Shown here piece after piece: positions 1 through 49,644 of a DNA stretch of 49,644 bases (position 1 is its first letter; every line of letters begins with the position of its first letter). Made by a program: the position numbers and the translations under genes. The stretch is from positions 1 to 49,644 of the forward strand of contig JBGPHP010000003.1 of the NCBI GenBank assembly GCA_041484445.1, in the 5' to 3' direction. The notes under the pieces were generated by a model that saw only the letters and a program-made list of their open reading frames with translations, had not been told where the DNA came from and searched no databases. The stretch comes from Gemmatimonadota bacterium. Lineage in GTDB: Bacteria > Gemmatimonadota > Gemmatimonadetes > Gemmatimonadales > GWC2-71-9.

Positions 1-234
1 GCCCGGGGATCTACCTGAACCAGCTTTGAAACGTCGCGCCCCAGGGCAGGGTCGGTAGTGTTCACAGCCACGGCGTCGGGTTCCTCGTCGCAGGAGTCCA
101 TCGTCGCGGCGCCGCTGCGCCGCAGGGTCGGAGCCTGGCCAATGCAGGGATCGGGCCTGCTAGCTCCGCATGCTGTAGGCGGTTGTCGCAACGGCATCTA
201 TGGTTGCTGCAACGCCACAAGTCGTTGCTATGGA

Positions 235-270
235 GCATCACTTTGTTGCGTAAATGCAACAAAGTGATGC
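235..270. promoter_or_regulatory. Perfect 15-bp inverted repeat, candidate activator-binding site upstream of the polysaccharide operon
   Basis: GCATCACTTTGTTGC-GTAAAT-GCAACAAAGTGATGC in an AT-richer intergenic region upstream of wzc. Confidence 0.55.
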
Positions 271-310
271 GTTCCGCAAGGTCTACGAAGGACCCGGTGG
301 GAGGTTACAG

Positions 311-327
311 TTGGGAAGTGCGTTGCA
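311..327 (+). promoter_or_regulatory. Candidate sigma-54 (-24/-12) promoter
   Basis: TTGGGAAGTGCGTTGCA: GG(313-314)-N10-GC(325-326), two mismatches to TGGCACG-N4-TTGCW. Confidence 0.4.
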
Positions 328-354
328 ATTGTATCTCCCGCAGCGGTCTAGACC

Positions 355-388
355 TTGCAACGTCCGTTGTGCGCTATACCGTATAGCG
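355..388 (+). promoter_or_regulatory. Candidate sigma-70 promoter overlapped by an 8-1-8 palindrome
   Basis: TTGCAA(355-360)-N16-TACCGT(377-382); palindrome CGCTATAC-C-GTATAGCG at 372-388. Confidence 0.35.
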
Positions 389-457
389 GCTTCGTCGCGT
401 TTCCCTTGGCCTGGGCCCATCGGGTACCCCGGCCATTCAGTTTGAGGTCTCTGCCAC

Positions 458-2845
458 ATGCCGAATGACCTGCCGGTCCCGCCACCGGTCCCGCAGCCCG
501 TCCCCCAGCCAACGGCGCTGCAGACCAGTTACGGGCATCCGGCCCCTACGCTGTACGGCGACGCCCACCTCCCCGGCGGTGGTCCGGATTGGCGCCGCAT
601 CGTGGCGTCGGTCATGCGATTCAAGTGGCTCGTCCTGGCCGTCGTGGTGCTCGGCACCGGGGCGGGGTACGCGCTCAGCCGATTTCTGATCAAGCCCGGA
701 TACCTGGCGCGCGCCCGGATCTGGGTTGACGTGCAGGATCCCTCCAGCCGACAGCCCCAGCCGTTCATCGTCAGTCCGAACCTGTCGATTTCCACCGGCT
801 GGAACGACCTGCTGCAGTCCGACGCCGTGATGGACTGGGTGGTGCGCGAGGATCGTCTCTACCTCGGGTGGGAGAATGCGGCGGACTCGACGGCGTTTGC
901 GGCGTTCAGCCTCCAGGAGCGCTTCCGCATCGGGGCGTATACGCTCACGGTCGACAGCGCCGGGAAGAAGTACGCGCTCGCCGGGGAAGACGGTTCCACG
1001 GTCGAAAGCGGAGCGGTGGGCGATTCGATCGGTCGCGGTCTGGGGTGGGTCTGGGCACCGCCGGTGGCGTCGCTCCCCAAGGGGCACGTGATCAACTTCT
1101 CCGTGACGCCGCCGCACGAGACGGCGTTGTCCATCGCTGCGGCGATGAGCGTGCGGGAAGACGAGAACGGCAACTTCATGGTGCTCGAGCTCAAAGACCA
1201 GGATCCGGAGTTCGCGGCCGGGACGTTGAACGCCATCGCCGAACGCTTCGTCGCGCAAGCGGCGGACATGAAAAAGCAGAAGCTGCACGAGCTGACGGGC
1301 ATCCTGAACCAGCGGCTCAACGAAGGCCGTGGGAAGCTGGCGGGGGCGGAAGCGGCGCTCCGCGCCTTCCGGGTGCGCTCGGCGACCCAGCTCGCGCTCA
1401 GCAACAACGGCCAGATCGACACGCGCGATCCGTCCGCCAACGCGTTCTTCACAAACCGGATGGCGCTCGATCAGGTACAGCAGGATCGGCAGGTGATCGA
1501 GCGCGTGCTGACGTCGGCCCCCGATTCCGGGCTGCGCGCCGAGGAGCTGGAAAACGTCCCGTCCGTGCAGCATTCGACCACGATGGCGGCCGCGCTGCGG
1601 GAGCTGACGGACAAACAGGCCAACCTCCGTACGCTGCGCTACCGCTATACGGACGAGCAGCCGTCGGTGCGCAAGCTGATCACGGACATCGACGAGCTCC
1701 AGAAGCGCACGATTCCCCAGCTGGCGCAGGGACTCGTGGCCGAGCTGCAGGTACGGGAGAACGATCTCCGCCGCCAGATTGCCACCGGGTCATCGACCCT
1801 GGCGGGTATCCCATCGCTCGCGATCGACGATGCGATGCTCCAACGCGACGTGACGACCGCCGAGCAAACCCTGTCAGGGATTCAACAGAGCTACGACCAG
1901 GTGCGCCTGGCCGAGATGAGCGCGCTCCCGGACCTGAAAATCCTCGATCCAGCGGTCGTCCCGATGCGGCCGGTGGGAACGCTTGCGCCGGTACTCATCG
2001 TACTGGCGTTCCTTGGAAGTCTCGGGGCCGGGGTCGTCGGTGCCGTGCTGCTGGACCGCACCGACACGCGGTTCCGCTATCCCGAACAGGTCACCGCCGA
2101 CATGGGGCTCACGATCCTCGGCGTCGTGCCGCGGGTGAGCCGCGAGAACGGCAACGGGCGCAACGCGCCCCAGGTGATCGAGGCGCTGCGCTCCATTCGG
2201 CTCGGCGTGCAGAACGCCTATGGCGCGGGACCGATGGTCCTGACGATTACGAGCCCGGGCTCGAGCGACGGGAAATCGTTCATCACCTCGAACCTCGGCC
2301 TCGCCTTCGCCGACGCCGGGTTGCGCACCATCGTGATCGACGGCGACATCCGCCGGGGGCTGCTGCACCGCGTACTGAACGCGAAGCGGAAGCCGGGACT
2401 CATCGATCACCTGGGCGGCAACGCCGGTCGGGAAGACATCATCCAGAAGACCGATTTCCCCCAGCTGAGCTTCATCGGCTGCGGGCAGCGGACGCCGAAC
2501 GGGCCGGAGCTCCTGAGCTCCCCGGCCATGGGACAGCTGCTCACCTCGTTGCGGTCCCGCTTCGACGTGATCCTGGTGGACTCGGCGCCGATGGCGGCCG
2601 GGGTGGATCCCTACGTGCTGGGAACGCTGACGGGCAATCTCCTCCTGGTGATGCGCACCGGCGTCACCGACCGCGAGCTGGCGCAGGCGAAGATCGACCT
2701 GCTCGACCGGCTGCCGGTGCGGGTGTTGGGCGCGGTGTTGAATGACGTCGAAGCGGGCGGCGCGTACCGCTACTACGCCTACTATCTGGCCGGGTACGAA
2801 GTCGCCGAGGAAGACGCCGAGAAGAAGTTGGTCCGCCCGGGCTGA
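458..2845 (+). CDS. wzc: Polysaccharide co-polymerase / BY tyrosine kinase (Wzc/GumC family)
   Basis: Two TM helices flanking a coiled-coil periplasmic region; Walker A SPGSSDGKS, Walker A' VIDGDIRR, Walker B LVDSAP, C-terminal Tyr cluster AYRYYAYYLAGY. Confidence 0.93.
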   Translation: MPNDLPVPPPVPQPVPQPTALQTSYGHPAPTLYGDAHLPGGGPDWRRIVASVMRFKWLVLAVVVLGTGAGYALSRFLIKPGYLARARIWVDVQDPSSRQPQPFIVSPNLSISTGWNDLLQSDAVMDWVVREDRLYLGWENAADSTAFAAFSLQERFRIGAYTLTVDSAGKKYALAGEDGSTVESGAVGDSIGRGLGWVWAPPVASLPKGHVINFSVTPPHETALSIAAAMSVREDENGNFMVLELKDQDPEFAAGTLNAIAERFVAQAADMKKQKLHELTGILNQRLNEGRGKLAGAEAALRAFRVRSATQLALSNNGQIDTRDPSANAFFTNRMALDQVQQDRQVIERVLTSAPDSGLRAEELENVPSVQHSTTMAAALRELTDKQANLRTLRYRYTDEQPSVRKLITDIDELQKRTIPQLAQGLVAELQVRENDLRRQIATGSSTLAGIPSLAIDDAMLQRDVTTAEQTLSGIQQSYDQVRLAEMSALPDLKILDPAVVPMRPVGTLAPVLIVLAFLGSLGAGVVGAVLLDRTDTRFRYPEQVTADMGLTILGVVPRVSRENGNGRNAPQVIEALRSIRLGVQNAYGAGPMVLTITSPGSSDGKSFITSNLGLAFADAGLRTIVIDGDIRRGLLHRVLNAKRKPGLIDHLGGNAGREDIIQKTDFPQLSFIGCGQRTPNGPELLSSPAMGQLLTSLRSRFDVILVDSAPMAAGVDPYVLGTLTGNLLLVMRTGVTDRELAQAKIDLLDRLPVRVLGAVLNDVEAGGAYRYYAYYLAGYEVAEEDAEKKLVRPG

Positions 2846-2902
2846 CGGCTGGCCCCAAACTTGAAGTGAATTCTGCGAACGGCTCGGGGGGGACTCTAGG
2901 CG

Positions 2903-4732
<1,830 letters not shown>

Positions 4733-4765
4733 CGAACCGGTTCCCGAACCCTTATCCTAGACTCC

Positions 4766-5563
4766 ATGATCCGGATGCGTTGCGCCGCCCTCGGGGCGGC
4801 TCTGTTGCTCGTCGCGGGAGGAGCGCCGCTCGCCGGCCAGGCGGCGGCCGAGAGCGCCTTCTACAAGCTCACGATCTCGCGCGACAGCCTCCAGTCGCTG
4901 CTCGCCCAGCTGGATTCCGCGACGGACTCCGCCTCGACGGTGAGCGCCGCGGTGAAAGCCCGCTCGCGCACGGTGGCGGGGATGATCCGCAACCGGCTCG
5001 ACCGCGGTGATTTCAATCCGTGCGATCGGATTCGCCTGCAGGTGGACAGTGAACCGCAGCTCAACGACACCTTCCCCGTGGGCCCCAATCAGGAGCTCGT
5101 GCTGCCGGTGGTGGGCGTGATTTCGCTCCACGGGGTGGTGCGCGCCGACCTGCAGGCCGCGATGACGCGGGAGTTGTCGCGGATGCTGCGCGATCCCATC
5201 GTACGGGCGACGGCGTTGATCCGGGTATCGGTGATCGGGGAAGTGAACAAGCCGGGCTTTTATCTCCTGCCGCCCACGTCGGTCGTGTCCGACGCGCTCA
5301 CGGCTGCGAGCGGTCCGACGCAGAACGCGCGGGTGGAGAAGATGTACGTCGAGCGGGCCGGGCGCCGCCTGATCGAGGGACAACCATTCCAGCAGCTGAT
5401 TGCGGAAGGCCGCACCCTGGATGACGCCAATATTCGTCCGGGGGACAAGATCGTGGTGCCGATGCAGAACCAGGGGAGCTTCTTCAATACGGTGCGGACG
5501 GTCTCCATCATCTTGAGCATTCCGCTGACCATCTATGCCTTGACGCAGGTCTTTAAGAAGTAG
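4766..5563 (+). CDS. Short OPX polysaccharide export protein (Poly_export + one SLBB, C-terminal hydrophobic helix)
   Basis: Signal peptide, PES-like region (DRIRLQV...LVLPVVGVISLHG), SLBB motif VSVIGEVNKPG, IRPGDKIVVP, hydrophobic C-terminus. Confidence 0.8.
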   Translation: MIRMRCAALGAALLLVAGGAPLAGQAAAESAFYKLTISRDSLQSLLAQLDSATDSASTVSAAVKARSRTVAGMIRNRLDRGDFNPCDRIRLQVDSEPQLNDTFPVGPNQELVLPVVGVISLHGVVRADLQAAMTRELSRMLRDPIVRATALIRVSVIGEVNKPGFYLLPPTSVVSDALTAASGPTQNARVEKMYVERAGRRLIEGQPFQQLIAEGRTLDDANIRPGDKIVVPMQNQGSFFNTVRTVSIILSIPLTIYALTQVFKK

Positions 5564-5592
5564 GCTTTTCCACCTTTCCACATCACAAATCC

Positions 5593-5626
5593 ACCGCGTC
5601 ACACGCCTTCGGGCGCGTGACGCGGT
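5593..5626 (+). other. Strong hairpin with cUUCGg tetraloop (RNA stabiliser/attenuator candidate)
   Basis: ACCGCGTCACACGCC-TTCG-GGCGCGTGACGCGGT, 14 of 15 pairs; no immediate U-tract. Confidence 0.5.
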
Positions 5627-5769
5627 CGGCGTTTGGCGGGGTATTAACTGGGCCCCTCGGGATCTGTCCGAGAGGCAGGGGTCGTGGAAAAGCTAGGCAA
5701 ATCGTTGTCCGGCCTGTAAATTGACCGTCCCCGGTCCGACACAGGTTTTCCACAAGGAGCCGTCCGCTC

Positions 5770-7314
5770 GTGGAAGCGACAAGAGCTTCGGCCGACGCGG
5801 TTACGCCCGAGCCAGCGGCTAAACGGGGGCGGCGATGGCTGACGCCGCCACCGGGATCGCGTGCGCGGCTGCAGCTCGACCTGCAGCGTCGGGCCCAGTA
5901 CAACCTGCGGCGCCATGTGCTGCGGGCGGCATTCCGTTTCGCGGTGTTGGTCCTGGCGGATCTCGGCTCGTTCGGGGTGATGCGTGCCCTGATCCGCGCC
6001 CTGCGCGACGAGGCTGTGCTGGGGGACTGGATCGCCCAGCGACTGAGCACGGCGTTGCCGGCGGGGATCCTCAACGGGTGGCAATATGCCGCGGCGCTGT
6101 TCGTCGCCCTGCTCGTCCTAGGCTGTTACGGGGCGGGCGACCGGCGGCGCGATGCGCACCGCCTGTTCGCCGCGTCCGCGCTGGCGACCGCCCTGCCACT
6201 CTGGATGACCATCTGGACCCGCGGACTGGACGTCGTCCTGCTGCAGTATGCGGTGACGGCGACCTTGGTCTGGCTGGGACTGCTGTCGGAGCGGTGGACG
6301 GTGGACCGGGTGGTGGATTGGGTGCGTCCGCCGGAGCGAACCGCGGCGCGGATGCTGTTCGTGGGTCGTGCGGAGGATTGCGCGGCGGTGGCCGAGAATC
6401 CGGCGTTCCGCGATCCGCGGGAGTTTGCGTCGGTGGGGTTCGTGGACCTGCGCGTGCCGCCTTCACCCGAGTCGCGGGGGCACTTGGTGGAGCTGGCCCG
6501 CGTGCTGCACGATTCGCGAGCGGAGACTGTGGTGGTGTGTGGGCAGCCGAGCGACATGCAGCTCGAGGACGTGGCGCGCGCCGCGCTGGCGGCGGGGTGC
6601 CAGCTGTTGGAGCTGCCGCGGGGCGTGGACATTCCCGGTGTCCTGCCGGGGATCATGTGGCGGCGCGGGCAGCCGCTCGTGACGCTGACGGCGCCGACCC
6701 TCAAGGGCTGGCAGCTCGTGGTGAAGCGGGTGGTGGACCTGGTGGGTGCCGCGTGTGGCCTCGCGATCGCGGCGCCCGTCATGGGGATCGTCGCCATCGC
6801 CGTGAAACTGGATTCGCCCGGGCCAATGTTGTTTCGGCAGGAGCGGTTGGGGCAGGGGGGGCGCCGGTTCAGGATCACCAAGTTCCGTACGATGGTGCTG
6901 GACGCCGATCGGAAGCAGGAGGGGTTGCGCTCCCGGAGCCTGTACAACGACGGGCGGTTGTTCAAGGTGCCGGACGATCCGCGGATCACCCGGGTCGGCC
7001 GGTGGCTACGTCGCTCGAGTCTCGACGAGCTGCCTCAGCTGGTGAACGTGCTCCTGGGGGAGATGTCCCTGGTCGGGCCGCGACCGCCGCTGCCTTGTGA
7101 GGTCGAGCTCTACGAGACGCACCACTATGCGCGATTCGATGTGAAACCCGGCCTGACCGGTCCGTGGCAGGTCGGCGGACGAAACGACATCGTGGACTTC
7201 GAAGAGGTCGTCCGGTTGGAGACGGCGTACATCCGAGAGTGGTCCCTCTGGGCGGACGTCTCCATCCTCCTTTCCACGATTCCTGCCGTGTTCCGGATGC
7301 GCGGGGCGCATTGA
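5770..7314 (+). CDS. Priming undecaprenyl-phosphate phosphoglycosyl transferase (WcaJ/WbaP-type large monoPGT)
   Basis: N-terminal TM bundle; C-terminal Bac_transf motifs KRVVDL, KFRTM, DDPRITRVG, SLDELPQL, GEMSLVGPRP; AAGGAG at 5754-5759. Confidence 0.92.
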   Translation: MEATRASADAVTPEPAAKRGRRWLTPPPGSRARLQLDLQRRAQYNLRRHVLRAAFRFAVLVLADLGSFGVMRALIRALRDEAVLGDWIAQRLSTALPAGILNGWQYAAALFVALLVLGCYGAGDRRRDAHRLFAASALATALPLWMTIWTRGLDVVLLQYAVTATLVWLGLLSERWTVDRVVDWVRPPERTAARMLFVGRAEDCAAVAENPAFRDPREFASVGFVDLRVPPSPESRGHLVELARVLHDSRAETVVVCGQPSDMQLEDVARAALAAGCQLLELPRGVDIPGVLPGIMWRRGQPLVTLTAPTLKGWQLVVKRVVDLVGAACGLAIAAPVMGIVAIAVKLDSPGPMLFRQERLGQGGRRFRITKFRTMVLDADRKQEGLRSRSLYNDGRLFKVPDDPRITRVGRWLRRSSLDELPQLVNVLLGEMSLVGPRPPLPCEVELYETHHYARFDVKPGLTGPWQVGGRNDIVDFEEVVRLETAYIREWSLWADVSILLSTIPAVFRMRGAH

Positions 7315-7390
7315 CCGTTCTGGCCGACCGTCACCCCCACACGTCCGCGTCGATTCAGGGTTTCACTCCGTAGCGCCGGAGTCGAGTTCC

Positions 7391-8497
7391 GTGCCCCGCG
7401 CAATCCGTTCGATAGTTTCGGTGGTCGGCGCCCGGCCGAATTTCATGAAGCTGGCGCCGGTGGCCCGCGCCTTGGGCGCTCGAATCGGTATCGCGCACCG
7501 CGTGGTGCACACGGGCCAGCACTACGACCCCACCATGTCCGAGACGTTCTTCCGAGATCTTGGATTGCCTGCACCCGCGATCGACCTCGAAGTCGGATCC
7601 GGCAGCCACGCTCAGCAGACCGCCCTCGTCATGGAACGGCTTGAGCCCGTTCTCAGCGGCGACCCGCCGGATCTCCTGCTGGTCTACGGAGACGTCAATT
7701 CGACGGTCGCCGCGGCGCTGGTCGCCGCAAAGCTCGGCGTCCGGATCGGTCACGTCGAGGCCGGATTGCGCAGCGGAGACCGTTCGATGCCGGAGGAGAT
7801 CAACCGGATCGTCACCGATCGGCTGGCGGATTTCCTGTTCGCGCCGAGCCGAGAGGCGATCGACCACCTCCGGGCCGAAGGGGAGCCGGTCGAAGAGATC
7901 CACTTCGTAGGCAATGTCATGATCGACTCGGTGGCGGCGTCGCTTCCGGCCGCGAAAGCGCTGAACGTGCCGGCAGCATTGGGCGTGGCCGGCCGGCCAT
8001 ACACGGTGGTCACGCTGCATCGGCCGTCCAACGTCGACGACCCGGGTACGTTGCGAGATCTCATCGGAGGATTGGACGGTGTCGCCGAGATGTGTCCGGT
8101 GCTCTTCCCCATGCACCCGCGCACTCGGGAGGGTTACCGAGGGGCGCTCGAGGGGAGGCGCAACGGGGGTCTACGGGTGCTCGAACCCATGAGCTACCTG
8201 GAAATGCTCGGCCTCGTCGCGTCCGCGGCACTCGTGGTCACCGATTCGGGTGGTTTGCAGGAGGAGACGTCGTACCTCGGCGTGCCCTGCCTCACGGTGC
8301 GGTCCAATACCGAGCGCCCCGTGACGTGCACAGTCGGTACGAACCGTCTCGTCGCGCCCGATGGGGCAACCCTGCGTGAGGCCGCGCGGGCGTCGCTGGA
8401 GGCGGGACGACGCGAGCCCCGACCGATCGAGCGCTGGGATGGGAACGCGGCCCAGCGGATCGTGGCCGTGCTGCTCGATGGAGCACGGTTCGTTTGA
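7391..8497 (+). CDS. wecB: UDP-N-acetylglucosamine 2-epimerase (non-hydrolysing), WecB/WbpI type
   Basis: VVGARPNFMK, HTGQHYD, HVEAGLRS, MPEEINR, TDSGGLQEE, TERP motifs. Confidence 0.93.
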   Translation: MPRAIRSIVSVVGARPNFMKLAPVARALGARIGIAHRVVHTGQHYDPTMSETFFRDLGLPAPAIDLEVGSGSHAQQTALVMERLEPVLSGDPPDLLLVYGDVNSTVAAALVAAKLGVRIGHVEAGLRSGDRSMPEEINRIVTDRLADFLFAPSREAIDHLRAEGEPVEEIHFVGNVMIDSVAASLPAAKALNVPAALGVAGRPYTVVTLHRPSNVDDPGTLRDLIGGLDGVAEMCPVLFPMHPRTREGYRGALEGRRNGGLRVLEPMSYLEMLGLVASAALVVTDSGGLQEETSYLGVPCLTVRSNTERPVTCTVGTNRLVAPDGATLREAARASLEAGRREPRPIERWDGNAAQRIVAVLLDGARFV

Positions 8498-9570
8498 CGC
8501 CGGTACCGACGCCCATCCGCGACGGCTGGTTGTGGGTGGATCTCGAGAACACCCCACACGTGCTCTTTCTCGAGCCGGTCATTGCGCGCCTGCGGACGCA
8601 GGGGTGGCAGGTGCGGATCACGGCGAAGCCGCAGTCGCAAACGCTGGCGCTGGCGCAGTCCCGCGGCATGGTGGTGGAGCGGATCGGGGCGGGCGACCTG
8701 GTGGGGCGTCCATGGAAGATCTTTGGCGGCCTCCACCGTGCGGTCCAGCTGACGCAATGGGTGCGAAGGCAGCGAAGGCCATCCCTGCTGGTCTGCAGCT
8801 CCCGGACGGCAGCCCTCGCGGCGTATCTCCTAGGGATCCCCGTCGTGGGCCTGCTGGACTACGAGCATGCGGAGCATCGAACGCTCGTGCTGGCGAGCCG
8901 GACGCTGTGGTTGCCCGACGTGCTGCAGCCGATCCGTCTGCCGAGAGCCACGCGCCGCGTGGCGCGATTCTACGCGGGTCTCAAGGAGAATCTCTATCTG
9001 GACGCGATGACGCCGGACCGCCAAGCGGAGCGCGCGGCGATCGGGATCGCGCCGACGGAGCGCTTGGTGGTCACACGGCCTCCCGCCACCAGCGCACACT
9101 ATGCGGCGGATCACAACTATAGCATCTGGCTGGCGGCGATTCGGGGCGTCGCGGCGTTGCCGGACGTTCAGATCGTCGTCGTGCCGCGAAACCCGGAGCA
9201 GGAACGACAGGTCAGTCGCGATCTCGACTCGATCACCGTCGCGCGCGTGTTGCGGGACATCGTGTCGGGGCCGAACCTCATCGCGGCGGCTGATCTCGTG
9301 ATCGGGGGCGGCGGCACGATGAACCGGGAGGCTGCGGTCCTCGGCGTCCCGGTGTGGAGTGTGTTCACCGGCCCTACACCGGCGATCGACGAGCAGCTGG
9401 CTCGCGAGGGGAGGCTGCGCTGGGTGCGCTCCCCGCCCGAGCTCTCGGCCGCGTTGCGCGACGGACTCCCGCCGCGTTGCCAGGGGCGCGGTCCGTTTCC
9501 CGCGGGTCTCGCCGCGATCGTTGCCGAGATCGAGCGCACCGTGGCGTCCGAGCGGCCGGGGCCGGTCTGA
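8494..9570 (+). CDS. DUF354-family protein (GT-B fold)
   Basis: WVDLENTPHVLF N-terminus and GGGGTMNREAAVLGVP motif; TTGA overlap with wecB. Confidence 0.8.
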   Translation: MTPVPTPIRDGWLWVDLENTPHVLFLEPVIARLRTQGWQVRITAKPQSQTLALAQSRGMVVERIGAGDLVGRPWKIFGGLHRAVQLTQWVRRQRRPSLLVCSSRTAALAAYLLGIPVVGLLDYEHAEHRTLVLASRTLWLPDVLQPIRLPRATRRVARFYAGLKENLYLDAMTPDRQAERAAIGIAPTERLVVTRPPATSAHYAADHNYSIWLAAIRGVAALPDVQIVVVPRNPEQERQVSRDLDSITVARVLRDIVSGPNLIAAADLVIGGGGTMNREAAVLGVPVWSVFTGPTPAIDEQLAREGRLRWVRSPPELSAALRDGLPPRCQGRGPFPAGLAAIVAEIERTVASERPGPV

Positions 9571-9574
9571 CCTG

Positions 9575-11539
9575 ATGTGCGGCATCGGCGGGGTACTGGG
9601 ATTGCGCACCTTGGCGCAGGCGTCGACCGTCGCGCAGCGTATGAGTGCGAGTCTCGCGCACCGCGGGCCGGATGGTGAGGGGTTTCTCGGCATCGCCGAT
9701 TCGGGACAGGGTGTGCTCTGTCGATCCGCGTCGGACCTCGACGATCGCTGTCTGCATGGCGTGCTCGTGCATCGTCGCCTCAGCATCATCGATCTCTCGA
9801 CCGGCGATCAACCGATGGCGCTGGCCGACCCGGCCGCCTGGATCGTCTTCAACGGGGAGATCTACAACTATCCGGATCTCAAGCGGGAGTTGGCGGCCGC
9901 CGAGGACACGCCATTCCTGACGAATTCGGACACGGAAGTCATCCTGCGCGTGTACCGGCGCTGGGGGATCGACGGCTTCCAGCGGTTGAATGGGATCTTC
10001 GCCTTCGCCCTGTACGACGTGTCGCGACGCGAGCTCGTTCTGGTGCGGGATCCCGTGGGGGTCAAACCCCTCTATTGGACGGCGGGAGGGGGCTCGGTCT
10101 CGTTCGCCTCAGAGATCCGCGCGTTGCATGAGGCCGGCCCGGTCGACCGATCGATCTCCCCGGGATCTCTCGCGCAGTACCTCTACTATCGCTTCGTGCC
10201 CGCACCGTCGACGTTGTGGGCGGCGGTGCACAAGGTCGTCCCGGGGCACGCGATGCGTTTTGACCCTGCCGGGCGCTGCTTGGGCGACCACGACTTCGCG
10301 GCACCGGCCCCCGCTCCACGACAGGATCGAATCGCGTCCGGGGCGCTCGCCGAGCACTTCCAGCACGCGGTGCGCCGGCAGCTGCTCGCCGACGTCCCCG
10401 TGGGAGCGTTTCTCAGTGGCGGCCTCGATTCCAGTCTCCTGCTCGGGGCCCTCGGCTCTCGGGCGGCGGGATTCCCGACCTTTGCCGTCGGTTTTCCGGA
10501 CGCCCCCGACCGACCGAGCGAGCTCACCATGGCCGCGGCGGCGGCGGCCGCTTTCGGCAGCCGGCACGCGGGTCGAGAGATCGCCGAGGATGCCTACTTT
10601 GCTCGGCTGCCGTGGGCCATCGAACAGACGGAAGAGCCGCTGGCGCACCCGGGAATGCTGCTGCAGCTGGAGCTTTCCGCGCTGGCACGGCGCGACGTCA
10701 AAGCGGTCCTGACCGGCCAGGGCGCGGATGAGCCGCTCGGCGGCTATCGGCGGCATCAAGCGGCGCGGCTACTCCCGCTGGTGGCCGGTCTTGGGGCAGG
10801 TCTGGCACGCAGCCGGTGGATGACGGCCTGGGGAGCGCGCCGGGAGGTCGTTGCGCGCATCCGGCGAGTGCTCGCGGCCCGTCCCGGCGTCGAGCGTGCG
10901 GCCGCCCTGTACAGTACGCTGGCGCCGGAGGAGGCGGGCGCGATGGTGCGAGGGTGTAATCCGGACGAAGGACGGTCGGTGGTGCTCTCCGCCATCGAGC
11001 GGTGGTGGAGCAGGGCGGAGGGCCTCGACGATCTCGCGCGGACGCTCTATGTGGACGTTCGAACATCGCTGCCTGACGATCTGCTGCTCGTGGGCGACAA
11101 GATGTCCATGGCCCATTCGTTGGAGGCCCGCGTCCCCTATCTCGATCTGGAGTACCTGGCGGTGCTGGAGTCGATACCCGGTCCGCAGCGGATTGGCTTG
11201 CTGGGAAGGAGAAAGCCGCTGCAGCAGGCGCTGGCGCGTCGCCTCCTGCCGCAGCCGTTGCAGCGTTCCTTGCGACGCAGCACCAGTCCGTGGCGCCGCA
11301 AACACGGGTTCGACGTCCCGGTAGCGGAGTGGTTTCGCGGCGCGTTTCGCGCCGGGTTGCGAGAGTTCCTCACGGGTCCGGACAGCGCGATCCCGGCCTT
11401 TGTGGATCGGCAGGTCGTGGGCCACGCGCTGGATTCATTTCTCGCCGGGTCGGGAAGAACGTATCGTCAGATACTCTCGCTGTACGCGCTGGAGGTGTGG
11501 CTGCGCGCCAATGTGGTCATGCGTCCCATTTTCGGTTGA
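9575..11539 (+). CDS. asnB: Asparagine synthase-like glutamine amidotransferase (polysaccharide amidation)
   Basis: True start MCGIGG at 9575; HRGPDG, HRRLSIID, FNGEIYN, FLSGGLDSS, GQGADE, DKMSMAHSLEARVPYLD. Confidence 0.93.
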   Translation: MCGIGGVLGLRTLAQASTVAQRMSASLAHRGPDGEGFLGIADSGQGVLCRSASDLDDRCLHGVLVHRRLSIIDLSTGDQPMALADPAAWIVFNGEIYNYPDLKRELAAAEDTPFLTNSDTEVILRVYRRWGIDGFQRLNGIFAFALYDVSRRELVLVRDPVGVKPLYWTAGGGSVSFASEIRALHEAGPVDRSISPGSLAQYLYYRFVPAPSTLWAAVHKVVPGHAMRFDPAGRCLGDHDFAAPAPAPRQDRIASGALAEHFQHAVRRQLLADVPVGAFLSGGLDSSLLLGALGSRAAGFPTFAVGFPDAPDRPSELTMAAAAAAAFGSRHAGREIAEDAYFARLPWAIEQTEEPLAHPGMLLQLELSALARRDVKAVLTGQGADEPLGGYRRHQAARLLPLVAGLGAGLARSRWMTAWGARREVVARIRRVLAARPGVERAAALYSTLAPEEAGAMVRGCNPDEGRSVVLSAIERWWSRAEGLDDLARTLYVDVRTSLPDDLLLVGDKMSMAHSLEARVPYLDLEYLAVLESIPGPQRIGLLGRRKPLQQALARRLLPQPLQRSLRRSTSPWRRKHGFDVPVAEWFRGAFRAGLREFLTGPDSAIPAFVDRQVVGHALDSFLAGSGRTYRQILSLYALEVWLRANVVMRPIFG

Positions 11540-11682
11540 TGTTCGGATGGTCGGCAGTCCTACAACAAAAACCGCAAAATGCCTAATAACGATCCAAGCA
11601 TTTCGACCCGGCTACACGCTGTAACTCTTTGTAGATAAGCATGATAGCATAGACGTGTTCGACGGTCCAGAAACTGCTAGGC

Positions 11683-13848
11683 ATGCTCCCCGCCATGCTC
11701 AGCAGCAGATCCGGAGTCACCGTCAGCACTGGTCGTCCCGCGGGCTTCGGTCTGGGCCTGGCGGGCGTGCTCGTGCTGGCCAGCTGCCTGGGCGATCCCG
11801 TGGGTCCCTCCACGCTGCGCGTGATCACGGTACTCGACTCACCCGACACGGCGTGGGTTGGGGCGCCTGGCGAACCGCTCGCCCATCCGATCCGAATCCG
11901 AGTGGTCGACGTCCAGGGGCATTCGATCCCCGGCGCCTCGCTGAGCTGGAGCGTCCAGGGCCGAAGCGCGGCCGTCGTGAGTGCCTCGACGTCGACGGAC
12001 ATGAGCGGTGAAGGGACGGGGGAGTGGGTTCTGGGCACGAACGCGAAGGAGTTGCAGGTCCTGCGGGTGTCGGTCCAGACGGTCTCCTCCCAGGGTCAAC
12101 TGGTCATTCAAGCGAAGAGCCACCCCCACGTCGTTTCGCGCGTCACCATCCCCATCGATTCAACTACACCACTGCGGGTCGGGGATTCGATCACACTCAA
12201 GGTGAAGGCTGTCGACCCGTACGGGAACATCTTCCCGGCTCCGGATCCCGTCGTCACTGTCAGGGACACGTCGATCGTGTCGCTGTCGAGCGATCGATTG
12301 GTGGGCGGACCGCGCCGCGGTCGCACGGTCGTCCAAGCGATCAGTGGGGGGGTGGAGGTGTCCGTGCCCCTCAACGTGACTCAGTACGTCGCGGCGATCA
12401 TTCCGGGCGTGGACACGGTGCGGGTTTCCAGCGTGGGCGTGAGCCTCTCGGTTCCCTACGCCGTGCGGGATGATCGGGACCGTCCGGTCACGGACACGGC
12501 CGTGTCGCTCGCCGTGGGGGATACCGGGATCGTTCAGCCGAGCGGACAGTTCAGCTCCGTATTCGGGGACACGGCATCGGTGTCGCTGGTCACGGTCGCG
12601 AATGGCTCGACGCATCTCACATTGAGCGTTCCGGGCGTAGCGGCGTCGCTTCAGGTGGTCGTGGCGCAAGTGCCCGCGGCCATCACCGCGACGCTCACCG
12701 CCCCGAAGCCGATACTGGCGTTGCCGGTGGGGGCGACACTGCCCCTCACGTGCGCGGCCGTCGACAGCAACGGCGCGGCGATTCCCGACGAGCCGGTCCT
12801 GATCGGCACGAAGAGCGGCACGGTGTCGGGGGGAGGGTGCAGCGGGCTGCGCATCGAGCGGTCCGGCATCGATACGTTGACGGTCGGGCTCGGGGGCGTG
12901 CGTCAGGTCGTGCCCGTGGTCATTGCCGCTGCACCGATCGCCAGTTCGCCGCTGGGGGAGTTCGCGCTCGCGGATACGCTGCCAGGCCAACCCGGCTTCA
13001 CGTGGGCCCCTTCGGCGCGCCGCAACGAGCAGGGCGACCTGGAGGTCTACTACAGCGTCTATTCTTCAGCGCCGGATTCGAGCGGGTATACTCGCTCGGA
13101 CCTTCACCGACTCGTTTGGCTTGGTGGAAACCAGTTCCGCTACGACGGGATCGCCGTGAAGCACGACGACGATATCTGTAGCCCGCAGGGACAGGGGATC
13201 GAAAACATGGCCATCTTGCCCCGCGCGGAGAGTCCAGGCTGGCGCATGCTGTACGCCGCGGGAAGCAATGTCTGCTATGGGTGGCAGGTGTTCTCGGCGG
13301 TTTCCGCCGACGGGCGTACCTGGACAAAGGAAGCGGGAATCCGTCTCGGCAACGAGGGGGCCATTGATGGGCCGACCTGGTGGCCGGTCGGCGAGGGGCT
13401 GGTCGTCGACCGTCTTCCGGACGGGGAGTGGAGAATGATTACCGGTTCATTTGAGCACATCACGCCACCGGCAACCGACACGTGGCAGATTACTGAATGG
13501 CGTTCCTGGGATCAGCTCCAATGGACATATGTCGGCACGATCCTCACGACTTTTGACATGCCGCCGGGATGGCAAGGATCCGTCTACAGCCCGACGATAC
13601 GAGAGGTTGCGCCAGGCCTATGGCGCATGTTGTTTACTGCCAACGGTCGCGGAACTCCTGGAGGCCGAAGCGCCATGTGGAGTGCAGTGAGTACGGATCG
13701 CGCGCACTGGCAGGTGGAAGGCGAGTTGCTGGGGGACGTTGCTTCCAATCTCTATTATGCGGCGATGGTTGATGACCAGGTAGTGTTCATCCGGCAGGAC
13801 AACGGCGGTCCGATGCACCTTTCAATTGCCCACGTGACAATGCCGTGA
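11683..13848 (+). CDS. Lipoprotein with tandem Ig-like domains and C-terminal beta-propeller glycoside-hydrolase-like domain
   Basis: Lipobox LVLASC; Ser/Thr/Val-rich beta repeats (VVDVQGHSIPG, AVDPYGN, VRDDRDRPV, AVDSNGA); Trp-rich C-terminus with WAPS and S-x-D-x3-W motifs (SADGRTW, SWDQLQW, STDRAHW). Confidence 0.65.
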   Translation: MLPAMLSSRSGVTVSTGRPAGFGLGLAGVLVLASCLGDPVGPSTLRVITVLDSPDTAWVGAPGEPLAHPIRIRVVDVQGHSIPGASLSWSVQGRSAAVVSASTSTDMSGEGTGEWVLGTNAKELQVLRVSVQTVSSQGQLVIQAKSHPHVVSRVTIPIDSTTPLRVGDSITLKVKAVDPYGNIFPAPDPVVTVRDTSIVSLSSDRLVGGPRRGRTVVQAISGGVEVSVPLNVTQYVAAIIPGVDTVRVSSVGVSLSVPYAVRDDRDRPVTDTAVSLAVGDTGIVQPSGQFSSVFGDTASVSLVTVANGSTHLTLSVPGVAASLQVVVAQVPAAITATLTAPKPILALPVGATLPLTCAAVDSNGAAIPDEPVLIGTKSGTVSGGGCSGLRIERSGIDTLTVGLGGVRQVVPVVIAAAPIASSPLGEFALADTLPGQPGFTWAPSARRNEQGDLEVYYSVYSSAPDSSGYTRSDLHRLVWLGGNQFRYDGIAVKHDDDICSPQGQGIENMAILPRAESPGWRMLYAAGSNVCYGWQVFSAVSADGRTWTKEAGIRLGNEGAIDGPTWWPVGEGLVVDRLPDGEWRMITGSFEHITPPATDTWQITEWRSWDQLQWTYVGTILTTFDMPPGWQGSVYSPTIREVAPGLWRMLFTANGRGTPGGRSAMWSAVSTDRAHWQVEGELLGDVASNLYYAAMVDDQVVFIRQDNGGPMHLSIAHVTMP

Positions 13849-14876
13849 TCGGTACGGGTGACACGTCTCGGCTCACCCTCCTCTTCGTAACCAGCATGCA
13901 CCCCACCAGCGCTTCTCCGCTGCGAGGGGTGATCATTCAGCGACAGGCCGAGGCACTGCAGGCCCTGGGACACAGGGTCGAGTTCGTTTACGTGGGAGAG
14001 TGGGGCGGCCCAAGACGATACGTGCTTGCCCGAAAGCAGGTGGGCGCCGCCCTGCGGACCGTCCGTCCCCACCTGATCCATGCTCACTTCGGCTATAGCG
14101 GGCTTGCGATTCCCCGGGTTCCCGTTCCAATCGTCAGCACGTTCTACGGTGACGACTTGAACGGGACGGCGACTGCTTCAGGCGGGATCACCTGGAGGAG
14201 TCGGCTTGGAATCGCCGTCTCCCAATATGTCGCGTGGCGGAGCGATCGCTGCATAGTCGTATCGGAGTCTTTGCGTGCGCGCCTGTGGACTTCCGGCTTG
14301 CGGGCCAAGACCACCGTCATTCGGGATGCCGTTGATCCCGCGGTGTTTCGCCCTCTTCCACGCGAGACGGCCCGGACACGACTCGGCATCTCTCCGGACG
14401 ACGTACTGGTCATTTTTCCGCACGCGGCCGCCGTGGCGACAAAACGCGTCTGGCTGGCCGAGGCTGCCGTGGAGCAGCTGCGGCCTATCATGCCCAACGC
14501 TCGACTCTGGGTCGTGAACGGCCGCCCGCCGACGGAGATGCCCTGGTACTATGGGGCGGCCGACGTGATGATCGTGACGTCGGCACTTGAGGGCGGGCCC
14601 AGCAGCGTGAAAGAAGCACTCGCTTGTGGTTTGCCGGTGGTTTCCGTGGCGGTTGGCGATACTCAGTTGTTTGCCGACGCCCCAACGGCGATGGTGCGGG
14701 CCGAACCGGAGCCGGCGGCGTTGGCCGGCGCGTTGCTGGATATGTTGCGGCGTCCGCCCCTTGAACGTCGCAGCCACCTCCCGCCCGAACTGTCACTGGA
14801 TGCTGCCGCCCGCGCGATCGCCACCGTCTATCGCAGCGCCATCTCGCCGGTCACGGGCTCGACTCGATCAGCGTAG
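13845..14876 (+). CDS. Glycosyltransferase family 4 (TuaC-like)
   Basis: HLIHAHFG; EGGPSSVKEALACGLPVV (E-x7-E motif). Confidence 0.88.
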   Translation: MIGTGDTSRLTLLFVTSMHPTSASPLRGVIIQRQAEALQALGHRVEFVYVGEWGGPRRYVLARKQVGAALRTVRPHLIHAHFGYSGLAIPRVPVPIVSTFYGDDLNGTATASGGITWRSRLGIAVSQYVAWRSDRCIVVSESLRARLWTSGLRAKTTVIRDAVDPAVFRPLPRETARTRLGISPDDVLVIFPHAAAVATKRVWLAEAAVEQLRPIMPNARLWVVNGRPPTEMPWYYGAADVMIVTSALEGGPSSVKEALACGLPVVSVAVGDTQLFADAPTAMVRAEPEPAALAGALLDMLRRPPLERRSHLPPELSLDAAARAIATVYRSAISPVTGSTRSA

Positions 14877-14969
14877 GTGGTCTCCGAACGCGTAATCGCT
14901 TGCCGCGACGCGAGCTATGCGCGTACATTGCCTGCTCGTCGGCGGTCTCGAATCCTCGGGAGGCAGGAC

Positions 14970-15899
14970 GTGTCGAGCGGCACCGGGAACGTCGGGAAGA
15001 TTCTCGTGCTGGGTGGCGGAGGGTTGCTTGGCCACAAGCTGTTCCAGGTGCTCGGGCAGCGCTTCCCGGACACTTGGTGCACCCTCAGGACCCGGCGGGA
15101 CGAAGCGCCGTGGCACGACGTGTCCCTCTATCGGTCTTCGCGCGTCATCGATGCCGTGGACGCTACGGACTTCGACTCGCTCGAATCGTTGCTGCGTGAC
15201 GTACGGCCGGCAGTGATCGTCAACGCCATTGGCGCGATCAAGCAACGGAGCGAGGCGCAGGACCCCGTCACCTCGATCACCGTCAACGCCCTGCTGCCAC
15301 ACCGGCTCGCCGCCGTAGCGCGCGATTGGAACGGCCGTCTGATCCACTTCAGCACGGACTGCGTGTTCAGCGGAGTGAAGGGTCACTATTCCGAGGCGGA
15401 TTACCCCGACGCCACCGATTTGTATGGAAAGACGAAGCACCTGGGGGAGGTGTCCACTGAGAATAGCGTTACGCTGCGCACATCCTTCATCGGTCGTGAG
15501 CTGCAGCACCATCTGTCGTTGCTTGATTGGTTTCTGGCGCAACAACACCAGACAGTGAGAGGTTACCGACGCGTGTGGTGGTCCGGCGTGACGTCCAACC
15601 ACTTGGCGGAAGTCGTCGCTGACTTGATCCGGCGCCACCCGGGCATTTCCGGTCTCTATCATCTGTCCAGCGGACGAATCTCCAAGTACGACCTCTTGCT
15701 CAAACTGCGCGATGGACTGAGGCTGGACATCGAGGTGGAACCGGATGACACGGTCCAGTGCGACCGCAGCCTGGATGGGATTCGGTTTACGCGGGCGACT
15801 GGGTATCAGTGCCCTTCCTGGGACACCCTGATCAACCAGTTGGCCAACGATCCAACACCGTACGATGCTTGGACGGACAACCATGGCGTCTCTCGATAA
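14970..15899 (+). CDS. RmlD-like NDP-4-keto-6-deoxysugar reductase (QnlA/WbvR type)
   Basis: KILVLGGGGLLG, HFSTDCVFSG, DLYGKTK (YxxxK); GTG start at 14970 after GGAGG; about 309 aa, no C-terminal cupin domain. Confidence 0.85.
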   Translation: MSSGTGNVGKILVLGGGGLLGHKLFQVLGQRFPDTWCTLRTRRDEAPWHDVSLYRSSRVIDAVDATDFDSLESLLRDVRPAVIVNAIGAIKQRSEAQDPVTSITVNALLPHRLAAVARDWNGRLIHFSTDCVFSGVKGHYSEADYPDATDLYGKTKHLGEVSTENSVTLRTSFIGRELQHHLSLLDWFLAQQHQTVRGYRRVWWSGVTSNHLAEVVADLIRRHPGISGLYHLSSGRISKYDLLLKLRDGLRLDIEVEPDDTVQCDRSLDGIRFTRATGYQCPSWDTLINQLANDPTPYDAWTDNHGVSR

Positions 15900-16947
15900 G
15901 AAGCGGATTCTCATCACAGGCGGCACGGGCTCGCTTGGCCAGGTGCTGGTGCGCCGGATCCTCAGCGGCTCGGAGGGGCACCCCGAGCGGGTCATTGTGT
16001 TTTCCCGCGACGAGACCAAGCAGCACTACATGCGGATCGAGTACGAGCATCAGGTCGCGGCCACGGACGAGATCATCTATCGGAATTTCCAGCGCATGCT
16101 CCAATTCTGGATCGGGGATGTGCGGGACTTCCACAGTGTGGCGACGGCGTTGCGGGACGTCGATGTGGTCATCAATGCGGCGGCGCTGAAGCAAGTCCCT
16201 ACCTGTGAGTACTTTCCGTTTGAGGCCGTGCAGACCAACATCGGTGGCGCCCAGAATCTCGTACGGGCAATCCAGGAGCTCCATTTGCCGGTGCAGGTCG
16301 TCGTCGGCGTGTCCACGGACAAGGCGTGCAAGCCGGTCAATGCCATGGGGATGACCAAGGCGTTGCAGGAGCGCATCCTGGTGCAGGGGAACATGGCGTG
16401 TCCGGACACACGGTTCGTTTGCGTCCGGTACGGCAACGTGCTGGCCTCGCGCGGCTCGGTCATTCCCTTGTTTCACGAGCAGATTCGCCAAGGCGGGCCG
16501 GTCACGATCACCACCCGGGATATGACTCGATTTCTGCTCAGCCTCGAGGACGCGGCGGACACGGTGTTCACAGCGATCCGCGAGGCGCTGCCAGGAGAGA
16601 CCTACATCCCGCAGGTCCCGTCCTCGCGCGTCGTGGATGTCGCCAGGGCGCTTATCGGGGACCGACGCATCGAGCAGGTCGTGACCGGGATCCGGCCGGG
16701 CGAGAAGGTCCACGAGATTCTGGTGAGTGAAGAAGAGGCCTACCGCACGGTACGGCGCGGGTCCTACTTCGCCATCTTCCCGCTCCTGCCGGAGCTCCGT
16801 CGTCCCGGCGAGGCGTCGGCATGCCTCGATCGAGAGTACAGCTCGTCCCACGACCCGATGACCTTCGAGCAGACACTCGCTCTTCTGAAGGCGCGACGCT
16901 TGATGGTCGAAGACGTCACCGGAGAACACGTCGAATTGCTGCGATGA
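15883..16947 (+). CDS. fnlA: UDP-GlcNAc 4,6-dehydratase/5-epimerase (FnlA/WbjB/CapE type)
   Basis: ITGGTGSLG, FSRDE, AALKQVPTCE, STDKACKPVNAMGMTK, RYGNVLASRGSVIP, GIRPGEK. Confidence 0.88.
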   Translation: MASLDKKRILITGGTGSLGQVLVRRILSGSEGHPERVIVFSRDETKQHYMRIEYEHQVAATDEIIYRNFQRMLQFWIGDVRDFHSVATALRDVDVVINAAALKQVPTCEYFPFEAVQTNIGGAQNLVRAIQELHLPVQVVVGVSTDKACKPVNAMGMTKALQERILVQGNMACPDTRFVCVRYGNVLASRGSVIPLFHEQIRQGGPVTITTRDMTRFLLSLEDAADTVFTAIREALPGETYIPQVPSSRVVDVARALIGDRRIEQVVTGIRPGEKVHEILVSEEEAYRTVRRGSYFAIFPLLPELRRPGEASACLDREYSSSHDPMTFEQTLALLKARRLMVEDVTGEHVELLR

Positions 16948-18068
16948 AGATCATGACGGTGTTGGGAACGCGCCCGGAGATCATCCGTCTCAGTCGCCTC
17001 ATTCCGTTGCTCGACGAGCGAACCGATCACGTGCTCGTGCACACCGGCCAGAATTACGATGATCGGCTCAACGGGATCTTTTTTCGTGAGCTGGGGGTTC
17101 GCGCGCCTGACGTCAATCTCGACGTGCGGGAAGTGAGCTTCGGCGCCCAGATCGGCGGAATCCTGACGCGGATCGAACCGGTGCTCCTGGAACACCATCC
17201 GGACCGGCTGCTCATCCTGGGTGACACCAACAGCGGACTCGTAGCCATCGTTGCCCGGCGGCTAGGCATCCCGGTGTATCACATGGAGGCCGGCAATCGC
17301 TGTTACGACGATCGCGTGCCGGAGGAAGTCAACCGGCGCATCATCGATCATTCCAGTTCCGTCCTCTTGCCCTATACAGAGCGAAGTCGCACAAACCTGC
17401 TGCACGAGGGGTTCCGCCTCGAACAAGTCCTCGTAACCGGCAATCCCATCGGAGAGGTTCTCGCCCATCACGCGCAGGCCATCGACCGGAGTCAGGCCCT
17501 CGAGGACTTGCAGTTACAGGAGAAGCAGTTCTTCCTGGTGACGATGCATCGGGCGGAGAACGTGGACCGTCCGGACACGCTCCGATCGCTGGTCGAGGCG
17601 CTGCGTCGGTTGCACTCCCGATTCGGGTTTCCGGTGGTGTGCTCCCTGCACCCGCGCACACGATCCAAAGCCGACCGTTTTGGGGTGACACTCGATCAAC
17701 CGGGGCTCCGATTTCTTCCGCCGCTCGGGTTTTTCGACTTCGTGCGACTCGAACGAAGTGCTGCGTGCGTCCTCTCCGACAGCGGAACGGTTCAGGAGGA
17801 GACCTGTCTGTTCGGAGTCCCGAACGTGACGCTGCGGGAAGTGACGGAGCGGCCGGAAACCATCGAGTGCGGGTCGAATGTGCTCGCCGGCTCCGATCCC
17901 GAGCGGATCGGCAGTGCGGTGGAATTCGTGCTCGCCAGAGGAGCCACATGGCAGCCGCCTGCCGAGTATTTGCTGCCGCACGTTTCCCAGACGGTGTTCC
18001 GGATTCTGACCGGACACCGCACTGCGGAGCCTGCGGAGCTCGAATGGCGGCAAGGTTCGAGGAGCTAG
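16944..18068 (+). CDS. UDP-2-acetamido-2,6-dideoxy-L-hexose 2-epimerase (FnlC/QnlB/WbjD type)
   Basis: MKIMTVLGTRPEIIRLS, HTGQNYD, GDTNS, HMEAGNRC, SDSGTVQEE; ATGA overlap with fnlA. Confidence 0.88.
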   Translation: MKIMTVLGTRPEIIRLSRLIPLLDERTDHVLVHTGQNYDDRLNGIFFRELGVRAPDVNLDVREVSFGAQIGGILTRIEPVLLEHHPDRLLILGDTNSGLVAIVARRLGIPVYHMEAGNRCYDDRVPEEVNRRIIDHSSSVLLPYTERSRTNLLHEGFRLEQVLVTGNPIGEVLAHHAQAIDRSQALEDLQLQEKQFFLVTMHRAENVDRPDTLRSLVEALRRLHSRFGFPVVCSLHPRTRSKADRFGVTLDQPGLRFLPPLGFFDFVRLERSAACVLSDSGTVQEETCLFGVPNVTLREVTERPETIECGSNVLAGSDPERIGSAVEFVLARGATWQPPAEYLLPHVSQTVFRILTGHRTAEPAELEWRQGSRS

Positions 18069-18092
18069 CGTCTGGGATCCACTGACCTGCTG

Positions 18093-19289
18093 ATGGAGCA
18101 TCCGCGCGAGCACATCTACCTCTGCAGTCTGCTGTGGGACGGTCTCTGGATCATCCAGCAGCCGATCTGCAACGAGATCCAGAAGGACGAACCTGTGCTG
18201 TTCGTCGAGCGACCGGTCTCCGTGTTTACGGTTCTGCGATATCCCAGCCTGTGGCGGCAGCTGTTTGCGTGGATGCGAGGCGCGCGCAGGATCACATCGC
18301 GCCTCCGGGTGCTCGCGCCGCTCCCGCTGTTTCATCTTGGGCACCGCTTTCCGACGCTGTTCCGACTGGAGTTCGCGATCCAGCGCTGGTGGATCCTGCG
18401 GTGGGAAGGGGCCGCCCCGCGGACGACCCGCGTGATGTGGTTCGACAACCCGCTCTTTGAATGCGCCGTTGGGCGCATGGGAGAATCCCTCGCGGTCTAT
18501 CACGTCGGGGACGAAGTCGGCGAGTTTCAGACATCGCACCGGCCGTCCATGGCGCGACTCGAGGCGCGGGCGCTCCGGCGTGCTTCGGTAGTATTTGCCG
18601 CCGCGGACGAGCTTGCACGCGTGCGGCGGCCCATGAATTCACGCACGGTCGCCATCTGGAATGCCATCGACACATCCGTTTTCACATCCGAGGACCGCGT
18701 TGGGGCGTTCGTCGACGTCGATGCGATTCCGCCACCTCGAATCGCCTTCGTGGGTGTGCTGGACACATGGGTCGATCTGAAGCTCCTGGAAGAAGTGGCA
18801 CGGGCGCTTCCGGAGGTCAGTCTCGTCGCGGTCGGTCCATCGCGCGTCGACGACCGTTGCTTACGCGCGCTGCCCAATGTCCATTGGCTTGGTCTCCGTC
18901 ACCGGAGCCTGATCCCGGGGATTCTGCGCCGGTCGTCGGCGAGCCTCGTTCCATTCGTAGAGAGCGCGCTCACTGTGAACATCGTGCCGGCCAAGGTGTT
19001 CGAGGCACTGGCTGCTGGCATCGTTCCCGTGTGCACGGCTTTTTCGCGGAATCTCGATGCGCTCGAGGCGCTTGGATTGGTCTTGGTGGCGCGAGACCGG
19101 AGTCAGTACATCGATCTCGTTCGTCGGGCGATCCGCGACGACACGCCCAGCCGGCGCAGTGAGCTCCAGGGATTCGGCCTGCGCCAGACATGGGCGGAGC
19201 GTTGGCGGCAAATGCGGGATATCCTGGTCGATGTCGAGCGGCACGAAGACGGTCCGCGACCTGAACTCGGTTCGGGGAGTGGGCGGTGA
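18093..19289 (+). CDS. Glycosyltransferase (GT-B, TuaH-like)
   Basis: VLFVE, VYHVGDE, WNAID, IAFVGVL, PAKVFEALAAG motifs. Confidence 0.82.
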   Translation: MEHPREHIYLCSLLWDGLWIIQQPICNEIQKDEPVLFVERPVSVFTVLRYPSLWRQLFAWMRGARRITSRLRVLAPLPLFHLGHRFPTLFRLEFAIQRWWILRWEGAAPRTTRVMWFDNPLFECAVGRMGESLAVYHVGDEVGEFQTSHRPSMARLEARALRRASVVFAAADELARVRRPMNSRTVAIWNAIDTSVFTSEDRVGAFVDVDAIPPPRIAFVGVLDTWVDLKLLEEVARALPEVSLVAVGPSRVDDRCLRALPNVHWLGLRHRSLIPGILRRSSASLVPFVESALTVNIVPAKVFEALAAGIVPVCTAFSRNLDALEALGLVLVARDRSQYIDLVRRAIRDDTPSRRSELQGFGLRQTWAERWRQMRDILVDVERHEDGPRPELGSGSGR

Positions 19290-20686
19290 CGCAACCATCG
19301 GTGCTGACTGGGGTGGCGCGAGGTGGCTCATGGGTGATGCCGGGCGTAGCCGGTCTGTGGATCGGCTTGTCGCTCATCGCGGCCGGCTGGGGAGGAGCGC
19401 TGGATGTGGCGTGGCCCGCCTGGAGTACCGCGTTCTGGGCGGCTGCCGTGTGGGGCGCGAACCTCCTCATTCTCCACTACGTCGTAGGACCGCCGTTCAC
19501 GATCAGCCGAATCGCCCTCTTGTCCGTCGTATTTGCCCTTCTGATGACGGTCGTAGGAAGCGGGAGCTATTGGGCCACAACCCAGTTGTTTCCGCAATAT
19601 CGGGTGTTCATCGAACGGGCGGGCCTGTTTGTGGCTCTGTGTACGCTGTGCAGCCTGATCGGCATCGTGGCGGGTCGCCGGCTCACCGCCGCGCCGCACG
19701 TCTCCGACTCGACGTTCCAGTGGGATTGGGATCGCCTCCGCATTCTGACCTACGCGCTCGCGGCAGTGTGTGCGCTGGGAACCTATATGAGCCTCCGCCG
19801 GATCGGGTATCTCCCGATTCTTTCGGGGGACCCGGAGTCGCTCCGGGTTGAGTTTCCCGCGATCGCAGGCATCTGGTTTCGCTTTTCGGTTCTCGGCATC
19901 GTGCTTGGATTGATCGCGGGCGCGCAAATCTGCGCGCGGCGCGCGAATGGCGTTGTCTGGCTGCTGGGGGCGTTCGGGTTGATCGGGGCGAGCGTGTATG
20001 GGAACCGCTTCTTCTTGGCGCTGCCGATCGGGGCGACGTTGTTGTTGTGGGATCAGGTGCGGGGACGCATTTCTCCCAGAGTGATCGGCCTTGGCCTGCT
20101 CATCGGCGTGCCAGTGCTCGCGGTGCTCGGATGGTGGCGCCAGCAGGACGCGTCGGTCGTTCTGCTGGGACCAATCGGGATGGTGCTCTTCGGAACGTTG
20201 GGAGAATTTCGCGATCTTGGGTGGACGCTCGACTACTACTCATCGGGAGCCCACCCATTGCTGCACGGGACCACGTTGGGTGGGTTGGTGGTCCCGCTCC
20301 TACCGAGTCCGCTCTGGTCGGCCGTGGGAGTGGACAAGGCGGCCATTTTCGCGCATAGCAACGCCGCGGTTCTAGCGCAGGAAATGGGACAGTTCGCAGC
20401 CCAGCGCGTCGGCATCTACGGCGAGCTGTTCATGAATTTCGGCTGGCTGGGCGCGTTGATCGGAGCCGTTCTCTATGGGATGGTGGTCGGGTATCTGGAC
20501 CGGCGCTTTGTCGAGGTGCGCGAAGGCGGTGCGGTGCGAGGAATCCTCCTTGCCGCTGTGGCGGCGGCGGTGATCTACGCGCAGGTCGGCCAGTGGAATA
20601 TGCTCACGTCCACGATCACCGGCTCCATTTACCCCATCCTGCTGCTGGCCTTGGTTGCGTCTCGCCGAGTAGCGAGGGCTGCTTGA
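19286..20686 (+). CDS. wzy: O-antigen/EPS polymerase
   Basis: About 10-12 hydrophobic helices, large loop followed by GIYGELFMNFGWLG; locus context. Confidence 0.72.
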   Translation: MTQPSVLTGVARGGSWVMPGVAGLWIGLSLIAAGWGGALDVAWPAWSTAFWAAAVWGANLLILHYVVGPPFTISRIALLSVVFALLMTVVGSGSYWATTQLFPQYRVFIERAGLFVALCTLCSLIGIVAGRRLTAAPHVSDSTFQWDWDRLRILTYALAAVCALGTYMSLRRIGYLPILSGDPESLRVEFPAIAGIWFRFSVLGIVLGLIAGAQICARRANGVVWLLGAFGLIGASVYGNRFFLALPIGATLLLWDQVRGRISPRVIGLGLLIGVPVLAVLGWWRQQDASVVLLGPIGMVLFGTLGEFRDLGWTLDYYSSGAHPLLHGTTLGGLVVPLLPSPLWSAVGVDKAAIFAHSNAAVLAQEMGQFAAQRVGIYGELFMNFGWLGALIGAVLYGMVVGYLDRRFVEVREGGAVRGILLAAVAAAVIYAQVGQWNMLTSTITGSIYPILLLALVASRRVARAA

Positions 20687-20702
20687 GCCGACGGTCCTGC
20701 TG

Positions 20703-21998
20703 ATGAGGGTCGGCGCCGCCTTCGTCCAAACCCTCGCCAGCCAGATTCTCCAATCGGCCGCGTCCATCATCACCGGAGTCCTGATTGCGCGGGGCCTCGG
20801 CCCGGCGGGGCAGGGTCGGTACGCCACGTTTGCCGCTGGCGTAGCGCTCGGTGCCCTGATCACGTCGCTCGGCCAATTTCACGGCAATGTCCTTGCCGCA
20901 GCGGATCGGCGAGTCTCGCCGCGCGTCCTACTGCTGCGTGCCGGAGTGCATGGCAGCGCGGTGTTGTTGCTGCTGTCGTCCGTCGTCCTGTTGGGTGGCA
21001 GCTTACTGGCGCCGGGGCAACGGTCAACCGTGACGATCCTCTTCGTCGTTGTGTTGTCCTTGGAAGCCATCGCCGACATGGTGCGCGGGATCAACCTCGG
21101 TCAGCACCATGTCACCGGTTGGAATGTCGCCGGGCTGACGCAGCGCCTTTTGTACTTCACGGCGATTGGCGCGCTGACGCTGCATGTCGGGTTGCGCTTG
21201 GATTCTGTAGTCACCTGCTGGGCGGTCGCGACATTCGTGAGCGTCCTGGTCAGCGGCGGCTGGATCTGGTTTCGATCACCACGGGTCGGGCTCACGGTAT
21301 CGGGATTGTGGGCCGGATGGGGCCGTCGGTTGGGACTAGGCATGCGTGCCTTCGTTACCATCGGCTTCACCCTCCTCCTCGTTCGGGCGGACGTGTGGAT
21401 GTTGGGGCCGATGCTCGGGGTGACAACGGTCGGCCAGGTCTCCGTGGCGACGTACTTCGCCGAGTGGCTTTGGTACATCCCGTCCATTCTCGGCAATCTG
21501 ATGTTCGCGGTGGTTGCGGCGGACCAGGGCACCGAGTCGGTGCGCCGGGTGGCACGGAGTGCGCGACTCGTCACCGGCCTGCTGGTGCCGACCACGGTGG
21601 TATTGCTCATCGCGGGGCGGTGGGTGGTCCACATTCTATATGGCCCGGTCTACCAGGAGGCTGGCGTCCTTTTCACGATCCTCTTGCCCGGGATGGCAGC
21701 GCTCGGGATACACCTGGTCATCGACTCGTATTTCGCCGGGAGCGGGTTTCCTCCAATCACGATTTGGGGAGCCATCGCCGCGGTGTTCATGAAGTTCAGC
21801 CTCAACTTGGCCGTCGTCCCGCGCTACGGTGCCGTAGGGGCCGCGGGCGTCACGACTCTCGTCTACAGCGGTCTGCTGGCCCTCAAGACATTTTGGTTTG
21901 TTCGTACGACGGGGGTACGCGGGCGTGATCTGTTTCTCTTGAACCGGTACGATCTAGCCTACGTGCAGAGCCGGCTGCAACTCCTTGGCAGAGTCTGA
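20703..21998 (+). CDS. wzx: Oligosaccharide flippase (MOP family)
   Basis: IARGLGPAGQGRY, RADVWMLG, ILYGPVY, VPRYGAVGAA; about 12 TM. Confidence 0.85.
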   Translation: MRVGAAFVQTLASQILQSAASIITGVLIARGLGPAGQGRYATFAAGVALGALITSLGQFHGNVLAAADRRVSPRVLLLRAGVHGSAVLLLLSSVVLLGGSLLAPGQRSTVTILFVVVLSLEAIADMVRGINLGQHHVTGWNVAGLTQRLLYFTAIGALTLHVGLRLDSVVTCWAVATFVSVLVSGGWIWFRSPRVGLTVSGLWAGWGRRLGLGMRAFVTIGFTLLLVRADVWMLGPMLGVTTVGQVSVATYFAEWLWYIPSILGNLMFAVVAADQGTESVRRVARSARLVTGLLVPTTVVLLIAGRWVVHILYGPVYQEAGVLFTILLPGMAALGIHLVIDSYFAGSGFPPITIWGAIAAVFMKFSLNLAVVPRYGAVGAAGVTTLVYSGLLALKTFWFVRTTGVRGRDLFLLNRYDLAYVQSRLQLLGRV

Positions 21999-22021
21999 CG
22001 CGTGGGGGAGGCGCGCCAAGA

Positions 22022-22753
22022 TCAAGGCTTCCGGGCGAAGAAGTACGAGTGGTAGTCGCCGTTCGAGCGCATCGCGAATACCCGGAGCTCGAGATCGCGA
22101 AACCCGATGGCCCCGAGCCATCGGAGGACATCGCGCACGCGGTAGCGGTGATACTCGGCGATGTGCAGGATACCCAACCGGCGTCGCAGTCTCGTGTAGA
22201 GATTCCAGGTGCGATACCAGAGCTCTGACTGCCGGCTCGTGATGTGGGCCCCCGGGACCGGCAGATGGAAGCAGATCGATCCGCCCGGGCGAAGCGCCCG
22301 ATGCGTCTCCCGCAAGTACGTCGTGACAACGGAATGACCGGGGAGATGCTGCAACACATGACAGGAGAACATCGCGTCGCACGACTCGTCGGGCGACGGG
22401 ATCACCGGTTGCTCGACGACTCGAAAGTCGACCGTTGCACATGCGGGACCGAGGATTTCCTTCGCTCGGGCGATCTGATGCTCGGACACGTCCAACGCGA
22501 GGACCGATGAGAAAGTCGCGGCCAACTGCTTGGTCATGCGGCCGGCGCCGCATCCGATTTCGACACACCGGCCGGGACGGAGGCCGTAGTGTTCCCAGTG
22601 CTGACGCACATCCGCGAAATCGGATGAGCCCATCGCCAGGAACTCCTCAGGGGTCCATGGGGCTGGGCCGACGGACTGCTTGCCCTCTTGACTGGCCACC
22701 GACCACAGCGGGTCGTGTTTCCCCCAGTACTTCCATTCGGCGTTCGTCTTCAC
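22022..22753 (-). CDS. Class I SAM-dependent methyltransferase
   Basis: CVEIGCGAGRM, LDVS, VLQHL, LRPGG. Confidence 0.88.
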   Translation of the reverse strand: MKTNAEWKYWGKHDPLWSVASQEGKQSVGPAPWTPEEFLAMGSSDFADVRQHWEHYGLRPGRCVEIGCGAGRMTKQLAATFSSVLALDVSEHQIARAKEILGPACATVDFRVVEQPVIPSPDESCDAMFSCHVLQHLPGHSVVTTYLRETHRALRPGGSICFHLPVPGAHITSRQSELWYRTWNLYTRLRRRLGILHIAEYHRYRVRDVLRWLGAIGFRDLELRVFAMRSNGDYHSYFFARKP

Positions 22754-23757
22754 TGGGAGCGCTGCCCCGAGAGCAACCGGAGGCGTCGGAAGGCCTCCAG
22801 GATTCGCAACTCGGCCACTAGCAAAACGAGGCCGCCCAGCAGGCCCAGCACGACGATAAAGCGCCGGTTCGGTGCCGACTTCTTCACCGGCAAGAACGGT
22901 TCGGCGAGGATCGTCAGGGTTGGGACATTGCGCGCTTCTTGCAGCCTGGCCTGCTCGAATTGTTGGACGACGGTGGCGTACAGGGACTGTTTCAATTCCG
23001 CTTCCCGTTCGAGGCGCTTCAGCTCGAACTCCAACGCCGGTGACGAGGCCACCCGGTTTCGTTGCATGAACGCCCGTACGGCCGTTTCCGCGCTATCCAG
23101 CTCCCGGCGGGTCTGGTCCATTCTCGCTTCGTAGAACTCCCGAGATCCACGTGACTGGCTCTGCCGGAATCCGACGTTGAGGGAATCCAACGCGCTCAAA
23201 AGCCGCACGGCGATTGCTCGGCTCAACTCCGGTGTCGGTGCCTCCACGGAGAGGGTGATCATGTTGGTTCGAACGTCCGCGCTGGCGCTCACATGTTTCG
23301 CCAGGTGCCGAATCGCGCGGTCCAAGCCGCGCGCCGGCGGCTCGTCGTCGAACCCCTCGATGTGGATGTAGTCGTGACCGGCGCTGTCGTTCGGAGAGAC
23401 CGGATAGGCGGTGAGGACGGCGGAGCGCAACACAGGACGGCTGGAGAGAAGGTCTGAGTAGAACTTGGGGGAATAGTCGTTGCCTCGCTCGAGCCCAAGG
23501 CTCAACGCAGCGCCCTGGAGCGCGGCCGGCAAATTGAGTGATGAAGACCCCTGTGCGATAAAAGTCGCACTTGAGGTGTAGCGATTCGGGAGCAGCAACG
23601 CGATTCCTGCGGCGAGGATGCCGCCGGTCATCATGTAGCCTACGACCTTCCATCGAGCGGCCAGCAGCGGGGTGACGAGCTGCCGGCCCCATAGGAGTGC
23701 GGCGTCCAACGCCGGGATGCTCGGTTTGAGAGACGGCTCCGGATTGGACATCCTCAC
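22750..23757 (-). CDS. wzz: Chain-length determinant (Wzz/GNVR domain); start may be ATG 23751
   Basis: N-terminal TM then LPNRYTSSA, coiled coil, P-x-P-x-KKSAP then C-terminal TM; no kinase domain. Confidence 0.82.
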   Translation of the reverse strand: MRMSNPEPSLKPSIPALDAALLWGRQLVTPLLAARWKVVGYMMTGGILAAGIALLLPNRYTSSATFIAQGSSSLNLPAALQGAALSLGLERGNDYSPKFYSDLLSSRPVLRSAVLTAYPVSPNDSAGHDYIHIEGFDDEPPARGLDRAIRHLAKHVSASADVRTNMITLSVEAPTPELSRAIAVRLLSALDSLNVGFRQSQSRGSREFYEARMDQTRRELDSAETAVRAFMQRNRVASSPALEFELKRLEREAELKQSLYATVVQQFEQARLQEARNVPTLTILAEPFLPVKKSAPNRRFIVVLGLLGGLVLLVAELRILEAFRRLRLLSGQRSQ

Positions 23758-24438
23758 CTACCTAGTCACGGCGACGTCAGTCGCGATTGGGTCGGGTGCG
23801 GGGACATCGGGCGGGACATACACCGCGTACCAGGATTTCACGAACGGTCCGAGTCGTTCGGCAACGATGCGCGCTTCGGGGAATAGGTCCTCCAGCTCGT
23901 GCTTCGTCATCAGCCGGATCGTCCCAAAGGCATCGGTCCTCTTGAACGTTCCGATATTGAAGTGTGTGTGCAGCCACCGCTGCACCGCAACGGGAAGGAA
24001 TTGAAAGAGCGGAAACAGGTAGTGAGGCTCGATCGGAAACCACCGATTCGGGGTTTGCACGAAGTACCGGCGACCGACCCGCCGGATCTCGCAGCCAAAT
24101 CGCCGTTGTGCCTCGTAGGTCGCAAGGTGTTCGATCACCGAATTGGAGAACGCCACCTCGAACGCCTGATTGGCAAACGGCAGGGCACAGCCGTCGGCAC
24201 GTACACGCAGGCCTCCCGCACTTCCGGCGAGGTCGAGATTGCAGCGGAGCACCGAACCCTTCCAGTCGACGAACCACCACGAGACATCCGTTCCGCCGAC
24301 ATCGATTACCGACTCGACGCCGTGAAGCCGCAACAGGGTCCGTACCGACGTCCATCGTCGAAGGCGAAAGCGCGAGGCCAAACTCCCCGACCGCCGGTCC
24401 GAGAGCGACTGACGGATCAGCCAATCGCGAATCCCCAC
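23758..24438 (-). CDS. Class I SAM-dependent methyltransferase (type 11)
   Basis: VIDVGG, ADGCALPF, FSNSVIEH, QTPNRWFPIEPH. Confidence 0.85.
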   Translation of the reverse strand: MGIRDWLIRQSLSDRRSGSLASRFRLRRWTSVRTLLRLHGVESVIDVGGTDVSWWFVDWKGSVLRCNLDLAGSAGGLRVRADGCALPFANQAFEVAFSNSVIEHLATYEAQRRFGCEIRRVGRRYFVQTPNRWFPIEPHYLFPLFQFLPVAVQRWLHTHFNIGTFKRTDAFGTIRLMTKHELEDLFPEARIVAERLGPFVKSWYAVYVPPDVPAPDPIATDVAVTR

Positions 24439-24439
24439 G

Positions 24440-26677
24440 CTACAGCTTGGTGGCCACCACCACGATCGTCACGGCACTCGCCAGGATCTGCGCGATCGCC
24501 GAGAACAGCGTCACGTAGTCGGTCTTGTGGGCCGTCGGATCCTCCATCGGCACCAGCACCTCCGACCCAGGCCCCGGCTTCGGTGCGCTGCCACCGAACA
24601 GGCCGCCGCGCCGCGTGCGCACTTCACCGTTGGCGAACCGCACGCTCACGGCGCCCTTGTCCGCATGCGGAGCGAATCCCCCGGCGGCGCTCAGGTAATA
24701 TTCCAGGTTCGCCCCGCGCCGCCACAACACGCTCCCCGGCGAATTCACCGCCCCACTCACCTTCACGCTCGGCTGATACTCGGGCACGTTGATCGAATCG
24801 CCCGGCTGCAGCGTCACGTTGGCCGATGAGGCCGTGTCGTGCAGCGCCCGGGCCAGGTCCACGTTGATCCGCCCGACCTGGTTCTGCTGGCGCACGAACC
24901 GGATGCCCTCGGCATACGCCTGATTGGTCAGCCCACCTGCACGATCGATCACGTCGGAGAGACGATCGCTCTTGGTCCGCAGCGAATACACACCCGGATA
25001 CCGCACCTCGCCCGCCACGATCACGGTGCGCTGGTAGTCGAAATCGGGCTGGCGCAGGATCAGGACGTTGTCGAACGGCTCGAGGGTCACTTCGGGAGCA
25101 CCCCCGGCGGGGAACGGCAACCCCGGCGGCCCGACGTAGCGCCCCAGCGAGTCGCGATCGAGCAGGTAGGTGGAATCGAGCGCCACGCGAATCGTGGTGG
25201 CGAGCTGCCCCGCCGAACGGTCGGTGGGGAGGCGTGCGACTTCGGCTTCCTTGAGATACGCCCCGACCCGCGGGCCCCGGGCCAGCATCATCAGCGCCCG
25301 CAAGGTCAGCCCCGCGTGCCAGGGAAATACGCCCGGCTTGTTCACCATGCCGGCGATGGCCACGGTGTACTGCGAATCGACCGGCGGCAGCGAATCCACC
25401 GCGACGGAATCGCCATCCGCCAGTCCCACGGGCGGCACGGCGACCCCGCTGACGCCACCGGTGTCGGCGGGGACGAGGCTCACGTCCACCGTGGCCCGCG
25501 AGGGAGCGGGCGGATGGCGCTCGGACGCCGGTAGAAACCGGTGAATGGTGACGCGCTTCAGCTCCGCATCGGGTCGAAACCCTCCGGCCGCGCGCAGCAG
25601 ATCGGCCAGCGTCTCGCCCGGTCTGATGGCGTAGATGGCGGGTCGGCTGACCGCTCCGGTCACCTGCGCCCGCAGGCCATGCGCCGGCACGAAGACGACG
25701 TCGCCCGTTTCGAGACGCACGTCCCCCTTGGTGTCGCCGCGCAGCAGATAGTCGTACAGGTCGAACGTCGCCACGAGGTTGCCCGCGCGACGCACCGCGA
25801 CCTGCCGCATGTCGGCGCGGTCGGTAATGCCGCCCGCCGCATAGAGGCCGGTGAGGACCGTGCCCAGCGAGCTGATCTGGTAGGCCCCGGGCTGTTGCAC
25901 CTCACCGGTGACGTACACCTGGTTGGCGCGCACGTTGGCGACCGACACGTCGAAATGGGTGGTCGCATTGGTACGACGCACGCCGGAGTACACGCGCGAC
26001 AGACGGGTGAACAGCAGGTCGCGCAGCTGCTCGACCGTCAGGTTGGTGACGAATACCTGTCCCACCTGCGGGATCAGCACGAACCCCTCCCGCGTGACGG
26101 GGAGGGTGTAGCTCAGCTCGACGTCACCCGTGAGGATGAGCACGAGCTGATCGCCGGGACCGAGCCGGTAATCGGGCGGCACGGGACCCGCGAGCAGCGG
26201 GAGGAACTGGGTGGTGGTGCGCCGAAACGCGTCCACGCCGAACACCAGACTGGTGGATTCCGGTTTCGATCCCGCGGTCAGGGCGCGCACGAAGCCGGTG
26301 TCGAGCGGGAGGTTCGTGAGGTTCACCGATATCGGCTGCAGACCGATCGCCTGGATGGCCGCGACCTGATCCACCGAAATGGTCGGCTGGCCGCCCTGCG
26401 GGCTCTCGGCTCCCAGGTACGCGTCGAGCAGTGTGGGCGGGTAGCCCGAGGCCTGGAGCCGCGCCCGGATCTGGTCCGGCGTCATCCCCGACTGCAGGAT
26501 GCGGTTTCGGATCTGCGCCGCGAGAGCGGGATTCTGTTGCAGCGCCTGCTGTAATGCCGCTTCAGCCTGGGAAGGCGGCGGCAGGGCCGGATTCTGCGCT
26601 GCTGCCGGCCGCAGGGTTGCCGCGGCCAGGAGCAGGGAGCACAGAGCAGTACGCTTCGCGGGGCTCGTGAGGGTCAT
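24440..26677 (-). CDS. Long multi-SLBB polysaccharide export protein (KpsD/OtnA-like OPX)
   Basis: Signal peptide, DYRLGPGD PES motif, several SLBB repeats (VTGEVQQPG, VTGAVSRPA, IAGMVNKPG, VAGEVRYPG, VSGAVNSPG), C-terminal hydrophobic helix. Confidence 0.88.
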   Translation of the reverse strand: MTLTSPAKRTALCSLLLAAATLRPAAAQNPALPPPSQAEAALQQALQQNPALAAQIRNRILQSGMTPDQIRARLQASGYPPTLLDAYLGAESPQGGQPTISVDQVAAIQAIGLQPISVNLTNLPLDTGFVRALTAGSKPESTSLVFGVDAFRRTTTQFLPLLAGPVPPDYRLGPGDQLVLILTGDVELSYTLPVTREGFVLIPQVGQVFVTNLTVEQLRDLLFTRLSRVYSGVRRTNATTHFDVSVANVRANQVYVTGEVQQPGAYQISSLGTVLTGLYAAGGITDRADMRQVAVRRAGNLVATFDLYDYLLRGDTKGDVRLETGDVVFVPAHGLRAQVTGAVSRPAIYAIRPGETLADLLRAAGGFRPDAELKRVTIHRFLPASERHPPAPSRATVDVSLVPADTGGVSGVAVPPVGLADGDSVAVDSLPPVDSQYTVAIAGMVNKPGVFPWHAGLTLRALMMLARGPRVGAYLKEAEVARLPTDRSAGQLATTIRVALDSTYLLDRDSLGRYVGPPGLPFPAGGAPEVTLEPFDNVLILRQPDFDYQRTVIVAGEVRYPGVYSLRTKSDRLSDVIDRAGGLTNQAYAEGIRFVRQQNQVGRINVDLARALHDTASSANVTLQPGDSINVPEYQPSVKVSGAVNSPGSVLWRRGANLEYYLSAAGGFAPHADKGAVSVRFANGEVRTRRGGLFGGSAPKPGPGSEVLVPMEDPTAHKTDYVTLFSAIAQILASAVTIVVVATKL

Positions 26678-26689
26678 GGAGCGCCCGAA

Positions 26690-26718
26690 AAGATGGGCGC
26701 TAAGCCATGGTGAGTCAA
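26690..26718 (-). promoter_or_regulatory. Sigma-70 promoter for the SLBB exporter gene
   Basis: Minus strand TTGACT-N17-CATCTT, 12 nt upstream of ATG 26677. Confidence 0.5.
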
Positions 26719-26722
26719 GGCG

Positions 26723-27916
26723 TTATGAGAAGAGGCTGCGGTAGACGTTCGCGGTCATCTCCGCGGTCCGCCGCCACGTGAACCCTTCCGCCCGGTGCAT
26801 GCCCAGGGCCACCAGCGCCTCGCGGCGGTCCTGATCCTCCGATAGCTCGACCAGCGCCTGGACGTACGCGGCGGGGTCACGCCCCTCGACGATCACGGCG
26901 GCGTCGCCCGCGACTTCGCGTAGTCCCCCCGCTCCCGACGTGACGACCGGGAGCCCCGAGGCGAACGCTTCGAGCACCGGGAAGCCGAACCCTTCGTAGA
27001 GCGACGGGAACAGCAGGACGTCCGCGGCGCTGTAGGCGCGTCGCAGCGTACTCTCGTCCGCCGCGGGGACGCTGCGCAGGAAGCGCCGCAGTCCGAGTCG
27101 CTCGACCAGCTGCTCCTGATCGGCGGTCAGGCGGCCGCCGACTTGCAGCAGGTGGACGTCCACCCCCACCTCCATCCGCAACCGGGCCACGGTCTGGATG
27201 ACGAGCGGGACGTTCTTGCGGTCCACGGTCGAGCCCACGTGCAGCACGACGAATGCTTCTTCGGGGATGCGCCAGTCGCGCCGGCCGCGCTCGCGTCCGC
27301 CCGGGGCTTCGCGGAAGAAGGCACGATCCACGCCGAAGGGGACGACGCGGATCTTTTGGTCGTCGCCCAGCCAGGTGGCGAGCTCCCGGCGCAGCCATTC
27401 GGTTCCGACGAGGAAGGCATCGGCGGCCCGCAGCGCTTTGAGCGTGCGCCGCAGCAGCCGATTGCGAAACGATTCGGCGAGGCCGCCGGTGGGCGAGCGC
27501 AGCACGATGACCGGCATGAGGTCATGCACCGTGACGACGACGGGTCGCCGGCCCGCGCGGAACAGAAGGTGCGCGTACGTGTGGTCGAGGATATGCACCA
27601 CGTCGGCGCGCTTTGCCTGGCGGCCCAGGCGCAACGGATAGAAGAAGAACCGCGCCGCGAACCCTTGCGGTCCGCGCAATGGGCCGGGAAGCACGACCCG
27701 GGAGGGATCGATGGGTTGATTCCACCAGCGGGTGTAGCTGCCGGACGTGCGGCCACCCGGGCCGGCGTCGCGCGTCAGCTCGCCGATGTGAGCGGCGAGC
27801 CGGACCTCGAATCCCGGATCGCCGCTCTCGAGCCAGTCGTGCAGGCGGTGCGCATACTTGTCCATCACCGCGGCGCGGTCCAACGGGAGGTCGGGGACGA
27901 GCAGGACGCGGGACAT
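26723..27916 (-). CDS. Glycosyltransferase family 4 (MtfB/WbpX-like)
   Basis: VTVHDL, RKNV, FPSLYEGFGFPVLEAFASGLPVV. Confidence 0.92.
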   Translation of the reverse strand: MSRVLLVPDLPLDRAAVMDKYAHRLHDWLESGDPGFEVRLAAHIGELTRDAGPGGRTSGSYTRWWNQPIDPSRVVLPGPLRGPQGFAARFFFYPLRLGRQAKRADVVHILDHTYAHLLFRAGRRPVVVTVHDLMPVIVLRSPTGGLAESFRNRLLRRTLKALRAADAFLVGTEWLRRELATWLGDDQKIRVVPFGVDRAFFREAPGGRERGRRDWRIPEEAFVVLHVGSTVDRKNVPLVIQTVARLRMEVGVDVHLLQVGGRLTADQEQLVERLGLRRFLRSVPAADESTLRRAYSAADVLLFPSLYEGFGFPVLEAFASGLPVVTSGAGGLREVAGDAAVIVEGRDPAAYVQALVELSEDQDRREALVALGMHRAEGFTWRRTAEMTANVYRSLFS

Positions 27917-27919
27917 GGG

Positions 27920-29074
27920 CTAGCATGATCCTCGGTTGGACAGCGATTGCCAGAACGCGACGGTGCGCTCCGCTACGGCGTCGTCGCTGAACAGCTCGAT
28001 CGCCCGGGCCCGCGCCGCCCGCGCGAGCGCCGCGCGCCGCTCGGGGTCGAGCACCTCGCCCAGGGCCGCGGCCAGCGCCGCCGCGTCGCCCGGCGGTGTG
28101 ACGATCCCCGCCGGACCGATGAGCTCCGGCAACGCGCCGGTGTCGGAGCCGATCACGGCCACTTCGTGCGCCATCGCCTCGAGCAACGTTGTCCCGGTCG
28201 GCTCGTTCCAGCTACCCGAGGGCCGCGAGGGCGCGACCAGCACATCCCAGGACGGCCACCGCAAGGCGAGCTGCTCGGGCGGCAGGGCGCCCACCCAGTG
28301 CACCCGGGCGGCGAGCCGCAGCTCACTCGCCAGCCGCTCGAGGCGCTCGCGCTCGGGGCCGTCACCGGCCACGACGAGTCGCCAGGCGGCGTGACGGTGC
28401 TGCGCCAGCGCTCCGAGCAAGGTATCGAGCCCGCGGTGCGGCACCAGGCGACCCACGAATCCGATGGTGAGACCGTCGTGCGCTTCGTGCGCCGGCGTCG
28501 GTGGGACGGCCGCGCCTTGCGGCGGCAGGACGCCGACCGGCAGGGCCGGTGCGTCGCGCTTCACCAGTTTCGCGGCGCCGTCACTCGCCGCCAGTGCCCC
28601 GGCCAGGCGCCGCAGCGTGCGACGCCGGCGCCAGCGCTCGAGCCAGGAGCGGCCGCCGTCGACGTTGGCGACCGTCACGAGCACCGTCGGGACGCGGAGT
28701 CGCGCGGCGAGCCGCACGAGTTGGCGCGCGAGGGCCGTCTCGGGTTCGGCCTCGATCTGTACCAGCTCAGGCCGCTTGTCGCGCACCAGGGCGGCCAGCG
28801 CACGGGCGGCGAAGCGCGCCTGCGCGGGGTCGCCCATGTGGCGCACGGCGATGGGGAATACTTCGAGCGCCTGCTGCCGCTCCCAGGTGGTTTCGCGCGT
28901 GCGGTCCAGCACCGGATCGCGCCACCGCTGCGGCACGGCGACGGTCAACTCGAGCCCACGTCCGGCGAGGGCGCGCAGCTTGCCCCGGGTGGAAGGCTCG
29001 ATGTAGGCGTGGCCCGCGATGAGCACCCGGCGGATGGTCGGATGGGGGGAGAGACGGACGGAATCCTGGGGCAT
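27920..29074 (-). CDS. Glycosyltransferase family 4 (start 29074 or 29095)
   Basis: IGFVGRLVPHRGL, GDGPER, EPTGTTLLEAMAHEVAVIGSDTGALPE. Confidence 0.88.
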   Translation of the reverse strand: MPQDSVRLSPHPTIRRVLIAGHAYIEPSTRGKLRALAGRGLELTVAVPQRWRDPVLDRTRETTWERQQALEVFPIAVRHMGDPAQARFAARALAALVRDKRPELVQIEAEPETALARQLVRLAARLRVPTVLVTVANVDGGRSWLERWRRRRTLRRLAGALAASDGAAKLVKRDAPALPVGVLPPQGAAVPPTPAHEAHDGLTIGFVGRLVPHRGLDTLLGALAQHRHAAWRLVVAGDGPERERLERLASELRLAARVHWVGALPPEQLALRWPSWDVLVAPSRPSGSWNEPTGTTLLEAMAHEVAVIGSDTGALPELIGPAGIVTPPGDAAALAAALGEVLDPERRAALARAARARAIELFSDDAVAERTVAFWQSLSNRGSC

Positions 29075-29116
29075 GTCAGCGTTTGATCCGCCCATCCGTC
29101 GATCCGCCGATCTGCT
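29029..29116. repeat. Inverted pair of degenerate 4x octamer arrays (GGCGGATG family)
   Basis: GGCGGATG GTCGGATG GGGGGAGA GACGGACG (29029-29060), 24-nt spacer, GATCCGCC CATCCGTC GATCCGCC GATCTGCT (29085-29116). Confidence 0.7.
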
Positions 29117-29142
29117 GGGCGGTGTGGTGTGGTGCGGGGAAG

Positions 29143-29216
29143 TGGGCGGTACAGGACTCGAACCTGTGACCTCCGGTATGTGAGACCGGCGCTCTAACCA
29201 GCTGAGCTAACCACCC
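29143..29216 (-). tRNA. tRNA-Val (CAC)
   Basis: GGGTGGTTAGCTCAGCTGGTTAGAGCGCCGGTCTCACATACCGGAGGTCACAGGTTCGAGTCCTGTACCGCCCA; full cloverleaf; CCA not encoded. Confidence 0.97.
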
Positions 29217-29297
29217 GCAATGAGTCACTCGACTTCGACTGACCGGTGGCCCAAGATAGCTGCAGGCTGGCCGACACGGAACTGGATGACCACAAAT

Positions 29298-29330
29298 AGA
29301 ACGGCCCCTGCATGACGCAGGAGCCGTTCT
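29298..29330 (-). terminator. Probable intrinsic terminator after yggT-like gene
   Basis: Minus strand AGAACGGCTCCTGC-GTCAT-GCAGGGGCCGTTCT (14 bp, one U-G) followed by ATTTGT. Confidence 0.6.
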
Positions 29331-29348
29331 TGGAATTCCAACGCTGTC

Positions 29349-29864
29349 CTAGATCTCGGTCTTCCGGTGTGCGATCAGGCGCAGCAGCGCCTTGATGCCC
29401 ATGTGGAGGACGAGGTAGGCGAGGATCGCGATGACGATCGGGAGGGCCAGCGTGAAGCCTTCAGCCGTCGGGCTCGCCACGATTCCCCGAAACATCGCGT
29501 AGAACGGATCGGTGATGGCGCGGATGAGCTGCACGAAGCCGGTGCCGGCGTTGGCCCCGATCAGGGCGAGGACGAGCCGAATCGCCAGCAACGTGTAGAC
29601 GGCATAAAAGGCGTAATCGACCACCTGCGCGATGCGCGTCAGGCTGCGCGCACGTCCTGCCTCGCGATCGGTGCCGACGACTTCATCGATCGCCTTGCCA
29701 CGAAATTTTTCGGCGACCTGGTCCATCCGCTGACCCTCCGTGCGGGTCGCGTGCTCGGCGCGCTCGGCGATGTCGGCGTTGACATCCTTGTCGACCTGAG
29801 ATTTCATCGAATCATGCAAGACCGCGCGACGTGCTTCGCCGACGGCCACCTTGTTGTCTTCCAT
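29349..29864 (-). CDS. YggT-family membrane protein with charged N-terminal extension
   Basis: LLAIRLVLALIGAN...FVQLIRAITDPFYAMFRGI pattern; AGAGGAG RBS before ATG. Confidence 0.78.
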   Translation of the reverse strand: MEDNKVAVGEARRAVLHDSMKSQVDKDVNADIAERAEHATRTEGQRMDQVAEKFRGKAIDEVVGTDREAGRARSLTRIAQVVDYAFYAVYTLLAIRLVLALIGANAGTGFVQLIRAITDPFYAMFRGIVASPTAEGFTLALPIVIAILAYLVLHMGIKALLRLIAHRKTEI

Positions 29865-30029
29865 AGCTGCTCCTCTATTGAATGTCTCGATCCGCGCGTG
29901 CCGGGTAGACCGATTTCACCACCATGAGGATAGTCCCGGCCACCGTCGCGGGGGTATTAGCCGAAGGGATGGAAAACGGCCTACATCCGTTGACGTACTT
30001 CGCGTGACGCGAACGAGGCCTGGAAGCAT

Positions 30030-30061
30030 GAAGCGGGAGCCGATCATCAGGCTCCCGCTTC
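30030..30061 (-). terminator. Hairpin downstream of tRNA-Ile2, probable terminator
   Basis: GAAGCGGGAGCC-N8-GGCTCCCGCTTC, perfect 12-bp stem. Confidence 0.55.
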
Positions 30062-30121
30062 CTGTGACTCTGATGCGCGACCGGCGCCCGAACCAGCCGA
30101 GCGAACCACTCGGCGAAACCG

Positions 30122-30194
30122 TGGGCCCTCCAGGATTTGAACCTGGGACCGACGGATTATGAGTCCGCTGCTCTAACCACTGAGCTAAGGGCCC
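30122..30194 (-). tRNA. tRNA with CAT anticodon, most likely tRNA-Ile2 (lysidine)
   Basis: GGGCCCTTAGCTCAGTGGTTAGAGCAGCGGACTCATAATCCGTCGGTCCCAGGTTCAAATCCTGGAGGGCCCA; G1-C72 paired (not initiator), C4/C5 acceptor pairs, ileX-like sequence. Confidence 0.9.
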
Positions 30195-30215
30195 GTAACG
30201 ATCGGAAGAATCTAA

Positions 30216-31235
30216 TCATAACAATCCGCCCCTTCGCAACCTCCCCACCTGATCTTGCGCCGCATCGTAGGCTGCGACCACTTCGGTCGGCGTCACGGTG
30301 GCCACGCCCGCCTTCCCGACCTCGATCCCGGCGGCGTAGGTCGCCAGCTCGGCGGCCTCGCGCAGCGACGCACCGGCCGCCAGGGCGGTCCCCATCCACG
30401 CGGTGACGGTATCGCCCGCCCCGGACACGTCGTACACCTCACGCGCCAGCGCCGGAATCCGGGTGAGCTGACGGTCCTTGGTGAGGAGCCCCATCCCCTC
30501 GTCACCGAGGGTGAGCAGCAGGTTGTCGACGCCGAGGCGATCGAGGACCTCGGGGAGCGCGTCGGGATGGGCGAGATCGAGCGCCGCGCCCATCGCCTGC
30601 TCGAGCTCGCGGCGGTTGGGTTTGAAGACGGTGGCGCCCCGGTAGTCGAAGAAGTGGCGGAACTTGGGATCGACGACCACCGGCACACCGCGACGGCGCG
30701 CGGTCGCCATGGCGCGCTCAATGACCGCCGGGGTGAGCGCGCCTTTGTTGTAATCCTCGATGAGCAGCGCATCGGCGTCGGCCATGGCGCGCTCGAGCGC
30801 CTCGGCGAGCGCCTGCGCGGAGCGATCGGGAATGGGGTCGTCTACCTCTTCGTCGATGCGCACGACTTGCTGGCCGCGGGCCACGACGCGCGTCTTCGAC
30901 GTGGTGGGTCGCTCGGGCACGACCACGAGCCAGCCGTCGCCGAGCCGGTGCTGGGCCAGCTCTCCGCGCAGCGAGTCGCCGCGGGCATCATCACCGATCG
31001 GCGCCACCAGGCGTCCTTCGGCGCCGATCGCCGCGACGTTGGCTGCGACGTTGGCGGCGCCGCCGAGGGCGGTGCGGCGCTGACGCACGGTCACGACCGG
31101 GACCGGCGCTTCGGGTGAGATCCGATCGACGTCACCCGCCAGATAGACGTCGAGCATGGCGTCGCCCAGCACGACGATGCGCCGGGCGTGCATCTTGGCG
31201 AGCAGTGCCTCCAGACGATCGCGCGTCAGGTCCAT
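30216..31235 (-). CDS. rfaE1: D-glycero-D-manno-heptose-7-phosphate kinase (stand-alone RfaE/HldE domain I)
   Basis: GDAMLD, RISPEAPVPVV, GGAANVA, DYNKG, DVSGAGDTV. Confidence 0.93.
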   Translation of the reverse strand: MDLTRDRLEALLAKMHARRIVVLGDAMLDVYLAGDVDRISPEAPVPVVTVRQRRTALGGAANVAANVAAIGAEGRLVAPIGDDARGDSLRGELAQHRLGDGWLVVVPERPTTSKTRVVARGQQVVRIDEEVDDPIPDRSAQALAEALERAMADADALLIEDYNKGALTPAVIERAMATARRRGVPVVVDPKFRHFFDYRGATVFKPNRRELEQAMGAALDLAHPDALPEVLDRLGVDNLLLTLGDEGMGLLTKDRQLTRIPALAREVYDVSGAGDTVTAWMGTALAAGASLREAAELATYAAGIEVGKAGVATVTPTEVVAAYDAAQDQVGRLRRGGLL

Positions 31236-31241
31236 GCAGCG

Positions 31242-31269
31242 GGGAACAGGGATGGGGGACGGGGGACGG
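31242..31269. repeat. 4x heptamer array (GGGACGG family) in the 5' leader of rfaE1
   Basis: GGGAACA GGGATGG GGGACGG GGGACGG. Confidence 0.7.
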
Positions 31270-31288
31270 GTCCGTGCATGCCGGGAGC

Positions 31289-31305
31289 AATCTACCTGTT
31301 ATCAT
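31289..31305. promoter_or_regulatory. Back-to-back -10 elements for divergent rfaE1 and asparaginase operon
   Basis: Minus TAGATT (31294-31289); plus extended -10 TGTTATCAT (31297-31305). Confidence 0.4.
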
Positions 31306-31332
31306 TGGCGCTGTCTTCTTCCGGGACCGAGC

Positions 31333-32310
31333 ATGCGCGTCGAGCTGCGCCGCGGCGATCAGACGGAGACGGTGCACCGCGTCCACGTCGCCGTCGTCGA
31401 TGCGGCCGGCGTGCTGATAGCCCGCGCGGGCGACCCGGGGATGTCGACGTTCTGGCGCTCGGCCGCCAAGCCGTTCCAGGCCCTGCCGCTCGTCGCGGAT
31501 GGCGCGGCCGATCGATTCGACCTCACCGATGTCGAGCTGGCGCTGTGCTGCGCGTCCCATTCGAGCGAGCCGCGGCAGGTCGCCTTGGTGCGCGCGTTTC
31601 TCCAGAAGATCGGGTGCCGCGAGGACGATCTGCGCTGCGGACCGCACACACCACTCGCCGACCACGTCGCCAGGGACTACCAGGCGAGCGGCGTGCGGCT
31701 CACGCCGGTGTACTCGAACTGCTCGGGCAAGCACACCGGCATGCTGGCCCTCGCGCGCCATCATGGATGGCCGACGGCGGACTATCATCGCCTGGCCCAC
31801 CCGGTGCAGCAGCGCTGCCTGGAGGAGGTGAGCCGGTGGACGAGAATGTCTCCGGACCAGATCGGCACGGCGGTAGACGGCTGTGGGGTCGTCTGCTACG
31901 CGCTGCCGCTGAGAACCATGGCGTTGGCGTATGCCAGGCTGGGGACGGGGGACGCGGGACGGGGGAAGAGTGGGGACACGTCCCGAGTTGTATCGGCCAT
32001 GCTCCACCACCCCGAGCTGATCGCGGGCGAGCGGCGGCCCTGCACCGAAATGATGTCCGCGTTTCCGGGACGCGTGATCACGAAAGTGGGAGCGGAAGGC
32101 GTGTATTGCGCATTACTGGTACAGGAAGGACTGGGGGTTGCATTGAAAGTGGAAGACGGTCACGGGCCTGCCGCCGTCCTCGCCATGGCGCGCACGCTCG
32201 AAGAGCTGAGCCTGCGACCACAGCCTGCCTCGCTCAGCGCGCGGCCGATCCACAATACGCGGGGCGAGCAGGTCGGCGAGCTGCGTGTTTTGGGCTCCCT
32301 GGAGCGCTAG
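31333..32310 (+). CDS. L-asparaginase, Rhizobium etli type (Asparaginase_II)
   Basis: RSAAKPFQA, ASHS, NCSGKHTGM, DGCG, KVGAEG motifs; ATG 31333. Confidence 0.9.
   Translation: MRVELRRGDQTETVHRVHVAVVDAAGVLIARAGDPGMSTFWRSAAKPFQALPLVADGAADRFDLTDVELALCCASHSSEPRQVALVRAFLQKIGCREDDLRCGPHTPLADHVARDYQASGVRLTPVYSNCSGKHTGMLALARHHGWPTADYHRLAHPVQQRCLEEVSRWTRMSPDQIGTAVDGCGVVCYALPLRTMALAYARLGTGDAGRGKSGDTSRVVSAMLHHPELIAGERRPCTEMMSAFPGRVITKVGAEGVYCALLVQEGLGVALKVEDGHGPAAVLAMARTLEELSLRPQPASLSARPIHNTRGEQVGELRVLGSLER
31942..31969. repeat. 4x heptamer array in frame within asparaginase
   Basis: GGGACGG GGGACGC GGGACGG GGGAAGA, encoding GTGDAGRGKS. Confidence 0.72.
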
Positions 32311-32314
32311 AACG

Positions 32315-35060
<2,746 letters not shown>

Positions 35061-35062
35061 AT

Positions 35063-35111
35063 GAATGCAGAGTGTCGACGTTCGGCATTCCGCATGCCTC
35101 ACTCTGCATTC
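35063..35111. repeat. 12-bp inverted repeat with heptamer periodicity (GAATGCA/TGCATTC family)
   Basis: GAATGCAGAGTG...CACTCTGCATTC; right side reads GGCATTC CGCATGC CTCACTC TGCATTC. Confidence 0.6.
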
Positions 35112-35127
35112 GCTTAGATTGTCACTA

Positions 35128-36237
35128 GTGCACCACCTCTACCTCCACGTTCCATTCTGTGTTCGTCGCTGCTCGTATTGCGACTTCTCGATCGCGGTGC
35201 GCAAGCGGGTTCCGGCGGACGAGTACGTCGCCGCAATTCGCGCCGAGCTCGAATCCGCCGGTCAGATTGGCCCGCTGGAGACGATCTATCTGGGCGGCGG
35301 AACACCATCACTGCTCCCGCCGCATGCCGTAGCGACGCTGCTTCAGTACGTCGTCGACCATACGTCCTCTCCGTACGCCGTCGAAGTGACGCTCGAGGCC
35401 AATCCCGAAGATGTGACGCCCGAAGCCGCGCGTGCCTGGCTCGCCGCCGGCGTCAATCGAGTCTCGCTTGGCGCGCAATCGTTCCAAGACCCGGTTCTCC
35501 AGTGGATGCACCGCTCGCATGATGCCGGCCGGATCGGGGGTGCCGTAGAGACACTGCGCCGTGCGGGAATCGACAACGTCTCGCTCGACCTCATCTTCGC
35601 GCTGCCCCGGGAGCTGGGACGCGACTGGTCCCGGGATCTGGACTTGGCGCTCGCCCTCGAGCCCGAGCACCTCTCCTTGTATGGTCTCACCGTGGAGCCG
35701 CGGACGCCCTTGGCGCGATGGCTGTCACGCGGTGCCGCCACCGCGACCGATGACGAGTGCTACGCCGAGGAGTATCTGATGGCGCACGAGCGGCTATCCG
35801 GTGCCGGGTATGCGTTCTACGAAGTCTCGAATGCTGCGCGCGACGGTCGTCGGTCTCGTCACAACAGCGCCTACTGGAGCGGTCGGGCCTATCGCGGGCT
35901 CGGACCCGCCGCACACTCCTACGACGGGCGGACGCGTCGCTGGAATCTCACGGCGTGGGAGGCGTACCGTCGCGCGCTGGCGGACGGTCGCTCAGCGGTT
36001 GAGTCCGAGGAGACTCTCAGCGACGAGCAGCGGGATCTGGAACGCCTGTATCTGGGTTTGCGTACGGCGGACGGCGTCCCCTCGACCATCCTCCACCGAC
36101 CGCTACAGCCGCTCCAATCGATGCTGGCCAGAGGCTGGGTGGTGGTGGACAACGGCTTGGTCCGCTGCACTCCGGAAGGCTGGCTCCGCCTCGACGCCCT
36201 GGTCGGTGCCTTGACCGGCTCGGTGGCAACTTCGTAA
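35128..36237 (+). CDS. hemW: Radical SAM heme chaperone HemW
   Basis: LYLHVPFCVRRCSYCDF, YLGGGTPS, EANP, YEVSN, HNSAYW; GTG start 35128. Confidence 0.93.
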   Translation: MHHLYLHVPFCVRRCSYCDFSIAVRKRVPADEYVAAIRAELESAGQIGPLETIYLGGGTPSLLPPHAVATLLQYVVDHTSSPYAVEVTLEANPEDVTPEAARAWLAAGVNRVSLGAQSFQDPVLQWMHRSHDAGRIGGAVETLRRAGIDNVSLDLIFALPRELGRDWSRDLDLALALEPEHLSLYGLTVEPRTPLARWLSRGAATATDDECYAEEYLMAHERLSGAGYAFYEVSNAARDGRRSRHNSAYWSGRAYRGLGPAAHSYDGRTRRWNLTAWEAYRRALADGRSAVESEETLSDEQRDLERLYLGLRTADGVPSTILHRPLQPLQSMLARGWVVVDNGLVRCTPEGWLRLDALVGALTGSVATS

Positions 36238-36240
36238 TTT
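36211..36240 (+). promoter_or_regulatory. Candidate sigma-70 promoter of hrcA-dnaJ
   Basis: TTGACC-N18-TAATTT overlapping the hemW stop. Confidence 0.45.
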
Positions 36241-36266
36241 GTTTCCCTGAAAGGGGTTGGAAGTCC

Positions 36267-37295
36267 TTGGCCACATCGCAGCTGAGTGAGCGCGAACGTC
36301 TCGTCCTGGGCGCCGTGATCGAGACCTACGTCCAGACCGCCGAGCCGGCGGCCAGCCGGACCATCGCCAAGCGGTTCGGTCTGGGCCTGTCGGCCGCCAC
36401 CATTCGCAATACGATGAGCGATCTGGAGGAGAAGGGGTTCCTCTATCACCCCCACACCTCCGCCGGCCGCATTCCCACCGATCAGGCCTACCGCATGTAC
36501 GTGGATGCGCTGACGCGCCTGCCGGCCGTCTCGCTCGACGAGGCGCATCAGATCCGCGAGGGGCTGGCCGGACCGCGCAACGCGGTGGACCAGATCCTGG
36601 CGCGGGCGGCTCAGGTGCTCGGCGTGCTCACGCAGGAGCTGGGGATGGCCGTCGGCCCGTCGCTCGATGAGGCCGTCCTGGAGCGGCTCGAGCTGCTCGC
36701 CGTGTCGAGCGACCGCCTGCTGCTCGTGTTGACGCTGAAGAGCGGGGCGGTGCGCACGATTTTCGTCGAGGTGCCGTCCCACATGGCGGCGCAGGCGGTG
36801 GTGCAGGTCTCCGTCGTCCTGAACGAGCGACTCGCCGGACTCACGCTCAAAGAGATCCGCTCGACGTTGTCGGAGCGGCTGCGCGACGCTACGCCGAGCC
36901 CGGAGTCTAGCGATCTGTTGAACATCTTCATCCAGGAGGCGGACGAGCTGTTCGAGGTGCCGGCGACCGGCGTGCTGCTGTCGTCGGCCCAGCTGCTCGC
37001 CGGGCAGCCGGAGTTCGCGTCCGCCGAGCGGCTGCAAGGCCTGCTCCAGGTCACCGAGCGCCGTGACCTGCTGCGCGAAGCGCTCGCGCAGCGCACCTCA
37101 CCCGGACTCACCATCACGATCGGTAGCGAACACGTGGATCCGAAGCTCGCCGCGTTCACGCTGGTCACGTCGTCGTACCGGTCGGGTCCGTTGTCGGGAG
37201 TCATCGGGGTGCTGGGGCCGACCCGGATGCCGTACGATAAGATCGTGGCGCTGGTGGATCACACCAGCCGCCTGGTGCAGGAGCTGCTGCAATGA
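36267..37295 (+). CDS. hrcA: Heat-inducible transcription repressor HrcA
   Basis: [37 protein letters not shown]. Confidence 0.97.
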
Positions 37296-38452
37296 GCCGT
37301 CGCGGGGACTTTTACACGGTGCTCGGCGTCGCGCGCGACGCGTCGGAAGCGGAGATCAAGAAGGCGTACCGCAAGCTCGCCATGGAATTCCACCCGGACC
37401 GCAATCCGGCGCCCGAGGCGGAGGAGCGGTTCAAGCAGATCACGGAAGCCTACGAGGTGCTACGCGATTCCGATCAGCGGGCGACCTACGACCGCTTCGG
37501 CGAAGCGGGACTCAAGGGCGGCGGGGGCGGCCCCTTCAGCGGCGGATTCGCGCACTTCGATCTCTCCGAAGCACTCAACATCTTCATGCGGGACTTCGGC
37601 GGGCTGGGCGGCTTCGATGCGTTCTTCGGGGGCGGCGAACGCAGCCGCCGCGACCGCCGCCGCGGGCCGGATCTCAAAGTATCGATCAAGCTCTCGCTCT
37701 CCGAAGTCGCGACGGGGGCGACGAAGGCGCTGAAGCTGCGTACGCTCGATACGTGCACGGTCTGTCAGGGGACCGGCGCCAAAGCCGGGACCAAGGCGAC
37801 GACATGCGGCACCTGCGGCGGCAGCGGGGAAGTGCGCCGCGCCGCGCAGTCGATGTTCGGTCAATTCGTGTCGGTGTCGCCGTGTCCCGCGTGTGCCGGT
37901 GAGGGGACCGTGGTGCGCGAGCCATGCCCCACCTGCCGGGGCGACGGCCGCGTCAAAGCGGAAAAGACGGTGCAGCTCGATGTCCCCGCCGGCGTCGCCG
38001 ATCACCACTACCTGACCGTACGCGGCCAGGGTGTGCCGGGCCCACGCAACGGGCCGCCGGGGGATCTGATCGCGGTGCTGGAGATCGCCGAGGATCCGCG
38101 CTTCGAGCGGCACGGCGACGACCTGGTGTACGATCTCCCGATCTCGTTCAGCCAGGCCGCGCTCGGCCTCGAAGCGGAAATCCCGACGCCGTATGGCTCG
38201 GCCCATCTCAAAGTGCAGCCCGGAACACAGACCGGCACCATCTACCGTTTGCGCGCCAAGGGCCTGCCGCGCCTGGGCGAGAGCGGCCACGGCGATCTGC
38301 ACGTGCGCATTCAGGTCTGGACTCCCACGCGTCTCACCCCCGAGCAAGAGTTGGCGTTCCAGGAGCTTGGCAAGGTCGAGGGGGAGCCGCCGTCGGCCGA
38401 GAGCCTGGGTCGCGGCTTCTGGAACAAGCTCCGTGAGGCGTTCGGGGCGTGA
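37292..38452 (+). CDS. dnaJ: Chaperone DnaJ (type I)
   Basis: J domain with HPD, G/F-rich region, four CxxCxGxG repeats. Confidence 0.98.
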
Positions 38453-38790
38453 CGAGCGATTGTCTGTTCTGCAAAGTCGCGCGCGGCGAGATCCCGGCGA
38501 GCATCGTGCAGCGGACCGGACGGCTGCTGGCGTTCCGCGATATCAACCCGCAGGCCCCTACGCATCTGCTCGTGATCCCCGTCGATCATGTGGCGTCGCT
38601 CGAAGCGGCGAGCGACGGTGCGCTGCTCGGCGAGCTGCTGTTGTTCACCCGGAGCCTCGCGCGGGACGCAGGATTGGGCGAGCGGGGGTATCGGATCGTG
38701 CTCAACACGAACGCCGACGGCGGTCAGACGGTGTTCCATCTCCACGCCCATCTGCTCGGCGGGCGGGCGATGCGGTGGCCGCCTGGCTAG
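38449..38790 (+). CDS. Histidine triad nucleotide-binding protein (HinT)
   Basis: [34 protein letters not shown]. Confidence 0.95.
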
Positions 38791-38793
38791 GAC

Positions 38794-38823
38794 TTGCGGC
38801 GCTTCGACCGCGACCGCTAACTT
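38794..38823 (+). promoter_or_regulatory. Candidate sigma-70 promoter for rpsU-yqeY-mutS2-dnaG
   Basis: TTGCGG-N18-TAACTT. Confidence 0.4.
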
Positions 38824-38881
38824 GGCTGGTCTTCCACAGTTAGCCATCGGCCAGAGGATTCGGGGAACGACGAGAACGACG

Positions 38882-38973
38882 ATGCCCGAAGTCATCATTC
38901 ACGACGACGAAAGCTTCGAGCGCCCAAGATGAACGCGGCACGTCGCAAGACCCGGCGCCCGCGTTCGTTCTGA
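38882..38973 (+). pseudogene. rpsU: 30S ribosomal protein bS21 with internal deletion and frameshift
   Basis: MPEVIIHDDESFER (bS21 N-terminus) joined out of frame to KMNAARRKTRRPRSF* (bS21 C-terminus); only 92 nt; canonical position between HIT and yqeY. Confidence 0.85.
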
Positions 38974-38974
38974 G

Positions 38975-39418
38975 ATGCCGAGCCTCGGCGAGCGGCTACA
39001 GGCCGCGCTCAACGAGGCGCGCAAGGCCCGCGATCAGGCCCGCACGCTGCTCCTCTCGACCATCCTGGCAGATCTCAAGAACCGCGAATTCGAGCTCCAC
39101 CACCCGCTGACCGACGAAGAAGCGGTGGAGGTCGTGCGTCGCGGCGTCAAGCGGCGGCACGAGGCGGCCGAGCAGTTTGCGGCGGGCGGGCGGCAGGATC
39201 GGGCCGCCGTCGAGCTCGCGGAGGTCGCGGCGCTCGAGGTGTTTCTCCCGGCGCAAGTGCCGCCGGAGGAGATCCGGGCCGCGGTGCGCGCCGCCATCGC
39301 CGGTGGCGCGACGGAGCTCGGCAAGGTCATGGGACAGGTGATGCCACGCTTCAAAGGGCGCGCGGACGGCAAGCTGATCAGCCAGATCGCGCGCGAGGAG
39401 CTGTCAGCGAGCGTATGA
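38975..39418 (+). CDS. yqeY: GatB/YqeY domain protein
   Basis: EARKARD, KRRHEAAEQF..GGR, LGKVMG, GRADGK. Confidence 0.93.
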   Translation: MPSLGERLQAALNEARKARDQARTLLLSTILADLKNREFELHHPLTDEEAVEVVRRGVKRRHEAAEQFAAGGRQDRAAVELAEVAALEVFLPAQVPPEEIRAAVRAAIAGGATELGKVMGQVMPRFKGRADGKLISQIAREELSASV

Positions 39419-41799
39419 ATCAGGGAGGCGGGATCCCCCCCGCCGTGTTGGACACTCTCGAATTCCCGGCCGCCCTGGAGCGGGTGGCGGCGTTCGCCGC
39501 CGGCGCGCTCGGCGCGGCCCGGGTGCGGGCGCGGATGCCCGACGCCGACGCGGAGCGCGTCCGCGACGCGCTGGCTCAGGTGGCCGAGCTGGCGGCCCTG
39601 ATCATCACCGATGACACGCTGCGCGCCGAGCCGGTGCCGGATCTGACCGATTCGCTCGCCGTGCTGCGGGTTCCGGGGAGCGTGCTCGAAGGGACGGCGC
39701 TCGGTGCGTTCGCGGTCGCGCTCGCCGCGGCTCAGGTGGTCGGGGCCGCGCTGGGCCGGCTGGAGCGCGACGCGCCCCGGTTGGCGGCGCTGCGCGTCCC
39801 GTTGCCGCCGCGGCAGCTGGAGACGCGCCTGCGCGAGGCGATCGATCCGGCGGGCGACGTGCTCGACGGGGCCTCGCGCGAGCTGGCGCGCGCACGGCGG
39901 GCGGTGCGGGAGACGCGCGCCAAACTCGTCGCCCGTCTGGAGCGTCTCCTCGTCGATTTGGACCCCCAGGATCGCGCCCCCGACGCGGCGGTGACGGTGC
40001 GGGCCGGCCGCTACGTCATCCCCGTGCGCAGCACGGCGCGCGGCCGCGTGGGCGGGATCGTGCACGACGCCTCCGCTACCCGCGCCACCGTCTTCGTCGA
40101 GCCGCCCGAGGTCATCGAGCTGGGAAACGAGCTGCGCGACCGCGAGGCCGACGAGCAGCGCGAGGTGCTGCGGGTGCTGCGGGACTTGACCGACACCCTG
40201 CGTCCCCACGCGGCCGCGATCGCCGCCGCCTGGGAGATGTGCCTCGCGTTCGACGACCTGTGCGCCCGCGCGCGCTACTCCGTGGACGTGAACGGCTTCG
40301 CCCCCGACATCGGGGGAGGACCCGTGAAGATCCGCGGCGGGCGTCACCCGCTGCTGCTCGGTGGCGAGATCGTGGTCGTTGCTTTCGATCTCGAGCTTGC
40401 CCCGGATGAGTACACGGTGCTCATTTCCGGTCCCAACACCGGCGGGAAGACCGTCCTCATCAAAGCCGTTGGACTCCTGTGCCTGCTCGCCCAGAGCGGC
40501 ATCATCCCGCCGATCGGCCCGCAGTCGCGGCTGCCGGTCTTCACCCGGGTGTTCGCGGACATCGGGGACCGGCAGTCCATCGCCGCCAGCCTGTCCACTT
40601 TCTCCGCGCACGTGGCCGCGCTGCGCGACATTTTGGAACACTCCGATGGCGCCTCCCTCGTGCTGCTGGACGAAGTGGGCAGCGGCACCGATCCGGCCGA
40701 AGGCGCGGCTCTGGCCGCCGCGGCGCTGCGCAGCCTCACGCGCCGCCACGCCGTCACGCTCGCCACGACCCACCTCGGCGCGCTGAAACGGCTCGCGTCG
40801 GAATCGGTCGGCGTCGTCAACGCGTCGCTGCAATTCGACGCCGACACGTTGACGCCGACGTACCGGCTGCTGAAAGGCATCCCCGGACGCTCGTACGGAC
40901 TCGCGATCGCCCGCCGTCTGGGGGTGGCAGGGGAGGTGCTCGCCGACGCGGAGCGGACGGTCCCGGACGCGGAGCGGCGCCTCGACGCGCTGCTCGCCGA
41001 CGTCGAAGCGCGCGCGCGGGCGCTGGCGGAACGTGAGGAGGCGCTGGCCCAGGCGGAGGCAGCGGCCATCGAGGATCAGGCCCGGCTCGAAGAGCGAGCG
41101 GGCACGCTCAGCCGTCATGAGCGCGACGTTGCGCAACGGGAGCGCTCGGCCGACGCCCGCGCCCGCGATCAGGCGCGCGACTATCTCCTCGAAGCCCGGA
41201 AGACCGTCGAAGCAGCCCTGGGGCAGGCACGGGCGGCCGTCGACGAAGCCACGGCACGTGAGGCGCGCCGGATGCTCGAGCGGGCGATTGCGGAAACAAA
41301 GGACGACGGATGGGCGGATGGGCGGATAGGCGGATGGAAAGAGCTGCACGTCGGCGATCGCATCCGAACCAAGGAAGGGATGGTCGGGGCGGTGCGGGAG
41401 TTGCGTCCGGACGGGAGTCTGGTGATCGAGGCCGGCGCCGTTCGGATCGTCGCTCGCCCGGATAGCGTCGCTGCGGTTCTCGAGCCGACCGCGGCACCCG
41501 GTCCCAAGCCTCTGCCATCCGCCCATCCGACCATCCGCCCATCCGCCGGCGACGTCACATCGGAAATCAAACTTCTCGGACTCCGCGTCGACGAAGCGGA
41601 AGCCGAGCTGACGCACGCACTCGACGCCGCGATCCAGACCGATCTGCCGTACTTGCGGATCATCCACGGCAAAGGCACCGGCGCGCTGCGCGAGCTGGTG
41701 CACCGCATCCTCGCGACCGACCCACGCATCGCGCACTTCGCGATCGCTCCGGCCAATCAGGGGGGCGCTGGCGTCACGGTGGTCGAGTTCCGGGCGTGA
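39415..41799 (+). CDS. mutS2: Endonuclease MutS2 (ATPase, coiled coil, KOW, SMR)
   Basis: SGPNTGGKT, DIGDRQSI..SLSTFS, LLDEVGSGTDP, TTH, GIPGRS, SMR IIHGKGTGALR and GGAGVT. Confidence 0.96.
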   Translation: MNQGGGIPPAVLDTLEFPAALERVAAFAAGALGAARVRARMPDADAERVRDALAQVAELAALIITDDTLRAEPVPDLTDSLAVLRVPGSVLEGTALGAFAVALAAAQVVGAALGRLERDAPRLAALRVPLPPRQLETRLREAIDPAGDVLDGASRELARARRAVRETRAKLVARLERLLVDLDPQDRAPDAAVTVRAGRYVIPVRSTARGRVGGIVHDASATRATVFVEPPEVIELGNELRDREADEQREVLRVLRDLTDTLRPHAAAIAAAWEMCLAFDDLCARARYSVDVNGFAPDIGGGPVKIRGGRHPLLLGGEIVVVAFDLELAPDEYTVLISGPNTGGKTVLIKAVGLLCLLAQSGIIPPIGPQSRLPVFTRVFADIGDRQSIAASLSTFSAHVAALRDILEHSDGASLVLLDEVGSGTDPAEGAALAAAALRSLTRRHAVTLATTHLGALKRLASESVGVVNASLQFDADTLTPTYRLLKGIPGRSYGLAIARRLGVAGEVLADAERTVPDAERRLDALLADVEARARALAEREEALAQAEAAAIEDQARLEERAGTLSRHERDVAQRERSADARARDQARDYLLEARKTVEAALGQARAAVDEATAREARRMLERAIAETKDDGWADGRIGGWKELHVGDRIRTKEGMVGAVRELRPDGSLVIEAGAVRIVARPDSVAAVLEPTAAPGPKPLPSAHPTIRPSAGDVTSEIKLLGLRVDEAEAELTHALDAAIQTDLPYLRIIHGKGTGALRELVHRILATDPRIAHFAIAPANQGGAGVTVVEFRA
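41305..41336 (+). repeat. 4x octamer array, left arm, in frame in mutS2
   Basis: GACGGATG GGCGGATG GGCGGATA GGCGGATG, encoding DGWADGRIGGW. Confidence 0.85.
41516..41547 (-). repeat. 4x octamer array, right (inverted) arm, in frame in mutS2
   Basis: CATCCGCC CATCCGAC CATCCGCC CATCCGCC, encoding PSAHPTIRPSA. Confidence 0.85.
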
Positions 41800-43553
41800 G
41801 CCTCATCCCCGACGATCTGATCGAGCAGATCCGCGACGCGGCGGATCTGGTCGGGATCATCGGGGAATCGGTCGAGCTGAAGCGCAGCGGCTCGGACTTC
41901 CGTGGACCGTGCCCGTTTCACGGCGGCACGCACCGCAACTTCGCCGTGATTCCCAAAAAGGGGATGTTTCACTGCTTCGTGTGCCACGCCTCGGGAGACG
42001 TGTTCACCTTCTTCATGAAGCGGCTGGGCATGGACTACCCGACGGCAGTGCGCGAAGTGGCGCGCCGCACCGGTATCACGATCCCCGAGAAAGGCCCATC
42101 GGGCCCCGATCCGCGCGAGCCGCTGTATTCCGCCGTCGCCGCGGCGCACGACTGGTTCGCGCGGGCGCTGCACGACAACCCGGAGGCGGACGCGGCGCGG
42201 GCCTACCTGATCTCGCGCGAGCTCACGCTCGAGCAGGCGACCGAATTGGGCCTGGGCTATGCGCCACGCGGGGCGGCGTTCGCCGCCGCGATGCAGACGC
42301 TCGGCATCGAGGAGGCCGTACTCCTCGAGGCGGGGCTCCTGCGTCGCAAGGACGACGGTGTCGTCGTGCCGCGATTCCGCGGGCGGTTGCTGTTCCCGAT
42401 TCACGACCTGCGCGGGCGCGTCGTCGCGTTCGGCGGCCGCATCCTCGGGGAAGGGGAGCCGAAGTACCTCAACTCTCCCGAGACGCCGATCTTCCACAAG
42501 GGAAAGCTGCTCTACCATCTACACGCGGCGCGGCCCGCCATGCGGAAAGCGGATCGCGCACTGCTCGTCGAGGGGTACTTCGACGTCATCCGATTGGCGC
42601 TCGCCGGGATCGAGGAAGTCGTCGCCCCGATGGGGACGGGACTCACGCCGGATCAGGCCGAGCTGCTGCGGCGCTACGCGCCCCAGGTCTTGCTGTGCTA
42701 TGACTCGGACGACGCCGGCTTGCGCGCGACGTTCCGGGCCGGCGACGAGCTGCTGCGCGCCGGCGTGCGGGTGGCCGTGGCGACGCTGCCGGAAGGCGAG
42801 GACCCCGACTCGCTGGTGCGCCAGAGCGGGGCGGCCGGCCTCGAGGCGATTCTGCGGGATGCGGTGGACGTGCTCGAGCGCAAGATCCAGATCCTCGAGC
42901 GCAAGCGGTTCTTCGAGACCCTGCCAGGCCGGCGCCGCGCGCTCGACCGGCTGTTGCCCACGATCCGCGCCGCGAGCGATCCGATCACGCGTGAGCTGTA
43001 TCTCAGTCGTGTGTCCGAGATGGCGCACATCAGAAAAGACGTCCTGGAACGGGAAGTGGGGACGCGGGACGCGGGACGGGGGACGAGTCCGGCCGCGGCA
43101 CCATCCGTCTCCCGTCCCTCGTCCCCCGTCCCGAATAACGGCGAGCGCGCGATCCTTCTGGTCATGCTCCAAGGCGATGCCTGGCGCGCACGGGTGCTCG
43201 AGAAAGTGGATCCCGAAGACATCGAGCATCCGCTGTATCGACGCGTGTTCGAGGCGCTGGTGGAAGGGCGTCCGGACACGCTCGAGGGGGCCGAGGCGCG
43301 CGTGTATGAATCGCTTCGGGGGGAGCCCTCGGAGACGGGCGAGCCCGACACGTTGTTCGATCGGGCGGTGAACTGGATCGAGGCGCGGCGGCTGGACCGG
43401 GAGCTGGAGCGCCTGGAGCGGGAGATCCCGCTCGCATCTGGAGCAGAACAGGACCGGCTGGTGCGCGACGTCCAACGGGTGTCCGCCGAGCGAAACAGGT
43501 TGTTCCCACGGTACAAGATCGCTTCGAGGAGGAGTGGTGCATCCGGATCTTGA
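41796..43553 (+). CDS. dnaG: DNA primase
   Basis: CPFH...CFVC zinc finger, PKYLNSPET, TOPRIM VEGYFDV, YDSDDAG, EDPD. Confidence 0.98.
   Translation: MSLIPDDLIEQIRDAADLVGIIGESVELKRSGSDFRGPCPFHGGTHRNFAVIPKKGMFHCFVCHASGDVFTFFMKRLGMDYPTAVREVARRTGITIPEKGPSGPDPREPLYSAVAAAHDWFARALHDNPEADAARAYLISRELTLEQATELGLGYAPRGAAFAAAMQTLGIEEAVLLEAGLLRRKDDGVVVPRFRGRLLFPIHDLRGRVVAFGGRILGEGEPKYLNSPETPIFHKGKLLYHLHAARPAMRKADRALLVEGYFDVIRLALAGIEEVVAPMGTGLTPDQAELLRRYAPQVLLCYDSDDAGLRATFRAGDELLRAGVRVAVATLPEGEDPDSLVRQSGAAGLEAILRDAVDVLERKIQILERKRFFETLPGRRRALDRLLPTIRAASDPITRELYLSRVSEMAHIRKDVLEREVGTRDAGRGTSPAAAPSVSRPSSPVPNNGERAILLVMLQGDAWRARVLEKVDPEDIEHPLYRRVFEALVEGRPDTLEGAEARVYESLRGEPSETGEPDTLFDRAVNWIEARRLDRELERLEREIPLASGAEQDRLVRDVQRVSAERNRLFPRYKIASRRSGASGS
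43059..43132. repeat. Inverted pair of 4x heptamer arrays in frame in dnaG
   Basis: GGGACGC GGGACGC GGGACGG GGGACGA, 18 nt, CCGTCTC CCGTCCC TCGTCCC CCGTCCC. Confidence 0.88.
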
Positions 43554-44241
43554 TTCGTTGTTGACGCTGCAAGCGAAGGACCAGGAAGTCACCCGATCAG
43601 AGCAGTCGCTCACGGCACTGGAGCCCGAAGTGCGGCGGCTCGACGAGCTGATGATGGCGGCCGAGCGGGTGCTCTTGGCGGCGCGCCGGTCGATCGAGGA
43701 CGCGATCCGGCGCCGGGACGAGCTCGAGGGCAAGATCGCGAGCTACCGCTCGATGCAGGAGCAGCGCCGTCAGCGGTTGGAATGGGTGCGCGGCGCGAAG
43801 GAAGCCTCCACGCTCATGGCCGAGCTCGACCTCGCCCGCACTGTGCTCGCCAAAGAGGAGGCGGAGTTCATGCGCTCGGGCGACGCCGTGCAGGAGGCGG
43901 AGCGCAAGGCGGCGGAAGCCGAAAAAGCGCTCGCGGCGCTGCGGGAGGGGCAGGCGGCCGACCGGGAGTCGCTGGCCGGTCGCCGCGAGACCATCATGGC
44001 CGAGCTGGAGCGGGCGCGGCACGCACGAACCGAAGCGTCTCAAGGCGTAAACGGATCGCTCCTCTCCCGCTATGAGCGCATCCGGCGTGGCAAGGCGCCG
44101 CTCGCCCTGTATGCGCTGCACGGCGATGCCTGCGGCCACTGCTTCACGGCGGTGCCCACCCAGCGCCGGGTCTTGATTCAGCGCGGAGCCACGATCGAAG
44201 CATGCGAAGCGTGTGGCGTGCTGCTCTACGGGGCTGAATGA
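43537..44241 (+). CDS. Coiled-coil C4 zinc-ribbon protein (DUF164; CT398/HP0958 family)
   Basis: LLTLQAKD start, long coiled coil, RYERIR, CGHC...CEACG; AGGAGG RBS. Confidence 0.88.
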   Translation: MHPDLDSLLTLQAKDQEVTRSEQSLTALEPEVRRLDELMMAAERVLLAARRSIEDAIRRRDELEGKIASYRSMQEQRRQRLEWVRGAKEASTLMAELDLARTVLAKEEAEFMRSGDAVQEAERKAAEAEKALAALREGQAADRESLAGRRETIMAELERARHARTEASQGVNGSLLSRYERIRRGKAPLALYALHGDACGHCFTAVPTQRRVLIQRGATIEACEACGVLLYGAE

Positions 44242-45953
44242 TCCTCCCCCGCTGGGCGGTGCGGCTGCCGCCGAACCCCGAGCTGGTCGGGTCGCTGGCG
44301 CGCGCGCTCACCATCCCCGAGCCGCTCGCCGCCCTCCTGGTGCAGCGCGGCTATGACTCGGTGGGCGATGCGCAGGCGTTCCTGCGTCCTACGCTCGCCG
44401 GGCTGTCCGATCCGCTGGCGTGGGTGGACATGGCTGGCGCCGTGGAAGTGGTCGCGGCGGCCGTGCGGCGCGGCGCGCCGATCCTGGTGCACGGCGACTA
44501 CGACGTGGACGGCCAATGCGCCGCCGCGCTCCTCACCCGCGTCTTGAAGGAAGCCGGCGCTCAGGCGCACGCGTTCGTCCCGCATCGGGTGCGCGACGGC
44601 TACGATTTCGGCCCGGCCGGACTGGCGCGCGCGCGCGAGCTGGGCGCCCGGCTGATCATCACCTGTGACTGCGGCATCACGGCCGTCGAAACGGTTCGCG
44701 CGGCCCGGGCGGAAGGCATCGACGTGATCGTCACCGACCACCATCTGCCGGGCGAGTCGTTGCCGCCGGCCGTGGCCGTGCTCGACCCGCGCCGCCCCGA
44801 TTGCCCGTCGCCCGACAAGGACCTCTGTGGGACCGGAGTCGCCTTCAAGCTGGCCCAGGCTCTTGTGCCCGTCCTCGGGCTTCCCAAGCAGCTCCCCTGG
44901 CATTTCCTCGACTACGTGGCACTGGCGACCGTCGCCGACGTCGTGCCGCTCACCGGCGAAAACCGGATTCTCGTGCGCCACGGACTGAAGCTGCTCGCCG
45001 CCAGCCGCTGGGCCGGGCTCGCCGCGCTCGTCGAGGCGGCCGGGCTGACCGGGAAACCGCTGCGTGCCGCGCACGTGGGCTTCATCCTGGCGCCCCGCTT
45101 GAACGCGGCCGGCCGGATCGGCGATGCCGGGGATGGGCTGCGGCTATTGCTCACCGACGACGCGGACGTTGCGGCGCGCCTGGCGCGCGAGCTCGAGACG
45201 CTCAACGCGCGGCGCCAGGAAATGGACCAGCAGATCCTGAGCGCCGCCGAAGCCCGCCTGGCGCAGGAGCTCGGCCCGGACGACCGGGCCATCGTGCTCG
45301 CGTCCGAGGACTGGCATCCCGGCGTGATCGGCATCGTGGCGAGCCGGTTGGTCGAGCGCTACGGGCGCCCGACCTTCCTCGTCGCCTGGGAAGGCGATAC
45401 CGGCCGCGGCTCGGGACGGAGCATCCCCGGGTTCGATCTGCACGACGCGCTGCACCGGGTAGGTCATTGCCTGGAGAAATACGGCGGCCATCGCATGGCG
45501 GCCGGGCTCACGGTACGCCGCGACCGGTTCGAAGAGTTCCGTATTGCGTTTCTCGAGGTGGCGGGCCAGCTTCTGCGCCCCGACGACTTGGCGCCCGCCC
45601 AGCGGGTGGATCTCGAAGTGCCGCTCGGCGATCTGAACGAGGAGCTGGAGCGATTGATCCGCTACCTCGAGCCGTGCGGGGCCGGGAACCCGGCTCCGGT
45701 CTTCGGGGTGCGAGGGGCGCGCGCGGTGCGGGCCCGTCGGGTCGGCGTGAACCATCTGCGTTTCATGTTGGATGATGGCTCGGGTGCGATCCCGGCGATC
45801 GGCTTCCAGGTGGCCGACCGGGTTCCGGAAGATTGGCTCACCAGGCCGCTCGACGTGGCCTTCCGGCTGGAACGTGACGAGTGGCAGGGGCGCTCGACGC
45901 TGCAGGCCCGCGTCGCGACCATCGCCCCGAGCGGAGGGGTGGAGGCAGCGTGA
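44238..45953 (+). CDS. recJ: Single-stranded DNA exonuclease RecJ
   Basis: [38 protein letters not shown]. Confidence 0.97.
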
Positions 45954-46474
45954 TCACGATCATCGGGGGCGAGTACAAAAATCGGCGGCTCAAGACACCG
46001 GTGGGCGACAAAGTGCGTCCCACCGCAAGCCGGGTCCGAGAAGCCTGGTTCAGCATTCTGCAGCGCTTCCTGCGCGGCGCGCGGGTGCTGGATCTCTACG
46101 CCGGTTCGGGCGCCCTCGGGCTGGAGGCCCTGTCCCGGGGTGCCACGCGCGCCGATTTCGTCGAGGTGCACCGCGCGTCGCTCGCCGCTCTGAAGGCGAA
46201 TCTGAAATCGCTCAAAGTCGAAAACCGCGCGACGATTCACAAGGTCGAAGCCCTGAAGTTCGCCGAGCAGCTCCACGCCGGGCAGTTCGACGTGGCCTTC
46301 GCCGATCCTCCCTACGCCAACGTCAACGATCAGACCGCCCGGCTCGTGGCGATGTTCCGCCTGGTGCCGTTCGCGCGCGTCTTCTCGATCGAGCACGCCG
46401 CGGATACGCCCATCCCGGGCGACGACACGCGCCGCTATGGCGATACGGCGATCACGTTCATCTACGCCCCATGA
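45950..46474 (+). CDS. rsmD: 16S rRNA m2G966 methyltransferase
   Basis: [26 protein letters not shown]; GTGA overlap with recJ. Confidence 0.92.
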
Positions 46475-46977
46475 CCGCGGCGGCGGAGCGCCCCCCCGGT
46501 CTCCGGATCGCGGTCTATCCCGGATCGTTCGACCCGGTGACGCGCGGTCACGAGGACCTGATCCGCCGGTCCCTCGCCTTCGTTGACCGGGTGATCGTGG
46601 GTGTGGCGGTGAACGTCGCCAAGCAGCCGCTGTTCACCCTGGAGGAGCGCGTGGGGCTGCTGCGCGACACGGTGCGTCTCCCCGGGGTGGAGGTGCAGTC
46701 CTTCGACGGACTCCTGGTGGAATTCGCGCGGCGCGTCGGCGCGTCGGTCATCGTCCGTGGGTTGCGGGCGGTGAGCGACTTCGAGTACGAATTCCAGATG
46801 GCGCTCATGAACCGCACACTCGATCCCAAGCTCGAAACGGTGTTCCTGGTGCCCGCCTTCGATCTCACCTACCTGAGCTCCAGTCTGGTGCGCGAAGTCG
46901 CCCGCTTCGGGGGCGACGTGTCCCAGCTGGTGCAACCGGCCGTCCAGCAGGCGCTGCGCAACAAGTTCACCCGGTGA
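46471..46977 (+). CDS. coaD: Pantetheine-phosphate adenylyltransferase
   Basis: [31 protein letters not shown]. Confidence 0.97.
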
Positions 46978-47879
46978 CCTTCCGCGACCGCGTGTACGAG
47001 CGGGCGCGGAGCGCCTCCCGCCGGCTCGTGTTGCCCGAAGGACATGACCCGCGTGTGCGGGACGCGGCGGCGCGTATCGCCGCGCTCGGACTCGCCCAGG
47101 TTCGCTTGCTCGACGCCACGGCCGCCGCGCCGCCCGGGCTCGCGCAGCGGCTCCTGGACCTGCGGCCGGACCGGTTCACGAGCCTCGCCGCGGCGACGGA
47201 CGCCCTCGCGCAGCCGATCCTGCTGGGTGCGTGCATGGTCGGGGCGGGGCTCGCGGATGCGATGGTCGCCGGCGCGGCGGCCCCGACGGGCGACGTGATC
47301 CGGGCCGCGCTCTTGGCCGTGGGGCCGGCGCCCGGCGTCACGACCGTGAGCAGCGCGTTCTACATGGTGCGCGACGACACCGTGCTCACGTTCACGGACG
47401 GGGCTGTCGTTCCCGACCCCAGCGGGGAGCAGCTTGCCGAGATCGCGTTGGCGGCGGCGCGCGATCGCGTCCGCATCGTGGGGGATGAGCCGCGGGTCGC
47501 GTTCCTTTCTTATAGCACGAAGGGCAGCGCGGAGGGTGCCACGGTGGACAAGGTGCGGCGCGCGGTCGCCCGGTTCCGCACGCTCGCCCCCGCCGTGGCC
47601 TGCGACGGGGAGCTCCAGGGCGACGCGGCGCTCGTCGCCGACGTCGCGCGCCGTAAGGCGCCCGGCTCACCCGTCGCGGGCCGGGCCAATGTGCTCGTGT
47701 TCCCCGACCTTGACAGCGGCAACATCGCCTACAAACTGGTGCAGCGGCTAGGCGGTTGGGATGCGCTTGGCCCGATCCTCCAGGGTCTGGCTCGTCCCAT
47801 CGCGGACCTGTCGCGCGGGGCGAGCGTGGAGGATATTGTGGACACGGCGGCGGTCACGGTACTCCAAGCGGAGGGATGA
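46974..47879 (+). CDS. pta: Phosphate acetyltransferase (PTA_PTB)
   Basis: [40 protein letters not shown]. Confidence 0.9.
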
Positions 47880-47880
47880 G

Positions 47881-48216
47881 ATGGGGTTCACGTTGAACAA
47901 GGATCCGCGGGGCGTGGTGATCGTCGGCGTCGACGGGCAGCTGATCGTCGGCAATCGCCAGGAGCTCAAACAGAAGGTGCTCGACGCACTGGAGGGGGGG
48001 ACGCGCCGTTTCGTGATCGATTTCACGAAGACGGGCTACATCGACTCGTCCGGCCTCGGCGTGCTGGTGTCCCTGTCGAAGAAGGTCCGCGAGCAGGGGG
48101 GGGAGCTGCGCCTCGCGGGGCTCAACGAGGACCTCCAGACGCTCTTCGAGCTCACCAAGCTGGACACGTTGTTCGCCATCGCCAAAACGCCGGCGGAGGC
48201 GCTCGCCGCTTTCTAA
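47881..48216 (+). CDS. STAS anti-sigma factor antagonist (RsbV/SpoIIAA type)
   Basis: YIDSSGLGVL phospho-Ser motif; 111 aa from ATG 47881. Confidence 0.93.
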   Translation: MGFTLNKDPRGVVIVGVDGQLIVGNRQELKQKVLDALEGGTRRFVIDFTKTGYIDSSGLGVLVSLSKKVREQGGELRLAGLNEDLQTLFELTKLDTLFAIAKTPAEALAAF

Positions 48217-48224
48217 AGGCTCCC

Positions 48225-48695
48225 GTGACCGCCCAGCTGCAAATCGTCGTCCACCGCCCCGCGCGCGTGGCAGGTGCAGGGGAGGGGGGGGACGTCGTGG
48301 CGTCGCTGTCGGTGCCCAGCGACCTGGGGCTCGTCGGCGACGCCGTCGAGCTCGTGGCCCGCTATTGCGACACCGGCGTGCTGTCGCCGCGCCGACTCCG
48401 GTTCAATCTGCGCACCGCCCTGGCCGAAGTGCTGGCCAACGCCATCGTGTACGGGAACCGGCACGATCCCACGAAACTGGTCCGGGTGGAGATCAGCTGC
48501 GGCCGCGAGGCGGTGCGGATCGACGTGGCCGACGACGGCGTCGGGTTCGATCCGTCGGGCATTCCGGATCCCACTGAGGCGGAGAACCTGGAGCGGGAGA
48601 CCGGCCGCGGCCTGTTCGTGTTGCGCCATCTCGTCGATCAGGTCGAATTCAACGAACGGGGGAATCGCGTGTGTCTCGTCCTGCGGGCGGGCTGA
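48225..48695 (+). CDS. Anti-sigma factor Ser/Thr kinase (RsbW-type HATPase_c)
   Basis: EVLANAIVYGN, DDGVGFD, GRGLF. Confidence 0.9.
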   Translation: MTAQLQIVVHRPARVAGAGEGGDVVASLSVPSDLGLVGDAVELVARYCDTGVLSPRRLRFNLRTALAEVLANAIVYGNRHDPTKLVRVEISCGREAVRIDVADDGVGFDPSGIPDPTEAENLERETGRGLFVLRHLVDQVEFNERGNRVCLVLRAG

Positions 48696-49644
48696 CCAAG
48701 CTCGAGCGCCTCGTACCGGCGCTCGAGCAGCTGGGCGGCGTCGCCCTCCGGGTCTGGCGCACCGACGGGGCGAGCACGCGTTTGCTCGCCGGTACGCCGG
48801 TCGCCTGGACGCCGGCCTTCGGCGCCGCGGCGAACGGCGCCGGGCAACGGGACACGCCCGATGGGCCCGCCTGGTACGAGCCGGTCCGGGGCGGGCCCGG
48901 ATTGTGGCTCGAGGTGCGCGCGGGGGGACCCGGCGCCGACGCCCGGCCCGACGCGCGCGAGCTGGTGGCCGAGGCGGTGGCCTGTCTGGCGGAGGCCGAG
49001 CGCGAGGCTGCGCAGGTCGCTGCGGAGCTGTCCGACCGCTACGAAGAGATCGATCTCGTCTACACGATCAGCGAGATTCTGGGGCACACCATTCGGCTCG
49101 ACGAAGCCGCCCGGCGCATCCTCCAGGAGGTGGCGACCGTGGTCGGCGCGCGGCGCGCGAGTCTGTTCGTCCTCGACCTCGACCGGCACCTGCTGCGCCT
49201 CGTCGCGGCCAAGGGCATGGTCACGACGGAAGTGGATCCGATCGAGCTCGACGATGCCGTGTCGGTGACCGCACGCGCGTTTCGCGAGATGCGCATCCAG
49301 AGCAACGACCCGGCCGAGCCCGAGCCCGCGGCGGCCCGCGGGCAGGCGAGCCGCAGCTATCGCGGCCGGGCCTTCCTGGCGGTCCCCGTGATGTACGGCG
49401 CTCCGGGGGATCAGGCGCGCCCCATCGGCGTGATCAACCTGACCGATCGGCACGGCCCGGATGCGTTTTCGGCGGGCGACCGCAAACTCGTTGCGGCGAT
49501 CGCCAACCAGGTCGGCGCCGCAATCGAGAACGCCCGGCTGGTGGCCCGGGACCTGAGCCAGCAGCGGGTGCGCCGGGAGCTGGAGCTCGCGCACGATCTG
49601 CAGCTCAAGCTCCTGCCCTCTCCGGCGGTGCTTGGCACGAAGGC
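48671..49644 (+). CDS. GAF-domain PP2C/SpoIIE phosphatase (RsbU type), 3' truncated by window end; absent from ORF track
   Basis: Open frame from GTG 48671: MSRPAGGLTKL...ELSDRYEEIDLVY...GAF (FLAVPV, IGVINLTDR, AIENARL) then RELELAHDLQLKLLP. Confidence 0.85.
   Translation, partial: MSRPAGGLTKLERLVPALEQLGGVALRVWRTDGASTRLLAGTPVAWTPAFGAAANGAGQRDTPDGPAWYEPVRGGPGLWLEVRAGGPGADARPDARELVAEAVACLAEAEREAAQVAAELSDRYEEIDLVYTISEILGHTIRLDEAARRILQEVATVVGARRASLFVLDLDRHLLRLVAAKGMVTTEVDPIELDDAVSVTARAFREMRIQSNDPAEPEPAAARGQASRSYRGRAFLAVPVMYGAPGDQARPIGVINLTDRHGPDAFSAGDRKLVAAIANQVGAAIENARLVARDLSQQRVRRELELAHDLQLKLLPSPAVLGTK

Follow-up and report, generated by a model that had tools for sequence, protein, structure and literature searches.

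Rickettsia palindromic elements are palindromic DNA lying in frame in housekeeping genes, where they add surface peptides, and they occur as copies of a conserved consensus of about 100–150 bp. Dispersed arrays of four heptamers or octamers are already published for Xanthomonas, Geobacter and cyanobacteria, and tandem heptamers for the Coxiella intervening sequence. The GGGAATC repeats of Xanthomonas and the GGGGA(C/T)T repeats of Nostoc consist of tandem 7-nt units, commonly four (Rehm et al. 2015, PMC4692102). In Xcc, 70 convergent inverted pairs were found among 186 repeats, which are dispersed and mostly intergenic near gene ends, and the supplement places a 4-unit GGGAATC array over the start of XCC0516 (PMC4692102). 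The excerpts of that paper discuss quadruplexes, leave the PF05635 gene family unmentioned and cite the STRR of heterocystous cyanobacteria, which are genome-dispersed tandem heptamers. In Geobacter metallireducens, 49 locations between and within genes have four tandem GGGACCG heptamers (Aklujkar et al. 2009, PMC2700814). Runs of four octamers and of five heptamers form opposite-strand pairs at variable distance, and several families coexist in the same genome; the repeats were read as regulator-binding sites or regulatory RNAs, and the excerpts hold neither a comparison of relatives nor a gene link (PMC2700814).

The 23S rRNA intervening sequences of Leptospira, Coxiella and others form an inverted-repeat stem around a PF05635-family ORF (Warrier et al. 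2016, PMC4990558). In Coxiella, tandem heptamers precede the S23p ORF, two or three depending on the strain; these sequences are suspected to be mobile, and the ORF might serve that mobility (PMC4990558). In diversity-generating retroelements, which perform templated sequence replacement, the Avd protein is a small pentameric, PF05635-like four-helix bundle acting on nucleic acid (PMC10053308).

The window studied here is a stretch of 49,644 nt from G000, an uncultured Gemmatimonadales genome of a soil bacterium, 68% complete. The initial annotation saw in it a repeat system differing in layout from known analogues, which is too strong: the Geobacter and Xanthomonas papers contain the four-unit, paired, inter- and intragenic layout. 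Dispersed tandem heptamers, often four, and convergent pairs are shared with Xanthomonas and Nostoc; in contrast to these, many 7- and 8-nt word families coexist here, about one third of the arrays are in frame, and the link to PF05635 is explicit. Four-unit runs, opposite-strand pairs and the presence of several families are common to Geobacter and this genome, whereas here relatives were compared and a gene was linked. The STRR have other words and belong to another phylum, and pairing, in-frame copies and a gene link are absent from the excerpted description. The S23p intervening sequences are located within 23S rRNA, at helix 45 (or 25), and RNase III excises them (PMC4990558), whereas the cassettes examined here are situated between protein genes, as at the exact junction of a stop codon with the obg start. 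About 100 ORF-less hairpins, some of them translated, accompany these cassettes. The in-frame habit is common to the Rickettsia elements, but here only short tandem units recur and the loops are unrelated; in the absence of a single long palindromic consensus, identity with them was rejected. Unlike diversity-generating retroelements, 18 of the 21 congeners, G000 included, have no reverse transcriptase (PF00078 was found in three), and there is no pair of template and variable repeats; a driver of that kind is not supported. The Avd model is matched weakly, at E 5e-4, which is below the cut-off.

Table 1. Repeat elements and an empty site in the window (positions are those of the 49,644-nt stretch).
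Feature	Position	Strand	Context
Octamer inverted pair (GGCGGATG-type left arm)	29028..29112	.	between tRNA-Val and GT4 gene; spans ATG 29076
Single G-rich heptamer array 31249-31270 + short closing stem CATGCA...TGCATG	31233..31280	.	between divergent pfkB-like and asparaginase II genes
In-frame heptamer array GGGGACG x3.7 + mini-hairpin	31941..31984	+	asparaginase II (31333-32310), residues ~203-217
Empty site, overlapping stop/start TGATG	32969..32973	+	ORF 32285-32971 and obg
Decayed GAATGC-type heptamer hairpin	35063..35111	.	between dprA stop and radical-SAM gene
Left G-rich octamer arm	41307..41337	+	in frame, MutS2 (39415-41799), residues 631-641
Right C-rich octamer arm	41515..41547	+	in frame, MutS2, residues 701-711, before Smr domain (719-793)
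In-frame inverted heptamer pair, GGGGACG-type; arms 43059-43085, 43105-43132	43059..43132	+	DnaG linker, residues ~422-446

All six sites initially claimed in the window are genuine members of a genome-wide repeat system (Table 1), and the figure of about four tandem 7- or 8-nt units per site held, with 3.1–4.1 copies at the window arrays called by Tandem Repeats Finder (TRF). The calls have period 8 at 29085-29112 (3.5 copies), 41307-41337 (3.9) and 41515-41547 (4.1), and period 7 at 31249-31270 (3.1), 31941-31966 (3.7), 43059-43085 (3.9) and 43105-43132 (4.0). No period-7 or period-8 array with at least 3 copies was detected in window positions 1-27000, and no call was made at 35063-35111. 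The GAATGCA-type heptamer reported at the latter site is nonetheless a true member by congener occupancy, since relatives show an empty site (G007, G014), the same type (G003) or a clear heptamer pair, GCGGATT/AATCCNC (G006). It forms a hairpin with a 12-bp stem (-26.3 kcal/mol, z -5.0) and supplies the TGA stop codon of dprA; in the right half of the hairpin, a heptamer run of 4 units can be made out in decayed form.

The arrays had also been placed within genes, which is correct for asparaginase II, MutS2 and DnaG, but the sites at 29028-29112 and 31249-31270 are intergenic or in a 5' leader. At the former, the left arm (29028-29050) has decayed and still pairs with the right arm (29085-29112), folding weakly better than shuffles (z -1.6); the site is retained in G007, and a GGAATGC/GCATTCC heptamer pair occupies it in G006 and G003. 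The fold of the 31233-31280 site did not differ significantly from shuffles; G007 has no element there, and G006 and G003 each have one, that of G003 with hexamer units too. Of the peptides thought to be shared between unrelated proteins, DAGRG is encoded in asparaginase II and DnaG alike. HPTIR is present in MutS2, but in the GT4 protein only if translation starts at the upstream ATG 29076 or 29095, and the GT4 orthologues of G006 and G003 begin at a later 'RRVLI' position.

Among 15 loci related to the asparaginase II loop, seven are short, one has a 2-unit seed and seven carry arrays, with five different words; in an alignment to PDB 8cly, the array region matches a segment of similar length without gaps. 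The MutS2 arms are 177 nt apart and pair across that gap (z -4.5), and TRF found both arms in 7 of 15 congener loci, at equal spacing and with other octamer words. Because the arms flank 177 coding nt at a spacing conserved among congeners, this pair is no simple hairpin insertion. For the DnaG pair, the folding energy is -58.5 kcal/mol (z -5.0); translated linker peptides and strong hairpins, both predicted initially, are borne out here and in MutS2. The DnaG pair is present in 8 of 14 congener sequences, where GGGGACG and GGGGAAG are exchanged jointly in both arms, and in other families of the order the linker contains octamer arrays. At the position of the empty obg site, G003, G014 and G006 have a cassette of about 432 nt, composed of a heptamer arm, a PF05635 gene and an inverted arm.

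Across the whole genome, arrays of at least 3 copies numbered 127 (period 7) and 65 (period 8), against 18–26 and 14–19 in five codon-shuffled genomes, an excess of about 4–6 times; nine arrays had period 10 and five had period 11. The working set comprised 131 arrays (80 of period 7, 51 of period 8) with a median of 3.7 units (IQR 3.25–4.1), and only one reached at least 6 units. Run-length counts with exact words revealed no length optimum, unit variants fragmenting the counts. The arrays are spread over many contigs, and about 71 of the 131 lie outside or at the edges of ORFs in a genome that is about 13% non-coding. These location counts are approximate, since the GC3-based gene caller behind them was crude, covering 87% and making genes too long at their starts. 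About one third of the arrays lie in frame within real genes, e.g., dnaG, mutS2, asparaginase II, ffh, yidC and cmk. Of 82 in-ORF arrays, 40 have a coding signature to their left and right in one and the same frame, and 19 of 20 ORFs with this two-sided signature have Pfam domains around the array. Several class-II words, which lack G-tracts, coexist per genome. Four runs of at least 3 G per array, the sequence pattern of putative G-quadruplexes, occur in GGGGACG- and GGGCGG-type arrays and not in the GCYRTCR type. For CCGATAG, the reversed-pattern control is invalid, because reversal yields a rotation of the same repeat.

Of the 131 arrays, 57 have a partner in inverted orientation no more than 250 nt away; none of 131 random controls does. 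The 43 inverted pairs have unrelated loops of 1–177 nt, and the initial observation that the purine-rich arm comes first extends to 33 of them (six begin with the pyrimidine-rich arm, four are neutral). Counted by G/C, 29 pairs are G-first, four C-first and ten neutral, and arm order is fixed within word families. No target duplication was detected at the 43 pairs (0 nt in 32, 1 nt in 11). Single arrays folded no better than shuffles. The initial description as a dispersed system of one architecture, rather than a set of gene-specific motifs, is supported.

Alignment of orthologues revealed clean empty sites in some relatives and filled ones at the same places in others. By our own reading of the alignments, sites were occupied in 23 of 29 congener comparisons, and the closest relative, G007, lacks the element at six of the examined sites. 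Relatives often occupy shared sites with a different repeat word, altered in both arms; at G000:C7:955, unrelated words substitute for each other wholesale (GGGGACG, GCTATCG, GACATCA). Which word occupies a given site varies by congener and in part follows the genome, an indication that some process operates on many loci. The earlier proposal of a non-autonomous system acted on in trans is supported to that extent, but no enzyme was identified.

PF05635, the S23p/Avd-like four-helix bundle encoded by the ORF of the 23S rRNA intervening sequences, was detected in all 21 congeners (2–9 copies each) and in 1 of 14 control genomes. At 58 of 68 PF05635 loci (23/29 and 35/39; about 85%), the gene lies between inverted arrays of the same word families, judged by an inverted-flank score of at least 13; the count is 53 of 63 when the unpublished genomes G018 and G004 are left out. 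The same score was reached by 1 of 68 direct-repeat controls, 13 of 300 random segments and 10 of 355 other small genes (2.8–4.3% for the latter two). In G000, all six evaluable copies are flanked. The suggested check for small four-helix-bundle ORFs was therefore positive, in that the ORF-less copies share arms with these cassettes; the gene-enclosing arms belong to gene-bearing relatives of the window elements, not to the six window sites themselves. Arm word families cluster on the PF05635 protein tree, and cassette units reach 12 nt in some cases. A G000 PF05635 protein matches PDB 2gsc (five chains), the XCC0516 protein of the same family, at E 2.5e-20. To our knowledge, no catalytic activity has been assigned to PF05635.

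Several related searches were negative. None of 17 ORF-less loops (at least 25 nt) resembled any of 75 cassette sequences at E up to 0.01; the idea that these loops are remnants of cassette interiors was rejected, and a derivation of the ORF-less copies from cassettes gains no support from them. Other small genes are no alternative cargo in G000: nine of the ten that scored at least 13 look like GC-rich chance matches, and the tenth (C30:18168-18578) merely lies between neighbouring arrays. G220, predicted to be rich in its own cassette word GGCTATT, contains no 3-unit array of it (at most 1 mismatch); the cassette word of G014 is only the second commonest there, and in G000, at 68% completeness, no cassette with the exact GGGGACG or GGCGGATG words was found. 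In the literature on Gemmatimonadota repeats and on PF05635/S23p/TIGR02436, available mostly as records, no link between the gene family and dispersed heptamer arrays was found.

We give about even weight to the reading that the arrays are the arms of a selfish hairpin-element family of the 23S rRNA intervening-sequence kind. Each arm has about 3–5 units of 7–8 nt, and two arms face each other. Full-size members enclose a PF05635 gene, and most copies are ORF-less hairpins or single arms. The elements occupy short intergenic spacers and also, without breaking the reading frame, loops and linkers where proteins tolerate them; they are gained and lost precisely, without target duplication, and sites last genus-wide while the word changes jointly in both arms, the arm word families matching PF05635 protein clades. 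We infer the manner of spread as follows. The pentameric PF05635 protein may read the tandem units, about one unit per subunit, which would account for the 7–8-nt period and the preference for about four units, and it may promote the spread or homogenisation of arrays bearing its own word. Slippage would gain and lose units, three at a time within genes, and template switching within the hairpin would keep the arms complementary. Translated peptides and mRNA hairpins would be by-products, tolerated and unselected. Against this reading count the failed G220 prediction, the second rank of the G014 cassette word, the lack of any exact-word cassette found in G000, the several class-II words per genome, the MutS2 spacing and the ORF-less loops unlike cassette interiors; the PF05635 gene itself could also be a passenger settling in hairpin loops.

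That passenger role is part of a purely cis explanation, which we regard as rather unlikely, though the strongest of the rivals: slippage from seeds, a partner arm made by fold-back or template switching, quasi-palindrome correction and short-patch gene conversion, with PF05635 genes unrelated to the process. At G000:C22:18768, a lone unit already present was extended on the spot by exactly 3 units (21 nt), so some arrays are made by slippage alone; heptamers have been proposed to favour slippage of the polymerase (Mrazek 2007, quoted in PMC4679880). Mixed words within single arrays, chains of words one letter apart, adjoining hexamer and heptamer runs with a common core in G003, short palindromes at three empty sites (GGATCC, CCATGG, GCCATTGGC) and ORF-less loops unlike cassettes fit the same explanation. 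It leaves unexplained why 85% of PF05635 genes, against 3–4% of controls, lie between inverted arrays, why protein clades track words, why the unit count is narrow and arm order fixed within families, and how an unrelated word replaced another wholesale at G000:C7:955. Site persistence across the genus, compensatory changes in both arms and strong folds would also be expected of selected cis-regulatory structures, be they RNase III sites, transcript stabilisers or terminators, G-quadruplexes or a regulon of the four-helix-bundle protein. Four G-tracts are present in the G-rich words, as in the Xanthomonas repeats that form quadruplexes in vitro (PMC4692102), and in the Coxiella intervening sequence the first heptamer is a cleavage site of RNase III (PMC4990558). 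This too we think improbable, and clearly more so than the cis dynamics, because class II words lack G-tracts, single arrays fold no better than shuffles, unrelated genes and the interiors of protein loops host the element, and G007 lacks it at the six sites mentioned. Gene context equals the background (47 co-directional, 13 divergent and 9 convergent, against 1447, 429 and 438 genome-wide). Intrinsic terminators in particular were rejected, given no enrichment between convergent genes, no T-tails and a sole terminator-like site in 28900-35300 that lies away from the arrays.

Movement of REP/REPIN or MITE elements by a transposase (RAYT/IS200-like Y1, or DDE) is largely refuted, and we consider it very improbable. 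Two Y1 transposase genes are present in G000, all three Y1 copies of G051 lie within CCRATAG-type arrays, and the lack of target duplication recalls the IS200/IS605 family. Against a RAYT driver, the Y1 genes have their own, different REP-like hairpins, an array lies within 450 nt at only 8 of 39 Y1 loci (0.36 vs 0.15 per kb), no Y1 gene is present in G167, whose CCGATAG bloom is the largest (174 windows), and only 45 of 81 genomes of the family possess one. MITEs were rejected on the missing target duplication and the unrelated loops, and neither loops nor flanks are conserved.

A broader version of the hairpin-element reading is tentative, and we hold it as possible but doubtful: PF05635 pentamers may be sequence-specific readers of 7–8-nt words that, with their flanking arrays, form one widespread, unrecognised class of mobile or self-homogenising elements. 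If so, a single system would embrace the rRNA intervening sequences and the arrays known from Xanthomonas, Geobacter, cyanobacteria and many uncultured phyla; every protein clade would spread the word specific to it, overwrite older arrays at fixed positions and, as a by-product, add new loops to essential proteins.

For decades there has been no explanation for over-represented heptamers in bacterial genomes, nor for the S23p genes that rRNA intervening sequences carry. In this genus, heptamer arrays are statistically tied to PF05635 genes (58/68 vs 3–4% of controls), which makes their function experimentally approachable, and the link to this multi-copy gene offers a new lead on the origin of such repeats. 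Since the elements shift start and stop codons (dprA, obg, GT4) and fuse ORFs, they are relevant to annotation. They also show a rapid gain and exchange of disordered loops in essential proteins, DnaG, MutS2, Ffh and YidC among others.

The arrays, runs of about four tandem 7- or 8-nt units, constitute a system of repeat-armed hairpins that is dispersed and turns over fast. In G000, the source assembly of the window (3.19 Mb, 315 contigs, 68.9% G+C, 68% complete), 127 arrays of at least three copies were detected at period 7 and 65 at period 8, against 9 and 5 at the neighbouring periods 10 and 11, and 18–26 (period 7) and 14–19 (period 8) in five control genomes with codons shuffled within genes. 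A stricter cut-off yielded 131 arrays with a median of 3.7 units (IQR 3.25–4.1), a single one reaching at least six; 57 have an inverted partner within 250 nt, compared with 0 of 131 random controls. Loop length in the 43 paired elements ranges over 1–177 nt, with a median of 17 nt. G-rich leading arms occur in 29 pairs, C-rich ones in 4 and neutral ones in 10; the proposed rule that the purine-rich arm leads holds for 33 pairs but not for the remainder. Arm order is fixed inside each family of unit sequences, or words: GCTATCG is the first arm in 6/6 pairs (9/9 in the relative G071) and GACRTCR in 5/5. The words form three broad groups, GGGGANG, GCYRTCR/GACRTCR and RGGCGGWY (octamers), plus smaller ones; they intergrade through one-letter steps, and several co-occur within single genomes. 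Copies sharing one word showed no relatedness of loops or flanks, and no target duplication was seen at arrays. Two loci recur on paired contigs as reverse complements or near-duplicates (C20:3937-4051 and C87:2601-2715; C164:6229-6540 and C37:1990-2301); such pairs probably reflect strain variation or redundancy among the contigs of the MAG and raise copy counts slightly.

According to a crude GC3-based gene caller, 82 arrays lie within ORFs, 40 of them with a same-frame coding signature on both sides. Pfam domains were found around or across the array in 19 of 20 ORFs submitted, including cytidylate kinase, MeaB, YidC, secretin, 2-oxoglutarate dehydrogenase, phosphoglucomutase, Ffh/SRP54, an ABC ATPase, a DHODH-ferredoxin fusion and an E2 acyltransferase with arrays in both lipoyl linkers; in-frame colonisation of housekeeping genes, first claimed for the window, is therefore true at genome scale. 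Intergenic arrays, which often fill short spacers entirely, are co-directional in 47 cases, divergent in 13 and convergent in 9, in proportion to the background (1447/429/438), which argues against a dedicated terminator role. At G000:C38:8245-8275 and in congeners, a conserved C/G-rich hairpin, probably the real terminator, lies just 3' of an array, which sits between it and the stop codon.

Within the window, contig C3 of G000, Tandem Repeats Finder (TRF) recovered the arrays at five of the six sites reported in the initial annotation. The exception, 35063-35111, is a hairpin with a 12-bp stem; its right half consists of four heptamer units in a decayed state. Three sites are translated and three are spacers. 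The peptide DAGRG is indeed common to asparaginase and DnaG, and HPTIR is present in MutS2; in the GT4 ORF, its sole occurrence precedes the start that the congeners G006 and G003 use.

Genes and array sites of the window
Feature	Coordinates	Strand	Details
GT4 glycosyltransferase	27920-29095	-	Pfam
Array site	29028-29112		spacer
PfkB-type kinase	30216-31235	-	Pfam
Array site	31233-31280		spacer
Asparaginase II	31333-32310		Pfam
Array site	31941-31984		asparaginase II residues ~203-217
Obg			Pfam
DprA	33927-35060		Pfam
Array site	35063-35111		spacer
Radical-SAM gene	35065-36237		Pfam
MutS2	39415-41799		Pfam: MutS_V residues 336-515, Smr 719-793
Array site, two arms	41307-41337, 41515-41547		MutS2 residues 631-641, 701-711
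DnaG	41796-43553		Pfam
Array site, pair	43059-43132		DnaG residues ~422-446
RecJ			Pfam

The closest named relatives of the asparaginase gene are uncultured Gemmatimonadales/Gemmatimonadota MAGs (85–89% identity), and the window is accordingly assumed to belong to this group. Positions 1-27000 contain no period-7/8 array of at least three copies, and third-position G+C in the radical-SAM ORF is 0.75 versus about 0.85; both fit a more recently acquired, not yet colonised region. The sole terminator-like site in 28900-35300 is at 29298-29330 (-); the ORF upstream of it, 29349-29864 (-), gave no Pfam match. For obg, the ATG (32971) of an overlapping TGATG is the most likely start, in preference to the initial start codon of the long ORF 32779-33963. 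In that ORF the Pfam Obg domain covers residues from 67 onward, and congeners align from MFIDR.

Comparison of orthologous spacers revealed precise gain and loss of elements at long-lived sites. At the first ten spacer sites, as we read the alignments, 23 of 29 congener comparisons were occupied, about 15 of these 23 by another word. G007 lacks an element at both 31233-31280 and 35063-35111; at the latter, G014 is likewise empty and G006 has a different word. A GGAATGC pair occupies 29028-29112 in G006 and G003. Across five genomes, G000:C7:955 shows GACATCA, an empty site, GCTATCG (twice) and GGGGACG, and C178:2820 shows GACATCR, GCCRTCA, GCTATCG (twice) and GTTATCG. The empty G007 site at C22:11318 shows the precise limits of the element and no duplication; where G006 has a single unit at C22:18768, G000 has 21 nt more, in frame. 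At L087 (G003:C99), the orthologue of 31233-31280, five GGGACT hexamer units lie directly 5' of GGGACGA heptamers; unit length therefore changed within one array.

Some copies are translated, and arm changes are compensatory. The DnaG linker carries a heptamer pair at the same place in 8 of 14 congener sequences, both arms being altered in G006 (GGGGAAG/CTTCCCC versus GGGGACG/CGTCCCC in the window); the other six, two from unpublished genomes (L007, L009), have an array-free linker of equal length. Octamer arrays occupy this linker in three genomes from a different family of the order. In MutS2, TRF identified the two arms in 7 of 15 congener loci; the spacing matches that of the window and the octamer words are different. 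Among 15 related asparaginase II loci, seven have a short loop, one a two-unit seed and seven arrays, all in frame, built from five words (GGGGACG, GGGGATN, GCGGATT, GTGCGCG, GGGTGTR); the homologue with a solved structure, 8cly, has a segment of similar length at this region.

Word abundance, counted as 21-nt windows (word x3, up to two mismatches), differs strongly among congeners. For G000, G007, G003, G014, G006 and G015, respectively, the counts were 34, 24, 2, 0, 0 and 10 (GACRTCA), 20, 16, 49, 53, 101 and 1 (CCGATAG), and 37, 32, 47, 86, 38 and 0 (GGGGACG). In a 151-genome phylum sample, CCGATAG x3 occurred in 19 genomes, all of one family (0 to 174 windows), and GGGGACG x3 in 29, with at least 8 windows in only six.

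Several drivers were considered. A Y1 (RAYT-like) transposase was rejected: Y1 genes are present, but their distribution does not follow that of the arrays, and the REP-like hairpins they carry are distinct. A reverse transcriptase is not supported as a driver either: 3 of 21 congeners have one, and none was found in G000. Derivation of ORF-less hairpins from gene-bearing cassettes gained no support from their loops, which do not match cassette interiors, and one prediction of a 'master copy' failed: genome G220 would have been expected to be rich in its cassette word GGCTATT, yet no three-unit array of it with one mismatch or fewer was found there. Regarding the Y1 loci themselves, the gene at G000:C230:2400-3300 (L176) has its own multi-hairpin REP-like sequence in several flanking copies; within the assembly this sequence is almost confined to that locus. 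In the relative G051, each of the three Y1 units, on C10 (L167, L170, L174), is embedded in CCRATAG-type heptamer arrays, which run in direct orientation to either side of it; the unit looks as if inserted into an array. At L172:1857-1959 (G071:C3), four copies of a 26-nt unit immediately follow a Y1 gene.

Arms of the same word families as the hairpins are strongly associated with PF05635 genes (23S_rRNA_IVP; NCBIfam TIGR02436), found in 21/21 congeners (2–9 matches each, 7 in G000) and in 1 of 14 control genomes. The suggested tie to four-helix-bundle genes was borne out: in G000, 6/6 evaluable copies lie between inverted tandem arrays. Genus-wide, inverted flanks reached a score of 13 or more at 58 of 68 loci (23/29 in a first set and 35/39 in a second), and at 53 of 63 when the unpublished G018 and G004 are left out; at this score, controls gave 1/68 (direct repeats), 13/300 (random segments) and 10/355 (other small genes). 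The usual layout is arm, 100–150 nt, ORF, 10–50 nt, inverted arm. Arms have period 7 or 8, some 10–12, and share the words of ORF-less hairpins (GCCRTCA, GCTATCG, GACGTCA, GGTGYCR, GTGCGCG, GGGGAAG, AGGCGGTC, AGACGGGT); arm families form clusters in the PF05635 protein tree. The window and G007 have stop and start overlapping as TGATG (32969-32973) at the junction of ORF 32285-32971 with obg; in G003, G014 and G006, precisely this junction, after the stop of the ORF and before the start of obg, is taken up by such a cassette of ~432 nt. Its arms differ among the three genomes (AATGCGG/AGTGCGG, ATTGCGG, GAATGCA), both having changed, and its words recur in ORF-less hairpins at nearby sites, among them window 35063-35111 and, in G006 and G003, the GT4 leader site.

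Such arrays have already been published without explanation, in Xanthomonas, Geobacter, cyanobacteria and rRNA intervening sequences. A G000 PF05635 protein matches PDB 2gsc (XCC0516 of Xanthomonas campestris, five chains; E 2.5e-20), cited in PMC4990558 as a homopentameric ring of four-helix bundles. The same source describes, in the Coxiella intervening sequence, tandem heptamers just 5' of the S23p ORF, two or three by strain, the first marking the RNase III cut position; PF05635 also resembles the DGR protein Avd (PMC10053308). The supplementary table of Rehm et al. lists four GGGAATC-type units (repeat 15) that overlap XCC0516 at its annotated start; their main text makes no mention of the PF05635 gene family, and our literature searches found no published statement of its link to arrays. 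We hypothesize that the units are read by a PF05635 pentamer; this would explain both the period and the roughly four units per arm. The pentamer may also promote spread or homogenisation, with slippage and template switching presumably doing the local work. What these results contribute is comparative evidence and a form of the PF05635 link that can be tested.
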